Part shown: positions 1 to 64,000 of the stretch, piece after piece
Position numbering within the stretch: the first letter of the stretch is position 1
Layout: each line of letters starts with the position of its first letter
Assembly (NCBI GenBank): GCA_017528315.1
Contig: JAFXOW010000059.1
Coordinates: forward strand, 91,382 to 155,381
DNA length: 64,000 nucleotides
Source of the DNA: Bacilli bacterium
Lineage (GTDB): Bacteria > Bacillota_I > Bacilli_A > RF39 > UBA660
Direction: 5' to 3'
The notes under the pieces: model-generated
Told to the model about the DNA's origin: nothing
What the model saw: the letters and a program-made list of their open reading frames with translations, nothing else
Databases searched by the model: none
Position numbers and translations under genes: made by a program

Positions 1-1586
1 TTAATGGAGAAAAATTTTATTTAGATAAAGATAACAATTGGAGAGCATCTCTTGATAAAAAAGATATGAGGAAAATAAGTGTAAATTTTAATGTACCTTC
101 TTGGTGTAAAGGAGCCATGATATATCATATTTTTGTAGATAGATTCTATCGAAGTAACTGTGATAAATTAATTTCTAAAAAAAGAAAAAGTATTCATAAA
201 GATCTATTAGAAGAACCTTTAATTGGACCAGATAAGAATGGTATTTGGACTAATGATTTTTATGGAGGAGATTTAAAAGGAATAACTTTAAAACTCGATT
301 ATATAAAGAGTTTAGGTGTATCTATTATTTATTTAAGTCCTATTGTTGAAAGTCAATCTAATCATCGATATGATACAGGGGATTATTTAAAGGTTGATTC
401 CTATGCAGGAAGTATGGATGATTTAAAAACATTATGTAATGAAGCTCATAAATTAAATATAAGAATTATTTTGGATGGAGTATTTAATCATACGGGTAAT
501 GATAGTTTATATTTCAATGAATATCATTCCTATGATTCTTTTGGAGCTTATAACCATAAGAATTCTCTCTATCGTAAATTTTATAAAATGAATGCAGATA
601 ATTTTGAATATTGGTTTGGATTTAAAAATTTACCTGAGTGTGATTGTAATTCTTTAGAATGGCAAAATTTTATATGTGGTAAAGGGGGAGTCATAGATAC
701 TTGGTTTAGTATGGGAATAGATGGTTTAAGATTAGATGTTGCTGATGAGTTAAGTGATTCTTTTATAGAATTAGTAAGAAAGGCCTGTGAAAGAAATAAA
801 AAAGATGCTTTTATATATGGTGAAGTTTGGGAACAACCTATTTATAAAAATAGAAATTATATAATGTCAGGACATTCAATGCATTCTATTATGAATTATA
901 AGGGAATGGATGCTTTAATTAGATATTATAATTATGCTGATATAGAAAAATTAAAAAGTATTATTGATGAAATACTTGGTGAATACCCTAAAGAAACAAG
1001 AGATAGTTTGATGAATTCCTTATCTACTCACGATATATCAAGAATAATTACGATTTTAGGATGTCCTAAGTTATTTAATAATCTTAGTATATGGGCCTGG
1101 GATTTAAATAATTATGTTGATCAAGAATTTATAAAAAGTTTTAAATTAACCCAAGAAGAATATCAACTTGCTAAAAATAAATATTTATCTTATTTATTAG
1201 CAATCGGATTTTTACCTGGAAATTTAACAATATTTTATGGTGATGAGGTAGGTTTGCAAGGATTAGGAAATTTACAAAACAGAAGATATTTTCCTTGGAA
1301 TAATATTGATACAGAAATCTTAAATCAAGTAAAAAAAATAGGAAGTATTAGAAATAAAAATATTTTTTTAAAAGAGGCTTTTCTTAGAGTACTTGATATT
1401 AATAATAATTATTTTATGTATGAAAGATATAATGATAGGGATAAATTATTAGTATGTGCTAATAGAAGTAATGAAGAAGTAGCTATTAATATACCAAGAG
1501 AATATAATAATAAAGTATTATCTTTAAAAAAATCAAATAATAAATTATTAACTCCTTATGGTGGAATAGTTATGAAAAATAATTAA
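1..1586 (+). CDS. GH13 alpha-amylase-family glycoside hydrolase (neopullulanase/cyclomaltodextrinase-like), probably 5'-partial
   Basis: ORF 66..1586. The same frame stays open back to base 3, so the true start may lie upstream of the window. GH13 conserved regions are visible: DGVFNHTG (I), GLRLDVADE (II), YGEVWE (III), LSTHD (IV). Confidence 0.85.
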   Translation, partial: NGEKFYLDKDNNWRASLDKKDMRKISVNFNVPSWCKGAMIYHIFVDRFYRSNCDKLISKKRKSIHKDLLEEPLIGPDKNGIWTNDFYGGDLKGITLKLDYIKSLGVSIIYLSPIVESQSNHRYDTGDYLKVDSYAGSMDDLKTLCNEAHKLNIRIILDGVFNHTGNDSLYFNEYHSYDSFGAYNHKNSLYRKFYKMNADNFEYWFGFKNLPECDCNSLEWQNFICGKGGVIDTWFSMGIDGLRLDVADELSDSFIELVRKACERNKKDAFIYGEVWEQPIYKNRNYIMSGHSMHSIMNYKGMDALIRYYNYADIEKLKSIIDEILGEYPKETRDSLMNSLSTHDISRIITILGCPKLFNNLSIWAWDLNNYVDQEFIKSFKLTQEEYQLAKNKYLSYLLAIGFLPGNLTIFYGDEVGLQGLGNLQNRRYFPWNNIDTEILNQVKKIGSIRNKNIFLKEAFLRVLDINNNYFMYERYNDRDKLLVCANRSNEEVAINIPREYNNKVLSLKKSNNKLLTPYGGIVMKNN

Positions 1587-1590
1587 ATAT

Positions 1591-1624
1591 AAAAAACTAA
1601 TTGAACATAAAATCAATTAGTTTT
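1591..1624. terminator. Bidirectional intrinsic terminator between convergent genes
   Basis: Stem CTAATTGA (1597-1604) / TCAATTAG (1613-1620), flanked by an A-run on the left and a T-run on the right. Confidence 0.6.
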
Positions 1625-1628
1625 AAAC

Positions 1629-2186
1629 TTATAATCCTTCATTTTTATACATTTCGTATAGTTCTTTAAATCTTTGAAAGTGAACTATTTCTCTTTGACG
1701 AAGCCATAGAAGTGGTCCTAAAACATCTGGGTCATTAGTTAAGTCAATTAAATTTTCATATGTTGCACGTGCTTTTTGTTCGGCTGCCATATCTTCCATT
1801 AAGTCGGCTTTAGCGTCTCCTGTAGTTGCAAAGTAGGCAACTGTAAATGGAACGCCATTGGCATCTGTTGGATATAAGCCCTTTCCGTGTTCTGCATAAT
1901 GAGAATCAAGTCCAGCTTCTTTAATTTCTTTTAAAGTTGCATCTTTCATTAATTGATAAATCATCGTTGAAATTATTTCAACATGAGCTAGTTCTTCTGT
2001 ACCAATATCAGTTAGTAAAGCTTTACCACGATTATCAGGCATAGTATAACGTTGATTTAAATATCTAAAAGCTGCAGCAAGTTCACCATTAGCTCCACCA
2101 TATTGAGTAACCAACAATTTAGCTAGTTTAATATCTTTAGTTTTAATATTTACAGGATACTGTAATCTTTTTTCATATTTCCACAT
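1629..2186 (-). CDS. cotJC: Spore coat protein CotJC (manganese-catalase/ferritin-like family)
   Basis: Start moved to the internal MWKYEKRLQYPV, the typical CotJC N-terminus. Di-metal ligand segments EELAHVE and EQKARATYE are present. It lies directly downstream of a cotJB-like gene. Confidence 0.85.
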   Translation of the reverse strand: MWKYEKRLQYPVNIKTKDIKLAKLLVTQYGGANGELAAAFRYLNQRYTMPDNRGKALLTDIGTEELAHVEIISTMIYQLMKDATLKEIKEAGLDSHYAEHGKGLYPTDANGVPFTVAYFATTGDAKADLMEDMAAEQKARATYENLIDLTNDPDVLGPLLWLRQREIVHFQRFKELYEMYKNEGL

Positions 2187-2187
2187 A

Positions 2188-2631
2188 CTACATCTCCCAT
2201 GGCCACTTATCATTTTCCCAAGCAAAAGGAATATTATTCATATCACCTGAAGTAATTTCTATCGGACCAAATCTCCTTTCATAATTTTGAATAGCTTTTT
2301 CTTCCATTTCTCTAAAATGATTAAATGTTTTTAAAGCTTGGTTGTTATTTGGATAATTATCAAGTAGTAAATTCATTTCATGGCGTGCAAATGATAATTC
2401 ATTAACATTTAATAATAACTCATCTTGTTCATTATTTATATTTATTTTCCTAGGCTCATAATTTTTATAACCTTGGTATAAATTTTTAAATAGATTACCT
2501 TTTATATATCCAAGATAGGTACCGAATATTTTAGAATTTAATTCATGATTGGTTATATCATTTTCATTCATGTTATTAGAATCATTTATATTTGTAAAGT
2601 AATTTATTTCATCAAATGTATCAAAATTCAT
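2188..2631 (-). CDS. cotJB: CotJB-like spore coat-associated protein with N-terminal extension
   Basis: The C-terminal part (ELLLNVNELSFARHEMNLLLDNYPNN...YERRFGPI...WPWE) matches the CotJB pattern. The start was chosen at MNFDTF, preceded by GGAGGA. Its stop lies 1 nt before the cotJC start. Confidence 0.65.
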   Translation of the reverse strand: MNFDTFDEINYFTNINDSNNMNENDITNHELNSKIFGTYLGYIKGNLFKNLYQGYKNYEPRKININNEQDELLLNVNELSFARHEMNLLLDNYPNNNQALKTFNHFREMEEKAIQNYERRFGPIEITSGDMNNIPFAWENDKWPWEM

Positions 2632-2796
2632 TTTTTCCTCCTCTATATAATTTATTTGTTCTAAGTATTTTGTATTAGAACAAAAGCCTATCTTTTGAAT
2701 TTTTTTACGCTTTTGCATATAATTTTACATGTAAATATTAATGTCAATTTGATTTGAATTTAGATATATGTTATAATTTATATGCAAGGAGAAATT

Positions 2797-3564
2797 ATGA
2801 ATAAAATTTTAAGTAATATATTTAAAGGGCTACTAGTAGCATTGGTAGTAGTAGTTATAGGAGGATTTACTTTTTTAAATATCAAAGGATCTCCTAATAC
2901 ATCGATGATTTTAATTTCGTCAAGTATAGTTAATTCTCTTAATACAGATGAGAAGAAGACTGAAGAAATAGAAGTTTTGGAAGACGAAAATTTAGAAGAA
3001 ACAGAAGCTAAAACGGAAGAAAAAATTGAAGAGACTACTTTAGTTACGGAAGAAGAAAAGGTAGAGGAAGCACCTAAAGAGGAAGTTGTTGAGCATAAAG
3101 AAGAAGTTGTAGAACCAGTTCAAGAAACTAATGCTTCTTCTCAAAGTACTCAAACACCAAGCCCTAATGGAACATATTCACCTAATACAGATGCAGCAAA
3201 TGGAGCTAGTAATAATACATTTCAAGGTTATATGACTGCATATGGTCCAGATTGTTATGGATGTTATGGTTCAGCAACGGCTATGGGTGATTACGTAGGA
3301 GAAGGTAATATTTATTATAATCATCCTACTTATGGAAATATAAGAATTGTTGCTGGAGATAGAAGTATTTTAAATAAAGTTGTAAGAATAACTGGTGTTA
3401 ACTTATACTCTGAACCAGTAATTGCAATTGTTCGTGATACTGGAGGAGATATTGGATTTAATAAACCAAAAGGAATTGTGCTAGATTTATTATTTCCAAG
3501 TGAATATACACCAGAAGCTGCTAATTTTGGAAAACAATGGGTAACTGTTGAAATACTTAATTAA
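2797..3564 (+). CDS. Membrane-anchored 3D-domain (RlpA-like double-psi beta-barrel) cell-wall protein
   Basis: N-terminal TM helix, then an E/K-rich low-complexity linker, then a C-terminal 3D-like segment (MTAYGPDCYGC...IVAGDRSIL...AIVRDTGGDIG). The start at MNKIL is preceded by AGGAGA. Confidence 0.7.
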   Translation: MNKILSNIFKGLLVALVVVVIGGFTFLNIKGSPNTSMILISSSIVNSLNTDEKKTEEIEVLEDENLEETEAKTEEKIEETTLVTEEEKVEEAPKEEVVEHKEEVVEPVQETNASSQSTQTPSPNGTYSPNTDAANGASNNTFQGYMTAYGPDCYGCYGSATAMGDYVGEGNIYYNHPTYGNIRIVAGDRSILNKVVRITGVNLYSEPVIAIVRDTGGDIGFNKPKGIVLDLLFPSEYTPEAANFGKQWVTVEILN

Positions 3565-3832
3565 AATAATTTTGATATTTAGATCTATAATCTAAAAAGA
3601 GATTATAGATTTTTTTTAGTTTTTCTTCTTCTATATAATCTTTAGCTTTTTTAAATACTTTATCATAATTATCACTTAATAAAGTTTTATAATCATTTTT
3701 AATAACATTGTAGATATAATTTATTTCTTTACTATTTAATAAAATATTATTTTTGTTACTAAACAGAATGATATCTTTTATAGTTAATTTATTTATATAA
3801 TTTTCTAAAATAGATAAAAACATATAATTCAC
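3557..3832 (-). CDS. Hypothetical small protein (91 aa)
   Basis: ORF only. Composition is coding-like. It is convergent with the 3D-domain gene and overlaps it by 8 nt. No motif recognised. Confidence 0.4.
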   Translation of the reverse strand: MNYMFLSILENYINKLTIKDIILFSNKNNILLNSKEINYIYNVIKNDYKTLLSDNYDKVFKKAKDYIEEEKLKKIYNLFLDYRSKYQNYFN

Positions 3833-3881
3833 CTAGTTAATATTATTCATAAAAGTTAAAAAAATACAAATAATAAAATAG

Positions 3882-5843
3882 GTGATTAATTTGAGACGAA
3901 AAATTAATTTTTTGACTATTTTAATATATTTATTTTTTTTAATAATAGGTATTAGACTTTTTTATTTACAAATTATAAAACATGATTATTATGAAGAAAA
4001 ATTAAAAGCTATAAATGAAAAAATCATTTATGGTGATAGTAGTCCAAGAGGAAAAATATATGATCGAAATGGTAAAGTAATTGTCGATAATAAATTAGTT
4101 CCAACTATTTATTTTAAAAATAATCAAAAGTTGAATAATAAAGAATTAATTAATTTAGCAAATGATGTAAGTGAACATTTGGAACTTGATTATAGTAAAT
4201 TAACAACATCATATATTAAAGATTTTTATTTAATAGAACATGAAGATGATATATTAAAATTAATTAGTAAAGAAGATATAGAAAAATATAAAAGTCATAA
4301 AATAAGTAGTAGGGATTATTATAATTTAAAAAAAAGTTTAATAAGTGATGATGATATAAGTAAATATAGTGAAGAAGATAAAAAAGTAATTTATTTATAT
4401 TATTTAATGACTAATGGTTATTATTATGATGATAAAATTATTAAAACTAATGCAAGTGATGTGGAATTTGCTTATTTTTCTGAAAGTAACGAAAAGTTAA
4501 ATGGTTTTAATACCAAATATACTTATGAAAGAAATTATATTTATGGAAATAATTTAAAAAGTATTTTAGGAAGTATTGGTCAAATTACTGCTACAGATAA
4601 AGATTATTATTTGAATAAAGGTTATAGTTTAAATGATAAAGTAGGATTATCTTATTTAGAATATATGTATGATGATTATTTAAAAGGAAAGAAAGATATT
4701 TATAAATTAGATGGAGGGAATTTAATAAAAGTTAAAGATGGAGAATGTGGCAATGATTTATATTTAACAATTGATATGGATATTCAAAATATGATTAATG
4801 AAGTATTGGAAACAGAAATAAAAAATGCTAAAGGAAATATAAATACTAAATATTTTGATAAGAGTTATGTAACGATAAGTAATCCAAATAATGGTGATAT
4901 TTTAGCAATATCAGGTAAGGTTTACAATAATGGAAATATTACTGATAATACTCTTGGAGCAGTAATGGACTCAATGGTTTCGGGAAGTGTTGTTAAAGGA
5001 GCAAGTATTTTAGTTGGATATAATGAAGGTAAACTTAAAATAGGTGAATATATGGTTGATGAATGTATGAAATTAAAAGGGACTAAACAAAAGTGTTCCA
5101 TTATTACGATGGGATATGTTAATGATTTAGATGCTATTAGACGAAGTAGTAATATTTATCAATTTAAAATAGCTTTAAGAGTTGCTGGAGTTAATTATAG
5201 TTATGATGGTCCAGCTTATGTTGATAGTAAATCTTTTGAAACTTATCGAAAATATTTAGGTTTATTTGGTTTAGGAGAAAAAACCGGAATAGATTTAGAA
5301 AGAGAATCAACAGGTATTAAAGGAAAATTAGAAAATGCGGGATTACTCATGAATCTTTCGATTGGTCAATATGATAGTTATACTAATATAGAGCTTAATC
5401 AATATATTGCTACTCTTGCTAATGGAAGTAATCGTTATAGTTTACATTTTTTAAAAGAAATAAAAAAGAAGGATGAAGTTGTTAAAACTTATGAACCTGT
5501 TATTTTAAATACTTTAGAATCAATTGATAAAAAATATATTGATCGAGTTAAACTTGGATTAAGACAAGTTATAACTAATGGAACCGGTCGAGGTTATATA
5601 GATGAAATAAAACATGCAAGTGGTAAAACAGGAACCAGTGAAACGTTTGTTGATACAAATGGAGATGGTATTTATGAAACAGAATCTATTTCAACAGCTT
5701 TTGTTTCGTATTTCCCAACTGATAATCCTAAATATGCTATTTCTATCACTTCACCAAATATTAGTTATGTAAATAGTTATAGCAGTTATATTTATCCTTT
5801 TAATAAAATAGTAATTAGAAAAATAACAGATAATTTGAATTAA
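3882..5843 (+). CDS. Class B penicillin-binding protein (transpeptidase, PBP2/SpoVD-like)
   Basis: N-terminal TM anchor and a PBP dimerisation region. The transpeptidase motifs are present in the correct order: SxxK (SVVK), SxN (SSN) and KTGT. Confidence 0.85.
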   Translation: MINLRRKINFLTILIYLFFLIIGIRLFYLQIIKHDYYEEKLKAINEKIIYGDSSPRGKIYDRNGKVIVDNKLVPTIYFKNNQKLNNKELINLANDVSEHLELDYSKLTTSYIKDFYLIEHEDDILKLISKEDIEKYKSHKISSRDYYNLKKSLISDDDISKYSEEDKKVIYLYYLMTNGYYYDDKIIKTNASDVEFAYFSESNEKLNGFNTKYTYERNYIYGNNLKSILGSIGQITATDKDYYLNKGYSLNDKVGLSYLEYMYDDYLKGKKDIYKLDGGNLIKVKDGECGNDLYLTIDMDIQNMINEVLETEIKNAKGNINTKYFDKSYVTISNPNNGDILAISGKVYNNGNITDNTLGAVMDSMVSGSVVKGASILVGYNEGKLKIGEYMVDECMKLKGTKQKCSIITMGYVNDLDAIRRSSNIYQFKIALRVAGVNYSYDGPAYVDSKSFETYRKYLGLFGLGEKTGIDLERESTGIKGKLENAGLLMNLSIGQYDSYTNIELNQYIATLANGSNRYSLHFLKEIKKKDEVVKTYEPVILNTLESIDKKYIDRVKLGLRQVITNGTGRGYIDEIKHASGKTGTSETFVDTNGDGIYETESISTAFVSYFPTDNPKYAISITSPNISYVNSYSSYIYPFNKIVIRKITDNLN

Positions 5844-5849
5844 AAATAA

Positions 5850-6794
5850 TTATTTAGTAATTTTATTAATAAATTTTTCAAAAATATTAATAAATGGATA
5901 AAAAATAATTATCGATAAAAAGTTAAATAAAGTATGGATTAAGGCTATAGAAAGAGAATTTACTTTATAATAAAGAAATTTAAAATTTAAATATTTTGAA
6001 ATATAAAAAATAATTATAAATATAATTGTTCCAATTATATTATAAAATAAATGACTATACGCAACTTTTCGAGCATTTTTACAAGTACCAATACTAGCTA
6101 TTATAGTAGTAATACAGCTTCCTATATTTTCGCCCAAGATAATGGGAATAGCCATATAATAGTTTATTGTACTTTTAATAGAAATTGCTTGTAAAATAGC
6201 AACTGTAGCACTGGAAGATTGAACTAGACAAGTTGTAACTAATCCAATTAAAAGACCTAATAAAGGACTATTTAAGGATTCAATTATATCTTTAAATATT
6301 TTATAGTCCTTTAATAAATTTAAATTAGTTCCAATCATAGATAAGCCAAAGATAAAAAGAGAATATCCAATTAAAAGATTACTTAATCTTTTTTTCTTTT
6401 TAAAATAAAAAATTAAACCTATTAATAAGAGAAAAGGACTATAAGTATTAATATTTAGATATGGTGAAATATTAGTAGTATCAAAACTTAAAAGAGAAGT
6501 AATCCAAGACGTAATACAAGTTCCTAAATTAGCTCCCATCATAATACCAATAGAATTATGAAAAGATAAAACATTTTGATTAACCAGTCCTACGGTAATA
6601 GAAGTAATAATACTTGATGATTGAATTAAAGCGGTTACAATAGTGCCTAAAATAATACCTCTTTTAGCACTTTTGGTATAATGTTCTAAAACTAATTTTA
6701 TTTTACTTTGAATATTGCCAAAACTAGTAGAAAAAAGTTGTAATCCATAAATAAATAAACAAGTACTTAAAATAAAATTTAATAAAATTTTCAT
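5850..6794 (-). CDS. Na+/phosphate cotransporter-family membrane protein (short form without PhoU-like tail)
   Basis: Polytopic membrane protein. It carries the duplicated QSSS motif typical of Na/Pi cotransporter II-related proteins (LIQSSSIITSITVGL and LVQSSSATVAILQAI). Confidence 0.7.
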   Translation of the reverse strand: MKILLNFILSTCLFIYGLQLFSTSFGNIQSKIKLVLEHYTKSAKRGIILGTIVTALIQSSSIITSITVGLVNQNVLSFHNSIGIMMGANLGTCITSWITSLLSFDTTNISPYLNINTYSPFLLLIGLIFYFKKKKRLSNLLIGYSLFIFGLSMIGTNLNLLKDYKIFKDIIESLNSPLLGLLIGLVTTCLVQSSSATVAILQAISIKSTINYYMAIPIILGENIGSCITTIIASIGTCKNARKVAYSHLFYNIIGTIIFIIIFYISKYLNFKFLYYKVNSLSIALIHTLFNFLSIIIFYPFINIFEKFINKITK

Positions 6795-6940
6795 AATATT
6801 AAATATTCTAAAAATTTAAAAAAATGATAAAAATATAAAAGTTTATTAAATTAATAAATTTATTTGTTATTATAAATATAATTTTATAAAAATAATTTAC
6901 TTATTTTGTTTCCCGTGATAAAATTAAAAATGAAAGAAAG

Positions 6941-7906
6941 ATGATAGATATGAAAGAAACAACCGTTGTATTTATGGGAACTCCTGAATTTGCTGTGCCA
7001 ATTTTAGAAGCATTAATAAAAAATACTAAAGTAATTGGAGTTGTTACTCAACCTGATAAAGTTGTTGGAAGAAAGCAAGAGATTACTTTTTCACCAATAA
7101 AAAAGCTCGCCATAGCAAATAATATTAAAGTATTACAACCAGAAAAAATAAGAAATGAATATCAAGATATTTTAAATTTAAAACCAGATATAATTATTAC
7201 CTGTGCTTATGGGCAAATTATACCTAAAGAGATACTTGAATATCCTAAATATAAGTGTATAAATGTTCATGCATCTCTTCTTCCTAAATTAAGAGGTGGT
7301 GCTCCTATTCATCATGCAATAATAGATGGATATAGTAAAACTGGTATTACTATAATGTATATGGATATAGGAATGGATTCTGGAGATATTATTTCTCAAG
7401 AAGAGACTATAATAACGGATCAAGATACAGTTTCAAGCCTTCACGATAGATTAAGTTTAATGGGAAGAGATTTACTTATTAAAACTTTACCTAGTATTAT
7501 AGATGGTACTAACAAAAGAATTAAACAAGATTTGAAAGAAGTAACTTTTGGATATAATATAACAAGAGATGAAGAATTAATAGATTTTTCTAAATTAAAA
7601 AGAGAAATATTTAATCAAATAAGAGGACTAAATTCTTTTCCTGGTGCTTATTTTATCTTAAATAATAAAACCGTTAAAGTATATCAAACTGAAATAAGTG
7701 ATGATATGAGTTATAAGAATGAAGAAAATGGAACAATTGTGAAACTTGATAAAAGTGGTTTATATATAAAAGTAACAGATGGACTTATAATTATTAAAGA
7801 ATTAAAATTTGAAGGTAAAAAAAGAATGAAGATAATTGATTTTATAAACGGAAATAAAGAAAATTTAATTGGAATTATTTGTAATAGGAGTAGTAATGAA
7901 AAATAA
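6941..7906 (+). CDS. fmt: Methionyl-tRNA formyltransferase
   Basis: VVFMGTPEFAVPILEAL N-terminus and HASLLPKLRGGAPIHHAI formyltransferase motif, followed by the C-terminal Fmt domain. An alternative start is at 6950 (MKETT). Confidence 0.9.
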   Translation: MIDMKETTVVFMGTPEFAVPILEALIKNTKVIGVVTQPDKVVGRKQEITFSPIKKLAIANNIKVLQPEKIRNEYQDILNLKPDIIITCAYGQIIPKEILEYPKYKCINVHASLLPKLRGGAPIHHAIIDGYSKTGITIMYMDIGMDSGDIISQEETIITDQDTVSSLHDRLSLMGRDLLIKTLPSIIDGTNKRIKQDLKEVTFGYNITRDEELIDFSKLKREIFNQIRGLNSFPGAYFILNNKTVKVYQTEISDDMSYKNEENGTIVKLDKSGLYIKVTDGLIIIKELKFEGKKRMKIIDFINGNKENLIGIICNRSSNEK

Positions 7907-8573
7907 TAATCAAAAAAATAAAGATATTAATATTAAAACAATTTGGAAAGCATTTCGTTCGGAAAAAGGAAGAAAATTATCTTTTGTAATATTTTATATT
8001 TTCTTTTTTATCTTTCTATTTATCTTTTTTCGTACCAATACTTCAAATAATACAACACCTAATAATAAAGAATTGGAAACAAGTTTACCATTTGTAACAA
8101 GTACCTTAGAAAAAAATGATTACACTTTTAAATATATAGTTAATTCTAATTCTAATGAACTTTTATATTTAGTAAATAAAAAGAGTAATAGCATTATAGT
8201 TAATGATGATACTGGAACATTTGAATATACATATAAAAATGGTGTTTTAACAACAAATGATTTAAAAAAAGTTATACATTCAGAATTACTTAGTATTTAT
8301 GAACTAAAAAGAATTATTAAAAGTAGTAAATTAGTATCGGAAACTAAATTAAATGAAACTAATGAATATCTTTATACTTATAAAATTATGAATAGTGATT
8401 TAAGTAATATATTATTAGATACAATAACAAATGGTGATAAGGAAAATGAAATAATAGTAAAAACTAATAGCAATAAAGAAATTAAAGAAATTAATTTAGA
8501 TTTAATAAATTATGAAAAAGAAATAAATAATGATCTAAGTAGTTTTAACATTACAATAATAATGGGTGAGTGA
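7896..8573 (+). CDS. Hypothetical membrane-anchored protein
   Basis: The start at MKNNNQ is preceded by AGGAG. There is one TM helix (LSFVIFYIFFFIFLFIFF). No conserved motif recognised. Confidence 0.5.
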   Translation: MKNNNQKNKDINIKTIWKAFRSEKGRKLSFVIFYIFFFIFLFIFFRTNTSNNTTPNNKELETSLPFVTSTLEKNDYTFKYIVNSNSNELLYLVNKKSNSIIVNDDTGTFEYTYKNGVLTTNDLKKVIHSELLSIYELKRIIKSSKLVSETKLNETNEYLYTYKIMNSDLSNILLDTITNGDKENEIIVKTNSNKEIKEINLDLINYEKEINNDLSSFNITIIMGE

Positions 8574-8575
8574 TA

Positions 8576-11176
8576 ATGGACAAAATAGTATTAATTGATG
8601 GTAATAATTTAGTATTTAGAAGTTATTTTGCAACAGCTTATTCTGGTACTATTATGAAAAATTCTAAAGGATTTCCTACTAATGCTTTATATGGACTTAT
8701 AAATATGATTAATAAAATTATAAGTGAAGAAAATCCGACTCATATAATGATAGCTTTTGATGTTGGTAAAACTTTTAGACATGATAAATATCAAGATTAT
8801 AAAGCTGGAAGAAGCGATACTCCTAATGAATTAAAAGAACAATTATTGAAAACTCGAGAAGTTGTTGAATCCATGGGAATTAAATATTTTGGTATTCCTA
8901 ACTATGAAGCAGATGATATAATTGGAACATTTGCCAAATATGTTGAAAAAAGAGATGATTTAACTGGTGTTATTATTAGCAGTGATAAAGATTTAATTCA
9001 ATTAATAAGTGATAAAGTTACTATGAAAGTTTTAAAAAGTAATGATTATATCATGATGGATAAAGCTAAATTCAAAGAAATATATGGTCTTTTAGATCCT
9101 AAGAGAATGATAGATTTAAAAAGTTTGATGGGAGATTCAAGTGATAATATTCCTGGAGTTAAAGGAATAGGTGAAAAAACAGCTATATCTTTGCTTCAAA
9201 AATATGAAACCTTAGATGGTGTATATGAAAATATAGATAACACCTCCAAAAGTGTAAAGTCAAAACTGGAAATAGATAGAGAAAAAGCCTATATGAGTTA
9301 TGATTTAGCAACTATTTATACTGATGTTCCAATAGATATCAATTTAAATGAAATAGAATACCATGGACCAAATATTAAAGAATATACTAAAATATTAAAT
9401 GAATTAGAATTTTATTCTATTTTAAAAAAAATTGCCATACCAGAAGATTCAAAATCAAAGGAAATAAATTATAAAATTATAGATAATCTAGAAGAATTAA
9501 AATTATCAGAACCATATAGTATATATTTAGAAATAGTTGGTTATAATTATCATACATCTATTCCAATTGGCATTAGTATTACAGATAAAAATGGAAGTTT
9601 CTATATACCATTTGAATTACTTAAGGATACAGATATATTCATGGACAATAAACAAAAATATACTTATGACTTAAAAAAACTTTTATATGTTTTTGATAAA
9701 TATAATATTAAAATAGATAAAAAAATAGATGATGTAATGCTAATATCTTATTTACTTAATAAAAATATTAAGACAGATATTGCAGTTTTAGCTAATACAT
9801 ATGATTATGATATTAAATTTTATGATAAACTATTTGGAAGTGAAATAACTATTAAGATGCCAACAAATAATGGCTATATAAAAGATGTTATATTAAAATC
9901 AATTTTTCTTTATAAAGAATATGATAATCTTTATAAGGAACTAGAACAAGAAGAGTTAATTAATTTTTATAAAGAAATTGAACTGCCTTTAACATATGTT
10001 TTAAAGAAAATGGAAGAGAATGGTTTTAAAGTTGATCTAAAGTATTTTAAAAAATTTGGGATGGAACTGGATATTAAAATTCAGAATTTAGAAAATAAAA
10101 TATATGAATTAGCTGGTGAAGAATTTAATCTTTTATCAACCAAGAAATTAGGAATTATTCTGTTTGATAAATTAGCTATTCCTTATCCAAAAAAGGTTAA
10201 AGAAGGATATTCAACAAGTAAAGAAATACTAGAAAAATTAAGGGATAAGCATGAAATTATAAATTTAATATTAGAATATCGAAGACTTATAAAAATTAAA
10301 TCAACTTATGTAACTAGTTTAATTGATGAAGTATATTCTGATGGAAAAATTCATACTATTTACAATCAAACATTAACTAAAACGGGAAGACTTTCGAGTG
10401 AAAGACCAAATCTTCAAAATATACCAATTCGAGATGATCTAGGTAAACTTATTAGAAAAGGATTTATACCTGAAGCTAAAACTAATAAAATTGCTTCTTG
10501 TGATTATTCTCAAATAGAACTTCGCGTATTTGCATCTATTTCAAAGGCAATTGATATGTGTGATGCTTTTAAAAATAATATTGATATTCATAGTAAAACA
10601 GCTAGTGAAATTTTTCACGTACCTATTGATAAAGTTACCTCTACTATGAGAAGTCGAGCTAAAGCAGTTAACTTTGGAATCCTTTATGGAATATCAAGCT
10701 TTGGTTTATCCGAGGATTTGGGAATTAATATTGAAGAAGCCAAGAATTTTATTAATGATTATTTGGAAACATTTCCTAGTATTAAAGAATATCGAAATAA
10801 AACAATAAGTGATGCCTACAAGAATGGTTATGTTAAAACGTTAATGAATAGAAAAAGAGTTATTGATGAAATAAAAAATAAAAATTATATGATAAGACAA
10901 AGTGGAGAGAGAATGGCTTTAAATGCTCCAGTTCAGGGAACAGCAGCTGATATTATGAAAAAAGCTATGATTGAAATAGATTACAAAATGGAAGAATTAG
11001 GGTTAAAAAGTAAAATGTTAGTTCAAGTTCATGATGAATTAGTTTTTGATGTTGTAAAAGAAGAAGAAAAAACTTTAAAAGATATAGTAATAGATATAAT
11101 GAAAAATGCCTATAAACTAGATGTACCTCTTGACGTATCTTATGAAATAGGAGATAATTGGTATGATGCAAAGTAA
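8576..11176 (+). CDS. polA: DNA polymerase I
   Basis: 5'-3' exonuclease N-terminus (LIDGNNLVFRSYFA, GVKGIGEKTA). Pol A-family motifs A (CDYSQIELRVFA), B (RSRAKAVNFGILYG) and C (LVQVHDELVFD) are present. ATG 8576 is preferred over GTG 8570. Confidence 0.92.
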   Translation: MDKIVLIDGNNLVFRSYFATAYSGTIMKNSKGFPTNALYGLINMINKIISEENPTHIMIAFDVGKTFRHDKYQDYKAGRSDTPNELKEQLLKTREVVESMGIKYFGIPNYEADDIIGTFAKYVEKRDDLTGVIISSDKDLIQLISDKVTMKVLKSNDYIMMDKAKFKEIYGLLDPKRMIDLKSLMGDSSDNIPGVKGIGEKTAISLLQKYETLDGVYENIDNTSKSVKSKLEIDREKAYMSYDLATIYTDVPIDINLNEIEYHGPNIKEYTKILNELEFYSILKKIAIPEDSKSKEINYKIIDNLEELKLSEPYSIYLEIVGYNYHTSIPIGISITDKNGSFYIPFELLKDTDIFMDNKQKYTYDLKKLLYVFDKYNIKIDKKIDDVMLISYLLNKNIKTDIAVLANTYDYDIKFYDKLFGSEITIKMPTNNGYIKDVILKSIFLYKEYDNLYKELEQEELINFYKEIELPLTYVLKKMEENGFKVDLKYFKKFGMELDIKIQNLENKIYELAGEEFNLLSTKKLGIILFDKLAIPYPKKVKEGYSTSKEILEKLRDKHEIINLILEYRRLIKIKSTYVTSLIDEVYSDGKIHTIYNQTLTKTGRLSSERPNLQNIPIRDDLGKLIRKGFIPEAKTNKIASCDYSQIELRVFASISKAIDMCDAFKNNIDIHSKTASEIFHVPIDKVTSTMRSRAKAVNFGILYGISSFGLSEDLGINIEEAKNFINDYLETFPSIKEYRNKTISDAYKNGYVKTLMNRKRVIDEIKNKNYMIRQSGERMALNAPVQGTAADIMKKAMIEIDYKMEELGLKSKMLVQVHDELVFDVVKEEEKTLKDIVIDIMKNAYKLDVPLDVSYEIGDNWYDAK

Positions 11177-11187
11177 AGGAGAATTAT

Positions 11188-11640
11188 ATGGAAAGTATTA
11201 AATTATTAAAAGAATTAGAAAGTTTAAGATTAACGAGAAATAATATTAGTAATTTGGATATATCTTTACAAGAAAAGGAAATCTTAAGAAAAAGTTTAAA
11301 TTATTATGAAAATATGCTTTATTTAGATATTACGAGAAATAATAATAATTTAGAAGAATTTATGGAACATGATATTGAAAGTAATAATCAATATGTTTCT
11401 ATTCCAAAAGATGATAATGTTTTAAAATACCAGGAATACGTTAAAATTGATGATTGTAAGGAAACGGAAATTATTAATAATTTAATCAATGATTTAATTA
11501 CTATAGATATAGATAAAGATAGTATTGTAATAATATTAAAATCATTAAAAGAATATTCTTTATATTTAGAACAAGTAGATAGAATGCAAAAAAGTAATAA
11601 AGAAATATATAAGGAAGTAATAGGTACAAAAGGCAAATAA
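11188..11640 (+). CDS. Hypothetical protein (150 aa)
   Basis: ORF with SD GGAGAA upstream. No motif recognised. Confidence 0.45.
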   Translation: MESIKLLKELESLRLTRNNISNLDISLQEKEILRKSLNYYENMLYLDITRNNNNLEEFMEHDIESNNQYVSIPKDDNVLKYQEYVKIDDCKETEIINNLINDLITIDIDKDSIVIILKSLKEYSLYLEQVDRMQKSNKEIYKEVIGTKGK

Positions 11641-11670
11641 CAGCGTGTAAAATTTGTGTAAATAAAATAA

Positions 11671-11699
11671 GGTTTGAAAAGTTTGTTTCAAATCTTTTT
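11671..11699 (+). terminator. Intrinsic terminator
   Basis: Stem GGTTTGAAA (11671-11679) / TTTCAAATC (11686-11694) with one G-U pair, followed by TTTTT. Confidence 0.6.
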
Positions 11700-11869
11700 C
11701 TTTTAAAAATGAAAAATTTACTAAAGTAATTTATAATATTAAAAATCTAATAAAAATAAAAAGTCAATTTTTAATTAAATTTCTTAATTTGACAAATAAA
11801 TTTAGAAGAAGTTATAGTAACCATTAATGGGAATTATTATAGTTTAATTTAAGAAAGGGAAGATTTTAT

Positions 11870-12777
11870 ATGAATTACTATAATGAAATAAAGAATAAAT
11901 TAATTAATAATGAATTATATAAGAAAGTAAAAGATTATTCTAAAAATAGAAATGATTTAAATACCTATTATGAAGTAGGTAAATTGTTGGTTGAAGCTCA
12001 AGGTGGTGAATCAAGAGCTAAATATGGAGATGGTTTAATTAAAGAGTATTCTAAAAATTAACTTTAGAATTAAATAGAGGATATACAACAACTAGATTAA
12101 GATATATGAGAAGATTTTACCTTGTTTTCTCAAAATGTCCGACGATGTCGGATATTTTGAGTTATTCACATTATTGCGAGCTTATATGGTTTGATGAAAT
12201 TAATAAAATTAATTATTATATAAATATAAGCATTAATCAACATTTATCTGTTAGAGAACTAAGACAAAAAATAAAATTAAATGAGTATGAAAGATTACCA
12301 GAAGATACTAAAGATAAGTTAGTTGCTCATGAAGAAGTAGTAGTATCTGATTTTATAAAGAATCCAATTGTTATTAAAAATAAGTTTAATACTGATGAAA
12401 TATCAGAAAAAATGTTAAAGACTTTGATACTTGAGGATATATCAAGTTTTATGAAAGAGTTAGGTAATGGATTTAGTTTTATAAATTCAGAATATAAAAT
12501 AAAAATAGGAAATAATTACAATTATATAGACTTATTGCTATTTAACTATATATATAATTATTTTGTTGTAATTGAATTAAAAGTATCAGAATTAAAGAAA
12601 GAATATATAGGACAAATAGAAGTTTATATGAATTATATTGATCAAAATATAAAGAAAGTTAATCAAGATAAAACGATTGGAATTGTTATTACTAAAAAAG
12701 ATAACAAATATATTATGTCTTATTGTAGTGATAAACGTATATTTAATACTAATTATAAATTAGAGGGAGTAATATAA
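11870..12777 (+). pseudogene. YhcG-type PD-(D/E)XK nuclease (DUF1016 family), split by a 1-nt frameshift in an A5 run
   Basis: ORF 11870..12061 (...GKLLVEAQGGESRAKYGDGLIKEYSKN*) continues in the adjacent frame from 12055 as KLTLELNRGYTTTRLRYMRRFY..., as in intact DUF1016 proteins. The C-terminus has the nuclease core IDLLLF...VVIELK. One extra A at 12053-12057 would restore a single ORF. Confidence 0.7.
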
Positions 12778-12860
12778 CATTACATTTTGGATATTAAATT
12801 TTTAATACTAGTTATTTTATAAAAAATATGATAACATATAAAAGTGATTTGGAGGTAAGT

Positions 12861-14474
12861 ATGATAACTGTAAGCGATGTAACTTTAAGATTTGGAACGA
12901 AAACTTTATTTAAAGATGTTAATTTAAAATTTATAAATAATGAATGTTATGGGATTGTAGGAGCGAATGGAGCAGGTAAAAGTACTTTTTTAAAATTATT
13001 AAGTGGGGAAATAGAAACAACTCATGGAAGTATTATTATACCTAAGAATGAAAGAGTATCTATTTTAGAACAAGATCATTATAAATATGATGAAGAAACA
13101 GCAATAGATGTAGTTATCATGGGTAATAAAAAGTTATATGATATAAGAGAAGAAAAAAATAGATTATATGAGAAAGTGGAGTTTACAGAACAAGATGGTA
13201 TAAAATTAGGAGAACTTGAAGCCGAATTTTTAGAGATGAATGGATGGGATTCGGAAACGGATGCTTCCAAATTGCTTGCTAATTTAGGAATTAGTAATAA
13301 TTATCATTATTTAAAGATGAAAGAATTAGAAAATAATGATAAAGTAAAAGTGTTACTGGCTAAAAGTTTATTTCAAAATCCAGATATTTTACTTCTTGAT
13401 GAACCTACTAATAACTTAGATTATGATGCTGTAAATTGGCTATCAGAGTTTATCATTAATTATCCCAATTGTGTTATTGTTGTTAGTCATGATAGACATT
13501 TCTTAAATAATGTTTGTACTAATATTGTTGATATTGATTATGGTAGAATGACTTTATATAAAGGAAATTATGATTTTTTTGTAGAATCAAATGAGTTGAT
13601 GCAAAAACAAATAAAAGATGCTAATAAAAAACGAGAAGAAAAGATAAAAGAATTAAAAGACTTTATTGCACGTTTTAGTGCTAATGCTTCGAAAAGTAAA
13701 CAAGCAACATCAAGAAAAAAGATACTTGATAGTATAGTTTTAGAGGAATTAGTTCCCTCTAGTAGAAAGTATCCCTATATTGATTTTAAATTTGAAAAGG
13801 GAAATGCGAAAGAAGTATTAAATGTATCTAATTTAACAGTAGAACTTGATGGCGAAAAGTTATTAAATAAAATATCATTTACCATTTTAAAAGGAGATAA
13901 AGTTGCTATACTTGGAAATAATATTCAAAAAACTTTACTTTTTGATATATTAACTAAGAAGCTGAAATATACTAAAGGTGAAATTAAATTTTGTGTTAAT
14001 GCGAAAGTTTCTTATTTTGAAAGTGATAATACCGAATATTTTAAATGTAATGAAACAATTCTAGAATGGATTTCGAAATTTAAAAAAATAGATGATGAAG
14101 AAGTGCTTCGAGGATTTCTTGGACGTATGTTGTTTTCTGGAGATGATGTAAAAAAGAAAGTTTTAGTTTTATCAGGAGGAGAAAAAGCACGTTTAATGTT
14201 TTCGAAGATGATGCTTGAAGAACCTAATTTTTTAATTTTAGATGAACCTACTAATCACTTAGATTTAGAGAGTATTACTTCTTTAAATAAAGGTATGGAA
14301 AGATTTCAGGGAGAAATTATATTTACAAGTGGGGATTATGAACTTAATAATCGAGTTAGTAATCGTATAATTGAAATTCTTGATGATGGAACTATAATTG
14401 ATAAAAGATGTTCTTATGAAGATTATTTAAATGATCCAAAGATTAAAGAGTTAAGAAATAAAATTAATAAATAA
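12861..14474 (+). CDS. ABC-F family ATPase (two tandem ABC domains, no TM domain)
   Basis: NBD1 has GANGAGKST and LLLDEPTNNLD. The linker is charged. NBD2 has LSGGEKARL and LILDEPTNHLD but a shortened P-loop (GNNIQKT). The start at MITVSD follows GGAGG. Confidence 0.85.
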   Translation: MITVSDVTLRFGTKTLFKDVNLKFINNECYGIVGANGAGKSTFLKLLSGEIETTHGSIIIPKNERVSILEQDHYKYDEETAIDVVIMGNKKLYDIREEKNRLYEKVEFTEQDGIKLGELEAEFLEMNGWDSETDASKLLANLGISNNYHYLKMKELENNDKVKVLLAKSLFQNPDILLLDEPTNNLDYDAVNWLSEFIINYPNCVIVVSHDRHFLNNVCTNIVDIDYGRMTLYKGNYDFFVESNELMQKQIKDANKKREEKIKELKDFIARFSANASKSKQATSRKKILDSIVLEELVPSSRKYPYIDFKFEKGNAKEVLNVSNLTVELDGEKLLNKISFTILKGDKVAILGNNIQKTLLFDILTKKLKYTKGEIKFCVNAKVSYFESDNTEYFKCNETILEWISKFKKIDDEEVLRGFLGRMLFSGDDVKKKVLVLSGGEKARLMFSKMMLEEPNFLILDEPTNHLDLESITSLNKGMERFQGEIIFTSGDYELNNRVSNRIIEILDDGTIIDKRCSYEDYLNDPKIKELRNKINK

Positions 14475-14544
14475 TATAGATAATCTTATATTTTTGATGT
14501 ATAATTAATTTAAGAAATAAATATAAACATAAAGAGGTGACGTG

Positions 14545-15501
14545 ATGAATAAAAAAGTTGTGGTTTTAGGAGGCGGAACAGGTCTTTCAACTTTACTAAA
14601 GGGCTTAAAAAAATTTCCAGTTGATATTACAGCTATCGTTTCCGTCTGCGATGATGGTAAGTCAACAGGAAGACTTCGAGAAGAATTTAATCAAGTAGCT
14701 GTAGGTGATATAAGAAGAGTATTGGTTGCAATGTCTGAAACCGAAGATAGATTAGATGAAATTTTAAATTATCGTTTTCAAACTACCAGTGATTTAGATG
14801 GTCATACTGTAGGTAATTTATTATTAACAGCAGCAGCTAATATAAAGGGCAATATGAGTAAAGGTATAAAAAGCCTTGCTAAAGTATTAAATTTAAAAGG
14901 ACGAGTAATACCACTCTCTGAAGATAATGAAATAACTTTAATGGCCAGAACCACTGATGGATGCATAATTGAAGGAGAACATAATATAACTGAAGCTCAT
15001 AAAAAACTTGATAAAGTTTATTATAAAAAGGAACCTAAAGTAAGTCATGACGCAATTAAAGCAATAATGGATGCAGATTTAATCGTTCTTAGTATGGGAA
15101 GTATTTATACGAGTATTATTCCTAATTTAATATGTAAGGAAATTATAGATGCTATTGATAAATCAAAAGCTAATTTGATGTATGTTTGTAATATAGTAAC
15201 CCAACCAGGAGAAACTGATGATTTTAAAGCTAGTGATCATATCAATTTATTAAATAGTTATTTGGGTAAGAAAAAAATCGAAGTTGGAGTCTTTAATAAA
15301 GAAAAAATGGATCCCGAATTGGTTTTAAAATATGAGACTGAAGAACAAAAAGATCCCGTTATTCTTGATAAAGAAAATTTATGCGATATAGAAATTATAG
15401 AAGATGATTTAATTGAAAGCGAAACAGGAGTATTTAGACATGATGCAATAAGACTTGGAGTTATAATTTTAGAATATTTGTTAAATCAAAAAAAGAGGTA
15501 A
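14545..15501 (+). CDS. yvcK: YvcK/GlmR-family protein (UPF0052, CofD-like)
   Basis: The N-terminal VVLGGGTGLSTLLKGLK motif and overall length match the YvcK family. Confidence 0.85.
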   Translation: MNKKVVVLGGGTGLSTLLKGLKKFPVDITAIVSVCDDGKSTGRLREEFNQVAVGDIRRVLVAMSETEDRLDEILNYRFQTTSDLDGHTVGNLLLTAAANIKGNMSKGIKSLAKVLNLKGRVIPLSEDNEITLMARTTDGCIIEGEHNITEAHKKLDKVYYKKEPKVSHDAIKAIMDADLIVLSMGSIYTSIIPNLICKEIIDAIDKSKANLMYVCNIVTQPGETDDFKASDHINLLNSYLGKKKIEVGVFNKEKMDPELVLKYETEEQKDPVILDKENLCDIEIIEDDLIESETGVFRHDAIRLGVIILEYLLNQKKR

Positions 15502-15504
15502 TAT

Positions 15505-15975
15505 ATGAAAAAGTTAGGTAAAATTATTTTAGTATTAGGAATTTGTTTATCTATGGTTGGAATTAGTTATATAGTAACTAAGTATTTGGATAAAAATATG
15601 TATTTAAATACTAATCTTTTAGTAACATTTGAAGATAATAAAGAATTTAATTTAGAAAGTCTTGATGTATTAAATAAAGAAGAAGCTAGAGAAGTATATC
15701 CTAATAAATTTACTATAGAAAATAGGAGCTTGAAAAGTGTTAAATACAATGTAATATTAAAAGAAATTGAGACAAATATTAATAAAGAGAACTTAAGTTA
15801 TATTTTATATTTAAATGATAAAGAAGTTAAAAGTGGTAAAGTATCAGAAATCAATGAAGTTTTATATACTAAAGAAATAGGATTGAAGAAAACTGATGAA
15901 TATAAATTATATCTTTATTTAACCGAAAAAGAAACAGATGCTAAATATAATTATAAAATAGAAATAGATTCATAG
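15505..15975 (+). CDS. Hypothetical membrane-anchored protein (156 aa)
   Basis: ORF with an N-terminal TM/signal anchor (ILVLGICLSMVGISYIV). No motif recognised. Confidence 0.5.
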   Translation: MKKLGKIILVLGICLSMVGISYIVTKYLDKNMYLNTNLLVTFEDNKEFNLESLDVLNKEEAREVYPNKFTIENRSLKSVKYNVILKEIETNINKENLSYILYLNDKEVKSGKVSEINEVLYTKEIGLKKTDEYKLYLYLTEKETDAKYNYKIEIDS

Positions 15976-15982
15976 GTGATAT

Positions 15983-16651
15983 ATGAAATCAAAACTTGAA
16001 AAAGCCATAGGAGATGGGAATATTGTTATACCTTTATATATTTTAAAATCTTTTAAAAAGTTAAAGGTTACAATGGATGAATTTATATTTTTAATGTATT
16101 TATATAATAAACAAGATAAAATAGATTTTAATCCTGAAAAAATTGCAAGGGATATGAATTTAGATATTATGGAAGTAATGGGGTATATATCAGTTTTATC
16201 TGATAAAGGCTTTTTAACTCTTGATGTTATAAAGGACAATAATCAATTATCAGAAGTAATTAATTTATCTTTATTTTATGAAAAAATTAGTATGTTATTA
16301 ATGGAAAAAGAAGAAGTTAAAAACGATAAAACTAAAATAATTAAATATATTGAAGAAGAACTTGGAAGAATGCTTAGTTCAATTGAAATTGAAACAGTAA
16401 ATAGTTGGATTCAAAATGAAATAAATGAAGATTTAATTAAAGAAGGAGTTAGAATAGCAATTAATGATGGAGTATTTAGTTTAAAATATATAGATAGAAT
16501 AATATTTGATTTTAAAAATAGAGGAATAAAAACTGTAGATGAATTAAAAAAATCTTATGAGGATAGTAATAAACAAGAAAATAATATAGAAATGCCTGAA
16601 CTTGATGATTGGAATTGGTTAGATGATGAAGAAGAATATATTACTAATTAG
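15983..16651 (+). CDS. dnaD: DnaD-domain replication initiation/membrane attachment protein
   Basis: The C-terminal DnaB_2/DnaD repeat pattern is present (IEEELGRMLSSIEIETVNSW...GVFSLKYIDRIIFDFKNRGIKT). The conserved dnaD-nth adjacency known from Bacillus supports the call. Confidence 0.75.
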   Translation: MKSKLEKAIGDGNIVIPLYILKSFKKLKVTMDEFIFLMYLYNKQDKIDFNPEKIARDMNLDIMEVMGYISVLSDKGFLTLDVIKDNNQLSEVINLSLFYEKISMLLMEKEEVKNDKTKIIKYIEEELGRMLSSIEIETVNSWIQNEINEDLIKEGVRIAINDGVFSLKYIDRIIFDFKNRGIKTVDELKKSYEDSNKQENNIEMPELDDWNWLDDEEEYITN

Positions 16652-17264
16652 AAACTATTTAGATGAATTATATGAAAATCCTCGATGTGAACTTGAATAT
16701 AATAATGATTATGAATTACTAATTGCTGTAATGTTATCAGCTCAAACTACCGATAAAAGTGTTAATAAAGTAACTAAAATACTATTTTCTAAATACAATA
16801 GTTTAGATAGTTTAGCAAGTGCTGATATTAATGATTTAAAAGAAATAATTAGACCAATAGGTAATTTTAATAAAAAATCATTAAATATTATTAATATTGC
16901 AAGAAGTTTATTAGATAATTTTGGAGGAATTGTTCCTAAAACTCACGAGGGATTAGAATGTCTAAGTGGGGTTGGAAGAAAAACAGCTAATGTAATTTTA
17001 GGAGAACTTTATAATATTCCATCACTTGCAGTTGATACTCATGTTTTAAGAGTATCAAATAGATTAGGATTAGCTAATACAAAAGATGTTTTAGAAGTAG
17101 AAAAAAAATTAAAAAAATCTTTTCCAAAAGAATCTTGGGTAAAGGTTCATAAGCAATTAGTTTTATTTGGAAGATACAATTGTAAAGCTATTAAACCAGA
17201 TTGTAATAATTGTAAACTACAAGATATTTGTAAACATAATAAGAAATTAACTAAAGTATCTTAA
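16623..17264 (+). CDS. nth: Endonuclease III
   Basis: HhH-GPD segment LSGVGRKTANVILGE, catalytic VDTHV region, and a C-terminal 4Fe-4S cluster loop CKAIKPDCNNCKLQDIC. Confidence 0.92.
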   Translation: MMKKNILLIRNYLDELYENPRCELEYNNDYELLIAVMLSAQTTDKSVNKVTKILFSKYNSLDSLASADINDLKEIIRPIGNFNKKSLNIINIARSLLDNFGGIVPKTHEGLECLSGVGRKTANVILGELYNIPSLAVDTHVLRVSNRLGLANTKDVLEVEKKLKKSFPKESWVKVHKQLVLFGRYNCKAIKPDCNNCKLQDICKHNKKLTKVS

Positions 17265-17395
17265 AAGAAAATAAAAATAAAGTTTTAAATTACTTTATTT
17301 TTTACTATTTTTTTCTTTTCTTTTGTCTAATTAATTGATTTAAAATTGATTTTTTAATATAATTATCATGTACCTGATAATTATAATCAAAATAA

Positions 17396-19285
<1,890 letters not shown>

Positions 19286-19293
<8 letters not shown>

Positions 19294-19990
19294 TAAAAAT
19301 ATAGATACAATTTTTTATAATTCTAATCATCAACTAGAAAAGCTTAATAACTATTATTATCTTAATGAAGGTCAATGTGGAGTTATTTATAGAAAAGATA
19401 ATCAAGTTTTAAAAATTTATCGTTTAAAATGTCCATATGCTTATCGAATCAATCGCCAAGTATTTAATATATTAAAAGAATTAAATCTAAATAATATTGT
19501 TAAATTAAATGATTATTATCATTTCTTTAAATCTAGTATTTTATCAATGTTACCAGTTGATGCTTATATAATGGAGTATATAGAACCAAGTAAATCATTA
19601 ATATTAGATAAATCTAAAGATTATATTTTATTTATAATTAAATCTTTAGAAGAAACTAGTTTAAAACTTGCCCAAAATAAAATAGTAATGTATGACAGTC
19701 ATTATTCTAATATTATTTTTACCGATAATAATGCTATTATAATAGACGTAGATTCTTATCAATATAGTTATTTTAAATCAGTTAATAGTATTTATTTACA
19801 TAATAAAAAAGAAGTATTAAAAATGTTTAAAAGTAAAATTATTAATGAATTAAAAGATAAAGATTTAGATATAGATAGAATAAATGATTTATTAAATTTT
19901 GATTTAAGAAAAAGTAGTCTTGTTAGTAATATTAAAAATTTGTGTGATAAAGATACTTTACAAGATAGTTTAATTAATAAAATGAAATAA
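19286..19990 (+). CDS. Protein-kinase-like fold protein (atypical, function unknown)
   Basis: Kinase-like elements occur in order: G-loop-like GQCGVIY, VLKIY (VAIK-like Lys), YDSHYSNIIF (catalytic-loop D..N) and IIIDVDS (DFG-like). It overlaps the PPIase stop by 8 nt. Confidence 0.45.
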
Positions 19991-21310
19991 AAAGCCATAA
20001 TATAACTTTTTATTTTTTTTTAAAATTATTTTTATATGTTTAAGGTGTCTAATTGTAGTAATTAAAATATTAATGCTGGAACTTATAAGAAGAGAATATA
20101 AACCAATTCCTGGAATGAAACTTAAAACTACTAAAAAGATAGTTTTAAAAATAATTCCTATAAAGTTATCATACATCATTAAATTAGAATTATTGGTCGC
20201 TTGTAAGAATGAAGCAAGCGGTGCTTCTATATAGTAAAGTAAGAAAACAAATGATATATTTTTTATATAATCTGAACCATTCGTTGTTTTATAAAGAAAT
20301 ACTAAAAGATAATCTCTAAAGATAAAAATTAATATTGTTGAAATTAAACCAATAATTAGAGATATTGCTAAAGCTTGTTTCAGTTTCTTTTTAGAGTATT
20401 TTATATTTCCTTTTGAATATTCTCTTGAAATAACTGGAAGAAGGGCACTTGAAATCGCTCCTGTAAAGAATCCTGGAAGAAGTAAAATTGGCATAACAAA
20501 AGCATTAATAATACCATATTCAGTTAAGATAAAATAATTACTATAGCCACATCTAGTTAAAATAAAAGTTAAAATAATAGGTTCAAAAAAGTAAGAAATA
20601 GTTCCAATAATTCTTGTTGCAGTAGTTGGAAGGGAAGTATCTAAAACATTTTTAGAACATTTAAAACTTGGAATCAAATCTTTTTTTTCTATTTTAAAAG
20701 ATTTAGGTAAAAAGAATATTAAAACAATACTAGAAAATGATTCTGAAATAACATTTATTAAAATTAAACAAGTAGTAGTAAATATAATACCTTTATATAA
20801 AATATGGGGAAGAATAAATAGCATAAATAAAAGTCTTATAATTTGTTCAGCTAGATTACTTATAACGTGAGGAATCATTTTTTCTTTTCCAAAAAAGAAT
20901 CCTCTTAAAATACTTGATAGAGAATCAAAGGGTAAAACTAAACTAATAGATAAAATAGGAAGATAAGCAGATTCATTTTTTAATAAATTAAAAGCAATAA
21001 ATCGACTTGTAAAAACTAAAAAGATAGTTAAAATTATATTAATAAAAATAGATATTGGTAAAATTGAAAATAATATCTTTTTACTACTATCAGAATTCTC
21101 AGATACAACTTTCGAAATACCGGTTGAAAATCCTAATTGACTAATAGCCATCATTAAAGAAAAAGTTGGCATAATTAACATGTATAAACTAACAACTTCT
21201 AAATTAGAATTTCTAGTCATGATAACTCTAATAAGAATTCCTAATAGTTTAGTTAATAATCCTCCAATAATTAATATAATTGTACTTTTAATAAATAAGT
21301 TCTTTTTCAT
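19970..21310 (-). CDS. spoVB: MOP-superfamily flippase, SpoVB-like (stage V sporulation protein B / MurJ-related)
   Basis: Polytopic protein. Segments recall B. subtilis SpoVB: N-terminal KSTIILIIGGLLTKLLG, SSILRGFFFGKEKM and SLPTTATRIIGTISYFFEPII. It is shorter (446 aa) than SpoVB. Confidence 0.65.
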   Translation of the reverse strand: MKKNLFIKSTIILIIGGLLTKLLGILIRVIMTRNSNLEVVSLYMLIMPTFSLMMAISQLGFSTGISKVVSENSDSSKKILFSILPISIFINIILTIFLVFTSRFIAFNLLKNESAYLPILSISLVLPFDSLSSILRGFFFGKEKMIPHVISNLAEQIIRLLFMLFILPHILYKGIIFTTTCLILINVISESFSSIVLIFFLPKSFKIEKKDLIPSFKCSKNVLDTSLPTTATRIIGTISYFFEPIILTFILTRCGYSNYFILTEYGIINAFVMPILLLPGFFTGAISSALLPVISREYSKGNIKYSKKKLKQALAISLIIGLISTILIFIFRDYLLVFLYKTTNGSDYIKNISFVFLLYYIEAPLASFLQATNNSNLMMYDNFIGIIFKTIFLVVLSFIPGIGLYSLLISSSINILITTIRHLKHIKIILKKNKKLYYGFLFHFIN

Positions 21311-21431
21311 AATAAAATATATGAAATAATTATTAAAAAAATATATATTTTTAAAAAAAATATGATATACTTATAAAGTAAAGAAGTTGTTTACAATAAT
21401 ATTTAATTTAAAAAGAAAAGGAAGTGTATTT

Positions 21432-22250
21432 ATGGAATTAATTCAAGTTATAATTTTAGGAATTGTACAGGGGATTGCAGAATTTTTACCAATTTCATCT
21501 AGTGCTCATTTAATAATATTTAGAGATATTTTTGGAATTGGAAGCTTTTTAATTGGAGAATATGAAATGAGTTTCGATATAGCTCTTCATTTCGGAACCT
21601 TACTATCTATATTAGTTTTCTTTTTTAAAGACTTTCTATTAATGATAAAAGAAGGATTTACAAAAGGATGTAAAACTACGTATGGAAAGCTTTTATGGTA
21701 TGTAGTAGTAGCAACTATTCCAGCAGCTATTGTTGGAGTATTATTGGAAGATAAAATTGATGAATTAGTTAGAAGTAACTATGTTCTTATATGCATAGCT
21801 TTATCAGTTATGGGAATTATTATTTATTTGGCTGATAAGTTTAGTAAGCAAGAAAAAAGTTTTAAAGAAATACGACTTCGTGATGCAATTATTATAGGAT
21901 GTAGTCAAGTATGTGCTTTAATACCAGGATTTTCTAGAAGTGGAACCACTATAGCTGCTAGTAGATTTTTAAAAATTAATAGAAGAGATGCTGCTAAGTT
22001 TTCTTTTTATATGTCTGCACCAGTTGTTGCAGGAGCTGTATTTATTAAAATACTAAAAGGTGATATGATTTCATCTATTACCTATAATCCTACAGCATTT
22101 ATAATTGGAGTTGCAATTTCATTTATTTCCGGACTTTTATGTATTAAGTTTTTACTTAAATATATTAAAACTCATGATTATAATATTTTTATGTGGTATA
22201 GATTAGGTATTTCACTTTTAGCCTTAATGGTTTTATTATTTAAAAGTTAA
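21432..22250 (+). CDS. uppP: Undecaprenyl-diphosphate phosphatase
   Basis: GIAEFLPISSSAHL motif, the PGFSRSGTTI second motif, and 8 TM-like segments. The start is at MELIQ. Confidence 0.9.
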   Translation: MELIQVIILGIVQGIAEFLPISSSAHLIIFRDIFGIGSFLIGEYEMSFDIALHFGTLLSILVFFFKDFLLMIKEGFTKGCKTTYGKLLWYVVVATIPAAIVGVLLEDKIDELVRSNYVLICIALSVMGIIIYLADKFSKQEKSFKEIRLRDAIIIGCSQVCALIPGFSRSGTTIAASRFLKINRRDAAKFSFYMSAPVVAGAVFIKILKGDMISSITYNPTAFIIGVAISFISGLLCIKFLLKYIKTHDYNIFMWYRLGISLLALMVLLFKS

Positions 22251-22265
22251 AAAGGATTGATATAA

Positions 22266-24539
22266 ATGAATAATATAAAAGAAAGTTTAATAGAATATTA
22301 TAATTCTAATAAGATAAGTGTATATGTAGTAGTGGGAATTATTATTTTGACAATTGTTTTAGGAATTTCTCTATCAGCTGTTAAAAATAATAAAAAAAGT
22401 GATAATACTAATCCAACATCTAGTGAAACTACTCAACATGGAAAAGTATATTTGGTTGGAAGTTCAGAAGTAACTATTAATCAAGGTGATGCTTACGTTG
22501 AAGCAGGTTATTATGTTGTTGACACTAATGGTAAAGTTATAAATAATTTAGAAACTGTAACTATTGATCCCGAGGAGATAGATACCAGTGTTCCTGGAAC
22601 TTATTATATAAATTATTCTTTTGATAATCAAAAAGTTCAAAGAATAGTCAATGTTGTTGCAAATAATGAAAACAATTCTGAACCTATAGAAGATGATAAT
22701 AATAATACAGTTGAATTAGAACTACTTGGAGAAGATACAATAGTCTTAAAATTAAATGATAAATATATTGAACCAGGATATATTGCTAAAGATAGTCAAG
22801 AAGTTGATTTAACTGACACAGTTAAAGTATCTGGTGATGTTGATACATCAAAACTTGGAACTTATACAATTACTTATGAAATTAATGATTCATACAATAA
22901 TGTTATTACTAAAACTAGAACAGTAATTATAAGTGATGTTGATATTAATGTAAATATTAAAACTAATTTAACTGGTAATTATACTAATCAAAATGTTATT
23001 GTTACAATTACTGTTACTGGTGATGATTTTGCTTATGTAAAATTTCCTAATAATACGACATCTCAAAATAAAACAAGTACATATACTATTAGTGATAATG
23101 GTCATTATAAATTTTTAATATATGATAAAAATTCAAAATATACTATTAAAGAACTTGATATTTCACAAATTGATAAAAAATCACCAACAGGAACATGTAT
23201 ATTATTAATTAATAAAGGAAGTAGTACATTTTTAATTCAATCAGATGATGAATTGTCAGGTATTGATAAATATGAAATGTATGGTGATAATACTTTAGTA
23301 GCTTCTACTAAATCTGCTAGCTTTACCTCTAATAAAACTTATAAATCTGCTTATGTTAATTTGTATGATAAAGCCGGTAATATGTTAAAACTTTCTTGTA
23401 ATATTAAAGAAAATCAAGAAGTTTCTGTTAAATCAATTAGTATTGATGGTAGTAAATCTCTTACAATGACTGTTGGTGAAACTAAAAAAGTTAAATATAA
23501 TATTTTACCAAGCAATGCTACAAATAAAAATGTAACATTTAAATCATCAAATTCTAATATCGCATCCATTTCAACAGATGGAACTATATCTGCTAAGAAA
23601 GCTGGAAGTGCTGTTATAACATTGACAACAAGCAATGGTAAAAAAACAGCAACTGTTACGGTTACGGTTAAAGCCCAATCCACTCCTCCAACTGATGAAG
23701 AAGGTAATAGCAAATATAATTATTTAGAAATGCATTTTATTGTTTCTGGACATAATGATGATGCAATACTAATTAGAACAGCTAAAGCAACAATTATGAT
23801 TGATGGTGGACGTTATACAACAAAGACTAGAGTTTTATCTTATTTACAAACTTTAGGTGTGAAAACAATAGATGCTTTGATTGGTTCACATCCACATTAT
23901 AATCATATTCAAGCTCAAGCATATATTATAGACAATTTTAATGTTAAAAGGACGTATTATCCAGTTGATATAAATACTTGTGTTTCCAAGAAATATTGTG
24001 ATAGTAATGATGTTAAATATATAAAAGATACTATTAATAAAAAGGGTATTCCAATGACAGTTACTAAAGCTGGTTCTAAATATGAAATAGGAGATATGAC
24101 TTTATACTTTATTGGACCATATACTCTTGATAATAAATCAAAATATAAACAAAATGCTAATTCATCAATCTTTATTTTAAAATATAAAAATAATACATTT
24201 ATGTTTACTGGTGATACTAGTGGGACTCCATTTACCGTTAGTAAATTAAAACCTAAAGCTGATGCACTTGGAATATCTTTGAAAGTTGATATGCTAAAAT
24301 ATCCTCATCACGGAAATGCTAGTATTGATAAAACTTTGGCATCAACTTTAAAGCCTAAATATGTTATTATTCCAAATTATAATTATGGAAGTAAACTTAA
24401 TAGTACAGGTAAATCAAATCTTCAAAGTGTTGGAGCTACCATATATCAACAAGCAACAGGTGGCAATATTGTGTTAAAGAGTGATGGTAATAATATAACT
24501 GTTAAAACAAAACAAAGTGCAAGTAGTTATAAAAGATAG
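22266..24539 (+). CDS. Membrane-anchored surface protein: two Ig-like (DUF5011-type) domains, one Big_2 domain and a C-terminal ComEC-type metallo-beta-lactamase domain
   Basis: N-terminal TM helix. Two repeats of the pattern YVEAGY..D..G..L...V......DTSxxGTYxIxY. A Big_2-like segment (VKSISIDGSKSLTMTVGETKKVKYNILPSNATNKNVTFKSSNSNIASIS...ITLTT). An MBL core (HFIVSGHNDDAILI...IDGG...GSHPHYNHI...FTGDT...HHG). Confidence 0.65.
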   Translation: MNNIKESLIEYYNSNKISVYVVVGIIILTIVLGISLSAVKNNKKSDNTNPTSSETTQHGKVYLVGSSEVTINQGDAYVEAGYYVVDTNGKVINNLETVTIDPEEIDTSVPGTYYINYSFDNQKVQRIVNVVANNENNSEPIEDDNNNTVELELLGEDTIVLKLNDKYIEPGYIAKDSQEVDLTDTVKVSGDVDTSKLGTYTITYEINDSYNNVITKTRTVIISDVDINVNIKTNLTGNYTNQNVIVTITVTGDDFAYVKFPNNTTSQNKTSTYTISDNGHYKFLIYDKNSKYTIKELDISQIDKKSPTGTCILLINKGSSTFLIQSDDELSGIDKYEMYGDNTLVASTKSASFTSNKTYKSAYVNLYDKAGNMLKLSCNIKENQEVSVKSISIDGSKSLTMTVGETKKVKYNILPSNATNKNVTFKSSNSNIASISTDGTISAKKAGSAVITLTTSNGKKTATVTVTVKAQSTPPTDEEGNSKYNYLEMHFIVSGHNDDAILIRTAKATIMIDGGRYTTKTRVLSYLQTLGVKTIDALIGSHPHYNHIQAQAYIIDNFNVKRTYYPVDINTCVSKKYCDSNDVKYIKDTINKKGIPMTVTKAGSKYEIGDMTLYFIGPYTLDNKSKYKQNANSSIFILKYKNNTFMFTGDTSGTPFTVSKLKPKADALGISLKVDMLKYPHHGNASIDKTLASTLKPKYVIIPNYNYGSKLNSTGKSNLQSVGATIYQQATGGNIVLKSDGNNITVKTKQSASSYKR

Positions 24540-24548
24540 AAGGTGTTT

Positions 24549-24860
24549 ATGGAAAAATATATTATTATAGCAGTAATATTTATCATAATATTATTTGCTG
24601 TCTTAAAATCAATGAAAAAAGATGCTCATTTAGAAATTAATAAACTAGTTGAGTATTTAGGTGGTCCTGATAATATTGTTTCAAGTGATTATAATTTATC
24701 CAGATTTGTGGTTACCTTGAGAGACCCTGATAGAGTAAATAAAGAAGCAATTCAAAAATTAGGAGCAAAAGGAATTGTTGAAATAGATAATCAATTAAAG
24801 ATTATTTTAGGAAATAATTCTAAAATTTTAAAGAAATATATTGATGATATAAAAAGATAA
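24549..24860 (+). CDS. Membrane-anchored PTS-EIIB(Glc)-like domain protein lacking the phospho-accepting Cys
   Basis: One TM helix, then LVEYLGGPDNIVSSDYNLSRFVVTLRD...GAKGIV, which mirrors the EIIB fold signature (..GG..NI......C.TRLR..v.d). The protein contains no cysteine at all. Confidence 0.5.
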   Translation: MEKYIIIAVIFIIILFAVLKSMKKDAHLEINKLVEYLGGPDNIVSSDYNLSRFVVTLRDPDRVNKEAIQKLGAKGIVEIDNQLKIILGNNSKILKKYIDDIKR

Positions 24861-24945
24861 TTTATTAGCTTTAAAATTTATGAAATGAAGTTGGTATATA
24901 AATTACTTATATTTGAACGATATGTTAAAACAATAAATTTTAGTT

Positions 24946-24971
24946 AAAAAAGATACATATGTGTCTTTTTT
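24946..24971 (+). terminator. Intrinsic terminator
   Basis: AAAAGATAC (24947-24955) / GTGTCTTTT (24961-24969) hairpin with one G-U pair, followed by a T-run. Confidence 0.55.
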
Positions 24972-25054
24972 ATATTATAGAATGGTTTTTGTTTAATAAT
25001 ACATAAATTATAATATATATTTATGATATACTAATCTTGAATGGAGGTATCAAT

Positions 25055-26545
25055 ATGCATGATAAAACTTATATAGCAATTGATTTAAAATCTTTTTATG
25101 CCTCAGTCGAATGTGTTGAAAGAGGACTTAATCCTTTAACAACTAATTTAGTAGTAGCTGATGAAGAAAGAACTTCTAAAACTATTTGTCTTGCAGTATC
25201 TCCTTCTTTAAAACAATATGGTTTATCAGGAAGATCAAGATTATATGAAGTAATTCAAAAAGTTAAGGAAGTAAACTTAGAAAGAAGAAAAAAAATAAAA
25301 TTTAAATCATTTCAAGGAAAAAGTTCTAATTATATAGAATTAAATAATAATCCATATTTAGAACTTGATTTTATAATTGCAAAACCAAGAATGGCTTACT
25401 ATATGGAGTATTCTACTAAAATATATAATATTTATCTTAAATATGTATCAAGCTTAGATATGCATGTTTATTCAATAGATGAAGTCTTTATAGATGCTAC
25501 TAGTTATTTAAAACTATATAACTTAACTCCTTATAAATTTGCTATGAAAATGATTCAAAATATTTTAGATGAAACCGGAATAACTGCAACTGCTGGGATT
25601 GCTCCTAATTTATATTTATGTAAAGTTGCTATGGATATTGTTGCTAAACATATAAAAGGAAATAAGGATGGAGTGAGAATTGCAGAACTTGATATACCAT
25701 CTTACAGAAAGCTTTTATGGAACCATAAACCTTTAACTGATTTTTGGAGAGTAGGTCATGGTATAGCTTCAAGACTTGACAATAATAATATTCATACTAT
25801 GGGAGATCTTGCTAGAACGTCTCTTACAAATGAAGCACTTTTATATAAATTATTTGGAGTAAATGCTGAACTATTAATTGATCATGCTTGGGGAATTGAA
25901 CCTTGTTCTATTCAGGATATTAAAAAATATAAACCCAAAATGAATAGTATTTCAACTTCTCAAGTATTGCATACTCCCTATAACTTTCAAGATGCACTTA
26001 TTGTAGTTTTAGAAATGACTGATTCTTTAGTTTTAGAATTAGTTGAAAAAGGATTGGTAACTAAAAGAATTGATTTAATTATTGGTTATGATACTGAAAA
26101 TATCAATGAAAGTTATAAAGGAGAAATAAAAAATGATCGATATGGAAGAAGCATTCCTAAAGAATCACATGGTTTTAAAACTTTTGATAAATATTCGTCT
26201 TCAACTAAAATTATTACTTCAGAAATGATTGAAATATATAATAATATAATAAGAGGAGATTTATCTATAAGAAGACTAACTATAGCATTTAATGATGTAA
26301 TAGATTCAGTAGATGCTAGTAGTAAAGTAGTTGCTAAACAGTTAGATTTATTCAGTGATAATTCTACTTTAGATAAGACAGATAAATTATTAGAAAATGA
26401 ATTAGAGACTGAGAAGAAAATTCAAAAAACGATAATTAAAATTAGAGATAAATATGGTAAAAATGCTATGTTAAAAGGAATAGATTTAGAAAGATCGGCT
26501 ACAGCTAGAGATAGAAATAATCAAATAGGAGGACATAGAGCATGA
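25055..26545 (+). CDS. Y-family (translesion) DNA polymerase, UvrX/YqjW-like
   Basis: The N-terminus YIAIDLKSFYASVECVERGLNP...VVAD, SIDEVFID (catalytic acidic motif) and the little-finger region are typical of the ImpB/MucB/SamB family. The start at MHDKTY follows GGAGG. Confidence 0.8.
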   Translation: MHDKTYIAIDLKSFYASVECVERGLNPLTTNLVVADEERTSKTICLAVSPSLKQYGLSGRSRLYEVIQKVKEVNLERRKKIKFKSFQGKSSNYIELNNNPYLELDFIIAKPRMAYYMEYSTKIYNIYLKYVSSLDMHVYSIDEVFIDATSYLKLYNLTPYKFAMKMIQNILDETGITATAGIAPNLYLCKVAMDIVAKHIKGNKDGVRIAELDIPSYRKLLWNHKPLTDFWRVGHGIASRLDNNNIHTMGDLARTSLTNEALLYKLFGVNAELLIDHAWGIEPCSIQDIKKYKPKMNSISTSQVLHTPYNFQDALIVVLEMTDSLVLELVEKGLVTKRIDLIIGYDTENINESYKGEIKNDRYGRSIPKESHGFKTFDKYSSSTKIITSEMIEIYNNIIRGDLSIRRLTIAFNDVIDSVDASSKVVAKQLDLFSDNSTLDKTDKLLENELETEKKIQKTIIKIRDKYGKNAMLKGIDLERSATARDRNNQIGGHRA

Positions 26546-26943
26546 ATGATTATTCTGATATAATAGATTTTGACTATCAAGGACCAAAGAATCATGTTAG
26601 AATGCCAAAAGAAAGTAGAGCTTTTCAATTTGGATCTTTTAGAGCTTTATCAGGGTATGACGAAGAATTAAAAGAAGCAAGAAGAATTGTATCTGAACAA
26701 ATTATTCTAAGTGAAGATCAAAAATATTTACTTGATCAAAAATTACAGGAAATAAAAAATAATATAAATAGTAATCCTCAAATTAAAATTACTTACTTTA
26801 TAAAAGATTTAAAAAAATATGGAGGATTTTATAAAACTATTATAACTAATATAAAAAAGATAGACTTTCCTAATAAAGAAATTATTTTATTTAACAAAGA
26901 AAAAATATTAATTAAAAATATAATTAATATAGATATAATTTAA
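26542..26943 (+). CDS. YolD-like small protein (accessory partner of Y-family polymerases in Firmicutes)
   Basis: A 133-aa ORF translationally coupled (4-nt overlap) to the polymerase gene, the position YolD-like genes occupy next to uvrX/yqjW. The sequence match is judged only loosely. Confidence 0.45.
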   Translation: MNDYSDIIDFDYQGPKNHVRMPKESRAFQFGSFRALSGYDEELKEARRIVSEQIILSEDQKYLLDQKLQEIKNNINSNPQIKITYFIKDLKKYGGFYKTIITNIKKIDFPNKEIILFNKEKILIKNIINIDII

Positions 26944-27003
26944 ATATCCAAAATTTGCATTTTATCTTTATTTATTATATAATACTTATGAAGGACGTGG
27001 ATT

Positions 27004-27975
27004 ATGGCTTTATTTGAAAGTTTAAAATTGTTTCCTAAAATTGATTTACATATTGACTATTTTGGTTCTATAAGTAAAGATACTATATATGAATTAACTA
27101 AAACGAGAAATAATACTAGTGATTTGGATGAAATATTAGAATTTGATAGTATAACGGATTATGATAATTCTAAAGAATTAGTGAAAAAGATATTAAATAG
27201 TTATCAGAATATAGAAATAGCAACCAATAATTTATTAGAAAAACTTAAACAAGATAATTTATTATATGGAGAAATATATTTAAGTTTAGATTCATTTTTA
27301 TTTAATTTAGATAAGGAAGTAATAGTTAAAACAATTATTAATAAAATTCATGAGAACGAGCTTAATATTAATATTGTATTAGAAGTAGAATCTAGTATTA
27401 CTAAAGAAAGTTTATATAATGATTTAAATATTTTATATAAATATTATAATAAAGGAATAAATGGAATTTACTTTAAGAAAAATAAATTTGATAGAATAGA
27501 AAGTTATAAATCTTTGTTTGATAAGTTTAATAAAGATAAAGTTAATTATATATTACTTATGGATTCTAAATTAACTAGTCAAGATAAAGATATTTATTAT
27601 AATGCTAGTAGAATTATTTATAATGTAATGGAAATTCCCGATGAAGAATTTTTAAGTAATATTAGAGAAAAAAATATTATTATGGAATTTGGAATTACTT
27701 ATCAAAGTTTTTTCAATATGTATGATGATTTAAAGAATCATATTATTTATGATTTATATAAATTAAACATTAATGTTGCGTTTACAACTATTGATATGAC
27801 TTCCCTTGATACAGATTTATTAAATGAATATTGTAAGATATTTAATGTATTTCCATTTAGTTTACATGATTTAGTTAATATATCTTTAAATATTTTAAAT
27901 AATGTAAATATTGATGCTGTTATGAAAAATAATTTAATAAGTGAATTTAGAGAAAAGGCTAATCTATTACTTTAG
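27004..27975 (+). CDS. Adenosine/AMP-deaminase-fold (amidohydrolase) protein, degenerate metal site
   Basis: The N-terminal KIDLHIDYFGS aligns with the ELHxHLDGS signature but reads H-I-D. The late AFTTIDMTS aligns with the S-x-N-T-D-D region. Size (323 aa) fits. Confidence 0.4.
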   Translation: MALFESLKLFPKIDLHIDYFGSISKDTIYELTKTRNNTSDLDEILEFDSITDYDNSKELVKKILNSYQNIEIATNNLLEKLKQDNLLYGEIYLSLDSFLFNLDKEVIVKTIINKIHENELNINIVLEVESSITKESLYNDLNILYKYYNKGINGIYFKKNKFDRIESYKSLFDKFNKDKVNYILLMDSKLTSQDKDIYYNASRIIYNVMEIPDEEFLSNIREKNIIMEFGITYQSFFNMYDDLKNHIIYDLYKLNINVAFTTIDMTSLDTDLLNEYCKIFNVFPFSLHDLVNISLNILNNVNIDAVMKNNLISEFREKANLLL

Positions 27976-28050
27976 TCTTTTTTTCAAAAATTATTGATTT
28001 TTAAGATTAATTAAGATAAAATTATTAAGTAAATAGAAGGAGTGGTAAGT

Positions 28051-29130
28051 ATGGATAATTTAAAATTGATTGTTATGGAAAATTGTAAAGATTTAGGAGA
28101 AAAAGTAAATAAACATTTACAAGAAATAGTAAGTACAAATGAAGATTTAAGAATACCAATAGATGAAGTTAAATTTAATAATGGAGAAGGAAAAGTTGTT
28201 ATTAAAGAAAGTGTTCGTAAGAAAGATATATTTATTTTAACTGATCCGATGAATCATTCAATTACTTATAAGATGTATAATTATTTGAATCACAAAAGTC
28301 CAGATGATCATTTTGTTGATGTAATTAGAACATTATGTGCAATTAGAAATCAAGCAGAACGTGTTAGTTTAGTAATGCCATTTTTATATGCATCAAGACA
28401 ACATAAAAGAGATGGAAGAGAATCACTCGACTGTGCGGTTGCTTTACAAGAATTTATTCATCAAGGAGTTAAAAATATTATTACTTTTGATGTACATGAC
28501 TCGAATGTTCAAAACGCTATACCATCTTCATCATTCGATAATTTTTATCCAACTAATATTATTTTAGAAAAGTTTGTTACAGAAGAGGATATTGATAAGA
28601 ATAATTTACTAGCCGTTTCACCTGATAATGGAGCTTTAAAAAGAACAAGATTTTTTGCTAATATGCTTGGATGTGAACTTGGAGGACACTTCGAGAAACA
28701 CCGTGATGTATATCATGTAATAGATGGTAAAAATCCAATTTTAGAACATGAATATATTGGAAAAGATGTAAGTGACAAGGATATAGTTATAGTTGATGAT
28801 ATGATTTCTAGTGGTGAATCAATGTTAGATGTTGCCAGAGAATTAAAAAAACGTGGAGCTAACCGTATTTATATGTTTTCAGCTTATGTGATGTTTACAA
28901 AAGGAATAGTGGTATTTGATAAAGCTTATAAAGAAGGATTATTTGAAAAAGTGTTTACAACTAATTTATCGTATATAATGGATGAAGCTAAAGATAGAGA
29001 TTGGATTACAATTGCTGATTGTTCCGAATATTTGGCTAAAATTATTTATACTTTCCATATAGGTGGTTCAATTTCTCCAATTTTAAGTGCAACTAGCAAG
29101 GTGTTAGAAGATTTTGCTCATAACAATTAA
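28051..29130 (+). CDS. prs: Ribose-phosphate pyrophosphokinase (long form)
   Basis: PRPP-binding loop VIVDDMISSGESM and the flexible-loop/phosphate region RQHKRDGRES. The start follows AAGGAG. Confidence 0.8.
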   Translation: MDNLKLIVMENCKDLGEKVNKHLQEIVSTNEDLRIPIDEVKFNNGEGKVVIKESVRKKDIFILTDPMNHSITYKMYNYLNHKSPDDHFVDVIRTLCAIRNQAERVSLVMPFLYASRQHKRDGRESLDCAVALQEFIHQGVKNIITFDVHDSNVQNAIPSSSFDNFYPTNIILEKFVTEEDIDKNNLLAVSPDNGALKRTRFFANMLGCELGGHFEKHRDVYHVIDGKNPILEHEYIGKDVSDKDIVIVDDMISSGESMLDVARELKKRGANRIYMFSAYVMFTKGIVVFDKAYKEGLFEKVFTTNLSYIMDEAKDRDWITIADCSEYLAKIIYTFHIGGSISPILSATSKVLEDFAHNN

Positions 29131-29159
29131 AGCGAATAGTTAAACTATTTGCTTTTTTT
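29131..29159 (+). terminator. Intrinsic terminator of prs
   Basis: 10-bp stem AGCGAATAGT / ACTATTTGCT with one G-U pair and a 3-nt loop, followed by TTTTTT. Confidence 0.7.
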
Positions 29160-29239
29160 GTCAATAAGTGTAAAATGTTAAATTTTTTTGTATTTTTTTG
29201 ATAAATTAATTTAATAATTTTTAGAAATAATTGAATTAA

Positions 29240-29707
29240 TTTAATAAATTGTCTTAGGACAAACTTATAAATTGAGATTTATTTTTAATATAAAAAGCCA
29301 TTTTTGAGATATTTTTGATACTCTTGACTTATCTAAATCTTTTATGTTATGTTACTTTTTACAGCTGTTATTGATTATGAATCTATTCATATAGAACTTG
29401 AAAAAGTAATTAGTAATGCTAAAGAAAAAGAAATAAATGAGAACAATTTATTTGATGTAGCAAGATTTTTAGGAGATTTTTATTACGATTTAATATATAT
29501 TCATCCCTTTAGGGACGGAAATGGTCGATGTATTCGTGAATATTTAAGAGAGTTTACAGAATATAAATTTCCGAGATTTTCTCTTAATTATGATAAGATT
29601 GATAAAAAAATTTTTTATTAGGAGTAACTGATAGAGATACCTATCCATTGCTTTTAGCATATGAAATATATAATGCTTTAGAAAAAAATGAAAAAATAGT
29701 CAAATGA
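29240..29707 (+). pseudogene. Fic/DOC-family (AMPylase) gene remnant
   Basis: ORF 29349..29621 carries the Fic motif HPFRDGNGRCIRE but lacks the usual N-terminal about 100 aa. Its C-terminal continuation (KNFLLGVTDRDTYPLLLAYEIYNALEKNEKIVK*) lies in another frame after the A7/T6 run at 29604-29616. There is no SD. Confidence 0.6.
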
Positions 29708-29771
29708 CTATTTTTTTGTTCTATTTAATTAATTCAGACATAACATTTAATGAATAGAAAGGTAAGTGTTT

Positions 29772-31247
29772 ATGGATAAGTATGAAATAATTAAAAATAT
29801 TTCTTTAAGATCAGGTGGAGATATATATTTAGGAGTAGTGGGAGCAGTTAGAACTGGTAAAAGTACATTTATAAAGAAAATGGTTGAAACCTTGATTGTT
29901 CCAAATATTCAAGATGAGTATGAGAAAAAAAGGTGTTTAGATGAGATACCTCAAAGTGCTGCTGGAAAGAATGTTATGACAACTGAACCTAAGTTTGTTC
30001 CAAATACAGCTATTTCTATTAATATTGATGATTTTTCTTGTAAGATTCGTTTGATTGATTGTGTTGGTTATATGATTGAAAATGCTAAAGGTGTAGAAGA
30101 TGAGAATGGTCCAAGAATGGTTAAAACTCCATGGTATGATGAAATGATACCATTTAAGGAAGCTGCGGAAGTAGGAACTGAAAAAGTTATTAAGGAACAT
30201 TCAACGATTGGAATAGTAGTTACAACGGATGGTTCAATAGGTGATTTTGAAAGAGATGATTATATTGCTGCTGAAGAAAGGGTAATTACTGAGTTAAAAG
30301 AATTAAATAAGCCATTTATTGTTTTACTTAATTCAACTCATCCAACATTACCAGATACAATAAGAATTGCTAATGATTTAAAAGATAAATATAATATTCC
30401 AGTTATTCCAATTAGTATTGAAACAATGACAGAACGAGAAATGTATGATTTATTAAGAGAAGCCTTATATGAATTTCCAATTTTAGAAGTTAAAGTAAAA
30501 TTACCAGATTGGATAGCTATCTTAAATCCAAGTCATCCTATAAAAAAACTTTATATTGATAAAATAAAAGAAAGTGTTGTTGAAATTGATAAGTTACGTG
30601 ATGTCGAGAAAATTACGGATGGTTTTAAAGAAGTACCAGAAATAGAAAAAGCTTATTTATCAAATGTTGATACCGGAAGTGGTGAAGTTTTAGTAACCCT
30701 TGAAGCACCAGATATTTTATATGAAAAAGTATTACATGAAATAATTGATATTGATGTTTCAAATAAAAAAGAATTACTAAAATTATTTCAAGAATATAGT
30801 ATAGCTAAGAATGAATATGATCAAATCAAATATGCTTTAAAAATGGTTAAACAAACAGGATATGGGGTTGCTACACCAAGTATTAAAGATATGAAATTAA
30901 CTACTCCAGAGATTACGAAGCAAGGAACTCGTTTTGGAGTAAAATTAAAAGCTACAGCTCCTTCAATTCATATGATTAGAGTAGATGTAACATCAACATT
31001 TGAACCAATTATTGGTTCCGAAATACAATCTCGTGAACTTATAAATCATCTAATGAAAGATTATGAAAGTGATCCAGAAAATATATGGAAAAGTGAAATA
31101 TTTGGAAGAAGTTTAGATTCTATTGTTCAAGAAGGAATTCAATCTAAAATAAATATGATGCCAGATAATATTAGATTTAAACTAGCTACTACTTTAACTA
31201 AAATAGTAAACAGAGGAAGTAATAACTTAATTGCTATAGTTTTATAG
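29772..31247 (+). CDS. spoIVA: Stage IV sporulation protein A (spore coat morphogenetic ATPase)
   Basis: MDKYEIIKNISLRSGGDIYLGVVGAVRTGKSTFIKK (Walker A). The length (about 490 aa) and the C-terminal ...NNLIAIVL are characteristic of SpoIVA. Confidence 0.93.
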   Translation: MDKYEIIKNISLRSGGDIYLGVVGAVRTGKSTFIKKMVETLIVPNIQDEYEKKRCLDEIPQSAAGKNVMTTEPKFVPNTAISINIDDFSCKIRLIDCVGYMIENAKGVEDENGPRMVKTPWYDEMIPFKEAAEVGTEKVIKEHSTIGIVVTTDGSIGDFERDDYIAAEERVITELKELNKPFIVLLNSTHPTLPDTIRIANDLKDKYNIPVIPISIETMTEREMYDLLREALYEFPILEVKVKLPDWIAILNPSHPIKKLYIDKIKESVVEIDKLRDVEKITDGFKEVPEIEKAYLSNVDTGSGEVLVTLEAPDILYEKVLHEIIDIDVSNKKELLKLFQEYSIAKNEYDQIKYALKMVKQTGYGVATPSIKDMKLTTPEITKQGTRFGVKLKATAPSIHMIRVDVTSTFEPIIGSEIQSRELINHLMKDYESDPENIWKSEIFGRSLDSIVQEGIQSKINMMPDNIRFKLATTLTKIVNRGSNNLIAIVL

Positions 31248-31252
31248 CAATT
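31229..31252 (+). repeat. Palindromic hairpin copy 1 (AATTGCTATA-N4-TATAGCAATT) spanning the spoIVA stop codon
   Basis: The 10-nt arms are identical to those of the hairpin at 31733-31755. Confidence 0.7.
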
Positions 31253-31258
31253 ATTTTC

Positions 31259-31287
31259 TTGACATCATTTTTTAGTAATTATATAAT
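31259..31287 (+). promoter_or_regulatory. SigmaA-type promoter
   Basis: TTGACA (31259-31264), 17-nt spacer, TATAAT (31282-31287), about 45 nt upstream of ORF 31331. Confidence 0.55.
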
Positions 31288-31330
31288 ATAAGTAAGAATG
31301 ATAAAGCTAGAATAAAGAAATGAGGTATAT

Positions 31331-31717
31331 ATGAATAATAATTATAAAGAATTAAATCAACAAAATATTAATAATATGAAAAGAATTAATCAAAAAATTG
31401 CTCAATTAGATGATATTATTAGAAGATTAGCAAATTATAAAAGACAAGGTAAATTAGCTCCTAATAAAGTACAAGAATATGAACAAAATATTTCTTATAT
31501 TATTAGTGAATTAAAAAATATTTTTCAAAAAAGTAAATTTATCTCTTTAAATATTGATTTATCAAATAAGTTTATGGATTTATTGATGCTTTGGGATAGT
31601 TATAAAAAAGGATTAGAAATAAAATCTCGAGAAGAAGAAGAGATGGAAGCTAATAATTTATTAAACAATATCATGGCTCAGCATAATAATGAAACTTATG
31701 GAACTGGACGTAAATAA
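31331..31717 (+). CDS. Hypothetical coiled-coil protein (128 aa)
   Basis: ORF with SD GAGGT. The sequence is rich in heptad-like K/E/Q/N. No motif recognised. Confidence 0.45.
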   Translation: MNNNYKELNQQNINNMKRINQKIAQLDDIIRRLANYKRQGKLAPNKVQEYEQNISYIISELKNIFQKSKFISLNIDLSNKFMDLLMLWDSYKKGLEIKSREEEEMEANNLLNNIMAQHNNETYGTGRK

Positions 31718-31732
31718 AATATTTAATAATTA

Positions 31733-31760
31733 AATTGCTATATTATATAGCAATTTTTTT
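31733..31760 (+). terminator. Intrinsic terminator; palindromic hairpin copy 2 (AATTGCTATA-N3-TATAGCAATT plus T-run)
   Basis: 11-bp stem 31732-31742 / 31746-31756 followed by T-run 31757-31760. The arms are identical to copy 1. Confidence 0.7.
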
Positions 31761-31817
31761 GATATAAATACTAGATTTTATGTAATAAATTTGATAGAAT
31801 AAATAAAGGTGATTGGC

Positions 31818-32540
31818 ATGGAACGTGTTCAAAAAGTAATAAGTAATTTAGGATATGCATCAAGAAGAGAAGCTGAAAAATTAATATTAGAAGGTAAAAT
31901 ATTAATTAATGATAACGTGGCAAAGCTTGGTGATAAGGTTGGAAATCAAGATATAATAAAAATAAATGGCGAAATTTTAGATAAAACTATGTCTAATGAT
32001 AAAGTATATTTTTTACTTAATAAACCTAGAGAAACAGTTTCAACTGTAAAAGATCCAGAAGGAAGAAAAACTATTGTATCTCTAATTAATACTGATAAAA
32101 GAATTTATCCCGTAGGAAGACTTGATTATGATACAACTGGTGCTATTATTTTAACTAATGATGGAGAATTAACTAATTTACTTATGCATCCTAAAAATAA
32201 TATTGAAAAAGTATATCTTGCTAAAATAAAAGGAAAAATTGGGGGAGATGCTATCTATAATCTTAAAAAGGGAGTTATAATTGACGATAAGAAAACAAGT
32301 CCAGCTCGAGTAAAGATAAGAGAATATAATAAAAAGAATAATACTTCTTTAGTAGAAATAATTATTCATGAAGGACGTAATCATCAAGTTAAGAAGATGT
32401 TTCAAAGTGTTGGATATGATTGTTTAAAATTATCAAGAATTAGATTTGCATTTTTAGATATCCAAAATTTAAATTCGGGAGAATATCGTACTTTAACCAT
32501 TAAAGAAGTTAAAAAATTATATAGTTTAGGTGATAAATAA
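31818..32540 (+). CDS. rluB: 23S rRNA pseudouridine synthase, RsuA/RluB family
   Basis: N-terminal S4 domain (RVQKVISNLGYASRREAEKLI), catalytic GRLDYDTTGAIILTNDG, and HEGRNHQVKKMF. Confidence 0.85.
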   Translation: MERVQKVISNLGYASRREAEKLILEGKILINDNVAKLGDKVGNQDIIKINGEILDKTMSNDKVYFLLNKPRETVSTVKDPEGRKTIVSLINTDKRIYPVGRLDYDTTGAIILTNDGELTNLLMHPKNNIEKVYLAKIKGKIGGDAIYNLKKGVIIDDKKTSPARVKIREYNKKNNTSLVEIIIHEGRNHQVKKMFQSVGYDCLKLSRIRFAFLDIQNLNSGEYRTLTIKEVKKLYSLGDK

Positions 32541-33412
32541 TGATTCTAAATATCTATATTTTATTTTGGATTTATTCTATACTTGGATGGTGTGTTGAAA
32601 CTTTTCGGGTTAGTTTAAAAAATAAAAAAATTATAAATAGAGGCTTTTTCTTAGGACCATATTGTCCTATTTATGGAACAGGTGGTATTGCTCTTTTAAG
32701 TTTAAAAGATTATCAAAGTGATCCTATTGTTGCCTTTATTTTAGCTATTTTTATTTGTAGTGTAATTGAATATCTAGTAAGTTATTTTATGGAACTTATT
32801 TATAAAGTTAGATGGTGGGATTATTCAAATAGACTATTTAATATAAATGGTAGAATTTGCCTTTTTAATTCTTTTTGCTTTGGAATATTTGGACTTCTTA
32901 CTGTATGTTATTTAAATCCTTATTTCATAAATTTAATTAATAATTTAAATAATAATTTTAAATTAATTATAGCAATTATAATATTAATAATTACAACTAT
33001 TGATATGACTATTACTTTTAGTGCTATGTTTGATTTTAGAAAATATGTTACTAGTCTTAAAGATAAAACTTTAGCCAGTATTTTTAAACCTAGTACTGAT
33101 TCAACTGAAGAGATTAGTAAAAGAGTTAGAAATAGTTTAAAAGAAAAATCATTTATTCATAAGCACTTATTAAAAGCATTTGCTAACTTAAAAGTATATC
33201 GTGATACTTTCTTTAAAAAAGGAGAAGAATTAATTAAGTATCGAAGAGGGAAATATATTGAAAATAGTTTGGTATTAGGAACAATTATAAGTATTATAAT
33301 AGCATTAATTTTAGGTATATTATTTAATAATATTAGTTTATGGATAATTATTTCTTTTGTTGTTAATTTAGTAATTGTTAAAATGATAAGTAGAGGCCGA
33401 AATGACAAATAG
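32540..33412 (+). CDS. Polytopic membrane protein, putative ABC-transporter type IV (CmpB-like) family
   Basis: The N-terminal pattern FWIYSILGWCVETF...GPYCPIYGTGG is typical of this family. A C-terminal extension adds two more TM helices. Confidence 0.55.
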   Translation: MILNIYILFWIYSILGWCVETFRVSLKNKKIINRGFFLGPYCPIYGTGGIALLSLKDYQSDPIVAFILAIFICSVIEYLVSYFMELIYKVRWWDYSNRLFNINGRICLFNSFCFGIFGLLTVCYLNPYFINLINNLNNNFKLIIAIIILIITTIDMTITFSAMFDFRKYVTSLKDKTLASIFKPSTDSTEEISKRVRNSLKEKSFIHKHLLKAFANLKVYRDTFFKKGEELIKYRRGKYIENSLVLGTIISIIIALILGILFNNISLWIIISFVVNLVIVKMISRGRNDK

Positions 33413-33626
33413 TTTTATAAAACAAGTAAAATCTAATATTTATTTATCAGATGATGATATAAAAATTCTTGAAAGATATGATATAGATTATAGAGAATTT
33501 ACTAACATGAAAGAATTAATGTTTTATATAGAAGATTATATAAATAATATGGAATACTATGAAGATTTAGAAGATTTATTAATTAAATTTTCTGAATATA
33601 ATTATTATTTTAAAACTAATAAATAA
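33402..33626 (+). CDS. Hypothetical small acidic protein (74 aa)
   Basis: ORF only, overlapping the previous gene by 11 nt. Confidence 0.35.
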   Translation: MTNSFIKQVKSNIYLSDDDIKILERYDIDYREFTNMKELMFYIEDYINNMEYYEDLEDLLIKFSEYNYYFKTNK

Positions 33627-33710
33627 TATGTATCTTATAGACTTGACAACTTTTAAGTATTACTTTAAAATATTAATATAAAGTTAGAAGGAAGAAAGGA
33701 AGTTATGTTT

Positions 33711-34049
33711 ATGTACAAAGATGAATTTAATCTTACTAGTGATGCGATATTAGAAAAAAATTTTAAGATAGATACAAGAGGATACCGTTTAAAGGAAGTT
33801 GATCAATTTCTTGATTTAGTAATTGCTGATTATGAACATTTTTATACAATTATTCGTAATTTAGAAAAAGAAAAAGAAGATAATTTAGAAACAATTATTA
33901 ATTTAAAACAAGAAATAAGGAATTTAAAAACTAATGTTGAAATAGTTAAAGCAACTCCTACAAATAATAACGGAGGAACTAATTTAGATGTATTAAAAAG
34001 ATTATCTCGTCTTGAAAAAGTTGTTTATGGTGAAGATGATGATGAATAA
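33711..34049 (+). CDS. gpsB: Cell-cycle protein GpsB (DivIVA-domain)
   Basis: ILEKNFKIDTRGYRLKEVDQFLDLVIADYE is the DivIVA/GpsB N-domain. The short coiled-coil tail and the conserved position directly upstream of rnpB, as in Bacillus, support the call. Confidence 0.8.
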   Translation: MYKDEFNLTSDAILEKNFKIDTRGYRLKEVDQFLDLVIADYEHFYTIIRNLEKEKEDNLETIINLKQEIRNLKTNVEIVKATPTNNNGGTNLDVLKRLSRLEKVVYGEDDDE

Positions 34050-34051
34050 AT

Positions 34052-34406
34052 AAAATACTTGGGCAAACGCTATATTCAAGTAATATAGAGGAAAGTCCAT
34101 GCTCACACAGTCTGAAATTGATTGTAGTGTTCGTGTTAAGGGAAAAAATAACCTTAAGTAGCTTTAAGCTAACGGCTATGAAATAACCTAAGGTATTCTA
34201 TGGTTAGAGTAATTATAAAAGTGCTATAGTGATGAAGAATCTGGAAACGGAGGAAGTGGAACATAGTAAACCCCACGAGTGAGAAACCCAAATTTTGGTA
34301 GGGGAGCCCCGGAAGTGGAATCAAACACAACCTGGGATTGTAGAAATACAATAGATAAATGTTTGCCACCTTTTTAAGGTACAGAACATGGCTTATAAAG
34401 TATTTT
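34052..34406 (+). ncRNA. rnpB: RNase P RNA, bacterial type B
   Basis: Universally conserved GAGGAAAGTCCATGCTC (P4 5' strand) near the 5' end and ACAGAACATGGCTTA near the 3' end. The P1 helix pairs AAAATACTT (34052-34060) with AAGTATTTT (34398-34406). Local G+C is clearly above the surroundings. Confidence 0.9.
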
Positions 34407-34428
34407 ATTATAGAAAATGGTGATAAGA

Positions 34429-34920
34429 ATGAAAGAAATTGGAGAATATTTAAAAACTGAACGCAAGAAAAATGGCGTTAGTATTAGTGAAGCAAGTGAT
34501 GATTTAAATATTAATGAAACATTACTAAAAGCAATAGAAGATGGGAATTCTAAAGCCTTTAAAGATATTTTTGAACTTAAAGAAATGGTTAGAAATTATT
34601 CTAAATATTTAGGACTTGATGTTGAATCAATGCTTGATGAATTTAATGATTATATCTTTGAAAAAACTTCTAAAATATCACTTGAAGATATTAAAAATGC
34701 TAGTAATAATCATGGAAAACTTGAAGAAACTACTGTTAAAGTATCTTCTCCTTATACTAAAATAAAACATACTAGATATGATGTTGCACCTATTGTTTTA
34801 TTAGTTGCGATTTTATTATTTATATCTTTAATTGTTTATTTAGCACTTAAAATTATTAAAAATGAACCAGTTATAAGTGAAGAATTACAAGGAAAGGAAG
34901 TAGTTTATGAGAACATCTAA
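34429..34920 (+). CDS. rodZ: RodZ-like cytoskeletal protein (HTH, TM, short C-terminus)
   Basis: N-terminal Xre-type HTH (IGEYLKTERKKNGVSISEASDDLNINETLLKAIEDGN) and one TM helix near the C-terminus. It sits upstream of a pgsA-like gene, as ymfM-pgsA does in Bacillus. Confidence 0.65.
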   Translation: MKEIGEYLKTERKKNGVSISEASDDLNINETLLKAIEDGNSKAFKDIFELKEMVRNYSKYLGLDVESMLDEFNDYIFEKTSKISLEDIKNASNNHGKLEETTVKVSSPYTKIKHTRYDVAPIVLLVAILLFISLIVYLALKIIKNEPVISEELQGKEVVYENI

Positions 34921-35476
34921 TAAGATTTCTATAATTAGAATTGTTTTGACTTTTATTATTATACTTAGTTGTACTTTTCCGTTTTATAGTTTAGGAATAA
35001 ATGCTCCTAAATTAAATATTGGAGGAGTAATTGTAGAATCACTTTATTTATTATCGGGAGTAATATTTATTCTTACTATAGTTTTAGACTTATTAGGAAG
35101 TGGCTCCAGGGCAGAAAGTGAAAAAGAAAAAAATTTAGATATGTTAGCTGATAAATTTTTAATAAATTCCGTTTTAATAATTTTTGCAGTTCGTGGATTT
35201 ATACCAGTTTTAGTACCAATTATTTATATAATTCGTGATGAGATAGTATACGTCTTAAAAATAGATGCAGCTAGACGTGGTAAAATTTTAAATAAAATAA
35301 CAGCTAGTCGTGTTAAAACATTTGCAATGTTATTTGGTCTTTGTTTAATGTTCTTTTATAACTTACCATTTGAACTAATAAATATAAAAATGGCTGACTT
35401 CTTAATTTATTTTGGAACCATCATGGCAATTGTTTCTGGAATAGAATATTATAATTTATGGAGAAAAGTTAAATAA
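34907..35476 (+). CDS. CDP-alcohol phosphatidyltransferase-family protein in the pgsA position, catalytic motif degenerate
   Basis: Overall PgsA-like pattern (NKISIIRI..., LADKFL, IIYIIRDE, NLPFEL, VSGIEYY). The D-x2-D-G-x2-A-R-x8-G segment reads DLLGSGSR-AESEKEKN and is shorter. Confidence 0.55.
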   Translation: MRTSNKISIIRIVLTFIIILSCTFPFYSLGINAPKLNIGGVIVESLYLLSGVIFILTIVLDLLGSGSRAESEKEKNLDMLADKFLINSVLIIFAVRGFIPVLVPIIYIIRDEIVYVLKIDAARRGKILNKITASRVKTFAMLFGLCLMFFYNLPFELINIKMADFLIYFGTIMAIVSGIEYYNLWRKVK

Positions 35477-35552
35477 AATAGTAAATTTTAAAGAATAAAC
35501 TTGAATAATTTTAAAACATATAGTATATTATTTTTAGGGAGTGATATTTTAA

Positions 35553-35762
35553 ATGTTACACGATATATTAATGGTTGTAATTGGATTAATTATAGGAGGA
35601 GTAATTGGCTTCTTTGTATCCAAAAAACTTATGACCAAATATTTAAAGAAAAATCCACCAATAAATGAAGATATGATTCGAACACTTATGAGTGGAATGG
35701 GTAGAACACCTACTCAAAAACAAGTTAATCAAATGATGAAGCAAATGCAAAAATATATGTAA
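35553..35762 (+). CDS. yneF: UPF0154 family small membrane protein YneF
   Basis: An N-terminal TM helix followed by [34 protein letters not shown], the characteristic YneF sequence. Confidence 0.8.
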
Positions 35763-35794
35763 ATCGTAAAAGAGACAATAATAGTAATTTTATT

Positions 35795-35945
35795 TTAAGA
35801 GAGTAATTGGATGGTGAAAAATTACAATAAAACCTATTTATCTACTCTTTAGAGAACCCAATCAGTTTCGGAAATATCCGTTATCAAAAAAAGTGAAAAA
35901 AAGAATGGTACAGTCATAAGACGTCTTTAGTTGCCGTTCTTTTTA
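35795..35945 (+). promoter_or_regulatory. T-box riboswitch leader, serine (UCU) specifier
   Basis: The stem I base AAGAG (35797-35801) pairs with CTCTT (35845-35849). The distal hairpin GTAATT/AATTAC has a GGATGGTGAAAA loop. The specifier TCT (35841-35843) is followed by the conserved purine A. A T-box-like AATGGTACAG holds UGGU at 35906-35909. The terminator AAAGAATGGTA (35900-35910) / TGCCGTTCTTT (35932-35942), with two G-U pairs, is followed by TTT. serS lies downstream. Confidence 0.7.
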
Positions 35946-35961
35946 ATTTAAAGGAGAATAT

Positions 35962-36465
35962 ATGTTAAAAAGTTATTTTGAAGAAGAAGAATATAATAGA
36001 TTAAAGGAAAGTGATGATTTATTATATAAAACATTAGAATTGGTATTAATGTTATTTGATGATAAAGTTGACAAAGGAGGACTTCCGTATTTTAATCATT
36101 TATTAAAAGTTTATTCCAAAGTCTCGGATTATGATGAAAAGATAATTGCTTTACTTCATGATGTTGTAGAAGATACAAATGTTACATTTGATGATCTAAA
36201 AGAATTTGGTTATAATGATGAGATAATAAAGTCATTAACATATCTTACTAAGAAAAAAGGTGAATATTATCCCGATTATATTGATAGAATAATTAATAGT
36301 GGTGATATTAAAGCCTTGAATGTAAAATTATCAGATTTAAAACATAATATGGATATAACAAGAATTAAAAATCCAACTGTTAATGATTATGAAAGAATAA
36401 GCAAAAGATATGAACCTGCTTATATAAAAATAAAAAATAAAATAGATGAAATAGAGGAGAGATAA
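35962..36465 (+). CDS. HD-domain protein resembling the RelA/SpoT (p)ppGpp hydrolase domain (small alarmone hydrolase-like)
   Basis: FNHLLKV...LLHDVVEDT (HD motif), then KLSDLKHNMD. A 167-aa single-domain protein. Confidence 0.65.
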   Translation: MLKSYFEEEEYNRLKESDDLLYKTLELVLMLFDDKVDKGGLPYFNHLLKVYSKVSDYDEKIIALLHDVVEDTNVTFDDLKEFGYNDEIIKSLTYLTKKKGEYYPDYIDRIINSGDIKALNVKLSDLKHNMDITRIKNPTVNDYERISKRYEPAYIKIKNKIDEIEER

Positions 36466-36466
36466 A

Positions 36467-37744
36467 ATGATAGATATTAAATTTTTAAGAGAAAATCCTG
36501 AAAGGGTAAAGGAAAATATAAAGAAAAAGTTTCAAGATGAAAAATTAGAACTTGTTGATAAGGTTATTGAACTTAATAAAAAATCGAGAGAATTAAAAGT
36601 AAATGGAGACAACCTAAGGAGTGAAAGAAAAAAAATAAGCGATGAAATAGGACAACTATTTAAAGAGAAAAAAGTTGAGGAAGCAAATCTTGCTAAAGAA
36701 AAAGTAACTGATATAAATAAACAACTTGAGGCAATGGAAACTGAAGAAGAAGAATTAAACAAAGAAATTAGGAAGACAATGTTAACCATTCCGAATATAA
36801 TTGATGATAGTGTTCCAATTGGACGAGATGATTCTGAAAATGTTGAATTAGAGCGTTTTGGTGAGCCAATAGTACCTAATTATGAAATACCATATCATGC
36901 AGATATTTTAGAGCATTTTAATGGAATTGATAAAGATGCTAGTGGTCGTACCAGTGGAAATGGCTTTTATTTCTTAATGGGTGATATGGCAAGAATTCAT
37001 AGTGCTATGCTATCATATGCAAGGGACTTTATGATTAATAAAGGATTTACTTATTGCATTCCACCTTTTATGATAAGAGGTGACGTTGTAAATGGGGTTA
37101 TGAGTTTTGCTGAAATGGAAAATATGATGTATAAAATAGAAGGAGAAGATTTATATTTAATTGGTACTTCAGAGCATTCTATGATTGGAAGATTTAAAGA
37201 TCAAATTGTTAAAGAGGAAAGTTTACCAATTACCTTAACAAGTTATTCACCATGTTTTAGAAAAGAAGTAGGAGCTCATGGTATTGAAGAAAGAGGAGTA
37301 TATCGTGTTCATCAATTTGAAAAGCAAGAAATGGTAGTATTATGTAAGCCAGAAGATTCAATGAAATGGTATAAAAAAATGTATGAATTTACAGTTGAAT
37401 TTTTTAGAAGTCTTGATATTCCCGTTAGAACGCTTGAATGTTGTTCAGGAGATTTAGCAGATTTAAAAGTTAAATCATGTGATGTTGAAGCTTGGAGTCC
37501 AAGGCAACAAAAATATTTTGAAGTTGGATCATGTTCGACTTTAGGAGATGCTCAAGCAAGACGTCTCGGAATACGTACAAAGGGTGAAAACGGAACTTAT
37601 TTTGTTCATACATTGAATAATACAGTTCTTGCAACACCTCGCGCTTTAATTGCTTTTCTAGAAAATAATTATCAGGAGGATGGTAGTATTAAAATACCAG
37701 TTGCTTTAAGACCATATATAGGTGGCATTGAAGTAATTAAATAA
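36467..37744 (+). CDS. serS: Seryl-tRNA synthetase
   Basis: N-terminal coiled-coil arm and class II motifs (YLIGTSEHSMIG, FRKEVGAHG...GVYRVHQFEKQE, GSCSTLGDAQARR). Length 425 aa. Confidence 0.95.
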   Translation: MIDIKFLRENPERVKENIKKKFQDEKLELVDKVIELNKKSRELKVNGDNLRSERKKISDEIGQLFKEKKVEEANLAKEKVTDINKQLEAMETEEEELNKEIRKTMLTIPNIIDDSVPIGRDDSENVELERFGEPIVPNYEIPYHADILEHFNGIDKDASGRTSGNGFYFLMGDMARIHSAMLSYARDFMINKGFTYCIPPFMIRGDVVNGVMSFAEMENMMYKIEGEDLYLIGTSEHSMIGRFKDQIVKEESLPITLTSYSPCFRKEVGAHGIEERGVYRVHQFEKQEMVVLCKPEDSMKWYKKMYEFTVEFFRSLDIPVRTLECCSGDLADLKVKSCDVEAWSPRQQKYFEVGSCSTLGDAQARRLGIRTKGENGTYFVHTLNNTVLATPRALIAFLENNYQEDGSIKIPVALRPYIGGIEVIK

Positions 37745-37761
37745 ATATAATAATTTAATAT

Positions 37762-37806
37762 AAAACAAGAAATTAATTTATAAAAAATTTTTTCTTGTTT
37801 TTTCTT
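37762..37806 (+). terminator. Intrinsic terminator of serS
   Basis: AAAACAAGAAA (37762-37772) / TTTCTTGTTTT (37791-37801) stem followed by a T-rich tail. Confidence 0.55.
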
Positions 37807-38060
37807 TTAAATTTTAAAACAAGTAAGAAAAACAGAAAATTATAAAAATATGAAGAATATAATTCAGATTATGATAGAAAACTATGATTATTTTGGAAGA
37901 GAAGAATTTTCTTATGAAGTAGGATTCATGGAAAAGAAGTTACATATATTAGAAGATGATATGATAACAAAGTTTCATTTATCACTTGATAAATTGAAAA
38001 AATAGATTATACTAGTATCAGAAATAATAAATACTAATAAAGAATAAAGTTAAAAAAGCT

Positions 38061-39305
38061 TTATTCTTTATTTTCTAAATAATTTATAATAGCTAAAGCA
38101 GCATTTCTACCACTTCTTGCCGCCCAAGATACAGTTGATTTAATACCAGCTACATCTCCTCCAGAAAATACCTTTTCATTGGAAGTTTGACCATTGCCAT
38201 CTATATCAATTTTATTATTTTCAGATAAATTTAAATTTAGTTTTTTAATAATATTAGTGTCTATATGACTTCCAATTGCTTTAATAAAATAATCACAATT
38301 TATAAAGTAATTTGAATTATCAATATTCTGAAGTATTTCTTTTCCATCAACTTTTTCTAATTTGGTTTTAACAACTTCTAATTTTTCAACTTTATCTTTT
38401 CCTATTATATTTAAAACATTGGTTTTAAATATAAATTTTATTTTATCATTTACACAATCTTCATATTCATCTTTAAAAGCACTTAAATGTTTTTTATCTT
38501 TTCGATAAATTATTGTTACGTTAACACCTAATTTTTTCAAAGTTCTAGCAATATCAATAGCTGTATTACCACCACCATAAACAATAACTTTTTTATTAGC
38601 TACATCGAGATTCATATTTTCTTCTAATAATTCATTTGCACTATAAACATTTTTAAGTTCTTCACCTATAATATTTAAATTATTAGATATATTGGATCCA
38701 ATTCCTATAAATATTGCATCATATTGATTTACTACATCCTCTATATTAAAATCTTTTCCTAATTCTTTATTATAACTAATTTCAATACCTAAATTGATAA
38801 TATTATTAATAACTTTATTTACTAATTTTTTAGAAAGTCTAAAATCAGGTATCCCATGTATTAATAATCCTCCTAAATAATCATGCTTTTCATATATAGT
38901 AACTTTAATACCATTTCGTCTTAAGAAAGCAGCACAGGTAAGACTGGCTGGACCGGAACCTATTACTAAAACATGATGATGAGTTTTTTTAGGACTATAT
39001 ATTTTGTAATTGTGCTCTATAGCATATTTTCCAATAAAAGCTTCTAACTTTCCAATATTAACATGATTATCTCCTAATATTTTTTCACACATCTTTTCAC
39101 ATTGAAGACTTTGAGGACAAATTAAACCACATATAGCAGGAAGAATGGTAGTTTTAGATAAGATAAAGAAAGCTTTCTCATAATTTTTTTCTTTTACATA
39201 ATGAATAAACTTAGGAATATCATTTCCTAAAGGACAACCAAATTTACAAGGAGTATTTTTACAATTAATACATATATTTGCTTTATCTAAAATAATATTT
39301 TTCAT
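38061..39305 (-). CDS. GltD-family NAD(P)H-dependent FAD oxidoreductase (glutamate synthase small-subunit-like) with N-terminal Fe-S cluster motifs
   Basis: N-terminal Cys clusters (CINCKNTPCKFGCP, CGLICPQSLQCEKMC), a FAD fold VIGSGPASLTCA, and an NADPH fold VYGGGNTAIDIAR. Confidence 0.8.
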   Translation of the reverse strand: MKNIILDKANICINCKNTPCKFGCPLGNDIPKFIHYVKEKNYEKAFFILSKTTILPAICGLICPQSLQCEKMCEKILGDNHVNIGKLEAFIGKYAIEHNYKIYSPKKTHHHVLVIGSGPASLTCAAFLRRNGIKVTIYEKHDYLGGLLIHGIPDFRLSKKLVNKVINNIINLGIEISYNKELGKDFNIEDVVNQYDAIFIGIGSNISNNLNIIGEELKNVYSANELLEENMNLDVANKKVIVYGGGNTAIDIARTLKKLGVNVTIIYRKDKKHLSAFKDEYEDCVNDKIKFIFKTNVLNIIGKDKVEKLEVVKTKLEKVDGKEILQNIDNSNYFINCDYFIKAIGSHIDTNIIKKLNLNLSENNKIDIDGNGQTSNEKVFSGGDVAGIKSTVSWAARSGRNAALAIINYLENKE

Positions 39306-39409
39306 ATCATCACCTATATTATTAGTTTATCATAAATTGACATAAATTTAATAAAAATATTTATTTAAAGTAATAATTCATGATAAAATTAAAGTAGGAG
39401 ATGTAAAGT

Positions 39410-40897
39410 ATGAATTTATCAAAAACCAAATATACTAATGCTAATCAATGTTTAAAAATGTTATGGCTTGATACTTATATGAATGAAGTTAAAGGTGAAG
39501 TTGATAACGATAGTATTCTTGATAATGGAAATAATGTTCATGAAGTAGCTAGAGATTTATTAGGAAGTCATGTAACAATCGAATTTAATAAAAATTTAGA
39601 AGTAATGATTGATGATACAAAGAAAGCATTAGAAAAAGATAATATTGTTATATGTGAAGCCTCATTTCTTTATAAAAATAATTTTTGTAGTGTTGATATT
39701 TTAGAAAAAAAGGGAAAAGATTTGTATCTTTATGAAGTTAAAGGTTCTACTTCTATGAAAGATGTTTTTTTACATGATATGAGTTTTCAATACTATGTTT
39801 TAACAAGTTTAGGATATAATATTAAAAAATATTATTTGGTTTATTTAAATAATAAGTATTATAGACAGGGAAAGTTAAATTTAAATAAATTATTTACTAA
39901 AGTTGATGTAACAGATAAAATTATAGAATTACAAGATCATGTTATAAGTAAATTGAAAGAAATAAATAATTATATGCAAGAAAAAAAAGTACCAGGTGAT
40001 GATATTGACTTAAAATGCTTTAAACCATATGCTTGTCCATATTGGAAATACTGTACTAGAAATTTACCTAAACCAAATGTTTTTGATATCTATAAATTAA
40101 ATAAACAAAAAATGATTGGTTATTATAAAGAAAATATTATTACTTTTAAAGATTTAGAAAAAGTTAATTTAAATTCTAATCAGATGATGCAAATAGAATA
40201 TGAATTAAATGATAAAGATGATTATATTAATAAAGATAATATTAGAAAGTTTCTAAATACTTTAACCTATCCTTTATATTTTTTGGATTTTGAAACATTT
40301 CAACTTCCTATTCCAAAATATGATAATACTTGTGCTTATCAAAAGATTCCTTTTCAGTATTCTCTTCATTATATAGAAAAGGGTAAGCTTTATCATAAAG
40401 AATTTTTAGGAAGTAAGAAGGATCCAAGAAGAGAACTGGCTGAAAGACTTATATCTGATATTCCAGAGAATGTGTGTGTTCTTGCTTATAATATGGGATT
40501 TGAAAAGGGGGTTATTAAGAATTTAGCTTATCTTTTTCCTGATTTAAAAGAACATTTATTAAATATTTATGATAATATTAAAGATTTAATGATTCCTTTT
40601 CAAAAAAAAGATTATTATAACAAATTGATGAAAGGTTCATATTCTATTAAATATGTTTTACCTGCCTTGTTTCCTAATGAAAAAGAACTTGATTATCATA
40701 ATTTAGAGCTAGTTCATAATGGAAGTGAAGCTATGAGTTATTATGATACATTATTTGATAAGCCAATTAGTGAACAAGAATATATAAGAAAGTGTTTGCT
40801 CGAATATTGTAAACTTGATACTTATGCTATGGTTATGATATATGAAAAATTATTAGAAGTTACAAACAATAAAATAAAAATTAAAAAGATAAAATAA
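39410..40897 (+). CDS. DUF2779-domain protein (predicted PD-(D/E)XK / RNase H-like nuclease)
   Basis: N-terminal LSKTKYTNANQCLKMLWL, a Y-E-V-K nuclease-like motif (LYLYEVKGSTS), and the signature FLDFETFQLPIPKYDNTCAYQKIPFQYSLHY. Confidence 0.65.
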   Translation: MNLSKTKYTNANQCLKMLWLDTYMNEVKGEVDNDSILDNGNNVHEVARDLLGSHVTIEFNKNLEVMIDDTKKALEKDNIVICEASFLYKNNFCSVDILEKKGKDLYLYEVKGSTSMKDVFLHDMSFQYYVLTSLGYNIKKYYLVYLNNKYYRQGKLNLNKLFTKVDVTDKIIELQDHVISKLKEINNYMQEKKVPGDDIDLKCFKPYACPYWKYCTRNLPKPNVFDIYKLNKQKMIGYYKENIITFKDLEKVNLNSNQMMQIEYELNDKDDYINKDNIRKFLNTLTYPLYFLDFETFQLPIPKYDNTCAYQKIPFQYSLHYIEKGKLYHKEFLGSKKDPRRELAERLISDIPENVCVLAYNMGFEKGVIKNLAYLFPDLKEHLLNIYDNIKDLMIPFQKKDYYNKLMKGSYSIKYVLPALFPNEKELDYHNLELVHNGSEAMSYYDTLFDKPISEQEYIRKCLLEYCKLDTYAMVMIYEKLLEVTNNKIKIKKIK

Positions 40898-40925
40898 AAA
40901 CTCGAGCTATATAAGTTCGAGTTTT
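40896..40925. terminator. Bidirectional terminator shared by the DUF2779 gene and the tRNA
   Basis: AAAACTCGA / TCGAGTTTT stem, with an A-run 5' and a T-run 3'. Confidence 0.65.
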
Positions 40926-40934
40926 ATAGACTAT

Positions 40935-41011
40935 TGGTAGCGAAAGGGGGATTCGAACCCTCGACACTGCGGGTATGAACCGCATGCTCTAGCCAACTGA
41001 GCTATCTCGCC
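40935..41011 (-). tRNA. trnM: tRNA-Met (anticodon CAU, elongator-type), CCA encoded
   Basis: The reverse complement reads GGCGAGATAGCTCAGTTGGCTAGAGCATGCGGTTCATACCCGCAGTGTCGAGGGTTCGAATCCCCCTTTCGCTACCA. It shows a cloverleaf with a GCTC/GAGC D-stem, a TGCGG/CCGCA anticodon stem, a TTCATAC loop and a TTCGAAT T-loop. It lacks the three G-C pairs of initiator tRNA. A lysidine-modified Ile2 tRNA cannot be fully excluded. Confidence 0.88.
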
Positions 41012-41117
41012 ATGACTAGTAAATAATACCATATTATTTAAGAGTTGACAAGTATTTTTGAAAAAAAATTATAAATTTAGATAATTTATGATATTATATT
41101 CTTGAGTGTGATTAGAA

Positions 41118-42914
41118 ATGAAACAAGAAAATATTAGAAATTTTTCCATAATTGCTCATATTGATCATGGAAAAAGTACTATAGCTGATCGAATTCTTGA
41201 AGTAACTAATGCTATAAGCAAAAGAGAAGCTAAAGACCAAATCTTAGATAATATGGACATTGAAAGAGAAAGAGGAATTACTATAAAATTAAATACTGTA
41301 AGACTTAGTTATAAATATAAAGATGAAGATTACATGTTAAATTTAATAGATACTCCAGGACATGTTGATTTTTCATATGAAGTATCACGTAGTCTTGCTG
41401 CTTCAGATGGAGCAATATTAATTGTTGATGCAACTCAAGGAATAGAAGCTCAAACAATTGCTAATATGTATTTGGCAATTGATAATAATTTGAAAGTTAT
41501 ACCAGTAATTAATAAAATTGATTTACCAAGTGCTGATATTAATAAGGTTAAACAAGAGTTGTTTGATACTTTTGGCTTTTTGGACTCCGAAATTATTTTA
41601 ACAAGTGCTAAAACAGGAGAGGGAATAAAAGAATTAGTAGAAGCAATAATTGAAAGAATTCCAGCTCCTATAGGTGACGAGAATAAACCACTTAAGTCAC
41701 TAATATTTGATAGTTTATATGATTCATATAGAGGGATTTTAACATTAACAAGGGTTGTTGATGGAAAATTAGCCGTTGGAGATAAAATTAAATTTATGCA
41801 AACTAATTCTTCTTATGATGTAACGGAAATATTTGTTTACAATCCTAATTTTATGAAAATAGATAGTTTAAAAGCTGGTGAAGTTGGATATGTGGTTGCA
41901 TCTATTAAGACAATAAGCGATGTTAAAGTTGGAGATACGATAACTCTTGAAAAAAATCCGTGTTCTGAAGCAATTTCTGGATATAAACCAGCAAGTCAAG
42001 TTGTTTTTACAGGACTATATCCTACGGAAACTAATAAATATAACGATTTAAGGGATGCTTTAGAAAAATTAAAATTAAATGATGCTAGTTTAACGTTTGA
42101 ACCAGAAACCAGTGAAGCTTTGGGATTTGGATTTCGATGTGGATTCTTAGGACTTTTACATATGGATGTTGTAGAAGAAAGATTAGAAAGAGAATTTAAC
42201 TTAGATTTGATTGCCACTTCACCTTCGGTTATTTATCAAGTGTTATTAACAGATGGAACCAACATAGAAATAGATTCACCAGTAAAATTACCCGAAGCAA
42301 CAAAAATTAAAACAATAAGCGAACCATATATTTTAACGAATATTTTTACTCCTAGTGAATATATAGGATCATTAATGGAATTATGTCAAAATAAACGTGG
42401 TATTTATAAATCTATTGAATATATAACACCAGAAAGAGCTATTATTCATTATGAATTACCATTTTCGGAAATAGTCTATGATTTTTTTGATAAATTAAAA
42501 AGTATTTCCAAAGGATATGCTTCATTTGATTATGAACTTATAGGATATAAACCAAGTAATTTAGTTAAAATGGATATTTTAGTAAATGGAGTAGCTGTTG
42601 ATGCTATGTCAACAATCGTGCATAAAGACTTTGCTTATTCTAGAGGAAAAGTTGTCGTTGAAAGTTTAAAAGAAGTAATACCTAGACAAATGTTTGTTGT
42701 TCCTATTCAAGCAGCCATTGGTTCTAAAATAATTGCTCGAAGTGATATTAAAGCTATGCGAAAAGATGTACTTGCTAAATGTTATGGAGGAGATATTTCT
42801 AGAAAAAAGAAACTTTTAGAAAAGCAAAAAGCTGGTAAAAAAAGAATGAAAAAAATAGGTAATGTTGAAATACCTCAAGAAGCCTTTTTAACAGTTTTAA
42901 AGGGAGAAGAATAA
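41118..42914 (+). CDS. lepA: Elongation factor 4
   Basis: [29 protein letters not shown], and the LepA-specific C-terminal domain. Length 598 aa. Confidence 0.95.
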
Positions 42915-44017
42915 TGCATTCGGTGTATATTCATATCCCTTTTTGTAATAATATTTGTTCTTATTGTGCTTTTACGAAATTTTATTATAATGAAGAAAGA
43001 GTTAAAAAGTATTTGGATGCTTTAAAAAATGAAATAGAAACAAATTACAAAGGAGAAGTAATTAAAACTTTATATATAGGAGGTGGAACTCCTAGTTGTT
43101 TAAATATTTCAGAATTAAAATATTTATTTGATATTATTAAAATATTTAATTTAGATGAAATATATGAATTTACAATTGAGGTTAATCCAGAAAATATAGA
43201 TAAGGAAAAAATATTACTTTTTAAAAAAAATAAAGTTAATCGAATAAGTATGGGAGTAGAAACAACTAATAATAATTTTTTAAAATATTTAGGAAGAAAA
43301 TATGATTATAATTTAGTAAAAGAAAAAATTAAATTAATTAAATATATTGGTTTTAAAAATATAAATGTTGATTTAATATATGCACTTCCTAATGAAACTT
43401 TTAATGATTTAGAAAAAGATATTAATAAATTATTAGAATTAGATGTTTCTCATATTTCAACTTATTCTTTAATGATAGAACCTCATACTAGATTTTATAT
43501 AGATAAAGAAAAAGAAATAGAAGAAGATATAGACTGGGAAATGTATAAATTAATTTGTAGTAAATTAAAAGAAAATGGATATAAGCATTATGAAGTATCT
43601 AATTTTAGTAAGATAGGATATGAATCATGTCATAATCTAGTATATTGGAATAATGAACATTATTATGGATTTGGATTAGGTGCAAGTGGTTATATTGAAA
43701 ATATTCGTTATACTAATACAACTAGTATGAAACAATATTTAGAACATAATTATAAAGAAGAATTAGAATATTTATCAAATAAAGATATTATTTCTTATGA
43801 ACTTATATTAGGTTTCAGAAAAATAGAAGGAATTAACAAACAAGATTTTTATAATAAGTATAATATAGATATAAAGAGTTTATACAATATAAAAGAATTA
43901 TTAGAAAATGGAAACTTAAAAGAAAATAGTAGTCATATTTTTATTAATTATGATAAAATATATATTGAGAATCAAATACTCATGAATTTTGTAGGAGAAG
44001 AAAATGAAAAAGTATGA
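42914..44017 (+). CDS. hemW: Radical SAM heme chaperone HemW (HemN-like, coproporphyrinogen III oxidase family)
   Basis: HIPFCNNICSYCAF (CxxxCxxC), the HemN_C-like tail, and conserved lepA-hemN/W adjacency. Confidence 0.85.
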   Translation: MHSVYIHIPFCNNICSYCAFTKFYYNEERVKKYLDALKNEIETNYKGEVIKTLYIGGGTPSCLNISELKYLFDIIKIFNLDEIYEFTIEVNPENIDKEKILLFKKNKVNRISMGVETTNNNFLKYLGRKYDYNLVKEKIKLIKYIGFKNINVDLIYALPNETFNDLEKDINKLLELDVSHISTYSLMIEPHTRFYIDKEKEIEEDIDWEMYKLICSKLKENGYKHYEVSNFSKIGYESCHNLVYWNNEHYYGFGLGASGYIENIRYTNTTSMKQYLEHNYKEELEYLSNKDIISYELILGFRKIEGINKQDFYNKYNIDIKSLYNIKELLENGNLKENSSHIFINYDKIYIENQILMNFVGEENEKV

Positions 44018-44585
44018 ATATTTTAAAAAAGAATTAAATTATATAAAAAATGAAAGAATTAAAAATAGTTGTCAAGCGATGATTGAATTACTTCCTGATT
44101 ATTTCTTTCTAATACCAGCATCATCTACTGGTAAGTATCATCCAGAATTTTCTTTAGGAGACTCAGGTCTTGTTCGTCATGTTAAAGCAGCTGTTAAGAT
44201 AGCTAAAGATTTATTAGATAACCCTTGTATTGGAGGAAAGTATACAAGTGATGAGAAAGACTTAATGCTAATGACTTTAATCCTTCATGATGGATTAAAA
44301 AGCGGACTTAATCATAACAAATATACCCAGTTTAATCATCCAACCTTAATAAAAAATTATATAATAGAAAATAAAGATAAATTAGAATTAACTGAAGATG
44401 AAATTAAATTTATTGGCAAAGCAATTGAGGCTCATATGGGGCCATGGAATAAAGATTACAATGGCGAAGAAGTATTACCAGTTCCTAAAACAAAATATGA
44501 AAATTTTGTTCATATGTGTGATTATTTAGCTAGTCGAAAATATTTAAATATTAAATTTAATGATAATGATGATATTATAGAATAG
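44004..44585 (+). CDS. HD-domain phosphohydrolase (193 aa)
   Basis: GKYHPEF...GLVRHV...LILHDGLK...EAHMG...HMCDYLASR; the H...HD...H...D spacing fits the HD superfamily. Confidence 0.6.
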   Translation: MKKYEYFKKELNYIKNERIKNSCQAMIELLPDYFFLIPASSTGKYHPEFSLGDSGLVRHVKAAVKIAKDLLDNPCIGGKYTSDEKDLMLMTLILHDGLKSGLNHNKYTQFNHPTLIKNYIIENKDKLELTEDEIKFIGKAIEAHMGPWNKDYNGEEVLPVPKTKYENFVHMCDYLASRKYLNIKFNDNDDIIE

Positions 44586-44663
44586 GGATTTTGTCCTTTT
44601 TTTCTTGTAAAATTTAAATTTAAATGGTATTATGGTTTAAGAAAATTATAGAAAGGTACGAGT

Positions 44664-45143
44664 ATGAATTTTAATGATATAGCAATTAATATTATTAATA
44701 ATGAAAAGTATAAAAGTTTAGATTTAGATTATCATCATGGATTAACTCGATATAAACATATTATGCATGTAGCACGTGGAACATATATACTTAGCAAATT
44801 ATTAAAACTTGATTATATAAGTGCAACAAGAGGAGCTTTACTTCATGACTTTTTTAATGAAGAAGAATATTTAGATGTAAAGGGACTAAATAAACCAAGA
44901 ATACATCCTTTTCTTGCTTTAAATAATTCTTTAAAAAAATATAATTTAAATCTTAAAGAACAAAATATTATTATAAGTCATATGTATCCAATTGGATTAA
45001 TAAAACCATTGTATTTGGAATCGTGGGTGGTCACAATTGTTGATAAGACAGTTGCAACTTATGAGTATTTAAATTATAAATTTAAAGATAAATTTGCAGT
45101 TTATATTTTATTTATATTAAATTTTCTAAACATGAAAATTTAG
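44664..45143 (+). CDS. HD-domain phosphohydrolase (159 aa)
   Basis: HHGLTRYKHIMHVA...GALLHDFF...SHMYP...IVDK. Confidence 0.55.
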   Translation: MNFNDIAINIINNEKYKSLDLDYHHGLTRYKHIMHVARGTYILSKLLKLDYISATRGALLHDFFNEEEYLDVKGLNKPRIHPFLALNNSLKKYNLNLKEQNIIISHMYPIGLIKPLYLESWVVTIVDKTVATYEYLNYKFKDKFAVYILFILNFLNMKI

Positions 45144-45211
45144 TTTTTTTCTCTATAATCTTGAAAAAAAATAATAAATATGTATAATTATATATAAGGG
45201 TAGGTGTTTAC

Positions 45212-46426
45212 ATGTTTGCTAGTGTTGATCTTGGTAGTCATAGTATAAAGATAATTGTTTGCAGAAAAGTTGATGATAAATATTGTGTTTTAGCATCTAC
45301 TTGTGTAAAATCAATGGGAATTAAACGTGGATTTATTAAAGATAAAGAACAAGCTTTAAATAGTTTAAAAGAAGCTATTAATAATATAGAAAAAGATTTG
45401 GGTATTAAATTACATAAAGTATTACTTAGTTTTCCTTTATATAATTTAAATACAACTATTGAATCTGGAGAAATTGCCGTTTCCAAAGTTGTATCAGGTG
45501 AAGATATTCGAGAAGTTATTAATAAAACAGTTAAAGAAAACATAGATTCTAATTCTGAAATTGTATATTTGGAACCAATTGTCTTTGAAGTAGATGGAGG
45601 TATTCAAGTAGTTGATCCTAAAGGACTTGAGACTAATAATTTAAAAGCTCGACTTGCTGTTTCAACTATTGATAAAAGTATTTTGTATGAATATTTAGAA
45701 CTTTTAAATGAAGCAGAACTTTCAGTAGATGATTTAGTATATGGAATAGTTGGAGATTACATGATAGGTTCTAATCGTGATATTGAGAGAAAATTAGGAG
45801 TTGTTGTCAATATTGGATATTCAAAAACTGAAATAGCTATCATTAATAAAGGAATACTATTAAAAGGAACAATTTTACCAATTGGAAGTCGTAAAATTGA
45901 TAAAGATATTAGTTATGTATATAAGTTAGATAGGGAAACATCTCGCGAATTAAAAGAAAATTTTGCTAATTCAAGTTCTTTATATGCAGATAAAAATGAT
46001 TATTTAGAAGTTACTAATATATCTGGAGAATCTGTAAATATAAATCAATTTGAAATAAGTCAGGTTGTAGAAGCCAGATTAGAAGAATTAATAAAAAGTG
46101 TAAAATTAGAGATAAATAACTTAACAAATAGAGAAATAAGTTATATAATTATAACTGGTGGCATTACCAATATGGCAGGATTTGCCTATCTTTTAGAAAA
46201 TGAATTTGATGAAGAAAAAATAATTTGTAATGTTACACCAATGGGTATAAGAAGTAATATATATTCTACAGGTCTTGGTATAATAGAATGTATAGATAAG
46301 AAAATGAAGTTTAGAGAAATAGATTATAATATGTTTGGTGAAGATGAAATAAAAAAACTAACAGCAAAAGAAAAAGTATGTAGAGATAGTTTAATTAGTA
46401 AACTAGAGGCTTACTTGAAAGATTAA
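45212..46426 (+). CDS. ftsA: Cell division protein FtsA
   Basis: Actin-fold pattern ([39 protein letters not shown]). It lies immediately upstream of ftsZ. Confidence 0.85.
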
Positions 46427-46437
46427 GGAGGAATTAT

Positions 46438-47517
46438 ATGCTAAATGGGTTAGAAATGGATCAAATGGCTAAGATAAAAGTAATTGGTGTTGGTGGTGGT
46501 GGAGGAAATGCCGTTAACCGGATGATTGAAACAGGAGTTAAAGGCGTTGAGTTTATTGTTGCTAATACTGATTATCAAGTTTTATCAAAGTCGAAAGCTG
46601 ATGTAAAAATACAACTTGGCAAACAATTAACAGATGGGCTTGGAGCTGGTGGAAAACCAGAAATAGGACGTGAGTCAGCTGTTGAATCTAAGAAAGAAAT
46701 AGAAGAAGCGTTAAAGGGTGCTGATATGATTTTCATTACCTGTGGAATGGGTGGTGGAACTGGTACAGGAGCAGCATCGGTTATTGCTGAAATTGCTCAA
46801 GGATTAGGTGCTTTAACGGTTGCTATTGTAACCAAACCATTTACATTTGAAGGCAAACGACGTATGGAAAATGCTATGCAAGGTTTATCAGAACTTAAAA
46901 AGCATGTTGATACTTTAATTGTTATCCCAAATGATAGATTAAGAGAAATTATTGATAAGTCAACACCTTTACTTGAAGCCTTTAAAGAAGTTGATAATGT
47001 TTTAAGACGTGGGGTTCAATCAATTTCTGATTTGATTGCCGTTGTAGGACTTGTTAACTTGGATTTTGCTGATGTTAAAGCAGTTATGGAACATAGTGGT
47101 AATGCTATTATTGGTATAGGTATAGGAATGGGTGAAGATAGAGCTATTGAGGCTGCCAAACAAGCCGTATCAAGTCCTCTTCTTGAAACTTCTATTACGG
47201 GAGCAACGGATGCCATTATTAATATAACAGGTGGAGTTAATTTAACTTTATTTGAAGCTGAGCAAGCAGCCGAAGTTGTTCGTAATGCATCTAACAATGA
47301 TATAAATACAATATTCGGTTCCGTTATTAATGAAAATTTAACTGATGAAGTAATTGTTACCGTTATTGCAACTGGATTTGATAAATCAAAAAAAGAAAAA
47401 ACCATTTATGATCAACAAGCGAATAATAAGGAAATAACTATTATGGATGATGACGACGATGACGATGCTGATTCAGAATACGATTTTCCACCATTTTTAA
47501 GAAATAGAAATTTTTAA
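46438..47517 (+). CDS. ftsZ: Cell division GTPase FtsZ
   Basis: [17 protein letters not shown], tubulin signature [16 protein letters not shown], an acidic linker (D-run) and the C-terminal peptide DFPPFLRNR. Confidence 0.96.
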
Positions 47518-47531
47518 AAAATAATAAAATT

Positions 47532-47558
47532 GAATGTTTTTGATAACATTCTTTTTTT
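47532..47558 (+). terminator. Intrinsic terminator of ftsZ
   Basis: GAATGTT (47532-47538) / AACATTC (47545-47551), followed by TTTTTTT. Confidence 0.7.
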
Positions 47559-47614
47559 ATCTTTTAATTCAGTTTGCTTAATAGTTTATTAATGTGATAT
47601 TTTTTAAATTTATT

Positions 47615-47643
47615 TTGACAAATATTATGTTGTAATATATAAT
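47615..47643 (+). promoter_or_regulatory. SigmaA-type consensus promoter for the orphan gene
   Basis: TTGACA (47615-47620), 17-nt spacer, TATAAT (47638-47643). Confidence 0.6.
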
Positions 47644-47657
47644 ACTAACTTAATGGA

Positions 47658-48539
47658 GTGATAATAATGATTAGTAGTACCGAATTAAATTATGTTTCAT
47701 GTCGTCCCAAAGATATTCCTTTTCCTGGTGAAAAGTATGCCTCAAATGCTTTAAATATGTTAAGAGAAGCATTTAAAATATATGAAGAAAAATATCAGGA
47801 TAAATATTTTACTATAGTATTAAGTAATGGTGAAGAGTTGAAATTTTCTATTAAAACTGGCAACTTATCTCATTTATTAGGAATTGATATTAATTATCTT
47901 TTAACAGATGAAATGGCTGTAACTCGTGATTTTGTATTGGGTTATGGATTATATGATTCTGTTAAAGCATATGATCTTCTTAAAATTATATTGGATAAAA
48001 CAAGTGAAATAATCCAAAATGATAGCAATTATAATAATTATAAAATATTAAATTATTATAAAATATATTTAAAATGTTATGTATTTAAAAATTTAGTTGA
48101 TTTTACATCTTTTAATTTTGGTTGTATAAATTTTGACAAAAATACTTTTTATCAATGTACTGGAAAAGACTATCGACCAAATTCTAATAAAATATTATTT
48201 ATGCCAAGTTATGAAAAATTAGTTCCTTACTTTATGATGGGATTAATATCTTTTGACAGTAAGAAAAATTGTGCTCCTGAAACTTTATTTGCAGCCCGTG
48301 ATCATTATGACTATTTTGTTGGACAAGAATTATTAATTCCAACCGAAATTATTACTCATGATAAAAATAATTTATCTAAAATAACTGCAAGTAGTTCTGA
48401 TAAATTATATTTACTTAAAATGTATCGTTCTATTATTGAGTATTATGATACAAATTCTTATATTAATATTTTTAATGATTATGAAAATATGATTATAAAT
48501 GATAGCTTAAAAGAGAAAAAAATGAGTTCTAAAATTTGA
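47658..48539 (+). CDS. Hypothetical protein (293 aa), orphan; faint resemblance to Barnase/EndoU/RelE-fold PBECR-type nuclease domains
   Basis: Long ORF with SD GGAGTGA and its own consensus promoter. The segment FTIVLSNGEELKFSIKTGNLSHLLGI recalls the strand-HL.G motif of PBECR-like domains, but this is memory only and unverified. Confidence 0.55.
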   Translation: MIIMISSTELNYVSCRPKDIPFPGEKYASNALNMLREAFKIYEEKYQDKYFTIVLSNGEELKFSIKTGNLSHLLGIDINYLLTDEMAVTRDFVLGYGLYDSVKAYDLLKIILDKTSEIIQNDSNYNNYKILNYYKIYLKCYVFKNLVDFTSFNFGCINFDKNTFYQCTGKDYRPNSNKILFMPSYEKLVPYFMMGLISFDSKKNCAPETLFAARDHYDYFVGQELLIPTEIITHDKNNLSKITASSSDKLYLLKMYRSIIEYYDTNSYINIFNDYENMIINDSLKEKKMSSKI

Positions 48540-48564
48540 CCTTTAACATAAAATATGATATAAT
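48536..48564 (+). promoter_or_regulatory. SigmaA-type promoter with extended -10, driving the long leader/ncRNA
   Basis: TTGACC (48536-48541), 17-nt spacer containing TG at 48556-48557, TATAAT (48559-48564). The -35 box overlaps the stop codon of the upstream ORF. Confidence 0.6.
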
Positions 48565-48570
48565 TATTAT

Positions 48571-49045
48571 CGTGGTGCATTATTCTAGTCAAATAAATGT
48601 ATTCGAAGATGGGGCTAAAAATCCATTAATTGTGCTACAAGATACTTTATATATTATGCTTTTCTTGCCCAAAGAAGGGTGTTTATATAATTTTAGATTT
48701 AAGGAAAATTTATAATGGCATATAAACGTATCCTTAAATCATATCGTAATAAATTAAGCATATGTCGTGAGTGATTATTTGGGATAATTAATTGATGATA
48801 TTAATTTTGAAAAAATAATTGCAAAAGCGAATAAAAATACAATTTATTTGTTTGGGAAAACCTCTAGAATGTTTGTATTATAAAGATTGGAGTGCGGACT
48901 AAGTGGCGATCGAGTAATCAATACCGGTAACGTTTGATTGATTTCTTTAAAGGGAAACTGCCTAAAGGTAACTAAAGGTAGAAATCAGAGAAACTCAACT
49001 CGACCTCAAGCCGTAAAATTAATTTATAGTATACCACAAAATAAT
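48571..49045 (+). ncRNA. Candidate large structured RNA or long 5' leader of unknown class
   Basis: No ORF of 60 codons or more on either strand across 514 bp. A promoter lies just upstream. The 3' third is about 42% G+C by hand count. A three-way junction can be drawn from stems 48910-15/48998-49003, 48916-21/48934-39 and 48940-46/48980-86. I could not match any riboswitch or ncRNA consensus that I know. Confidence 0.45.
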
Positions 49046-49059
49046 TTAAGGATGTGTAT

Positions 49060-49572
49060 ATGAAAAGTGACAATTGGATTATAAAAGTCTTTTTATTCAC
49101 TTTTTTTATTACTCTAATTGTATCGGGAAGTGCTAATTATATTGCAAGTAACTCTAATATGATAGTTTTAATAATTATAACTATTTTAATTATTATACTT
49201 GGAATAATATTTGATATGATTGGAACTAGTATCTTAACAGCAAATGAAGCTAATTTCCATTCTATGGCATCAAAAAAAGTTAAAGGTAGTAAAAAAAGTA
49301 TAAGATTAATTAAAAATAAAAGTAATATAGCTAATTTTTGTAATGATGTAATTGGAGATATCTGTGGTATTATATCAGGATCTATGGGAGCAATTATTTC
49401 ACTTAATATTTCTAATTTATTGAAAATAGATTTAACAATAAGTGCATTAGTAATTGCTAGTATTATTTCAAGTATTACCGTAGTAGGTAAAGCAATAGGT
49501 AAGAAATATGCAACTAATAATAGTGATAATATAATATTACTAGTAGGTAAGACTTTAAGTATATTTGAATAA
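49060..49572 (+). CDS. Small 4-TM membrane protein resembling a stand-alone DUF21 (CNNM/CorB-type) transmembrane module
   Basis: Four predicted TM helices. The pattern FDMIGTSILTANEANF...KGSKKSIRLIKNKSNIANFCNDVIGDICG mirrors DUF21 (..S..E.A......l....G...A..l..L...p...L.t.qiG.t..G). No CBS or CorC domains follow. SD AAGGA is at 49048-49052. Confidence 0.5.
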   Translation: MKSDNWIIKVFLFTFFITLIVSGSANYIASNSNMIVLIIITILIIILGIIFDMIGTSILTANEANFHSMASKKVKGSKKSIRLIKNKSNIANFCNDVIGDICGIISGSMGAIISLNISNLLKIDLTISALVIASIISSITVVGKAIGKKYATNNSDNIILLVGKTLSIFE

Positions 49573-49639
49573 AAATAGACTTAAAGTTTTTTATATTTCT
49601 TTTGTATATAAAATGTGCTATAATACTTTCGTGATTTAT

Positions 49640-51781
49640 ATGAAGAAATGTTTTAAAAGTGAAATTTTAGCACCATGTGGTGATATGGATGCTTTTTATG
49701 CTGCAATTGAAGCAGGGAGTGATGCTGTATATCTTGCTGGTAAAATGTTTGGTGCTCGAGCTTTTTCCAAGAATTTTACTAATGATGAACTTATATATAT
49801 TATTAACTATGCTCATAAATACGGAGTAAAGGTGTATGTAACTTGTAATATTTTAATATATGAGTCGGAAGTAGAGAAGTTTTTAGAATTTGTTGAATTT
49901 TTACATAAAAATCAGGTTGACGCAATAATCATGCAAGATATTGGAATGATTGATCTAGTTCATAAAATATATCCTAATTTAGAAATTCATGGTTCAACTC
50001 AGATGCATATTCATAATTTAGATGGAGCACTGATGGCCGAAAAATTAGGTTTAAAAAGAATAGTATTAGCTAGGGAAACACCACTTGAAGTAATTCGTGA
50101 TATAAAAAAGAAAACTAATTTAGAAATTGAAGTCTTTGTTCAAGGAGCTTTATGTGCATCATTCTCTGGAATGTGTTTATTTGCAAGTAGTATAGGACCA
50201 AGAAGTGGAAACAGGGGTACTTGCTCTGGATGCTGTAGATTACCATATGATGTTTTAGATAAAGATGGAAATATTATAAATGATGGAAAATATCCATTAA
50301 GCATGAAAGATTTAATGACTATAAATGATTTAGATAAATTAATTGATGCTAATATAGATAGTTTTAAAATTGAAGGTCGTATGAAAAGCAAAGAGTATGT
50401 TTATACAACTGTTTCAATGTATAAGTATACTCGAGATAACTATTTAAAGACAGGGAAAGTAATTGTAAATAAAGAAGATCTTTATAAATTAAACAATATA
50501 TTTACTAGAACTTATACCAGAGGATTTATTTTAAATGACGTGAATGTTACTAATGATAAATCGCCAAATCATATTGGAGTTTTGATTGGTAGGGTAATTA
50601 AATCTAATAAAAATTATATTGAAATAAAATTAGATGAAAAAGTTTTGATTCATGATGGTTTAAGAATTATAAATAATAATTTTGAATATGGTTTCAATTT
50701 AAATGAATTTAAAATAAATAATAAACAAGTTTATTTAGCTAATAAAGAAGATATTATCTCTTTAAAAGTTAAAAAACAAATACCTATAAATAGTTTAGTT
50801 TATAGAACTTTTTCTAAAGAAATAGAAGATGAAATAAGTGATAAAATAAATAAACATGTAAGAAGGGTTCCTATTTCTTTTTCTATTAAAATTAGAAAAG
50901 ATATTCCTGTTTCATTAGTTATAAATGATGGTAATTATGAAATAGAATTATTAGGTAGTATTCCAAATGTTTCAATTAATAAATCTATAACTATAGATGA
51001 TATTAAAAAGAAATTAGCTAAAATAAATAATACAATTTATTCTGTTACTGATATTAATATAGAACTTGATAATGATTTATTTGTTCCTATAAGTGAAGTA
51101 AATCATTTAAAACAAAATATTTTAGAAGAATTAGATAAAAAAAGAATTAATTTATATAATAAAGAACTTATTAAAGAAAAATATACTTGTTTATTGGATG
51201 ATTATCCTAAAGTAAATGAGTATAGTATTCTTACCAATAATAAAAATAATATAACTGATAAATATTCAATTATTTATTCTGAAATGTTAGATAATACCAT
51301 TAGAAAGATACCTAAAGTGATAGAAAATTATAGTTTATATAATAAAAATAAAGAATATTTAGTAGGAGAACTTGGAAGTTTAAATAAACTTAATAATGTC
51401 ATATGTGATTATTCTTTTAATGTAACTAATTCTTATACAGTAGCCTTTCTTCATTCTTTAGGAGTGAAAAGAGTAACTTTATCAGTTGAATTAATTGATA
51501 AAGAGATAGAAAATTTAATCAATAATTATCATGATAGATATCATAAACATCCTAATTTAGAAGTAATTAAAAAAACTACTAAAGAACTAATGGTTTTAAA
51601 ACTTAATTTAAATAAATATGGAGATGTATATCATTTAAGAGATAGATTTAAAAATAATTATAAAATTATAAAAAAAGATAAATATTTCTATATTTATGAT
51701 TATAAAGAAACTATTCGTGAAAGAGAAGATAATTACTATTTTAATATGGGAATTAATTATTTAAGAGATGAAATATTGTAA
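49640..51781 (+). CDS. Peptidase U32-family protein (long form with C-terminal extension)
   Basis: The U32 signature region EVFVQGALCASFSGMCLFAS is preceded by SEILAPCGDMDAFYAAIEAGSDAVYL. The start at MKKCFK follows a TGCTATAAT extended -10 element. Confidence 0.85.
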   Translation: MKKCFKSEILAPCGDMDAFYAAIEAGSDAVYLAGKMFGARAFSKNFTNDELIYIINYAHKYGVKVYVTCNILIYESEVEKFLEFVEFLHKNQVDAIIMQDIGMIDLVHKIYPNLEIHGSTQMHIHNLDGALMAEKLGLKRIVLARETPLEVIRDIKKKTNLEIEVFVQGALCASFSGMCLFASSIGPRSGNRGTCSGCCRLPYDVLDKDGNIINDGKYPLSMKDLMTINDLDKLIDANIDSFKIEGRMKSKEYVYTTVSMYKYTRDNYLKTGKVIVNKEDLYKLNNIFTRTYTRGFILNDVNVTNDKSPNHIGVLIGRVIKSNKNYIEIKLDEKVLIHDGLRIINNNFEYGFNLNEFKINNKQVYLANKEDIISLKVKKQIPINSLVYRTFSKEIEDEISDKINKHVRRVPISFSIKIRKDIPVSLVINDGNYEIELLGSIPNVSINKSITIDDIKKKLAKINNTIYSVTDINIELDNDLFVPISEVNHLKQNILEELDKKRINLYNKELIKEKYTCLLDDYPKVNEYSILTNNKNNITDKYSIIYSEMLDNTIRKIPKVIENYSLYNKNKEYLVGELGSLNKLNNVICDYSFNVTNSYTVAFLHSLGVKRVTLSVELIDKEIENLINNYHDRYHKHPNLEVIKKTTKELMVLKLNLNKYGDVYHLRDRFKNNYKIIKKDKYFYIYDYKETIREREDNYYFNMGINYLRDEIL

Positions 51782-51849
51782 AAGTTTTACTTAAAGACAA
51801 AAATAAGATATAATATCATCTAAATTTTAATGAAAGGAAGAAAAGGTAA

Positions 51850-52191
51850 ATGCTAGATATTAATAGAATGATAGAATTAGAAGAAATGGCTAAGAAAAAT
51901 AATATTATATATCCATTAACGCTTGATGAATGGAGATATATTGAAAGAGCTCAAAAAATACCTTATGAATTAGCAAAGGATGGTATATATAGTTTAGGAG
52001 AATGTTGCTTACCATTTGAACAAATAAAATGTATATATTCTTTGTTAACAAAATGTAAATTTACGGAGGAAGAATTAAAACAAAGATTAAATGATGTTTA
52101 TTCTATAATGGAATATTATCATGAAAAATATATTAATTTTGTTAAAGAACAAAAAAGAATGGTAAAAAGAATAAATAATTTTTCTAATTAA
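51850..52191 (+). CDS. Hypothetical protein (113 aa)
   Basis: ORF with SD GGAAG/AAAGG upstream. No motif recognised. Confidence 0.45.
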   Translation: MLDINRMIELEEMAKKNNIIYPLTLDEWRYIERAQKIPYELAKDGIYSLGECCLPFEQIKCIYSLLTKCKFTEEELKQRLNDVYSIMEYYHEKYINFVKEQKRMVKRINNFSN

Positions 52192-52197
52192 AAGTAC

Positions 52198-52227
52198 TTG
52201 TCAAATAAGTACTTTTTATGTTATAAT
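52198..52227 (+). promoter_or_regulatory. SigmaA-type promoter of typA with extended -10
   Basis: TTGTCA (52198-52203), 18-nt spacer ending in TGT, TATAAT (52222-52227). Confidence 0.55.
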
Positions 52228-52257
52228 TTCATAGTTTTAAAAAAGGGAAGTGGATTT

Positions 52258-54066
52258 ATGAAAAATATTCGAAATATAGCAATTATTGCGCATGTTGATC
52301 ATGGTAAAACAACATTAGTTGATAAATTATTGCTTGAAAGTGGAACATTTAGAGATAATGAAGAAATAGTATCAATGGATTCTAATGATTTGGAAAAAGA
52401 AAGAGGAATAACAATACTTGCTAAAACAACATCACTTGATTATAAAGGAGTTCGTATTAATATTTTAGATACACCTGGACATGCTGATTTTTCTGGGGAA
52501 GTAGAACGTATTATGAATATGGTTGACGGAGTTTTATTAGTAGTAGATGCTTATGAAGGAACTATGCCTCAAACGAGATTTGTTTTAAAGAAAGCATTAG
52601 ATGCCCATGTTACTCCGATTGTTATAGTTAATAAAATAGATAAAGAATCAGCAAGACCAACAGAAGTTGTTGATGAAGTAATGGATTTATTTATTGAACT
52701 TGGAGCTGACGTTGATCAATTAGATTTTCCAGTTGTTTATACCAGTGCTATGATGGGTACTTCTAGTTTAAATCCTGATATAAGTACGCAAAAGGAAACT
52801 ATGGAACCAGTTTTAGATACTATTCTTGAAACAATAAAAGAGCCAGAGGGTGATGATGACGCTGCGTTTCAGTTTCAACCAGCACTCTTAGATTATAATG
52901 ACTTTGTTGGTCGTATTGGAATTGGTGTTATAAAAAGAGGTACTATTAAAGTTGGAACAAATGTTACTTGTTTAAGACTAGATGGAACTAAAAAGCAATT
53001 TAGAATAGGCAAAATGTTTGGTTTTCATGGGTTAAAAAGAATTGAAATAGAAGAAGCTAAAGCTGGAGATATAATTGCAATTGCAGGATTATCTGATATA
53101 AATGTTGGAGAAACAGTCTGTGATCCAGCTTGTTGTGAAGCACTTCCACCACTTCGAATTGATGAACCAACTCTTGAAATGACTTTTGGTGTTAATACAT
53201 CACCGTTTGCTGGACGTGAAGGTAAGTTACTTACAGTTCGTAAAATTGAAGAAAGACTCATGAAAGAAACTGAAAGAGATGTTAGTTTAAAAGTATCACC
53301 ATATGATCAAGAATCATTTTTAGTTAAAGGAAGAGGGGAGTTACATTTATCTATTTTAATTGAAAATATGAGAAGGGAAGGTTTTGAACTTCAAGTATCT
53401 AAACCTCAAGTAATTATTAAAGAAGAGAACGGTATTAAAATGGAACCATTTGAAGAATTACAAATTGATGTTAATAATGATTATGTTGGTAGTGTTATAG
53501 AATCTTTAGGTAATCGCTTTGCTAATCTTTTAAATATGCAAAATATGGGAGAATCAACAAGACTTAATTATATAATTCCATCTCGGGGATTAATAGGTTT
53601 TAGTGGCGAATTTATGACTATTACAAAAGGTTATGGTATAATGAATCACACATTTAAAGAATATTCTTCTATAATTAGTAGTAATGTTGGAGAAAGAAAA
53701 CTAGGCGTACTTGTTTCCATGGAAAATGGAAAAGCAACTGCTTATGCTTTAGGACAGCTTGAAGGACGTGGAGTTATGTTTATTGAACCGGGAGATGAAG
53801 TATATGAAGGAATGATTGTTGGAGAACATAATCACGATAATGATATTGCTATTAATGTTGTTAAAGGTAAAAATTTAACTAACACGAGAGCCAGCGGATC
53901 AGATCATACTGTTGTTTTAAAACGTCCAAGAGTGATGTCTTTAGAAATGGCTCTTGATTATATTAATAATGATGAATTAGTTGAAGTAACACCAGCAAGA
54001 TTTAGATTAAGAAAAAAAATATTAAATGCGGAAGCTAGAAAAAAAGCTCATAATAATAATCAATAA
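52258..54066 (+). CDS. typA: Translational GTPase TypA/BipA
   Basis: [33 protein letters not shown] and NKIDK, with EF-G-like domains. Length about 600 aa. The start at MKNIRN follows GGGAAGTGG. Confidence 0.95.
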
Positions 54067-54149
54067 AGGTTTACATTAAACAATGTAAACCTTTATTTTT
54101 TCTATATAATGAATATTATCATGTGATATAATAAATATACGGAGGTCTT

Positions 54150-56114
54150 ATGAAATCTGTAAAGAATAATTTTAATAAATTGATAGATAAAATTAAAAAT
54201 ATAGATATTAAAACATTTATAAAAAAAATTATTCCTTTCATAATAAAAAATAAATTCTATGTATTTATGTTTTTATCTTTATATATATTTGATATATCAA
54301 CAAGAATTATGACTAATAATATTGGATTTGTTCATTTTTTAAATCCTTATCCTAATCTTTTTAGTTGTCTTTGGATTTTAACTTTAATATTTTTAATTAA
54401 AAACATGAAAAATATTTATGGTAAACTTATCTATGCTTTATTTTATGGATTTACTTTTATTATGTTTTTAACTCATAATTTATATTATACGTATTTTAAA
54501 GTATTTTTTGATTTTTCAGTTTTAAATGCTGCAAGTGAGGGTAGTAGTTATTTACTTGACACTTTAAAAGATATTAAAATATGGATGTATGTAATTATAA
54601 TTATTAGTTTAACTTTAGCAGTATTAACCTATAAAAATTTTAATAAAAATAGAAAAAATAACAAGAAAAATATTTTAAAGATTATAATGATTTTTATTGT
54701 TATTCATGCATTATTTCCTTTATCTTTAGGAGGAGCAACTAAATCTTTAGAATGGAATGCTTGGAAAAATAAAAGAAATGTTTATAATACTTTTAATGAT
54801 AATAATAAAAGCATGGAATTAGTTGGAATGTTTGAATATAATGTTAGAAATTTATATATTACTTATTTTAGAGATACTAAAGAAAGTAGTGATGAAAGTA
54901 TTAGTTTCCTAGATGAAATATTTAAAGAAAATCCTATTCATCAGAATGCTTATACAGGAATATTTGAAGGACGTAATTTAATATTTTTACAACTTGAAAG
55001 TATTGATACCTTTCTAACAAATGAAGAAGTAATGCCAAATTTAGTTTCCTTAAGAAATCATTCGATTAATTTTACTGATCATTATTCGTTTGTAAATGGG
55101 GGAGGATCAACTTTTAATTCCGAATTTATGATTAATACTGGTTATGCTACACCATATACTTTTAATCAAAATGCCTATACATTCAGTAAAAATAACTTTG
55201 ATTATTCTCTACCTCGACTTTTTAAAAGTGTCGGTTATACTGTAAATGCTTTTCATATGAATTCTAGTGAGTACTATTCCAGAGGAGTTAATTATAAAAA
55301 TTTTGGATATGATTCTTACAATGGTTTAAAAGATTTAGGTACTTATACTGATAAGTGTTATGAACTTGACACAGAACTTATAAATAATGAAAAATTTAAT
55401 AGCATGATATTTAACGTTGAAAATCCATTAAATGAACATTTTGTTTCATATATTATATCTTATACAGCTCATACACCATTTCAAAAAGATAAAGGAACCT
55501 GTAGCATGCTACTTGACTTAGAAGAGAAAAATGATCCAAATTTCAATCCAACTGAACTTGATTGTATGAAAATTCAAGCTAAAGAGACTGATGACATGAT
55601 AGGTTTATTAATGGAAAATTTAAAAGAAAAGGGTTTATATGATAATACAGTATTAGTTGTTTATGCCGATCATTATGCTTATACGATAACTGATGAGACA
55701 ATTCTTAATGCTTATAAAGATACCAGTACTAATTTAATTAATCATACTGATTGTTTTATTTGGGCAAGTGATATAACTTATCAAGAAATCACTAAAACGA
55801 CTAGTCAATTAAATATTATGCCAACCATTTTAAATCTCTTTAACTTATATGTAAATCCTAATTATTATATTGGTGAAGATGCACTTGATCCAGATTACTT
55901 TGGTTTAGTCTTCTTTAGTGATAATTCCTGGTGGGATGGGAAAAGATATGTCCAGAATGGTGAAGTTATTAAAGGACTTCCTGCAACAATTGAGTATATT
56001 GAGTCTACTAGTACTAAAATTAATAATTTAATAGCTAAGAATGATGAAGTATTAAAAACAAATTATTTTAAAAAATTAAAAGATAAAGATAAAGAAATAG
56101 TAGAAAATAAATAA
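54150..56114 (+). CDS. LTA synthase-family protein (polytopic N-terminus plus extracellular sulfatase-fold domain)
   Basis: Five N-terminal TM helices, then an alkaline-phosphatase/sulfatase-fold domain (IFLQLESIDTF, GGGSTFNSEF, VVYADHYAY). Confidence 0.75.
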   Translation: MKSVKNNFNKLIDKIKNIDIKTFIKKIIPFIIKNKFYVFMFLSLYIFDISTRIMTNNIGFVHFLNPYPNLFSCLWILTLIFLIKNMKNIYGKLIYALFYGFTFIMFLTHNLYYTYFKVFFDFSVLNAASEGSSYLLDTLKDIKIWMYVIIIISLTLAVLTYKNFNKNRKNNKKNILKIIMIFIVIHALFPLSLGGATKSLEWNAWKNKRNVYNTFNDNNKSMELVGMFEYNVRNLYITYFRDTKESSDESISFLDEIFKENPIHQNAYTGIFEGRNLIFLQLESIDTFLTNEEVMPNLVSLRNHSINFTDHYSFVNGGGSTFNSEFMINTGYATPYTFNQNAYTFSKNNFDYSLPRLFKSVGYTVNAFHMNSSEYYSRGVNYKNFGYDSYNGLKDLGTYTDKCYELDTELINNEKFNSMIFNVENPLNEHFVSYIISYTAHTPFQKDKGTCSMLLDLEEKNDPNFNPTELDCMKIQAKETDDMIGLLMENLKEKGLYDNTVLVVYADHYAYTITDETILNAYKDTSTNLINHTDCFIWASDITYQEITKTTSQLNIMPTILNLFNLYVNPNYYIGEDALDPDYFGLVFFSDNSWWDGKRYVQNGEVIKGLPATIEYIESTSTKINNLIAKNDEVLKTNYFKKLKDKDKEIVENK

Positions 56115-56152
56115 TAAATATGATATTATTAAATTAAGAATAGAGGGATATA

Positions 56153-57547
56153 ATGATAACTGATGATAATATTATAACTTATGCTTATAAAGGTTTAGCT
56201 GCTCTTTTTTATACAATATTTCGAAAAAAAGATAAGATTAAAGGTCTATTTTATGAAGAAAATGTTTTTGATGACCATGTAAAGTCAAATAATAATAGAT
56301 TAGAAGAAGCTAGTAATAAAGCATTAGATTTAGATAAAATGGATTTTAAATATAAATATAAATTACCAAATGGGAAAATTAAAAGTAATACATTTGCAGC
56401 CTATAATATTGAACAAGCTAAAACATATTTGGCCAGTGAAGGCTATGATGTTGTTTCTATAGAACCAGTTAAGAAAGATTTTTTATCTTTTGATATAGTT
56501 TTAACATCACCTATAAAAACTAGTGAGATGGCTTTTGCTTTAACTCAAGTATCTACTTATTTAAAAGCTGGTATTTCTCTAATTGATGCTTATAGAATAC
56601 TTGCTAAACAAGCTGTTAAGCCATCAATAAAAAAGATTTATAATGAGGTTGTTTATGACTTATTATCAGGAGAATCTTTATCTGAGTCCTTAGAAAAACA
56701 ACCTAAAATATTCCCTAAGCTTTTAACTAATATGATTAAATCATCCGAACTTACTGGAGATTTACCTGTTATATTAGATGATATGGCAAATTATTATACT
56801 GAAATAGATAAAACCAAAAAAGAATTAAGAAGTGCTATGACATATCCAACCATTGTTTTTATAATGGCTATAGCCGTTATTGTTTTTGTTTTAGAATATG
56901 TAGTGCCAAATTATGTAAATATGTTCTCATCTTGGAGTAGTGATTTACCTTTTATAACTGTTATGACTATTAATTTTAGTAACTATATAAAAGAAAATTT
57001 ACTAGAGATATCCGTAATTATTATTATCATTTTACTTCTATATATTTATACTTTTAGACATGTTAAATCTTTTAAAAAAATAATGCAATATATTTATTTA
57101 AAAATACCAGTTGTTAAAAATATTATTATGTATAGTGAAGTATCAATGTTTGCTAAAACATTTGCAAGTCTTTTAAATCACGGCGTTTTTATAACAGATA
57201 GTATGGACGTTTTAATGAAAGTATCAGATAATGAAATATATAAATCTATTATTGCTAAAACCGTTAGTAATTTAAATCGTGGTGGAAAAATATCAGAAGC
57301 ATTTAAGAATAATCCTTATATTCCAATTGTTGCTTATGAAATGATTGTAACTGGTGAATCTACAGGTAAACTTGGTACCATGATGGAAAAAGTTGCCGAT
57401 TATTATCAAAATTTATATCAAAATGCTACTAAAACCATTAAAAGTTTAGTAGAACCAATATTAATTGTCTTTTTAACATTTACGGTTGGTATAATTATTA
57501 TATCAATAATCGTTCCAATGTTTGAAATGTATAAGGTAATAAAATGA
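56153..57547 (+). CDS. Type II secretion/type IV pilus platform protein (GspF/PilC/ComGB family)
   Basis: Two T2SSF repeats (FALTQVSTYLKAGISLIDA... and FAKTFASLLNHGVFITDS...) and VTGESTGKL, with three TM segments. The N-terminal extension is about 100 aa. Confidence 0.8.
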   Translation: MITDDNIITYAYKGLAALFYTIFRKKDKIKGLFYEENVFDDHVKSNNNRLEEASNKALDLDKMDFKYKYKLPNGKIKSNTFAAYNIEQAKTYLASEGYDVVSIEPVKKDFLSFDIVLTSPIKTSEMAFALTQVSTYLKAGISLIDAYRILAKQAVKPSIKKIYNEVVYDLLSGESLSESLEKQPKIFPKLLTNMIKSSELTGDLPVILDDMANYYTEIDKTKKELRSAMTYPTIVFIMAIAVIVFVLEYVVPNYVNMFSSWSSDLPFITVMTINFSNYIKENLLEISVIIIIILLLYIYTFRHVKSFKKIMQYIYLKIPVVKNIIMYSEVSMFAKTFASLLNHGVFITDSMDVLMKVSDNEIYKSIIAKTVSNLNRGGKISEAFKNNPYIPIVAYEMIVTGESTGKLGTMMEKVADYYQNLYQNATKTIKSLVEPILIVFLTFTVGIIIISIIVPMFEMYKVIK

Positions 57548-58314
57548 TAACAATTTATTATATAACGTTCTTTATTATGGGAACCATATTAGGATCATTT
57601 TTTAATGTATTAGGAATGAGAATACCTAGAAAAGAAGATGTTTTATTCTCAAGAAGCCATTGTGAGAATTGTAATCATATTTTGAAATGGTATGAATTAA
57701 TTCCTATAATATCATTTATTATCCAAAAAGGAAAATGTCGTGAATGTCAGACTAAATTATCTTACTTTTATCCATTTTCAGAATTTTTTTTAGGTATACT
57801 TTTCTTAGTATCCTATTATTCATTTGGATTTTCCTATGAACTTATTATTGCTTTAACATTATCTTCAACTTTTATATTAGTAATGGTATCAGATTTAAAT
57901 TATTTACTTATACCTGATAGATTTATAATAATTCCTAGTATTATTATCTTTTTAGTAACTATTTTAAATAAAGGAATAATGGAAAGTTTAATTCAAATTG
58001 GCTACGGCATTATAAGTTTTTCATTTATGTATTTAGTAATGTTGCTTGGAAATTTTATATTTAAAAAAGAAAGTTTAGGTGGAGCTGATATTAAATTAAT
58101 GTTTTTAGTTGGCTTATCTTTAAGTCCCTTACTTTCAGTTGTTGTAATCTTTTTAGCAAGTATTATAGCTTTACCTGTTTCAATTTTTTTGCTTATGAAA
58201 AATAAAGAACATGTTATACCATATGGACCATTCTTAATGGTAGGATTATTAATAGTATATTTTACTAAAATGAATATTGAAGAAATTTTTATAAAAATTC
58301 TTGGATTGCTGTAA
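57544..58314 (+). CDS. Prepilin peptidase (A24 family, PilD/ComC-like)
   Basis: N-terminal Cys pairs (CENCNH...CRECQ), polytopic, and the GGADIKLM aspartyl-protease motif. Translationally coupled to the platform gene. Confidence 0.85.
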   Translation: MITIYYITFFIMGTILGSFFNVLGMRIPRKEDVLFSRSHCENCNHILKWYELIPIISFIIQKGKCRECQTKLSYFYPFSEFFLGILFLVSYYSFGFSYELIIALTLSSTFILVMVSDLNYLLIPDRFIIIPSIIIFLVTILNKGIMESLIQIGYGIISFSFMYLVMLLGNFIFKKESLGGADIKLMFLVGLSLSPLLSVVVIFLASIIALPVSIFLLMKNKEHVIPYGPFLMVGLLIVYFTKMNIEEIFIKILGLL

Positions 58315-58382
58315 ATAAAAAAAGGTTGACAAGCCTTTTTTTTTATTATATACTTATTTAGTAAAAAGAAAGGAGAAATATT

Positions 58383-58661
58383 ATGGCAGTTAAATTAAGA
58401 CTTAAAAGAATGGGAAGTAAAAAGAAACCAGTTTATAGGATAGTTGCTATTGATTCACATACAAAAAGAGATGGAGAATATATTGAGTTACTTGGAACAT
58501 ACAATCCTTTAACAGAACCAAAAAGTGTTAAGGTAGACGAAGAAATTGCTATGAAATGGCTTAATAATGGAGCTATTCCAAGCGATACGGTTCGTAACTT
58601 ATTAAGTGAAGCTGGAATTATGAAGAAATTCCATGAATCAAAAAATAGAAAAGAGAAATAA
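58383..58661 (+). CDS. rpsP: 30S ribosomal protein S16
   Basis: [25 protein letters not shown]...; TTGACA-17-TATACT promoter at 58326-58354. Confidence 0.96.
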
Positions 58662-58664
58662 TAT

Positions 58665-58913
58665 ATGGATTATGTAGGTTTAGCTGAAAGACTAATTAAA
58701 GCAATTGTAAAAGATGAAGATGCTGTATCTGTAAAAGAATTTCCAAGTGATGATGAAAAGAAAATTGAAATTCAAGTAATTGTTCATGAAGATGATATGA
58801 AAAGAGTAATTGGAAAAAATGGTAAAAATATTAATTCAATTAGAACCATACTTGCTGCTGCATCAAGTTTACATGATCATAAATATGTTAGTCTTAATGT
58901 CGAAGGTTTCTAA
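58665..58913 (+). CDS. khpA: KH-domain RNA-binding protein (KhpA/YlqC family)
   Basis: VIGKNGKNINSIRTI (the GxxG KH motif), about 80 aa, at the conserved position after rpsP. Confidence 0.85.
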   Translation: MDYVGLAERLIKAIVKDEDAVSVKEFPSDDEKKIEIQVIVHEDDMKRVIGKNGKNINSIRTILAAASSLHDHKYVSLNVEGF

Positions 58914-58995
58914 AACAATACAAACAAGTATTGTTTTTTTCTATACAAATTTATTAATCTTTGATATAATGATAATTATTGAAAGAAGGAAAAAA

Positions 58996-60144
58996 ATGAA
59001 TATTGAATTATATAATGAAAAAGATTTAATAACCATGAAATTATTGTATTATTTTATAACTATTAAAAATTATAATCCTATTATAGTTCAAGGAGTTAAA
59101 AATGAAATATGGCTTGAAAATTTACAAGAAGATATTAAAATCATTAGAATTGTTAATAATTATATACATAATAATGAACAAATGGAATTTGATATATTTA
59201 AGACAAAAAGATTAGTTAGTAAAATTAGGATTAAAACATTTTCACTCACTATGAAAGTTTTAAATATTTTTACTGATTTAGGAGATAATGTTGATTTTAA
59301 GAAAATAAATCAAGATAGTAAAAATTATAAATTTATAAATGCTAATAATGAAAGTGATATTGTAGAAAATAAAGTTATCACTAAAAATTTTACTGATTTA
59401 AAAAATAATTTTGAATTTAATGAAAAAGGGTTTCATTTGTTTTTAAAAATTACCAATGATATAAATGCTAAGAATAAAGAAGAAGCTCTTAGAAATGAAG
59501 AAGTTTTTAAACCTAAGAAAGTATTTGTTACTTACATTTTAATTGGAATATTAGTATTAATATATTTACTAGGGTTTATCTTTGGTCAAGCTAATATTAT
59601 AGAATTATTTGCTTTATACGGACCATATATTAGAAAATATAATGAGTATTATCGAATTGTTACAGCAGGATTTTTGCATGGTAATTTATTTCATTTATTA
59701 TGTAATTGTTATGCTTTATTTATAATCGGTAAGCAAGTAGAAAGTTTTTATGGAAAAAGAAAATTTTTAATTATTTATTTCTTAAGTTTAATAATGGGAA
59801 GTTTATTTAGTATAGCTTTATCAGAAAATGCCTCAGTTGGAGCCAGTGGAGCTATATTTGGTCTTATGGGAAGTTTACTTTATTTTGGATATTATTACCG
59901 AGTATATATAGGAAGTACTTGGAAAAATAATATTTTGCCAGTTATTCTTATCAACTTAGCATTAGGATTTATAATACCAGGAATTGATTATTTAGGTCAT
60001 ATTGGAGGATTAATTGGAGGAATTCTTGCATCAATGGCTGTTGGATTAAAGTACAAAGAACCAACTCGTGATAAAATAAACGGAACAATTATTTATTTAA
60101 TATTATTTGTATTTTTAATTTATTTAGGAATATTTATGAAGTAG
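58996..60144 (+). CDS. Rhomboid-family intramembrane serine protease with cytoplasmic N-terminal domain
   Basis: FLHGNLFHLLCNCYALF, GASGAIFGLMG (catalytic Ser) and GHIGGLIGG (catalytic His). The start at MNIELY follows GAAGGA. The upstream part of the tracked ORF overlaps khpA and was discarded. Confidence 0.85.
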   Translation: MNIELYNEKDLITMKLLYYFITIKNYNPIIVQGVKNEIWLENLQEDIKIIRIVNNYIHNNEQMEFDIFKTKRLVSKIRIKTFSLTMKVLNIFTDLGDNVDFKKINQDSKNYKFINANNESDIVENKVITKNFTDLKNNFEFNEKGFHLFLKITNDINAKNKEEALRNEEVFKPKKVFVTYILIGILVLIYLLGFIFGQANIIELFALYGPYIRKYNEYYRIVTAGFLHGNLFHLLCNCYALFIIGKQVESFYGKRKFLIIYFLSLIMGSLFSIALSENASVGASGAIFGLMGSLLYFGYYYRVYIGSTWKNNILPVILINLALGFIIPGIDYLGHIGGLIGGILASMAVGLKYKEPTRDKINGTIIYLILFVFLIYLGIFMK

Positions 60145-60189
60145 TGATACTTCTTTTTTTTTGACATAAAGTTAATTGAGGGGTTTAAT

Positions 60190-60864
60190 ATGTTTAAAAA
60201 AATATTTATTATATTAATGAGTATATCTTTAATATTTTCAGACTTTTCTGTTAAAGCATCAGATAATTTACTTTCTAATGCTAAATCTGGGGTACTAGTT
60301 GAAGTATCAACAGGAACGATTATTTTTGAAAAAAATATGAATGAAAGAGTTTCAGTTGCTTCAATGACTAAAATGATGGGAATGATTCTAGTAATGGAAG
60401 CCATAGAAGAAGGTAAACTTCGGCTTGAGGAAAAAGTTAAAGTATCAAAAAATGCAAGTGGTATGGGAGGAAGTCAAATATGGCTTGAAGAAGGTGAAGA
60501 AATGAGTGTTTTGGATTTAATTAAAGGTGTTATGATGGCATCAGCTAATGATGGAATCGTATGTCTTGCAGAAAGAGTAGGGGGAACGGAAGAAAAATTT
60601 GTTTTTATGATGAATGAAAAGGCTAAAATTTTAGGACTAAAAAATACTAATTTTGTAAATCCAACGGGACTCGATGAAGAAAATCATTATTCAAGTGCTT
60701 ATGATATGAGTATTATTGCAAGAGAATTAATTAAACACGAAGATATATTTAACTATACAAGTATTTATGAAGATTATTTAAGAAAAGGTACTCAAAATGA
60801 ATATTGGCTTGTGAATACTAATAAAGTCGTGTTTAAATTTTACAATAACTATTGGTTTATGTAG
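60190..60864 (+). pseudogene. 5' segment of a split D-alanyl-D-alanine carboxypeptidase gene (S11 family, DacB/DacF-like)
   Basis: A signal peptide, SxxK (SMTK) and SxN (SAND) are present. Family similarity runs through YEDYLRK....YWLVNTNK, then ends in unrelated residues and a stop. The KTG box and the C-terminal domain are missing. Confidence 0.8.
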
Positions 60865-60973
60865 AATGTAAATATTAAAGGTTTAGTATTTACATTTTGC
60901 AATAATTTAAAATAAACTGCATAATTTTAGTTTTTACCACCTATACTTAATTAGGAAGTTAGGGGTGGTTGAT

Positions 60974-61078
60974 ATGGTTGAAAAAATTATACCTAGAAAT
61001 GTCCAATTAGAAATTATGAAGTTTTTTTTGAAAACGAGCATACCAAGAATATTAAACTCAAATATCAAATCTATTTAG
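60974..61078 (+). CDS. Small ORF (34 aa) immediately upstream of the recombinase
   Basis: ATG preceded by AGGGGTGG. Peptide MVEKIIPRNVQLEIMKFFLKTSIPRILNSNIKSI. Not in the ORF track because it is too short. Confidence 0.3.
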   Translation: MVEKIIPRNVQLEIMKFFLKTSIPRILNSNIKSI

Positions 61079-61097
61079 TAAATAGAGGAGGATATTT

Positions 61098-62558
61098 ATG
61101 ATTAATAAAACAATAACAGGTATTTATATTCGTGTTTCAACAGAAGATCAGGCAAAAGATGGGTTTTCTATTCATGCTCAAAGAGAAAAACTTACTAAAT
61201 ATGCAGAAGCAAATGATTGGGACATTTTTGATTATTATGTAGATGATGGTATTAGTGGTAAAGATTTAGATGGCAGACCTGAGGTTACGAGATTAATTAA
61301 TGATGTTAAAGAGGGTAAAATTAATAATGTTTTAATATATAAGTTAGATAGATTAACTCGTAGTGTTCGTGATTTAATATATTTAATTGAGTTATTTGAA
61401 AAATATTCTTGCACTTTTAACTCCCAAACTGAAAAAATTGATACCTCAAATGCCGTTGGTAGAATGTTTGTTAAAATAATTGGTATATTTGCTGAATTTG
61501 AAAGAGAAAATTTAGCAGAAAGAGTATCATTTGGTTATGAACAAAAAACGAGAGAAGGGAATTATACTAATACATGTGGAGTTTATGGTTATGATTATTT
61601 AGGTAATAATGTATATGTTGTTAATGAAGAAGAAAAAAATTTGGTAAATAGAATATTTGATTTATATATAGATGGTTTATCTTATTATAAGATAGCAAAA
61701 AAATTAAATAATGAAAATCTTCCTACAAAAAGAGGTGGACATTGGGCAACAGGAACTATTAAATCTATTATTACTAATCCACTTTATATAGGTCAAGTTA
61801 GATATGGAGTGCAACCTAAAAATAAAGATAAATCTTTTTCGGTAGAAGGAAAAAATATTGAAGCAATAGTTGAAGTAGAAAAATGGGAGTCAGCAAATAA
61901 AGCCGTAGCAACTAGACAAAAATTCTGTATGAGAAGATATTCAAGTGATAATTCTTATTATTTTCATATAATTAAATGTGCTAAATGTGGTGGTGGTATT
62001 GGTGCAAGACAACAAAATCAAAAAGGAACAAAGTATATTACTTATAGATGCTATAATGCAAGTCGTGGTTTTTGTGAATGTGGAGGTTTTTCTCATAAAA
62101 TAATGGAAGATACTTTTATGGAATATTTAGATACATTAGGAAATATGAAACCTGATGATAGCATATTTGAAAAAAAGAATAATTTAGCTAATTATCAAAA
62201 ACAAGAAGAACAATTAAAAAATAAAATTGATAAATTATATTTAAAAAAGAAAACAATTAGAAATCAATTTGTTAATGAATTATTAACTATTGAAGAATAT
62301 AGAGAAATGATAGAAGAAATAGATAATCAAATCTCAAAATTAAATGATTCACTTGTTAATATAAATGCTAAAATTGGAGAAAATACAGAAGAATTTTCTT
62401 ATGAGGAAGTTAAAGAATTAATTACAAATATTAAATTAAATTGGGAAAATTTAACAAATAAAGAAAGAAAACATTTTTTAGAACAATTTGTTGATAAAAT
62501 AATGGTTGAAAAAATCAATGATAAAGTAATAATAAAAAATGTAGAATTTAAGAGGTAG
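61098..62558 (+). CDS. Large serine recombinase (SpoIVCA/phage-integrase type)
   Basis: Resolvase catalytic domain GIYIRVSTEDQ...YKLDRLTRS, a recombinase domain, a Cys-rich zinc ribbon (CAKCGG...YRCYN...CEC) and a C-terminal coiled coil. Strong SD AGAGGAGG. Confidence 0.9.
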   Translation: MINKTITGIYIRVSTEDQAKDGFSIHAQREKLTKYAEANDWDIFDYYVDDGISGKDLDGRPEVTRLINDVKEGKINNVLIYKLDRLTRSVRDLIYLIELFEKYSCTFNSQTEKIDTSNAVGRMFVKIIGIFAEFERENLAERVSFGYEQKTREGNYTNTCGVYGYDYLGNNVYVVNEEEKNLVNRIFDLYIDGLSYYKIAKKLNNENLPTKRGGHWATGTIKSIITNPLYIGQVRYGVQPKNKDKSFSVEGKNIEAIVEVEKWESANKAVATRQKFCMRRYSSDNSYYFHIIKCAKCGGGIGARQQNQKGTKYITYRCYNASRGFCECGGFSHKIMEDTFMEYLDTLGNMKPDDSIFEKKNNLANYQKQEEQLKNKIDKLYLKKKTIRNQFVNELLTIEEYREMIEEIDNQISKLNDSLVNINAKIGENTEEFSYEEVKELITNIKLNWENLTNKERKHFLEQFVDKIMVEKINDKVIIKNVEFKR

Positions 62559-62561
62559 TTT

Positions 62562-62756
62562 ATGAATGAAAAATTAATAAAAGTATATGATTTAGTTATA
62601 AATAATGATAATTTAGTTATAACTTTAATAAAGAAAAATAGTTATTATATTTTAGAAAAATGTATTATTAATAGTAATGTTATAAATTTAATTTATCAAA
62701 AGAAATTTAAAAATTATGAAAAAGCATTATGTCAATTTAAAAAATTAATGACATAG
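62562..62756 (+). CDS. Hypothetical small protein (64 aa) coupled to the recombinase gene
   Basis: It starts 4 nt after the recombinase stop, with SD AAGAGGT. No motif recognised. Confidence 0.4.
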   Translation: MNEKLIKVYDLVINNDNLVITLIKKNSYYILEKCIINSNVINLIYQKKFKNYEKALCQFKKLMT

Positions 62757-62859
62757 TGCTTTTTATATTACAATTTGATTTTTATATTTGTAAAAAGTTG
62801 TAGAAATTCTTTATAAAACCTTAAAAGTATGGTATTATTTAATTATGGTAGAGGTTAGT

Positions 62860-63081
62860 ATGATTGATAGAATAAAAGATATATTACAAACTAATAATAG
62901 TGTAGAATTTAGGATATATGGTTTAAATTATATTATTGAAAATAAAAATACAGATTATATCATTTATCCTAAAAATGATATTGATAGGGAAAAAAGTTAT
63001 AAAAGTATAGATGAATTATTTAAAAAGTATGAAATATATAATGAGAGTTTAAAAGATAATGAGAAAAAAATTCAAATTTAA
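62860..63081 (+). CDS. Hypothetical small protein (73 aa)
   Basis: The start at MIDRIK follows GAGGT. No motif recognised. Confidence 0.4.
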   Translation: MIDRIKDILQTNNSVEFRIYGLNYIIENKNTDYIIYPKNDIDREKSYKSIDELFKKYEIYNESLKDNEKKIQI

Positions 63082-63142
63082 ATATTGTATCTATTGTTGT
63101 ATGTAAGAATTTTAAAAGAAAGTTTGTAATTAGGAGTCTAAT

Positions 63143-63682
63143 GTGGGAAAGAAATTAAAAAAATATGTTGTTGTATCAATAATTAAAACTATTATGCTTT
63201 ATACTATTATTACACTAATTTTAACTATAATTGGTATTTGTCTTATTCCAGATATTGTTTCATTATTCTTTTTTGGACTAGACATCATTTGTATAATAAT
63301 GTTAATGTATAAAATATATAATTATATATTGAACATAAAGAATATCAAATTAAATGACTTTAAAAAAATAGAAAAAGAGCTTTTGAATCCTATTTTAATT
63401 AAACCATTTAATTATATTTTAACTGACACATACATCATTAATTTGAAAAATAGTCATTTATTTAAATACGAAGATATTGAAACTATGTATAAGAAAGTTG
63501 GATTTAGTTTAAGAACTAAGCATTTACATTTAGGCAAATATTTATGTATTATCACTAAAGATAAGAAAAAAGATAAATTTTTTATAGGTTATGTTGGAAA
63601 TATTTCAAATTCATTTTATGATTTTTCAAATATAATAATGAAGAAAAATATATGGGTTAATTTTAGTAAAGATGGGAAGTAA
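63143..63682 (+). CDS. Hypothetical 2-TM membrane protein (179 aa), paralog A
   Basis: GTG start after AGGAG. Two TM helices, then a soluble C-terminal domain. Its architecture and motifs are shared with the next ORF. Confidence 0.5.
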   Translation: MGKKLKKYVVVSIIKTIMLYTIITLILTIIGICLIPDIVSLFFFGLDIICIIMLMYKIYNYILNIKNIKLNDFKKIEKELLNPILIKPFNYILTDTYIINLKNSHLFKYEDIETMYKKVGFSLRTKHLHLGKYLCIITKDKKKDKFFIGYVGNISNSFYDFSNIIMKKNIWVNFSKDGK

Positions 63683-63688
63683 TAGTTT

Positions 63689-64000
63689 ATGAATTTTTCG
63701 TTTAGTAATTATTTAAAAAAATTTATAATAAAAAATTGTATTATTATAATTGTTTGGATATTATTTTTTACTTTTTTTATAAAAAAGGATATATCGAGTT
63801 TAACAATATTGTTAATCGGAATTATCTTGATGATTTATAGTCTAGTAAAGGGAATTTATCAAATAAAAAATTTACAAAACAAAAAAATAATAGAAAAAGA
63901 ATTAAATAATTGTTTATTTAATATAGGTGAAGTTTATTTTACTGATAAGTATATATTTAATTTAGATACTTTATCAAAGGTATATTATGAAGATATTTTA
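63689..64000 (+). CDS. Hypothetical 2-TM membrane protein, paralog B (3'-partial at window end)
   Basis: ATG 63689. The frame is open for 104 codons to the window end. Two TM helices, then IKNLQNKKIIEKELNNCLFNIGEVYFTDKYIFNLDTLSKVYYEDI, which parallels IKNIKLNDFKKIEKELLNPILIKPFNYILTDTYIINLKNSHLFKYEDI in paralog A. Confidence 0.5.
   Translation, partial: MNFSFSNYLKKFIIKNCIIIIVWILFFTFFIKKDISSLTILLIGIILMIYSLVKGIYQIKNLQNKKIIEKELNNCLFNIGEVYFTDKYIFNLDTLSKVYYEDIL

Follow-up and report, generated by a model that had tools for sequence, protein, structure and literature searches.

The segment 48572-49037 (+ strand) of the window, by which we mean the whole 64,000-nucleotide stretch of DNA that was analysed, is almost certainly an ole gene encoding a compact, 'variant 2' OLE RNA. 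This RNA is 466 nt long and extends from the 5′ to the 3′ strand of helix P1. The reading frame that follows, 49060-49572 (+ strand), is with the same confidence oapA, encoding the protein partner of OLE RNA. OLE denotes an ornate, large, extremophilic RNA. The locus belongs to a known family and to an already described variant of it; it adds no RNA class and its novelty is low.

Identification of the RNA

The Rfam model RF01071 (OLE) matches positions 48556-49053 (+ strand) with a score of 220.9 bits and E 6.7e-61, roughly four times the gathering score of 50 bits. The match is not truncated and covers model positions 1-616 of 616; homology to OLE spans the entire model. The extent is wider than that of the RNA itself on account of poorly conserved flanks within RF01071. 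The conserved OLE blocks GUGGUGCA..UAUUCUAGUCA, GGCUAAAAAUCC, GCCCA, AAUGGCAU, UGCAAAAGC, GGAAAACCUCUAG, AGUGCGGACUAAGUGG, UUUAAAGGGAAAC and GACCUnAAGCCG are all present and in order, and of the 108 consensus base pairs that are retained, 99 form in 48572-49037. Helices P1 to P6, the base of P9 and the whole 3′ domain are kept; P7, P8, the distal part of P9 and one small hairpin are absent. No result speaks against this assignment.

OLE is the only significant Rfam family in the region. A permissive search of 48400-49200 returned in addition just a chance tmRNA fragment (7.8 bits, E 0.8). ROOL, GOLLD and raiA gave no match in gathering or permissive mode, M-box and other Mg2+ or metal riboswitches gave none at E ≤1 with permissive filters, and a search for tRNA and tmRNA with ARAGORN found none.

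An earlier note on this DNA, made by eye, had remarked that the arrangement recalls OLE and oapA, and both the RF01071 match and the OapA hallmarks of the downstream protein confirm it. Its suggestion of a divergent member, shorter than the usual OLE, is likewise borne out, with a 442-nt core of the kind published as variant 2 in the available text of PMC11332333. Three other options were raised there: that this is a different, new ornate RNA, that it belongs to a riboswitch class so far unknown, or that it is a novel cis-regulator acting on a CNNM-like gene. None finds support beside a match of 220.9 bits. The Rfam scan that it proposed matches OLE and not ROOL, GOLLD, raiA or M-box; a confident match was to mark the RNA as known rather than novel, and known it is. 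The by-eye reading was nonetheless sound: the correct family was indicated alike by the promoter, the G+C island, the stems and the gene partner, and every coordinate and string in it is exact (promoter, Shine-Dalgarno sequence, ATG, stems A to C, both copies of CTAAAGGTA and the ATTCTAG/CTAGAAT pair).

Promoter, transcript and oapA

The gap that holds the RNA has no reading frame of 60 codons or more, as claimed earlier; the longest encodes 59 aa. It is the longest ORF-free stretch of the window, the next truly non-coding stretch being rnpB. Two other large gaps of the window contain small ORFs, of 69 and 63 aa. The segment 48891-49013, described in the note as about 42% G+C, measures 42.3%, compared with 26.0% for the 5′ part of the RNA and 24.6% for the whole window.

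A predicted sigma-70-type promoter occupies 48536-48564 (+ strand), with the -35 box TTGACC at 48536-48541, the -10 box TATAAT at 48559-48564 and a 17-nt spacer that includes an extended -10 TG at 48556-48557. The near-consensus character attributed to it holds, with 11 of 12 positions matching in addition to the TG. At 25% G+C such a match is by itself weak evidence, since 21 sites of this quality are found against 22 expected. What is decisive is conservation. Of 80 compact loci, 79 have a promoter that matches at 10 or more of 12 positions and is placed 7 to 11 nt ahead of the conserved GUGG, and 75 of these include the TG, whereas a comparable promoter occurs in 2% of shuffled upstream regions. 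This conservation among relatives, rather than the 11/12 score, indicates that the ole promoter is real. The predicted transcription start, at about 48570-48572, coincides with the first base of P1. By comparison 22 of 96 full-length OLE loci have a comparable promoter, and many of these RNAs sit inside long operons without a promoter of their own.

No terminator was found between the OLE RNA and the oapA ATG, in keeping with the earlier reading; the Shine-Dalgarno sequence AAGGA (49048-49052, + strand) lies 10 nt past the end of P1 and leaves no space for one, and the ATG is 22 nt past P1. A terminator-like site on the + strand at 48666-48681 was rejected, as it is the conserved tip of P5.1. 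In the absence of a terminator between the two genes the primary transcript is predicted to be ole-oapA. Judged from sequence, the compact-clade ole-oapA is a self-promoted two-gene cassette.

The product of oapA is a 170-aa membrane protein. Its hydropathy profile has four segments (approximately residues 3-29, 34-59, 97-115 and 117-148), and the loop 61-95 carries eight Lys or Arg residues and one Asp or Glu, which agrees with the small four-TM protein with a basic loop expected downstream. The sequence DVIGD at residues 96-100 is the DxxxD motif, described in the available text of PMC11332333 as specific to OapA and absent from CNNM domains. An OapA homologue is found directly downstream of OLE in 153 loci, and DxxxD is present in all 153. 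Against the Pfam CNNM family (PF01595) the protein scores 27.1 bits over residues 39-169 (E 3.9e-6), 1.3 below the cut-off of 28.4. A search of NCBIfam, a library without an OapA model, gave just a meaningless 16-bit HgcAB match. Searches of Pfam, NCBIfam, PHROGs and PADLOC with the 293-aa ORF upstream and with two small ORFs nearby gave no match. No KOW (OapB) or L7Ae (OapC) domain was detected in 20 small or unassigned ORFs scanned within the 64-kb window.

Could the RNA act primarily in cis, as a riboswitch-like 5′ leader that controls oapA expression and perhaps senses Mg2+, and not in trans or as a scaffold? The single predicted transcript, with no terminator and about 22 nt from RNA to oapA start, would suit such a role, as would the possible CNNM-like nature of OapA and the link drawn in the literature between the OLE particle and Mg2+ tolerance. 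We consider it highly improbable. The homologous OLE is described in the literature as abundant and stable, in physical contact with OapA and located at membranes, and the many full-length OLE genes embedded in long operons without their own promoter do not fit a leader. No riboswitch family matches even at E ≤1, and there is no expression platform, neither a terminator/anti-terminator pair nor a Shine-Dalgarno sequence within any conserved helix. A structured OLE RNA that partners OapA remains the preferred reading.

Secondary structure and covariation

Covariation was assessed in an alignment of 78 compact OLE relatives. Over the whole RNA 89.8% of cells pair, compared with 37-44% in slid controls, and double, compensatory changes are seen at 74 of 119 pairs. 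The covariation score is 0.334 against 0.06-0.07 for slid controls, a value reached by none of 500 shuffles. The 466-nt RNA is also more stable than expected (MFE z = -3.3, with 0 of 100 shuffles equally stable) and its thermodynamic fold contains 112 of the 133 reference pairs. Helices outside the Rfam consensus, P3 and a P4a-like helix, covary too.

P1, a name that we infer from the literature, pairs GUGGU (48572-48576, + strand) with ACCAC (49033-49037). It is 99.2% paired, the innermost pair being U-A in 40 sequences and A-U in 38. A 6-bp P1 clashed with an Rfam pair and was set aside; a P1 of 5 bp that stacks on the Rfam helix, with pair 48576-49033 in place of 48874-49033, agreed better with the covariation. 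P2 pairs AUUCUAG (48582-48588, + strand) with CUAGAAU (48864-48870), the long-range pairing of the earlier note, and covaries: it is 98% paired and its central pair is UA in 28 sequences, GC in 23, AU in 13, GU in 11, UG in 2 and CG in 1. P3/P3.1 pairs 48590-48603 (+ strand) with 48836-48850 to form 14 bp with a one-base bulge, A48842. It is 80.8% paired, 12 of the 14 pairs have changed on both sides, the covariation score is 0.379 compared with at most 0.10 in slid controls, and the MFE fold reproduces the helix. In the literature it is P3 that has been suggested to span the membrane.

The P4 hairpin (48608-48627, + strand) forms all six pairs, is 99.8% paired with two covarying pairs, and carries a conserved A-rich loop, GCUAAAAA (48614-48621), that is invariant in the 78 sequences; in cryo-EM structures this loop is dimer bridge B1. 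Next, 48631-48636 (+ strand) pairs with 48757-48762 in a helix that encloses P5 and P6 and probably corresponds to the P4a/OapA-site region of the literature. This helix is MFE-predicted and 82.7% paired, four of its pairs switch between GC and AU or UA and CG, and the covariation score is 0.42. The P5/P5.1 hairpin (48646-48691, + strand) forms 17 of 19 pairs, shows 11 covarying pairs in the alignment, and ends in the conserved loop GCCCA (48667-48671), which in the OLE dimer is base-paired to the P6.1 loop of the other RNA molecule. P6/P6.1 (48696-48740, + strand; helices 5 and 6) forms 14 of 14 pairs, with 11 covarying pairs in the alignment, around the conserved loop AAUGGCAU (48714-48721).

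A 23-nt linker (48741-48763, + strand) follows at the position of J6/7, P7 and P8 in full-length OLE. About 80 model positions are here replaced by 18 unaligned bases, as local deletions of 44 and 36 positions in the cmscan alignment with nine bases in place of each. From the P6.1 loop to P9 there are 45 nt; the medians are 47 in compact and 126 in full-length RNAs. The second strand of the OapC kink-turn has been assigned to J5/6 or to J6/7, two papers disagreeing on the point; the J6/7 region, one of these published sites, is rebuilt in compact OLE.

P9 (48764-48831, + strand) is truncated but retains the base and the conserved internal loops, and helices 7 and 8 covary. The distal part is a 7-bp stem, AAUUAAU/AUUAAUU, with a 7-nt loop, UGAUGAU, and is without the palindromic kissing-loop tetranucleotide. 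P9 spans 61 nt, where the median is 45 in compact and 91 in full-length RNAs, and 37 model positions are reduced to seven bases. A central GGCC, GATC or AGCT occurs in P9 of 53 of 86 full-length sequences and in 1 of 82 compact ones. As read from these sequences, the compact clade is without the P9 kissing loop, one of the bridges of the RNA dimer. A small hairpin of the Rfam consensus, UGG-GAAAA-CCU (48853-48863, + strand), lies between the 3′ strand of P3 and that of P2 and has a nearly invariant GGGAAAACCUCUAG; the Rfam hairpin that comes after it (model 424-435) is missing from this RNA and from the whole compact clade.

The 3′ domain (48875-49032, + strand) is built on two outer helices, 48875-48884/49023-49032 and 48893-48897/49011-49015 (helices 11 and 12; 98.7% and 100% paired, the former with nine covarying pairs), and includes the invariant block AGUGCGGACUAAGUGG (48891-48906). 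It encloses a four-way junction (48910-49003, + strand) of P12.2, P13, P14 and P15, named after the OapB-OLE structure paper, in which all pairs form. The earlier note had drawn a three-way junction of stems A, B and C and proposed that their covariation be examined. The three stems are P12.2, P13 and P14, and all covary in the 78 sequences, but the junction is the published four-way one. P12.2, stem A (48910-48915/48998-49003, + strand), is 100% paired with two covarying pairs. P13, stem B (48917-48938, + strand), has a bulge and a GUAA tetraloop (48927-48930), and seven of eight pairs covary; the palindrome TACCGGTA, previously placed in its loop, instead supplies the distal P13 pairs and the tetraloop. 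All eight pairs of P14, stem C (48939-48946/48980-48987, + strand), covary. The tandem copies of CTAAAGGTA are present, but rather than a plain repeat they make up the opposing strands of the P14.1 hairpin (48960-48979, + strand), with a GUAA loop and two A-A mismatches. P15 is GAG-AAA-CUC (48988-48996, + strand). The GGG/CC mini-hairpin also proposed lies outside the conserved structure and was rejected: the CC is part of P14.1 and in most relatives GGG changes to GAG without compensation.

The compact clade

OLE lengths are bimodal, with 82 species at 400-460 nt and the remainder at 500-660 nt. The core here, 442 nt, is about 120 nt shorter than the median of 565. RF01071 scores are 160-226 bits for compact relatives and 506-554 for full-length OLE, against 221 here. 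Some 80 species-level genomes share the compact form. The closest loci come from gut, rumen or digester MAGs labelled Bacilli, Erysipelotrichaceae, Mycoplasmatota or Tenericutes, and NCBI labels among the relatives include Mollicutes, 'Mycoplasma sp. CAG:956' and 'Clostridium sp. CAG:628'. In one relative (L173) the OLE is 91.5% identical and FtsZ 93%. The host is presumably a reduced-genome member of the Bacilli from an anaerobic gut, and the 24.6% G+C and the labels of the relatives hint at GTDB order RF39 or a similar lineage.

This matches OLE variant 2 of Fernando & Breaker (2024, mSphere, PMC11332333), in whose available text conserved nucleotides are kept and P7 and P8 are entirely missing. 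According to that text the variant occurs in RF39 gut symbionts, uncultured gut Bacillota of reduced genome, with oapA adjacent and with no OapB or OapC seen nearby, both being largely missing from RF39. Loss of the palindromic P9 loop and a near-universal own promoter go slightly beyond the published variant 2 text available, and its figures may show them.

Might the RNA be a decaying, non-functional remnant in a shrinking genome, P7, P8 and P9 having been lost as selection lapsed? The genome is very AT-rich (24.6% G+C), the OLE has 30.5% G+C, the lowest of 180 examined, and by published accounts such lineages largely lack OapB and OapC. Even so, this is less credible still than a cis-acting leader, and we give it scarcely any weight. 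The same deletions are common to about 80 species, and the rest of the RNA is under purifying selection with compensatory changes. The invariant blocks, the promoter (79 of 80 loci) and an intact oapA with DxxxD are kept, and a local G+C content of 42% against a background of 25% speaks of constraint. Least of all, with a negligible probability, is a small protein gene hidden in the gap: a 59-aa TTG ORF (48536-48715) and a 41-aa ORF (48938-49063) exist mechanically, but both are broken up by 1- and 2-nt indels among the eight closest relatives, substitutions compensate pairs and are not codon-periodic, and the 59-aa ORF would begin within the -35 box.

Proposed function

The proposal draws on work on Halalkalibacterium halodurans, a distant alkaliphile whose OLE needs OapB and OapC, and on Clostridium cryo-EM structures (PMC12265935, PMC12286853). 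By analogy, the functional OLE RNA proposed here would fold as two domains connected by the 14-bp P3 helix. OapA dimers would bind it through their basic cytoplasmic loop and the bound RNA would be located at, or possibly through, the cell membrane, OLE having recently been proposed as an integral membrane RNA. The particle may help the cell under such stresses as alcohols, cold, excess Mg2+ and poor carbon sources. In the host lineage it is probably pared down to RNA and OapA. Since the P9 kissing loop is gone, any dimer must use the A-rich P4 loop and the P5.1 and P6.1 loops.

A more speculative proposal, which we regard as rather unlikely, is that ole-oapA in the compact clade is a minimal system of two components, assembled in cis. 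On insertion into the membrane, nascent OapA could capture the transcript that encodes it; one strong conserved promoter, no terminator and 22 nt between RNA and oapA start would make this possible. The particle would then need no accessory proteins and would function either as a monomer or with a reduced number of dimer bridges, a suggestion that stems from the loss of the P9 kissing loop and P7 and from OapB and OapC being reported largely missing, with neither found in the window. If true, compact ole-oapA would define the irreducible functional core of OLE.

The locus is a clean example of a natural minimal OLE, a 466-nt RNA with its own promoter and OapA alone alongside. Compact OLEs reveal that the RNA can do without P7, P8, one small hairpin and distal P9 with its kissing loop, and that P1 to P6, the 14-bp 'spanning' helix P3, the P4, P5.1 and P6.1 loops and the four-way junction are never lost. 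Such compact forms would also be convenient constructs for structural and binding work.

Comparison with known systems

ROOL, GOLLD, raiA and the metal riboswitches resemble this RNA as large, promoter-driven, ORF-free, structured RNAs of locally enriched G+C content, but they have a gene partner other than oapA. The TM domain of CNNM-MpfA proteins (PF01595) shares with OapA four TM helices, a basic cytoplasmic loop and the weak but specific CNNM match. OapA here differs in having DxxxD and in lacking CBS and CorC domains, and for the latter reason is not a CNNM/MpfA Mg2+ transporter.

Full-length OLE (RF01071; H. halodurans, Clostridium acetobutylicum) has P1 to P6, the P9 base, P10 to P15 and the invariant blocks in common with the compact RNA, together with the A-rich P4 loop, complementary P5.1 and P6.1 loops, GNRA-capped P13 and P14.1 and a downstream oapA. 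At about 600 nt, against 466 nt here, it comprises some 25 helices including P7, P8 and a long P9, whereas the compact form is without P7, P8, distal P9 and its kissing loop, and the hairpin at model 424-435. The OapA beside full-length OLE has a median length of 200 aa, compared with 174 aa in the compact clade and 170 aa here. OLE hosts are usually anaerobic and/or extremophilic Bacillota; the present host is presumably a mesophilic gut organism and no extremophile. Shortness is no bar to membership of the family, because the departure is the published definition of variant 2. Within that clade this copy stands out for its G+C content, the lowest, and for a P9 tip longer than most (61 nt against a median of 45). 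With variant 2 itself it shares the loss of P7 and P8, the conserved core and the adjacent oapA, and nothing essential differs.

Identification of the RNA

The sequence from 48000 to 49800 was read and every string quoted in the earlier note checked against the window; all coordinates proved exact. The gap lies between the stop codon of the upstream open reading frame (ORF) at 48539 and the next ATG at 49060, with no ORF above 59 amino acids on either strand. Since the two other large gaps, 11641-12105 and 35477-35961, hold ORFs of 63 and 69 amino acids, 48540-49059 is indeed the longest ORF-free stretch in the window. The 63-residue ORF (11870-12061, + strand) is followed 44 nt further on by one of 223 residues (12106-12777, + strand) and the pair looks like a single gene that a frameshift or stop has interrupted. 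Most of the 485-bp gap separating genes 34907-35476 and 35962-36465 is taken up by the 69-residue ORF (35553-35762, + strand), whose product has a single hydrophobic segment at its N terminus. The G+C enrichment also holds: 42.3% for 48891-49013, compared with 26.0% for the 5′ part of the RNA and 24.6% for the window.

Three matches to Rfam emerged when the entire window was scanned: a tRNA (40938-41011, − strand), the class B RNase P RNA, rnpB (34055-34400, + strand, 273 bits), which has the G+C contrast ascribed to it in the earlier note (37.6% versus 24.6% for the window), and the large structured RNA OLE (RF01071; 48556-49053, + strand). The OLE match covers all 616 model positions (1-616) and, at 220.9 bits (E 6.7e-61), lies above the gathering score of 50. 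A permissive search confined to the OLE region gave no further family of note. The earlier note had raised both OLE and a novel class; the former lead was correct and, by that note's own reckoning, so confident a match makes the element known. The Rfam alignment contains every conserved OLE block and departs from the 616-position model by three local deletions. Approximately 80 positions between helices P6 and P9 are reduced to 18 nt, 37 in distal P9 to seven, and a 12-nt hairpin at 424-435 is missing. Of the remaining consensus pairs 99/108 form in the window sequence.

The ole-oapA transcription unit

On sequence grounds the gene at 49060-49572 (+ strand, 170-residue product) is oapA, which encodes the membrane partner of OLE. 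OapA has four hydrophobic segments; eight Lys/Arg and one acidic residue lie in the loop at residues 61-95, and the match to the Pfam CNNM domain scores 27.1 bits, 1.3 bits under the cut-off. Residues 96-100 are DVIGD, and a DxxxD motif is described as setting OapA apart from CNNM domains (PMC11332333). An OapA homologue lies directly downstream of OLE in 153 other loci, all 153 with DxxxD.

The TTGACC-17-TATAAT promoter, which has an extended −10 TG, scores 11/12. The scan found 21 such sites compared with 22.4 in shuffled sequence, so in this AT-rich DNA the match alone proves nothing. It is conservation that supports the promoter proposed earlier: in 79/80 compact loci, those with a short OLE, one scoring at least 10/12 sits 7-11 nt upstream of a conserved GUGG, 75 of the 79 with the extended −10 TG. 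Such a score occurs in only 2% of upstream regions after shuffling and in only 22/96 full-length loci. The predicted start is the first base of P1. As previously noted, no intrinsic terminator precedes the oapA ATG; the single terminator-like + strand site, at 48666-48681, is instead the conserved tip of one of the RNA's hairpins. P1 ends 10 nt from the Shine-Dalgarno sequence and 22 nt from the ATG, and the primary transcript should, as predicted from these signals, be ole-oapA. That OLE is a cis-regulatory leader is very unlikely, an extra role of this kind being allowed for; it matches no aptamer, an expression platform is lacking, and members of the family are known to work as stable ribonucleoproteins.

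In the window ftsA-ftsZ-orf293-ole-oapA (45212-49572) are co-directional, whereas in the five closest relatives ftsZ and ole-oapA occupy opposite strands. The surroundings of the cassette have been inverted or otherwise rearranged locally, which is consistent with a self-contained unit that tolerates rearrangement. The 293-residue orf293 (47658-48539, + strand), between ftsZ and ole, has a perfect 12/12 promoter at 47615-47643. It matches nothing in Pfam, NCBIfam, PHROGs or PADLOC, nor by tblastn in any of 178 OLE loci, the five closest relatives included, is split into 152 and 98 residues in metagenome contig L004, and looks like a species-specific orphan. Two small ORFs of conserved position, one of 159 residues before ftsA (44664-45143, + strand) and one of 113 after a U32 peptidase gene (51850-52191, + strand), have no match in Pfam, PHROGs or PADLOC.

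Distribution of compact OLEs

The invariant block AGUGNGGACUAAGUGG, used as a probe of species-representative genomes, gave 119 loci and its clade-specific extension 111. Core lengths, taken from the 5′ GUGGUGCA block to the 3′ GACCUnAAGCCG block, are bimodal, 400-460 nt in 82 species and 500-660 nt in the rest; the window OLE, at 442 nt, has the lowest G+C content of all those measured (30.5%). Compact relatives score 160-226 bits against RF01071, compared with 506-554 for full-length OLEs. The compact loci derive from gut, rumen and digester metagenome-assembled genomes (MAGs) labelled as uncultured Bacilli, Erysipelotrichaceae, Mycoplasmatota, Tenericutes, Mollicutes, ‘Mycoplasma sp. CAG:956’ and ‘Clostridium sp. 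CAG:628’. The nearest OLE, from a roe-deer gut MAG, is 91.5% identical, and FtsZ is 93% identical to that of the window in five relatives. Conservation across about 80 species leaves very little likelihood that the window OLE is a decaying remnant.

Nine contigs of ‘uncultured Muribaculaceae’ (Bacteroidota) MAGs carry a compact OLE and oapA that differ little from their counterparts in Bacilli MAGs; the OapA of one (L152) scores 223 bits against that of the window. Mislabelling or contamination of these bins is the probable explanation, and the OLE literature discards non-Bacillota matches on the same ground. In two compact loci an L31-Firmicutes ribosomal-protein leader lies some 700 nt from OLE (L118, 1263-1293, − strand; L194, 1773-1803, + strand).

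Covariation and secondary structure

Seventy-eight distinct compact OLEs were aligned with MAFFT, not fitted to structure, and the Rfam consensus was projected onto the alignment from the window row with two outer helices added. Standard pairs occupy 89.8% of cells, compared with 37-44% when partners are slid, both sides change at 74/119 pairs, and the covariation score is 0.334 against 0.06-0.07 for slid controls; none of 500 shuffles matched any of these measures. Substitutions that compensate pairs, together with 1-2-nt indels among the closest relatives, reduce the chance that the gap codes for protein to almost nil.

The stems drawn by eye in the earlier note correspond to OLE helices, named here after the OapB-OLE structure paper. 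Stem A is P12.2, 100% paired and mostly invariant with two covarying pairs; stem B is P13, with a GUAA tetraloop cap, one bulge and 7/8 pairs covarying; stem C is P14, where all eight covary. The tandem CTAAAGGTA repeat is real, its copies forming the two arms of P14.1 with a GUAA loop and two conserved A-A mismatches. The supposed three-way junction is four-way, as the 3-bp P15 adds an arm. The long-range ATTCTAG/CTAGAAT pairing, which we take to be P2, is genuine, its central pair occurring in six different forms. A terminal 5-bp helix (48572-76/49033-37), taken to be P1, switches from U-A to A-U in half of the sequences. Support likewise extends to two helices that the Rfam consensus omits. 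P3/P3.1 (48590-603/48836-850) has 14 bp, 12 of them covarying, and a single-base bulge; the other (48631-36/48757-62), probably the P4a region, closes P5-P6. An unconstrained minimum free energy fold recovers 112/133 reference pairs (z = −3.3).

Comparison with known OLE particles

Homology, structure, partner gene and promoter of the window OLE were shown by this analysis; the mechanism is drawn by analogy from genetic and biochemical studies of H. halodurans and from cryo-EM work. On that basis the RNA would fold into two domains joined by P3, with OapA dimers binding it and holding it at the membrane, and the particle would be required when cells face stress from alcohol, cold, Mg2+ or the carbon source. 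In the host lineage the particle is probably reduced to OLE RNA and OapA.

The window OLE keeps P3, proposed as the membrane-spanning helix, the A-rich loop of P4 (GCUAAAAA) and the complementary loops P5.1 (GCCCA) and P6.1 (AAUGGCAU); the P4, P5.1 and P6.1 loops form intermolecular bridges in cryo-EM dimers. Both GNRA-capped hairpins of the 3′ domain remain, and with them the primary OapB site, which lies on P13. Missing are P7, P8, distal P9 and the small hairpin of model positions 424-435. P9 spans 61 nt, against medians of 45 nt in compact and 91 nt in full-length OLEs. A palindromic GGCC, GAUC or AGCU makes the P9 kissing loop (Kretsch et al. 2025); it occurs at the P9 centre in 53/86 full-length but 1/82 compact OLEs and not in that of the window. 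The compact clade thus lacks one dimer bridge, a loss we did not find stated in the published text, figures aside.

The window element therefore belongs to a known family and, within it, to a published variant, and its short length is already covered in the literature. Variant 2 OLE is described as ‘commonly found in RF39 organisms’ and as ‘entirely lack[ing] P7 and P8’ (PMC11332333); its hosts are given there as uncultured symbionts of the gut whose reduced genomes are largely without the accessory proteins OapB and OapC. This description fits the window RNA, and the value of the locus is as a clean, natural, minimal OLE-OapA cassette.

Follow-up and report, generated by a model that had tools for sequence, protein, structure and literature searches.

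The stretch of DNA analysed here (the window; 64,000 nucleotides, Bacilli bacterium, GCA_017528315.1 JAFXOW010000059.1:91382-155381) very probably closes with the attL junction and left part of a genomic island that is mobilized by a large serine recombinase (LSR) and integrated at an attB inside a D,D-carboxypeptidase gene (dac). Integration of this type has divided dac into two pieces of the same orientation, the 5' half with the signal peptide, SxxK and SxN, the 3' half with KTG and PBP5_C, and dac would be off while the element is integrated, because neither half alone could be an active secreted carboxypeptidase. The gene was filed as a new target for a known kind of gene-splitting LSR element, and a plain mobile-element insertion that switches dac off was considered no less likely than developmental excision. 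The features of the region are the following.

60145..60189, + strand: region 5' of dac, with a hairpin (GAAGTA-gtga-TACTTC) and T-run, then a CATAAAGT box at 60165-60172 (16-lineage comparison)
60190..60825, + strand: host-derived 5' part of dac, codons 1-212, with signal peptide, SxxK (SMTK) and SxN (SAND) (Pfam and alignment with intact relatives)
60810..60825, + strand: attL core, GTGAATACTAATAAA (attL and attR compared in the window lineage and L065)
60826..60864, + strand: element-derived tail of the truncated dac ORF, VVFKFYNNYWFM, and its stop, equal to the attP right arm (non-dac sequence)
60860..60901, no strand: inverted repeat with 20-nt arms at the left element end (repeat search, 85% complementary)
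60974..61078, + strand: 34-aa micro-ORF 5' of the LSR, MVEKIIPRNVQLEIMKFFLKTSIPRILNSNIKSI (conserved among element subfamilies)
61098..62558, + strand: large serine recombinase (integrase), 486 aa (Resolvase E 1e-41, Recombinase E 6e-23, Zn_ribbon_recom E 2e-6)
62562..62756, + strand: 64-aa ORF that begins 4 bp after the LSR stop (ORF listing)
62845..64000, + strand: start of the variable cargo, with the three ORFs below; the element continues past the window end
62845-63081, + strand: 78-aa ORF (match to phrog_3711, function unknown)
63143-63682, + strand: 179-aa membrane protein (no Pfam match)
from 63689, + strand: 184-aa membrane protein, only its start in the window (no Pfam match)

The truncated gene

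The ORF at 60190-60864 (+ strand, 224 aa) matched Pfam Peptidase_S11 (PF00768) with an E value of 5e-60 over profile positions 10-199 of 239, and both SMTK and SAND were present, in agreement with the truncated S11 D,D-carboxypeptidase described in the first-pass annotation. Alignment with intact relatives of 385-387 aa located the end of dac likeness after codon 212 (...WLVNTNK, base 60825), and the final 12 residues, VVFKFYNNYWFM, bear no relation to dac; the run of the reading frame into unrelated sequence, noticed at the outset, was thereby placed at 60825/60826, with host DNA up to base 60825 and the element from 60826. The loss of the KTG box and C-terminal domain reported at the same time was likewise confirmed: relative to the intact proteins, the window ORF lacks approximately 173 residues, KTG and the PBP5_C domain among them. 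Since both of these lie on a separate 3' fragment, the gene is split and not intact. The same tail was found after the junction in many host lineages by sequence comparison, and at least 10 independent assemblies of the window species contain the split junction, which is therefore not an assembly artefact.

In silico rejoining of the halves and attachment sites

A KTG-bearing 3' segment in the same orientation, for which a search had been proposed in the first-pass annotation together with in silico joining and comparison with uninterrupted relatives, was found in the same samples, on contigs other than that of the window. The 181-aa 3' half P0122 (Peptidase_S11 and PBP5_C) occurs in four samples that also hold the window 5' half or its LSR (ERZ27256869, ERZ28018792, ERZ28019130 and SRR31077520), and the closest intact protein, P0002, is 88% identical to both P0122 and the window 5' half over the matching parts. 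The 3' fragment that supplies the KTG motif (GLKTG) and PBP5_C domain (PF07943) missing from the window ORF lies at 10001-10546 of L059. In related species the two halves lie 3.2-6.3 kb apart on one contig, and single contigs carrying the 5' half, LSR, cargo and 3' half were obtained for L065 (~5.9 kb), L068 (~6.3 kb) and L163 (~3.2 kb). The in silico join is in frame at WLVNTNK|LIKTY in L065, L059 and L068, the rejoined frame of these three lineages reading WLVNTNK|LIKTYSGADGLKTG, and precise attL x attR recombination in silico gave an intact 385-aa reading frame.

A 16-bp core is common to both junctions; its attR version is GTGAATACAAATAAA, and at its lone mismatch the host side has T and the element side A in the window lineage and L065 alike, from which we infer a crossover point within AATAAA (60820-60825). 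The rejoined attL and attR arms correspond to a host-type attB that matches the empty sites of 16 intact relatives, and this attB consists of the codons for WLVNTNK|L inside dac, a single-copy-looking gene. Neither attP nor an excised circle was found in IMG/VR or the metagenome contigs, and none of the seven metagenome junctions (0/7) was attP. An intact dac allele of the window species at 90% identity or more was absent from the protein database, so that reversibility rests on the in silico joining and on the relatives.

Recombinase and flanking small ORFs

The recombinase identified in the first-pass annotation was verified by its domain order: PF00239 at residues 9-155 (motif YIRVSTEDQ), PF07508 at 177-273 and PF13408 at 291-344, followed by a long helical tail. 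Located directly 3' of the dac 5' fragment and read in the same direction, the LSR does not differ among 9 contigs. Serine integrases from phages of Anoxybacillus, Geobacillus, Aeribacillus and Paenibacillus (Bacillales) share 30-36% identity with it, and the best NCBIfam matches of the LSR were CcrB, CcrC and XisF, each under its cut-off. The inverted repeat at the left element end, which may be an operator or attenuator, falls within a 1.87 kb stretch 97.6% identical to L065. The 34-aa micro-ORF, a candidate regulator or directionality factor, had no match in Pfam or NCBIfam; its core, (L/I)EIMKFF(L/M)xTS(I/V)P(R/K)IL, persists across element subfamilies with LSR identities of only 54-70%. 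The 64-aa ORF at 62562-62756, within which the conserved region of the window and L065 terminates, had no match in Pfam, PHROGs or NCBIfam and is a candidate for a second directionality factor.

Cargo and extent of the element

Of the element, attL and the left 3.2 kb fall within the window, whose end inside the element, as originally noted, was substantiated by the contig in ENA, which contains approximately 5.6 kb more element DNA before the contig ends. The element of the window lineage is at least ~17 kb long, with its two ends on different contigs and the middle unassembled. The small ORFs 3' of the LSR, already described as foreign-looking, had no Pfam matches and a single PHROG match, to a function-unknown family. 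Complete copies have two conserved ends, one with the micro-ORF and LSR and the other with an ATPase gene and the attP left arm, and variable cargo between them. No capsid, tail, terminase or lysis genes were found in the complete elements L065, L068 and L163 (3.2-6.3 kb), and none of 10 cargo ORFs scanned against PHROGs matched a structural family. The cargo of L065 and L068 gave only non-phage Pfam matches or none, a 459-aa gene of L163 appeared SLFN/AlbA_2-like when read by eye, and the genes of L151 include those for a replication initiator, a repressor and MazF. A PDC-S01-like ATPase was compared with PADLOC only. A giant methylase/SNF2 helicase shares ~46% identity with proteins encoded on plasmids of C. 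botulinum and C. perfringens, and human faecal contigs labelled 'Bacteriophage sp.', which are uncharacterized, also encode a homologue of this helicase. In the ~17 kb available, from an element with an unassembled middle, no genes for a relaxase, a coupling protein or type IV secretion were found.

Recurrence and horizontal spread

The break at the same codon was observed in 41 of the 120 closest dac homologues, with several different element tails after the cut, and the same junction was present in at least 24 GTDB species genomes, with adjoining LSRs 54-86% identical to that of the window, and in 7 further metagenome contigs. Comparison of the window lineage with L065 gave 97.6% identity for the LSR module (1872 bp) and 97.9% for the right end (378 bp), whereas the host flanks reached only 80-82%; element ends of ~97% identity against host flanks of ~80% indicate recent horizontal spread. 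Split and intact dac alleles co-exist at 98-100% protein identity, and all ~10 contigs of the window species, from several studies, are split. Members of this large element family pass from species to species and always occupy the one dac site. A second LSR family interrupts the same dac gene at the SxN motif.

Host, type of carboxypeptidase and upstream region

The host, of an uncultured lineage, is predicted from its gene content to be an endospore former. Its SpoIVA matched the equivalog TIGR02836 with 691 bits (cut-off 460), and CotJB, a Mn-catalase of the CotJC type and a SpoVB-like flippase are also encoded in the window. SpoIVA is 84-88% conserved in MAGs with intact dac and is present in four MAGs with split dac. 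Within related orders, both sporulating and non-sporulating species have been predicted (PMC10868615).

The S11 family part of the first description of the gene, as a DacB/DacF-like D,D-carboxypeptidase, was upheld, but neither DacB nor DacF could be assigned: the best NCBIfam match was streptococcal PBP3, far under the cut-off, B. subtilis DacB was only the fourth-best PDB match, and no spmAB or spoIIA synteny was found around dac. Upstream of the dac start, the hairpin, T-run and a CATAA(A/T)nT box were conserved in all 16 lineages compared, with CATAAAnT in 15 of them. The hairpin and T-run are likely the terminator of a rhomboid gene, and the box (ATA-N15-CATAAAnT) is only suggestive of a sigmaE-type -10 element. 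This motif was absent 5' of spoIVA, cotJ and spoVB, as well as 5' of the LSR in other element subfamilies.

Permanent knock-out, developmental excision or prophage

An effectively permanent insertional knock-out at a conserved, tolerated site, the halves being young pseudogenes that would decay and excision occurring occasionally for the transfer of the element itself, was given a little less than an even chance. It agrees with the recent horizontal spread and with the presence or absence of the element among near-identical host alleles. In L149/L154 (two deposited records) the LSR and dac 3' half are gone and the locus has decayed, and L157 holds a displaced 3' copy without KTG beside an intact dac and an element remnant; these losses indicate that the split is terminal in at least some lineages. 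No LSR was found adjoining the junction in L187 and L190. The disruption of dac at SxN by the second LSR family also favours a knock-out, as does the dispensability for viability of low-molecular-weight PBPs and DacB in B. subtilis. Nevertheless, dac is strongly conserved across a clade of reduced genomes, yet split in ~34% of the sampled lineages, and the split copies display no excess of substitutions or stops: conserved-column deviation was 15.3% in split and 15.6% in intact 5' halves and 20.5% and 19.2%, respectively, in 3' halves, with internal stops in 0 of 41 split 5' halves and 0 of 11 3' halves. Every contig of the window species, across several studies, is split, and the targeting of one codon by LSRs that have diverged to 54% identity points to a long stable association and not to accidental hits.

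Such conservation in reduced genomes, with a split in about a third of the lineages, is more easily explained by conditional restoration, and a developmentally excised element is a doubtful but serious possibility. Here the LSR and a directionality factor would excise the element in the mother cell and dac would be restored for cortex remodelling, while the forespore would keep the element; the two candidates for this factor are the 34-aa and 64-aa ORFs that flank the LSR gene. The sporulation genes of the host (SpoIVA equivalog, CotJB/CotJC, SpoVB-like flippase), the split in all ~10 contigs of the window species and the conserved box 5' of dac in the 16 lineages are consistent with this, as is the position of the LSR just 3' of the 5' fragment in the same orientation, as in spoIVCA and yin (PMC10747680), and non-prophage elements that split genes are already known (gin, PMC5595907). 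Degeneration is no greater in the split halves than in intact genes, in contrast to the displaced copy of L157 that lost KTG; however, near-identical element ends in ~80%-identical hosts denote an actively spreading element, and the intact halves may simply be young. Developmental excision is further weakened by the failure to assign dac to DacB or DacF, the absence of the promoter-like motif 5' of spoIVA, cotJ, spoVB and the LSR of other subfamilies, the decayed L149/L154 loci, which show that dac can be lost, and the lack of attP at the seven metagenome junctions. In addition, the sporulation D,D-carboxypeptidases of C. difficile are forespore genes under sigmaF or sigmaG (PMC3789822), and mother-cell excision would be no help to a gene of this kind. 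The most extended proposal, unlikely as a whole, is that dac would be the seventh target of sporulation-timed rearrangement, hitherto unrecognized, with no earlier case among the uncultured gut Bacilli of reduced genome that are related to Mycoplasmatota. Mother-cell excision of the non-phage LSR islands, and of the second LSR family located at the SxN codons, would then restore a D,D-carboxypeptidase for spore-cortex remodelling, and the 34-aa LEIMKFFL peptide would serve as directionality factor.

A prophage in dac, intact or defective, is very improbable. The similarity of the LSR to phage serine integrases, the small ORF in a function-unknown PHROG family and the giant helicase homologue in faecal 'Bacteriophage sp.' contigs would fit a phage origin, but the complete elements lack capsid, tail, terminase and lysis genes, the scanned cargo ORFs lack structural matches, the attP pattern is absent from IMG/VR and the giant methylase-helicase resembles clostridial plasmid proteins. 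The prophage or ICE insertion initially offered as the alternative was retained as a gene-inactivating mobile insertion, the complete elements that could be read not being phage-like.

Implications

If excision proves to be tied to sporulation, the skin/SPbeta paradigm would be extended to a new target class, a peptidoglycan-remodelling enzyme, to non-phage elements and to a large uncultured gut clade whose sporulation ability is debated. Even without this link, a widespread serine integrase family with a precisely known natural attB and candidate directionality factors would be of use for integrase toolkits. There is also a systematic annotation problem, as the "truncated" carboxypeptidase genes of many MAGs are element junctions and not gene losses, which affects cell-wall and sporulation phenotypes predicted from gene content.

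Comparison with known gene-splitting elements

The gene-splitting sporulation elements skin, SPbeta, vfbin, vrin, gin and yin were used as the comparison class. The literature found describes sigK, spsM, spoVFB, spoVR, gerE and yabG as targets and does not include dac, as the first-pass annotation had suggested for the classic split genes. The elements skin (sigK, SpoIVCA) and SPbeta (spsM, SprA/SprB) of Bacillus subtilis and yin (yabG) of Clostridium botulinum (PMC4191935, PMC5499854, PMC10747680) share with the dac element an LSR gene just 3' of the 5' fragment and halves in the same orientation. They are prophages or remnants in proven mother-cell genes of endospore formers, whereas the readable complete dac elements have no phage genes, the sporulation role of dac is putative and its host is a predicted endospore former. 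Their excision needs a small directionality factor, for which the dac element offers candidates only.

Another close counterpart is gin, which is not a prophage and interrupts gerE of Bacillus cereus ATCC 10987 (PMC5595907). Both gin and the dac elements are non-phage, split a reading frame, carry serine recombinase gene(s) and have a short core at both gene segments, and precise excision restores the gene (for dac, in silico only); both also have restriction or defence-type genes in their cargo. Excision of gin in sporulation and its directionality factor GirX were demonstrated by experiment, whereas for the dac elements excision is putative and the directionality factor a candidate. The two also differ in recombinases (three in gin; one and a conserved micro-ORF in dac elements) and in range, gin having gerE as its target and the dac element family occurring in many uncultured species with clear horizontal spread.

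Unlike the site-specific integrative islands and integrative mobilizable elements with large serine integrases, such as SCCmec (CcrAB) and the Tn5397/Tn4451-type elements of Bacillota, the dac element targets the central part of a conserved enzyme gene and not a gene end, and carries no replacement segment; a target in this position means that the gene is inactivated. It also differs from them in having no relaxase or transfer genes in the parts available. In common with these elements, it has one LSR, a single chromosomal attB, variable cargo between conserved ends and interspecies transfer.

The split carboxypeptidase gene and its missing half

The ORF at 60190–60864 (+) encodes a truncated S11 D,D-carboxypeptidase (dac), with a signal-peptide-like N-terminus and the motifs SMTK and SAND, and it matched Pfam Peptidase_S11 (E 5e-60) over profile positions 10–199 of 239 only. 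Alignment with relatives of 385–387 aa showed WLVNTNK to be the last dac-like residues and the final 12 residues to be foreign, base 60825 being the last host-derived position. The gene that follows is:

61098–62558, +, large serine recombinase (LSR) of 486 aa, 233 bp after the dac ORF (Pfam Resolvase, Recombinase, Zn_ribbon_recom)

A Pfam search of the window ORFs beyond the LSR gave no matches, and the G+C content is about 25% throughout the genome, so that the element is not marked by composition.

The C-terminal half of P0002, the closest intact protein (88% identical), was used as the query for the missing half and recovered many fragments of 178–181 aa, each starting at the junction. The 3' fragment of the window lineage, P0122, is 88% identical to P0002 and is encoded in four samples that also hold the window 5' half or the window LSR, as well as on the 167-kb scaffold L059; its link to the window 5' half is based on the relative L065 and on this co-occurrence. 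The first-pass annotation had described a dac gene split by an LSR-bearing element, and this anatomy proved correct, the 5' half, the LSR and a separate 3' half all having been identified; the missing fragment exists, and the host arms joined in silico read WLVNTNK followed by LIKTYSGADGLKTG, in frame and matching intact genes. Synteny with the contig L013 downstream, sought as a link between the two halves in the window lineage, was not found. Host genes lie downstream of P0122 on L059, and the element right end upstream of it carries the following:

Right-end features of the element on L059
149–7102, giant methylase/SNF2 helicase, about 2450 aa
7983–8519, sigma-70-family protein, 178 aa
upstream of P0122, AAA_14/DUF4143 ATPase (PADLOC defence candidate PDC-S01, E 1e-140)
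upstream of P0122, 180-aa ORF

The two ends of the element lie on separate, non-overlapping contigs, so the element of the window lineage is at least about 17 kb long. The giant protein consists of an N6-adenine methylase-like region (…NIPFG…) fused to a SNF2/ResIII helicase, and its C-terminal two-thirds are about 46% identical to Clostridium botulinum and C. perfringens plasmid proteins and, at the same level, to unannotated human-faeces contigs labelled phage. The best NCBIfam matches of the sigma-70-family protein were SigK and SigE (E 5e-26 and 8e-24, far under the cut-offs), the sole model passed being the generic sigma70-ECF superfamily.

Junctions, recurrence and spread

The left junction (attL) reads ...tggctt GTGAATACTAATAAA followed by gtcgtgttt, and the right junction (attR) ...ttgcaaaat GTGAATACAAATAAA followed by ctaatcaaa. 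The att core contains one mismatch, where the host has T and the element has A, and since the same mismatch occurs in a second lineage, the crossover is placed within AATAAA. The empty site (attB) is present in 16 intact relatives.

Among the 120 closest dac homologues, 41 were broken at the same codon and the other 79 were intact, with at least six distinct element-encoded tails following the cut. A junction scan of GTDB species genomes gave 35 hits, 24 flanked on the left by the dac 5' half and about 10 attributable to chance; in 15 of the hits an LSR 54–86% identical to that of the window lay about 300 bp to the right. Seven further junctions, in much more divergent host dac genes, were found in metagenome contigs. 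The recurrence of the junction in dozens of independent assemblies rules out an assembly artefact. The host flanks of the window and L065 share 80–82% identity, against 97.6% over 1872 bp for the LSR module and 97.9% over 378 bp for the right end, indicating recent movement between species. For many split alleles an intact allele of 98–100% identity exists, so that occupancy varies within species; in the window species all of the roughly 10 contigs are split, and an intact allele at ≥90% identity was absent from the protein database. Together, these elements are a large, mobile, LSR-bearing island family with attB fixed inside dac.

Contigs from many samples end inside the element or at its edge:

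Contig breaks
window, 64000
L001, contig end
L009, contig end, 10 bp past the stop of the dac 5' half
L059, contig start
L150 and L155, 1.9–3.5 kb past the junction

In assembly ERZ27256869, a host contig and an element contig overlap at the junction region by exactly k = 141, a pattern that points to multiple variants or to repeats in the assembly graph and is not clean evidence of excision.

Complete islands in relatives

Four relatives carried elements with readable cargo:

Element contents
L065, about 5.9 kb on a single contig: dac 5' half, LSR, SpoU methylase, Flg_new protein, remnant, dac 3' half
L068, about 6.3 kb: 5' half, micro-ORF, LSR, SLFN_AlbA_2/HATPase_c_4 protein, 849-aa protein, 3' half
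L163, about 3.2 kb: micro-ORF, LSR, one 459-aa protein (SLFN/AlbA_2-like by eye)
L151: replication-initiator-like protein, repressor and MazF as cargo

Phage structural genes were found in none of these four and, judged by gene content, the readable complete elements are small integrative islands, not prophages. A micro-ORF of 34–47 aa is conserved directly upstream of the LSR gene (window 60974–61078; equivalent positions in L068, L158, L162, L163, L176, L177, L183, L186, L191 and L192), and its core, (L/I)EIMKFF(L/M)xTS(I/V)P(R/K)IL, is retained where the LSRs share only about 54% identity. It matched no known family, and the core pattern was not found in the 485-aa LSR subfamily. The L065 element contains a fused ORF of 211 aa (6389–7024). 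Roughly its first 170 residues are the N-terminus of another S11 carboxypeptidase, a divergent one that has the motifs STTK and SGND and shares 39% identity with the host dac, and the ORF ends in the final codons of the AAA_14/DUF4143 gene. It is possibly the scar of a deletion, and its presence hints that a dac-like gene was once part of some related elements.

The host and the question of developmental excision

The clade comprises MAGs of uncultured "Bacilli/Tenericutes" from the gut of ruminants, rabbits, humans and chickens, and this sporulation-gene-bearing genome of about 25% G+C is labelled Bacilli, Tenericutes or Mycoplasmatota in databases. [quoted passage not shown] The sporulation genes of the window are:

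1629–2718, −, cotJB and CotJC-type Mn catalase
19970–21310, −, SpoVB-like flippase
29766–31247, +, full-length SpoIVA (TIGR02836 score 691 bits; cut-off 460)

SpoIVA is 84–88% conserved in MAGs with intact dac and is also present in four split-dac MAGs. The spoIIGA-sigE-sigG genes were not found after ftsA-ftsZ (45212–47517) in the window, nor were spmAB or spoIIA beside intact dac.

That excision timed to sporulation restores dac is a plausible hypothesis, which we hold tentatively and with less than even confidence. Besides the sporulation genes of the host, it would fit the gene layout, which is the same in skin (sigK) and yin (yabG, PMC10747680), and the precedent of gin (gerE, PMC5595907), which like the dac island is a non-phage element. 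The split halves match intact genes in conservation and contain no internal stops, whereas the permanently displaced 3' copy in L157 has lost KTG; in addition, a box, ATA-N15-CATAAAnT, is conserved upstream of dac. However, the spread of the island is recent and the intact halves may simply be young, so the same caution applies to the search for relaxed selection in them, which found none; decayed loci also exist. The box, a sigmaE-like promoter motif, fits only dac and the window-type LSR, and is absent upstream of spoIVA, cotJ, spoVB and the LSR of other element subfamilies. The dac gene is not assignable to DacB or DacF, and the sporulation carboxypeptidases of C. difficile are expressed as forespore genes (PMC3789822). 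Neither IMG/VR nor the metagenome contigs searched yielded the site of the excised circle (attP), a wider search with its right arm recovering only attL. The papers found by full-text search name sigK, spsM, spoVFB, spoVR, gerE and yabG as interrupted sporulation genes, with no carboxypeptidase among them.

Decayed, displaced and second-site insertions

In L149 and L154 (junctions 2042 and 4556, + orientation), L187 and L190, attL is present with no LSR after it, these loci being decayed or orphaned. In L154 a cation ATPase gene fragment follows the junction within about 150 bp, so that a deletion has removed the LSR and cargo together with the dac 3' half and part of the adjoining host gene. 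The locus in L157 (= L014), at 2688–5822, is arranged as follows:

2688–3851, intact dac, then 1.45 kb with two unknown ORFs
4560–4670, two repeats of about 60 nt in tandem
after the 1.45-kb stretch, L068-type attP left arm
5301–5822, second dac 3' copy

Over 470 nt the second copy shares 99% identity with the first but has the changes Q>K, D>N, KTG>KNG and R>I, and the locus looks like a repaired or re-created dac next to the remnant of an element, where the displaced copy is in decay. A ToxIN-type identity of the L157 cargo was unsupported by Pfam or PADLOC.

A second insertion hot spot in dac was found in L186, L192, L180, L149/L154 and L152 (dac fragment set to the + strand). In L186 the features are:

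3157–4848, second-site LSR ORF
from about 4805, dac fragment

The second-site LSR (557–563 aa, …YARVSTDHEEQLNSLENQ…) is 28–31% identical to the window LSR; its reading frame enters dac at the SxN motif, the dac homology restarting at ..D(A/G)VVA.... With this additional break, dac is cut twice in these contigs, into three pieces.
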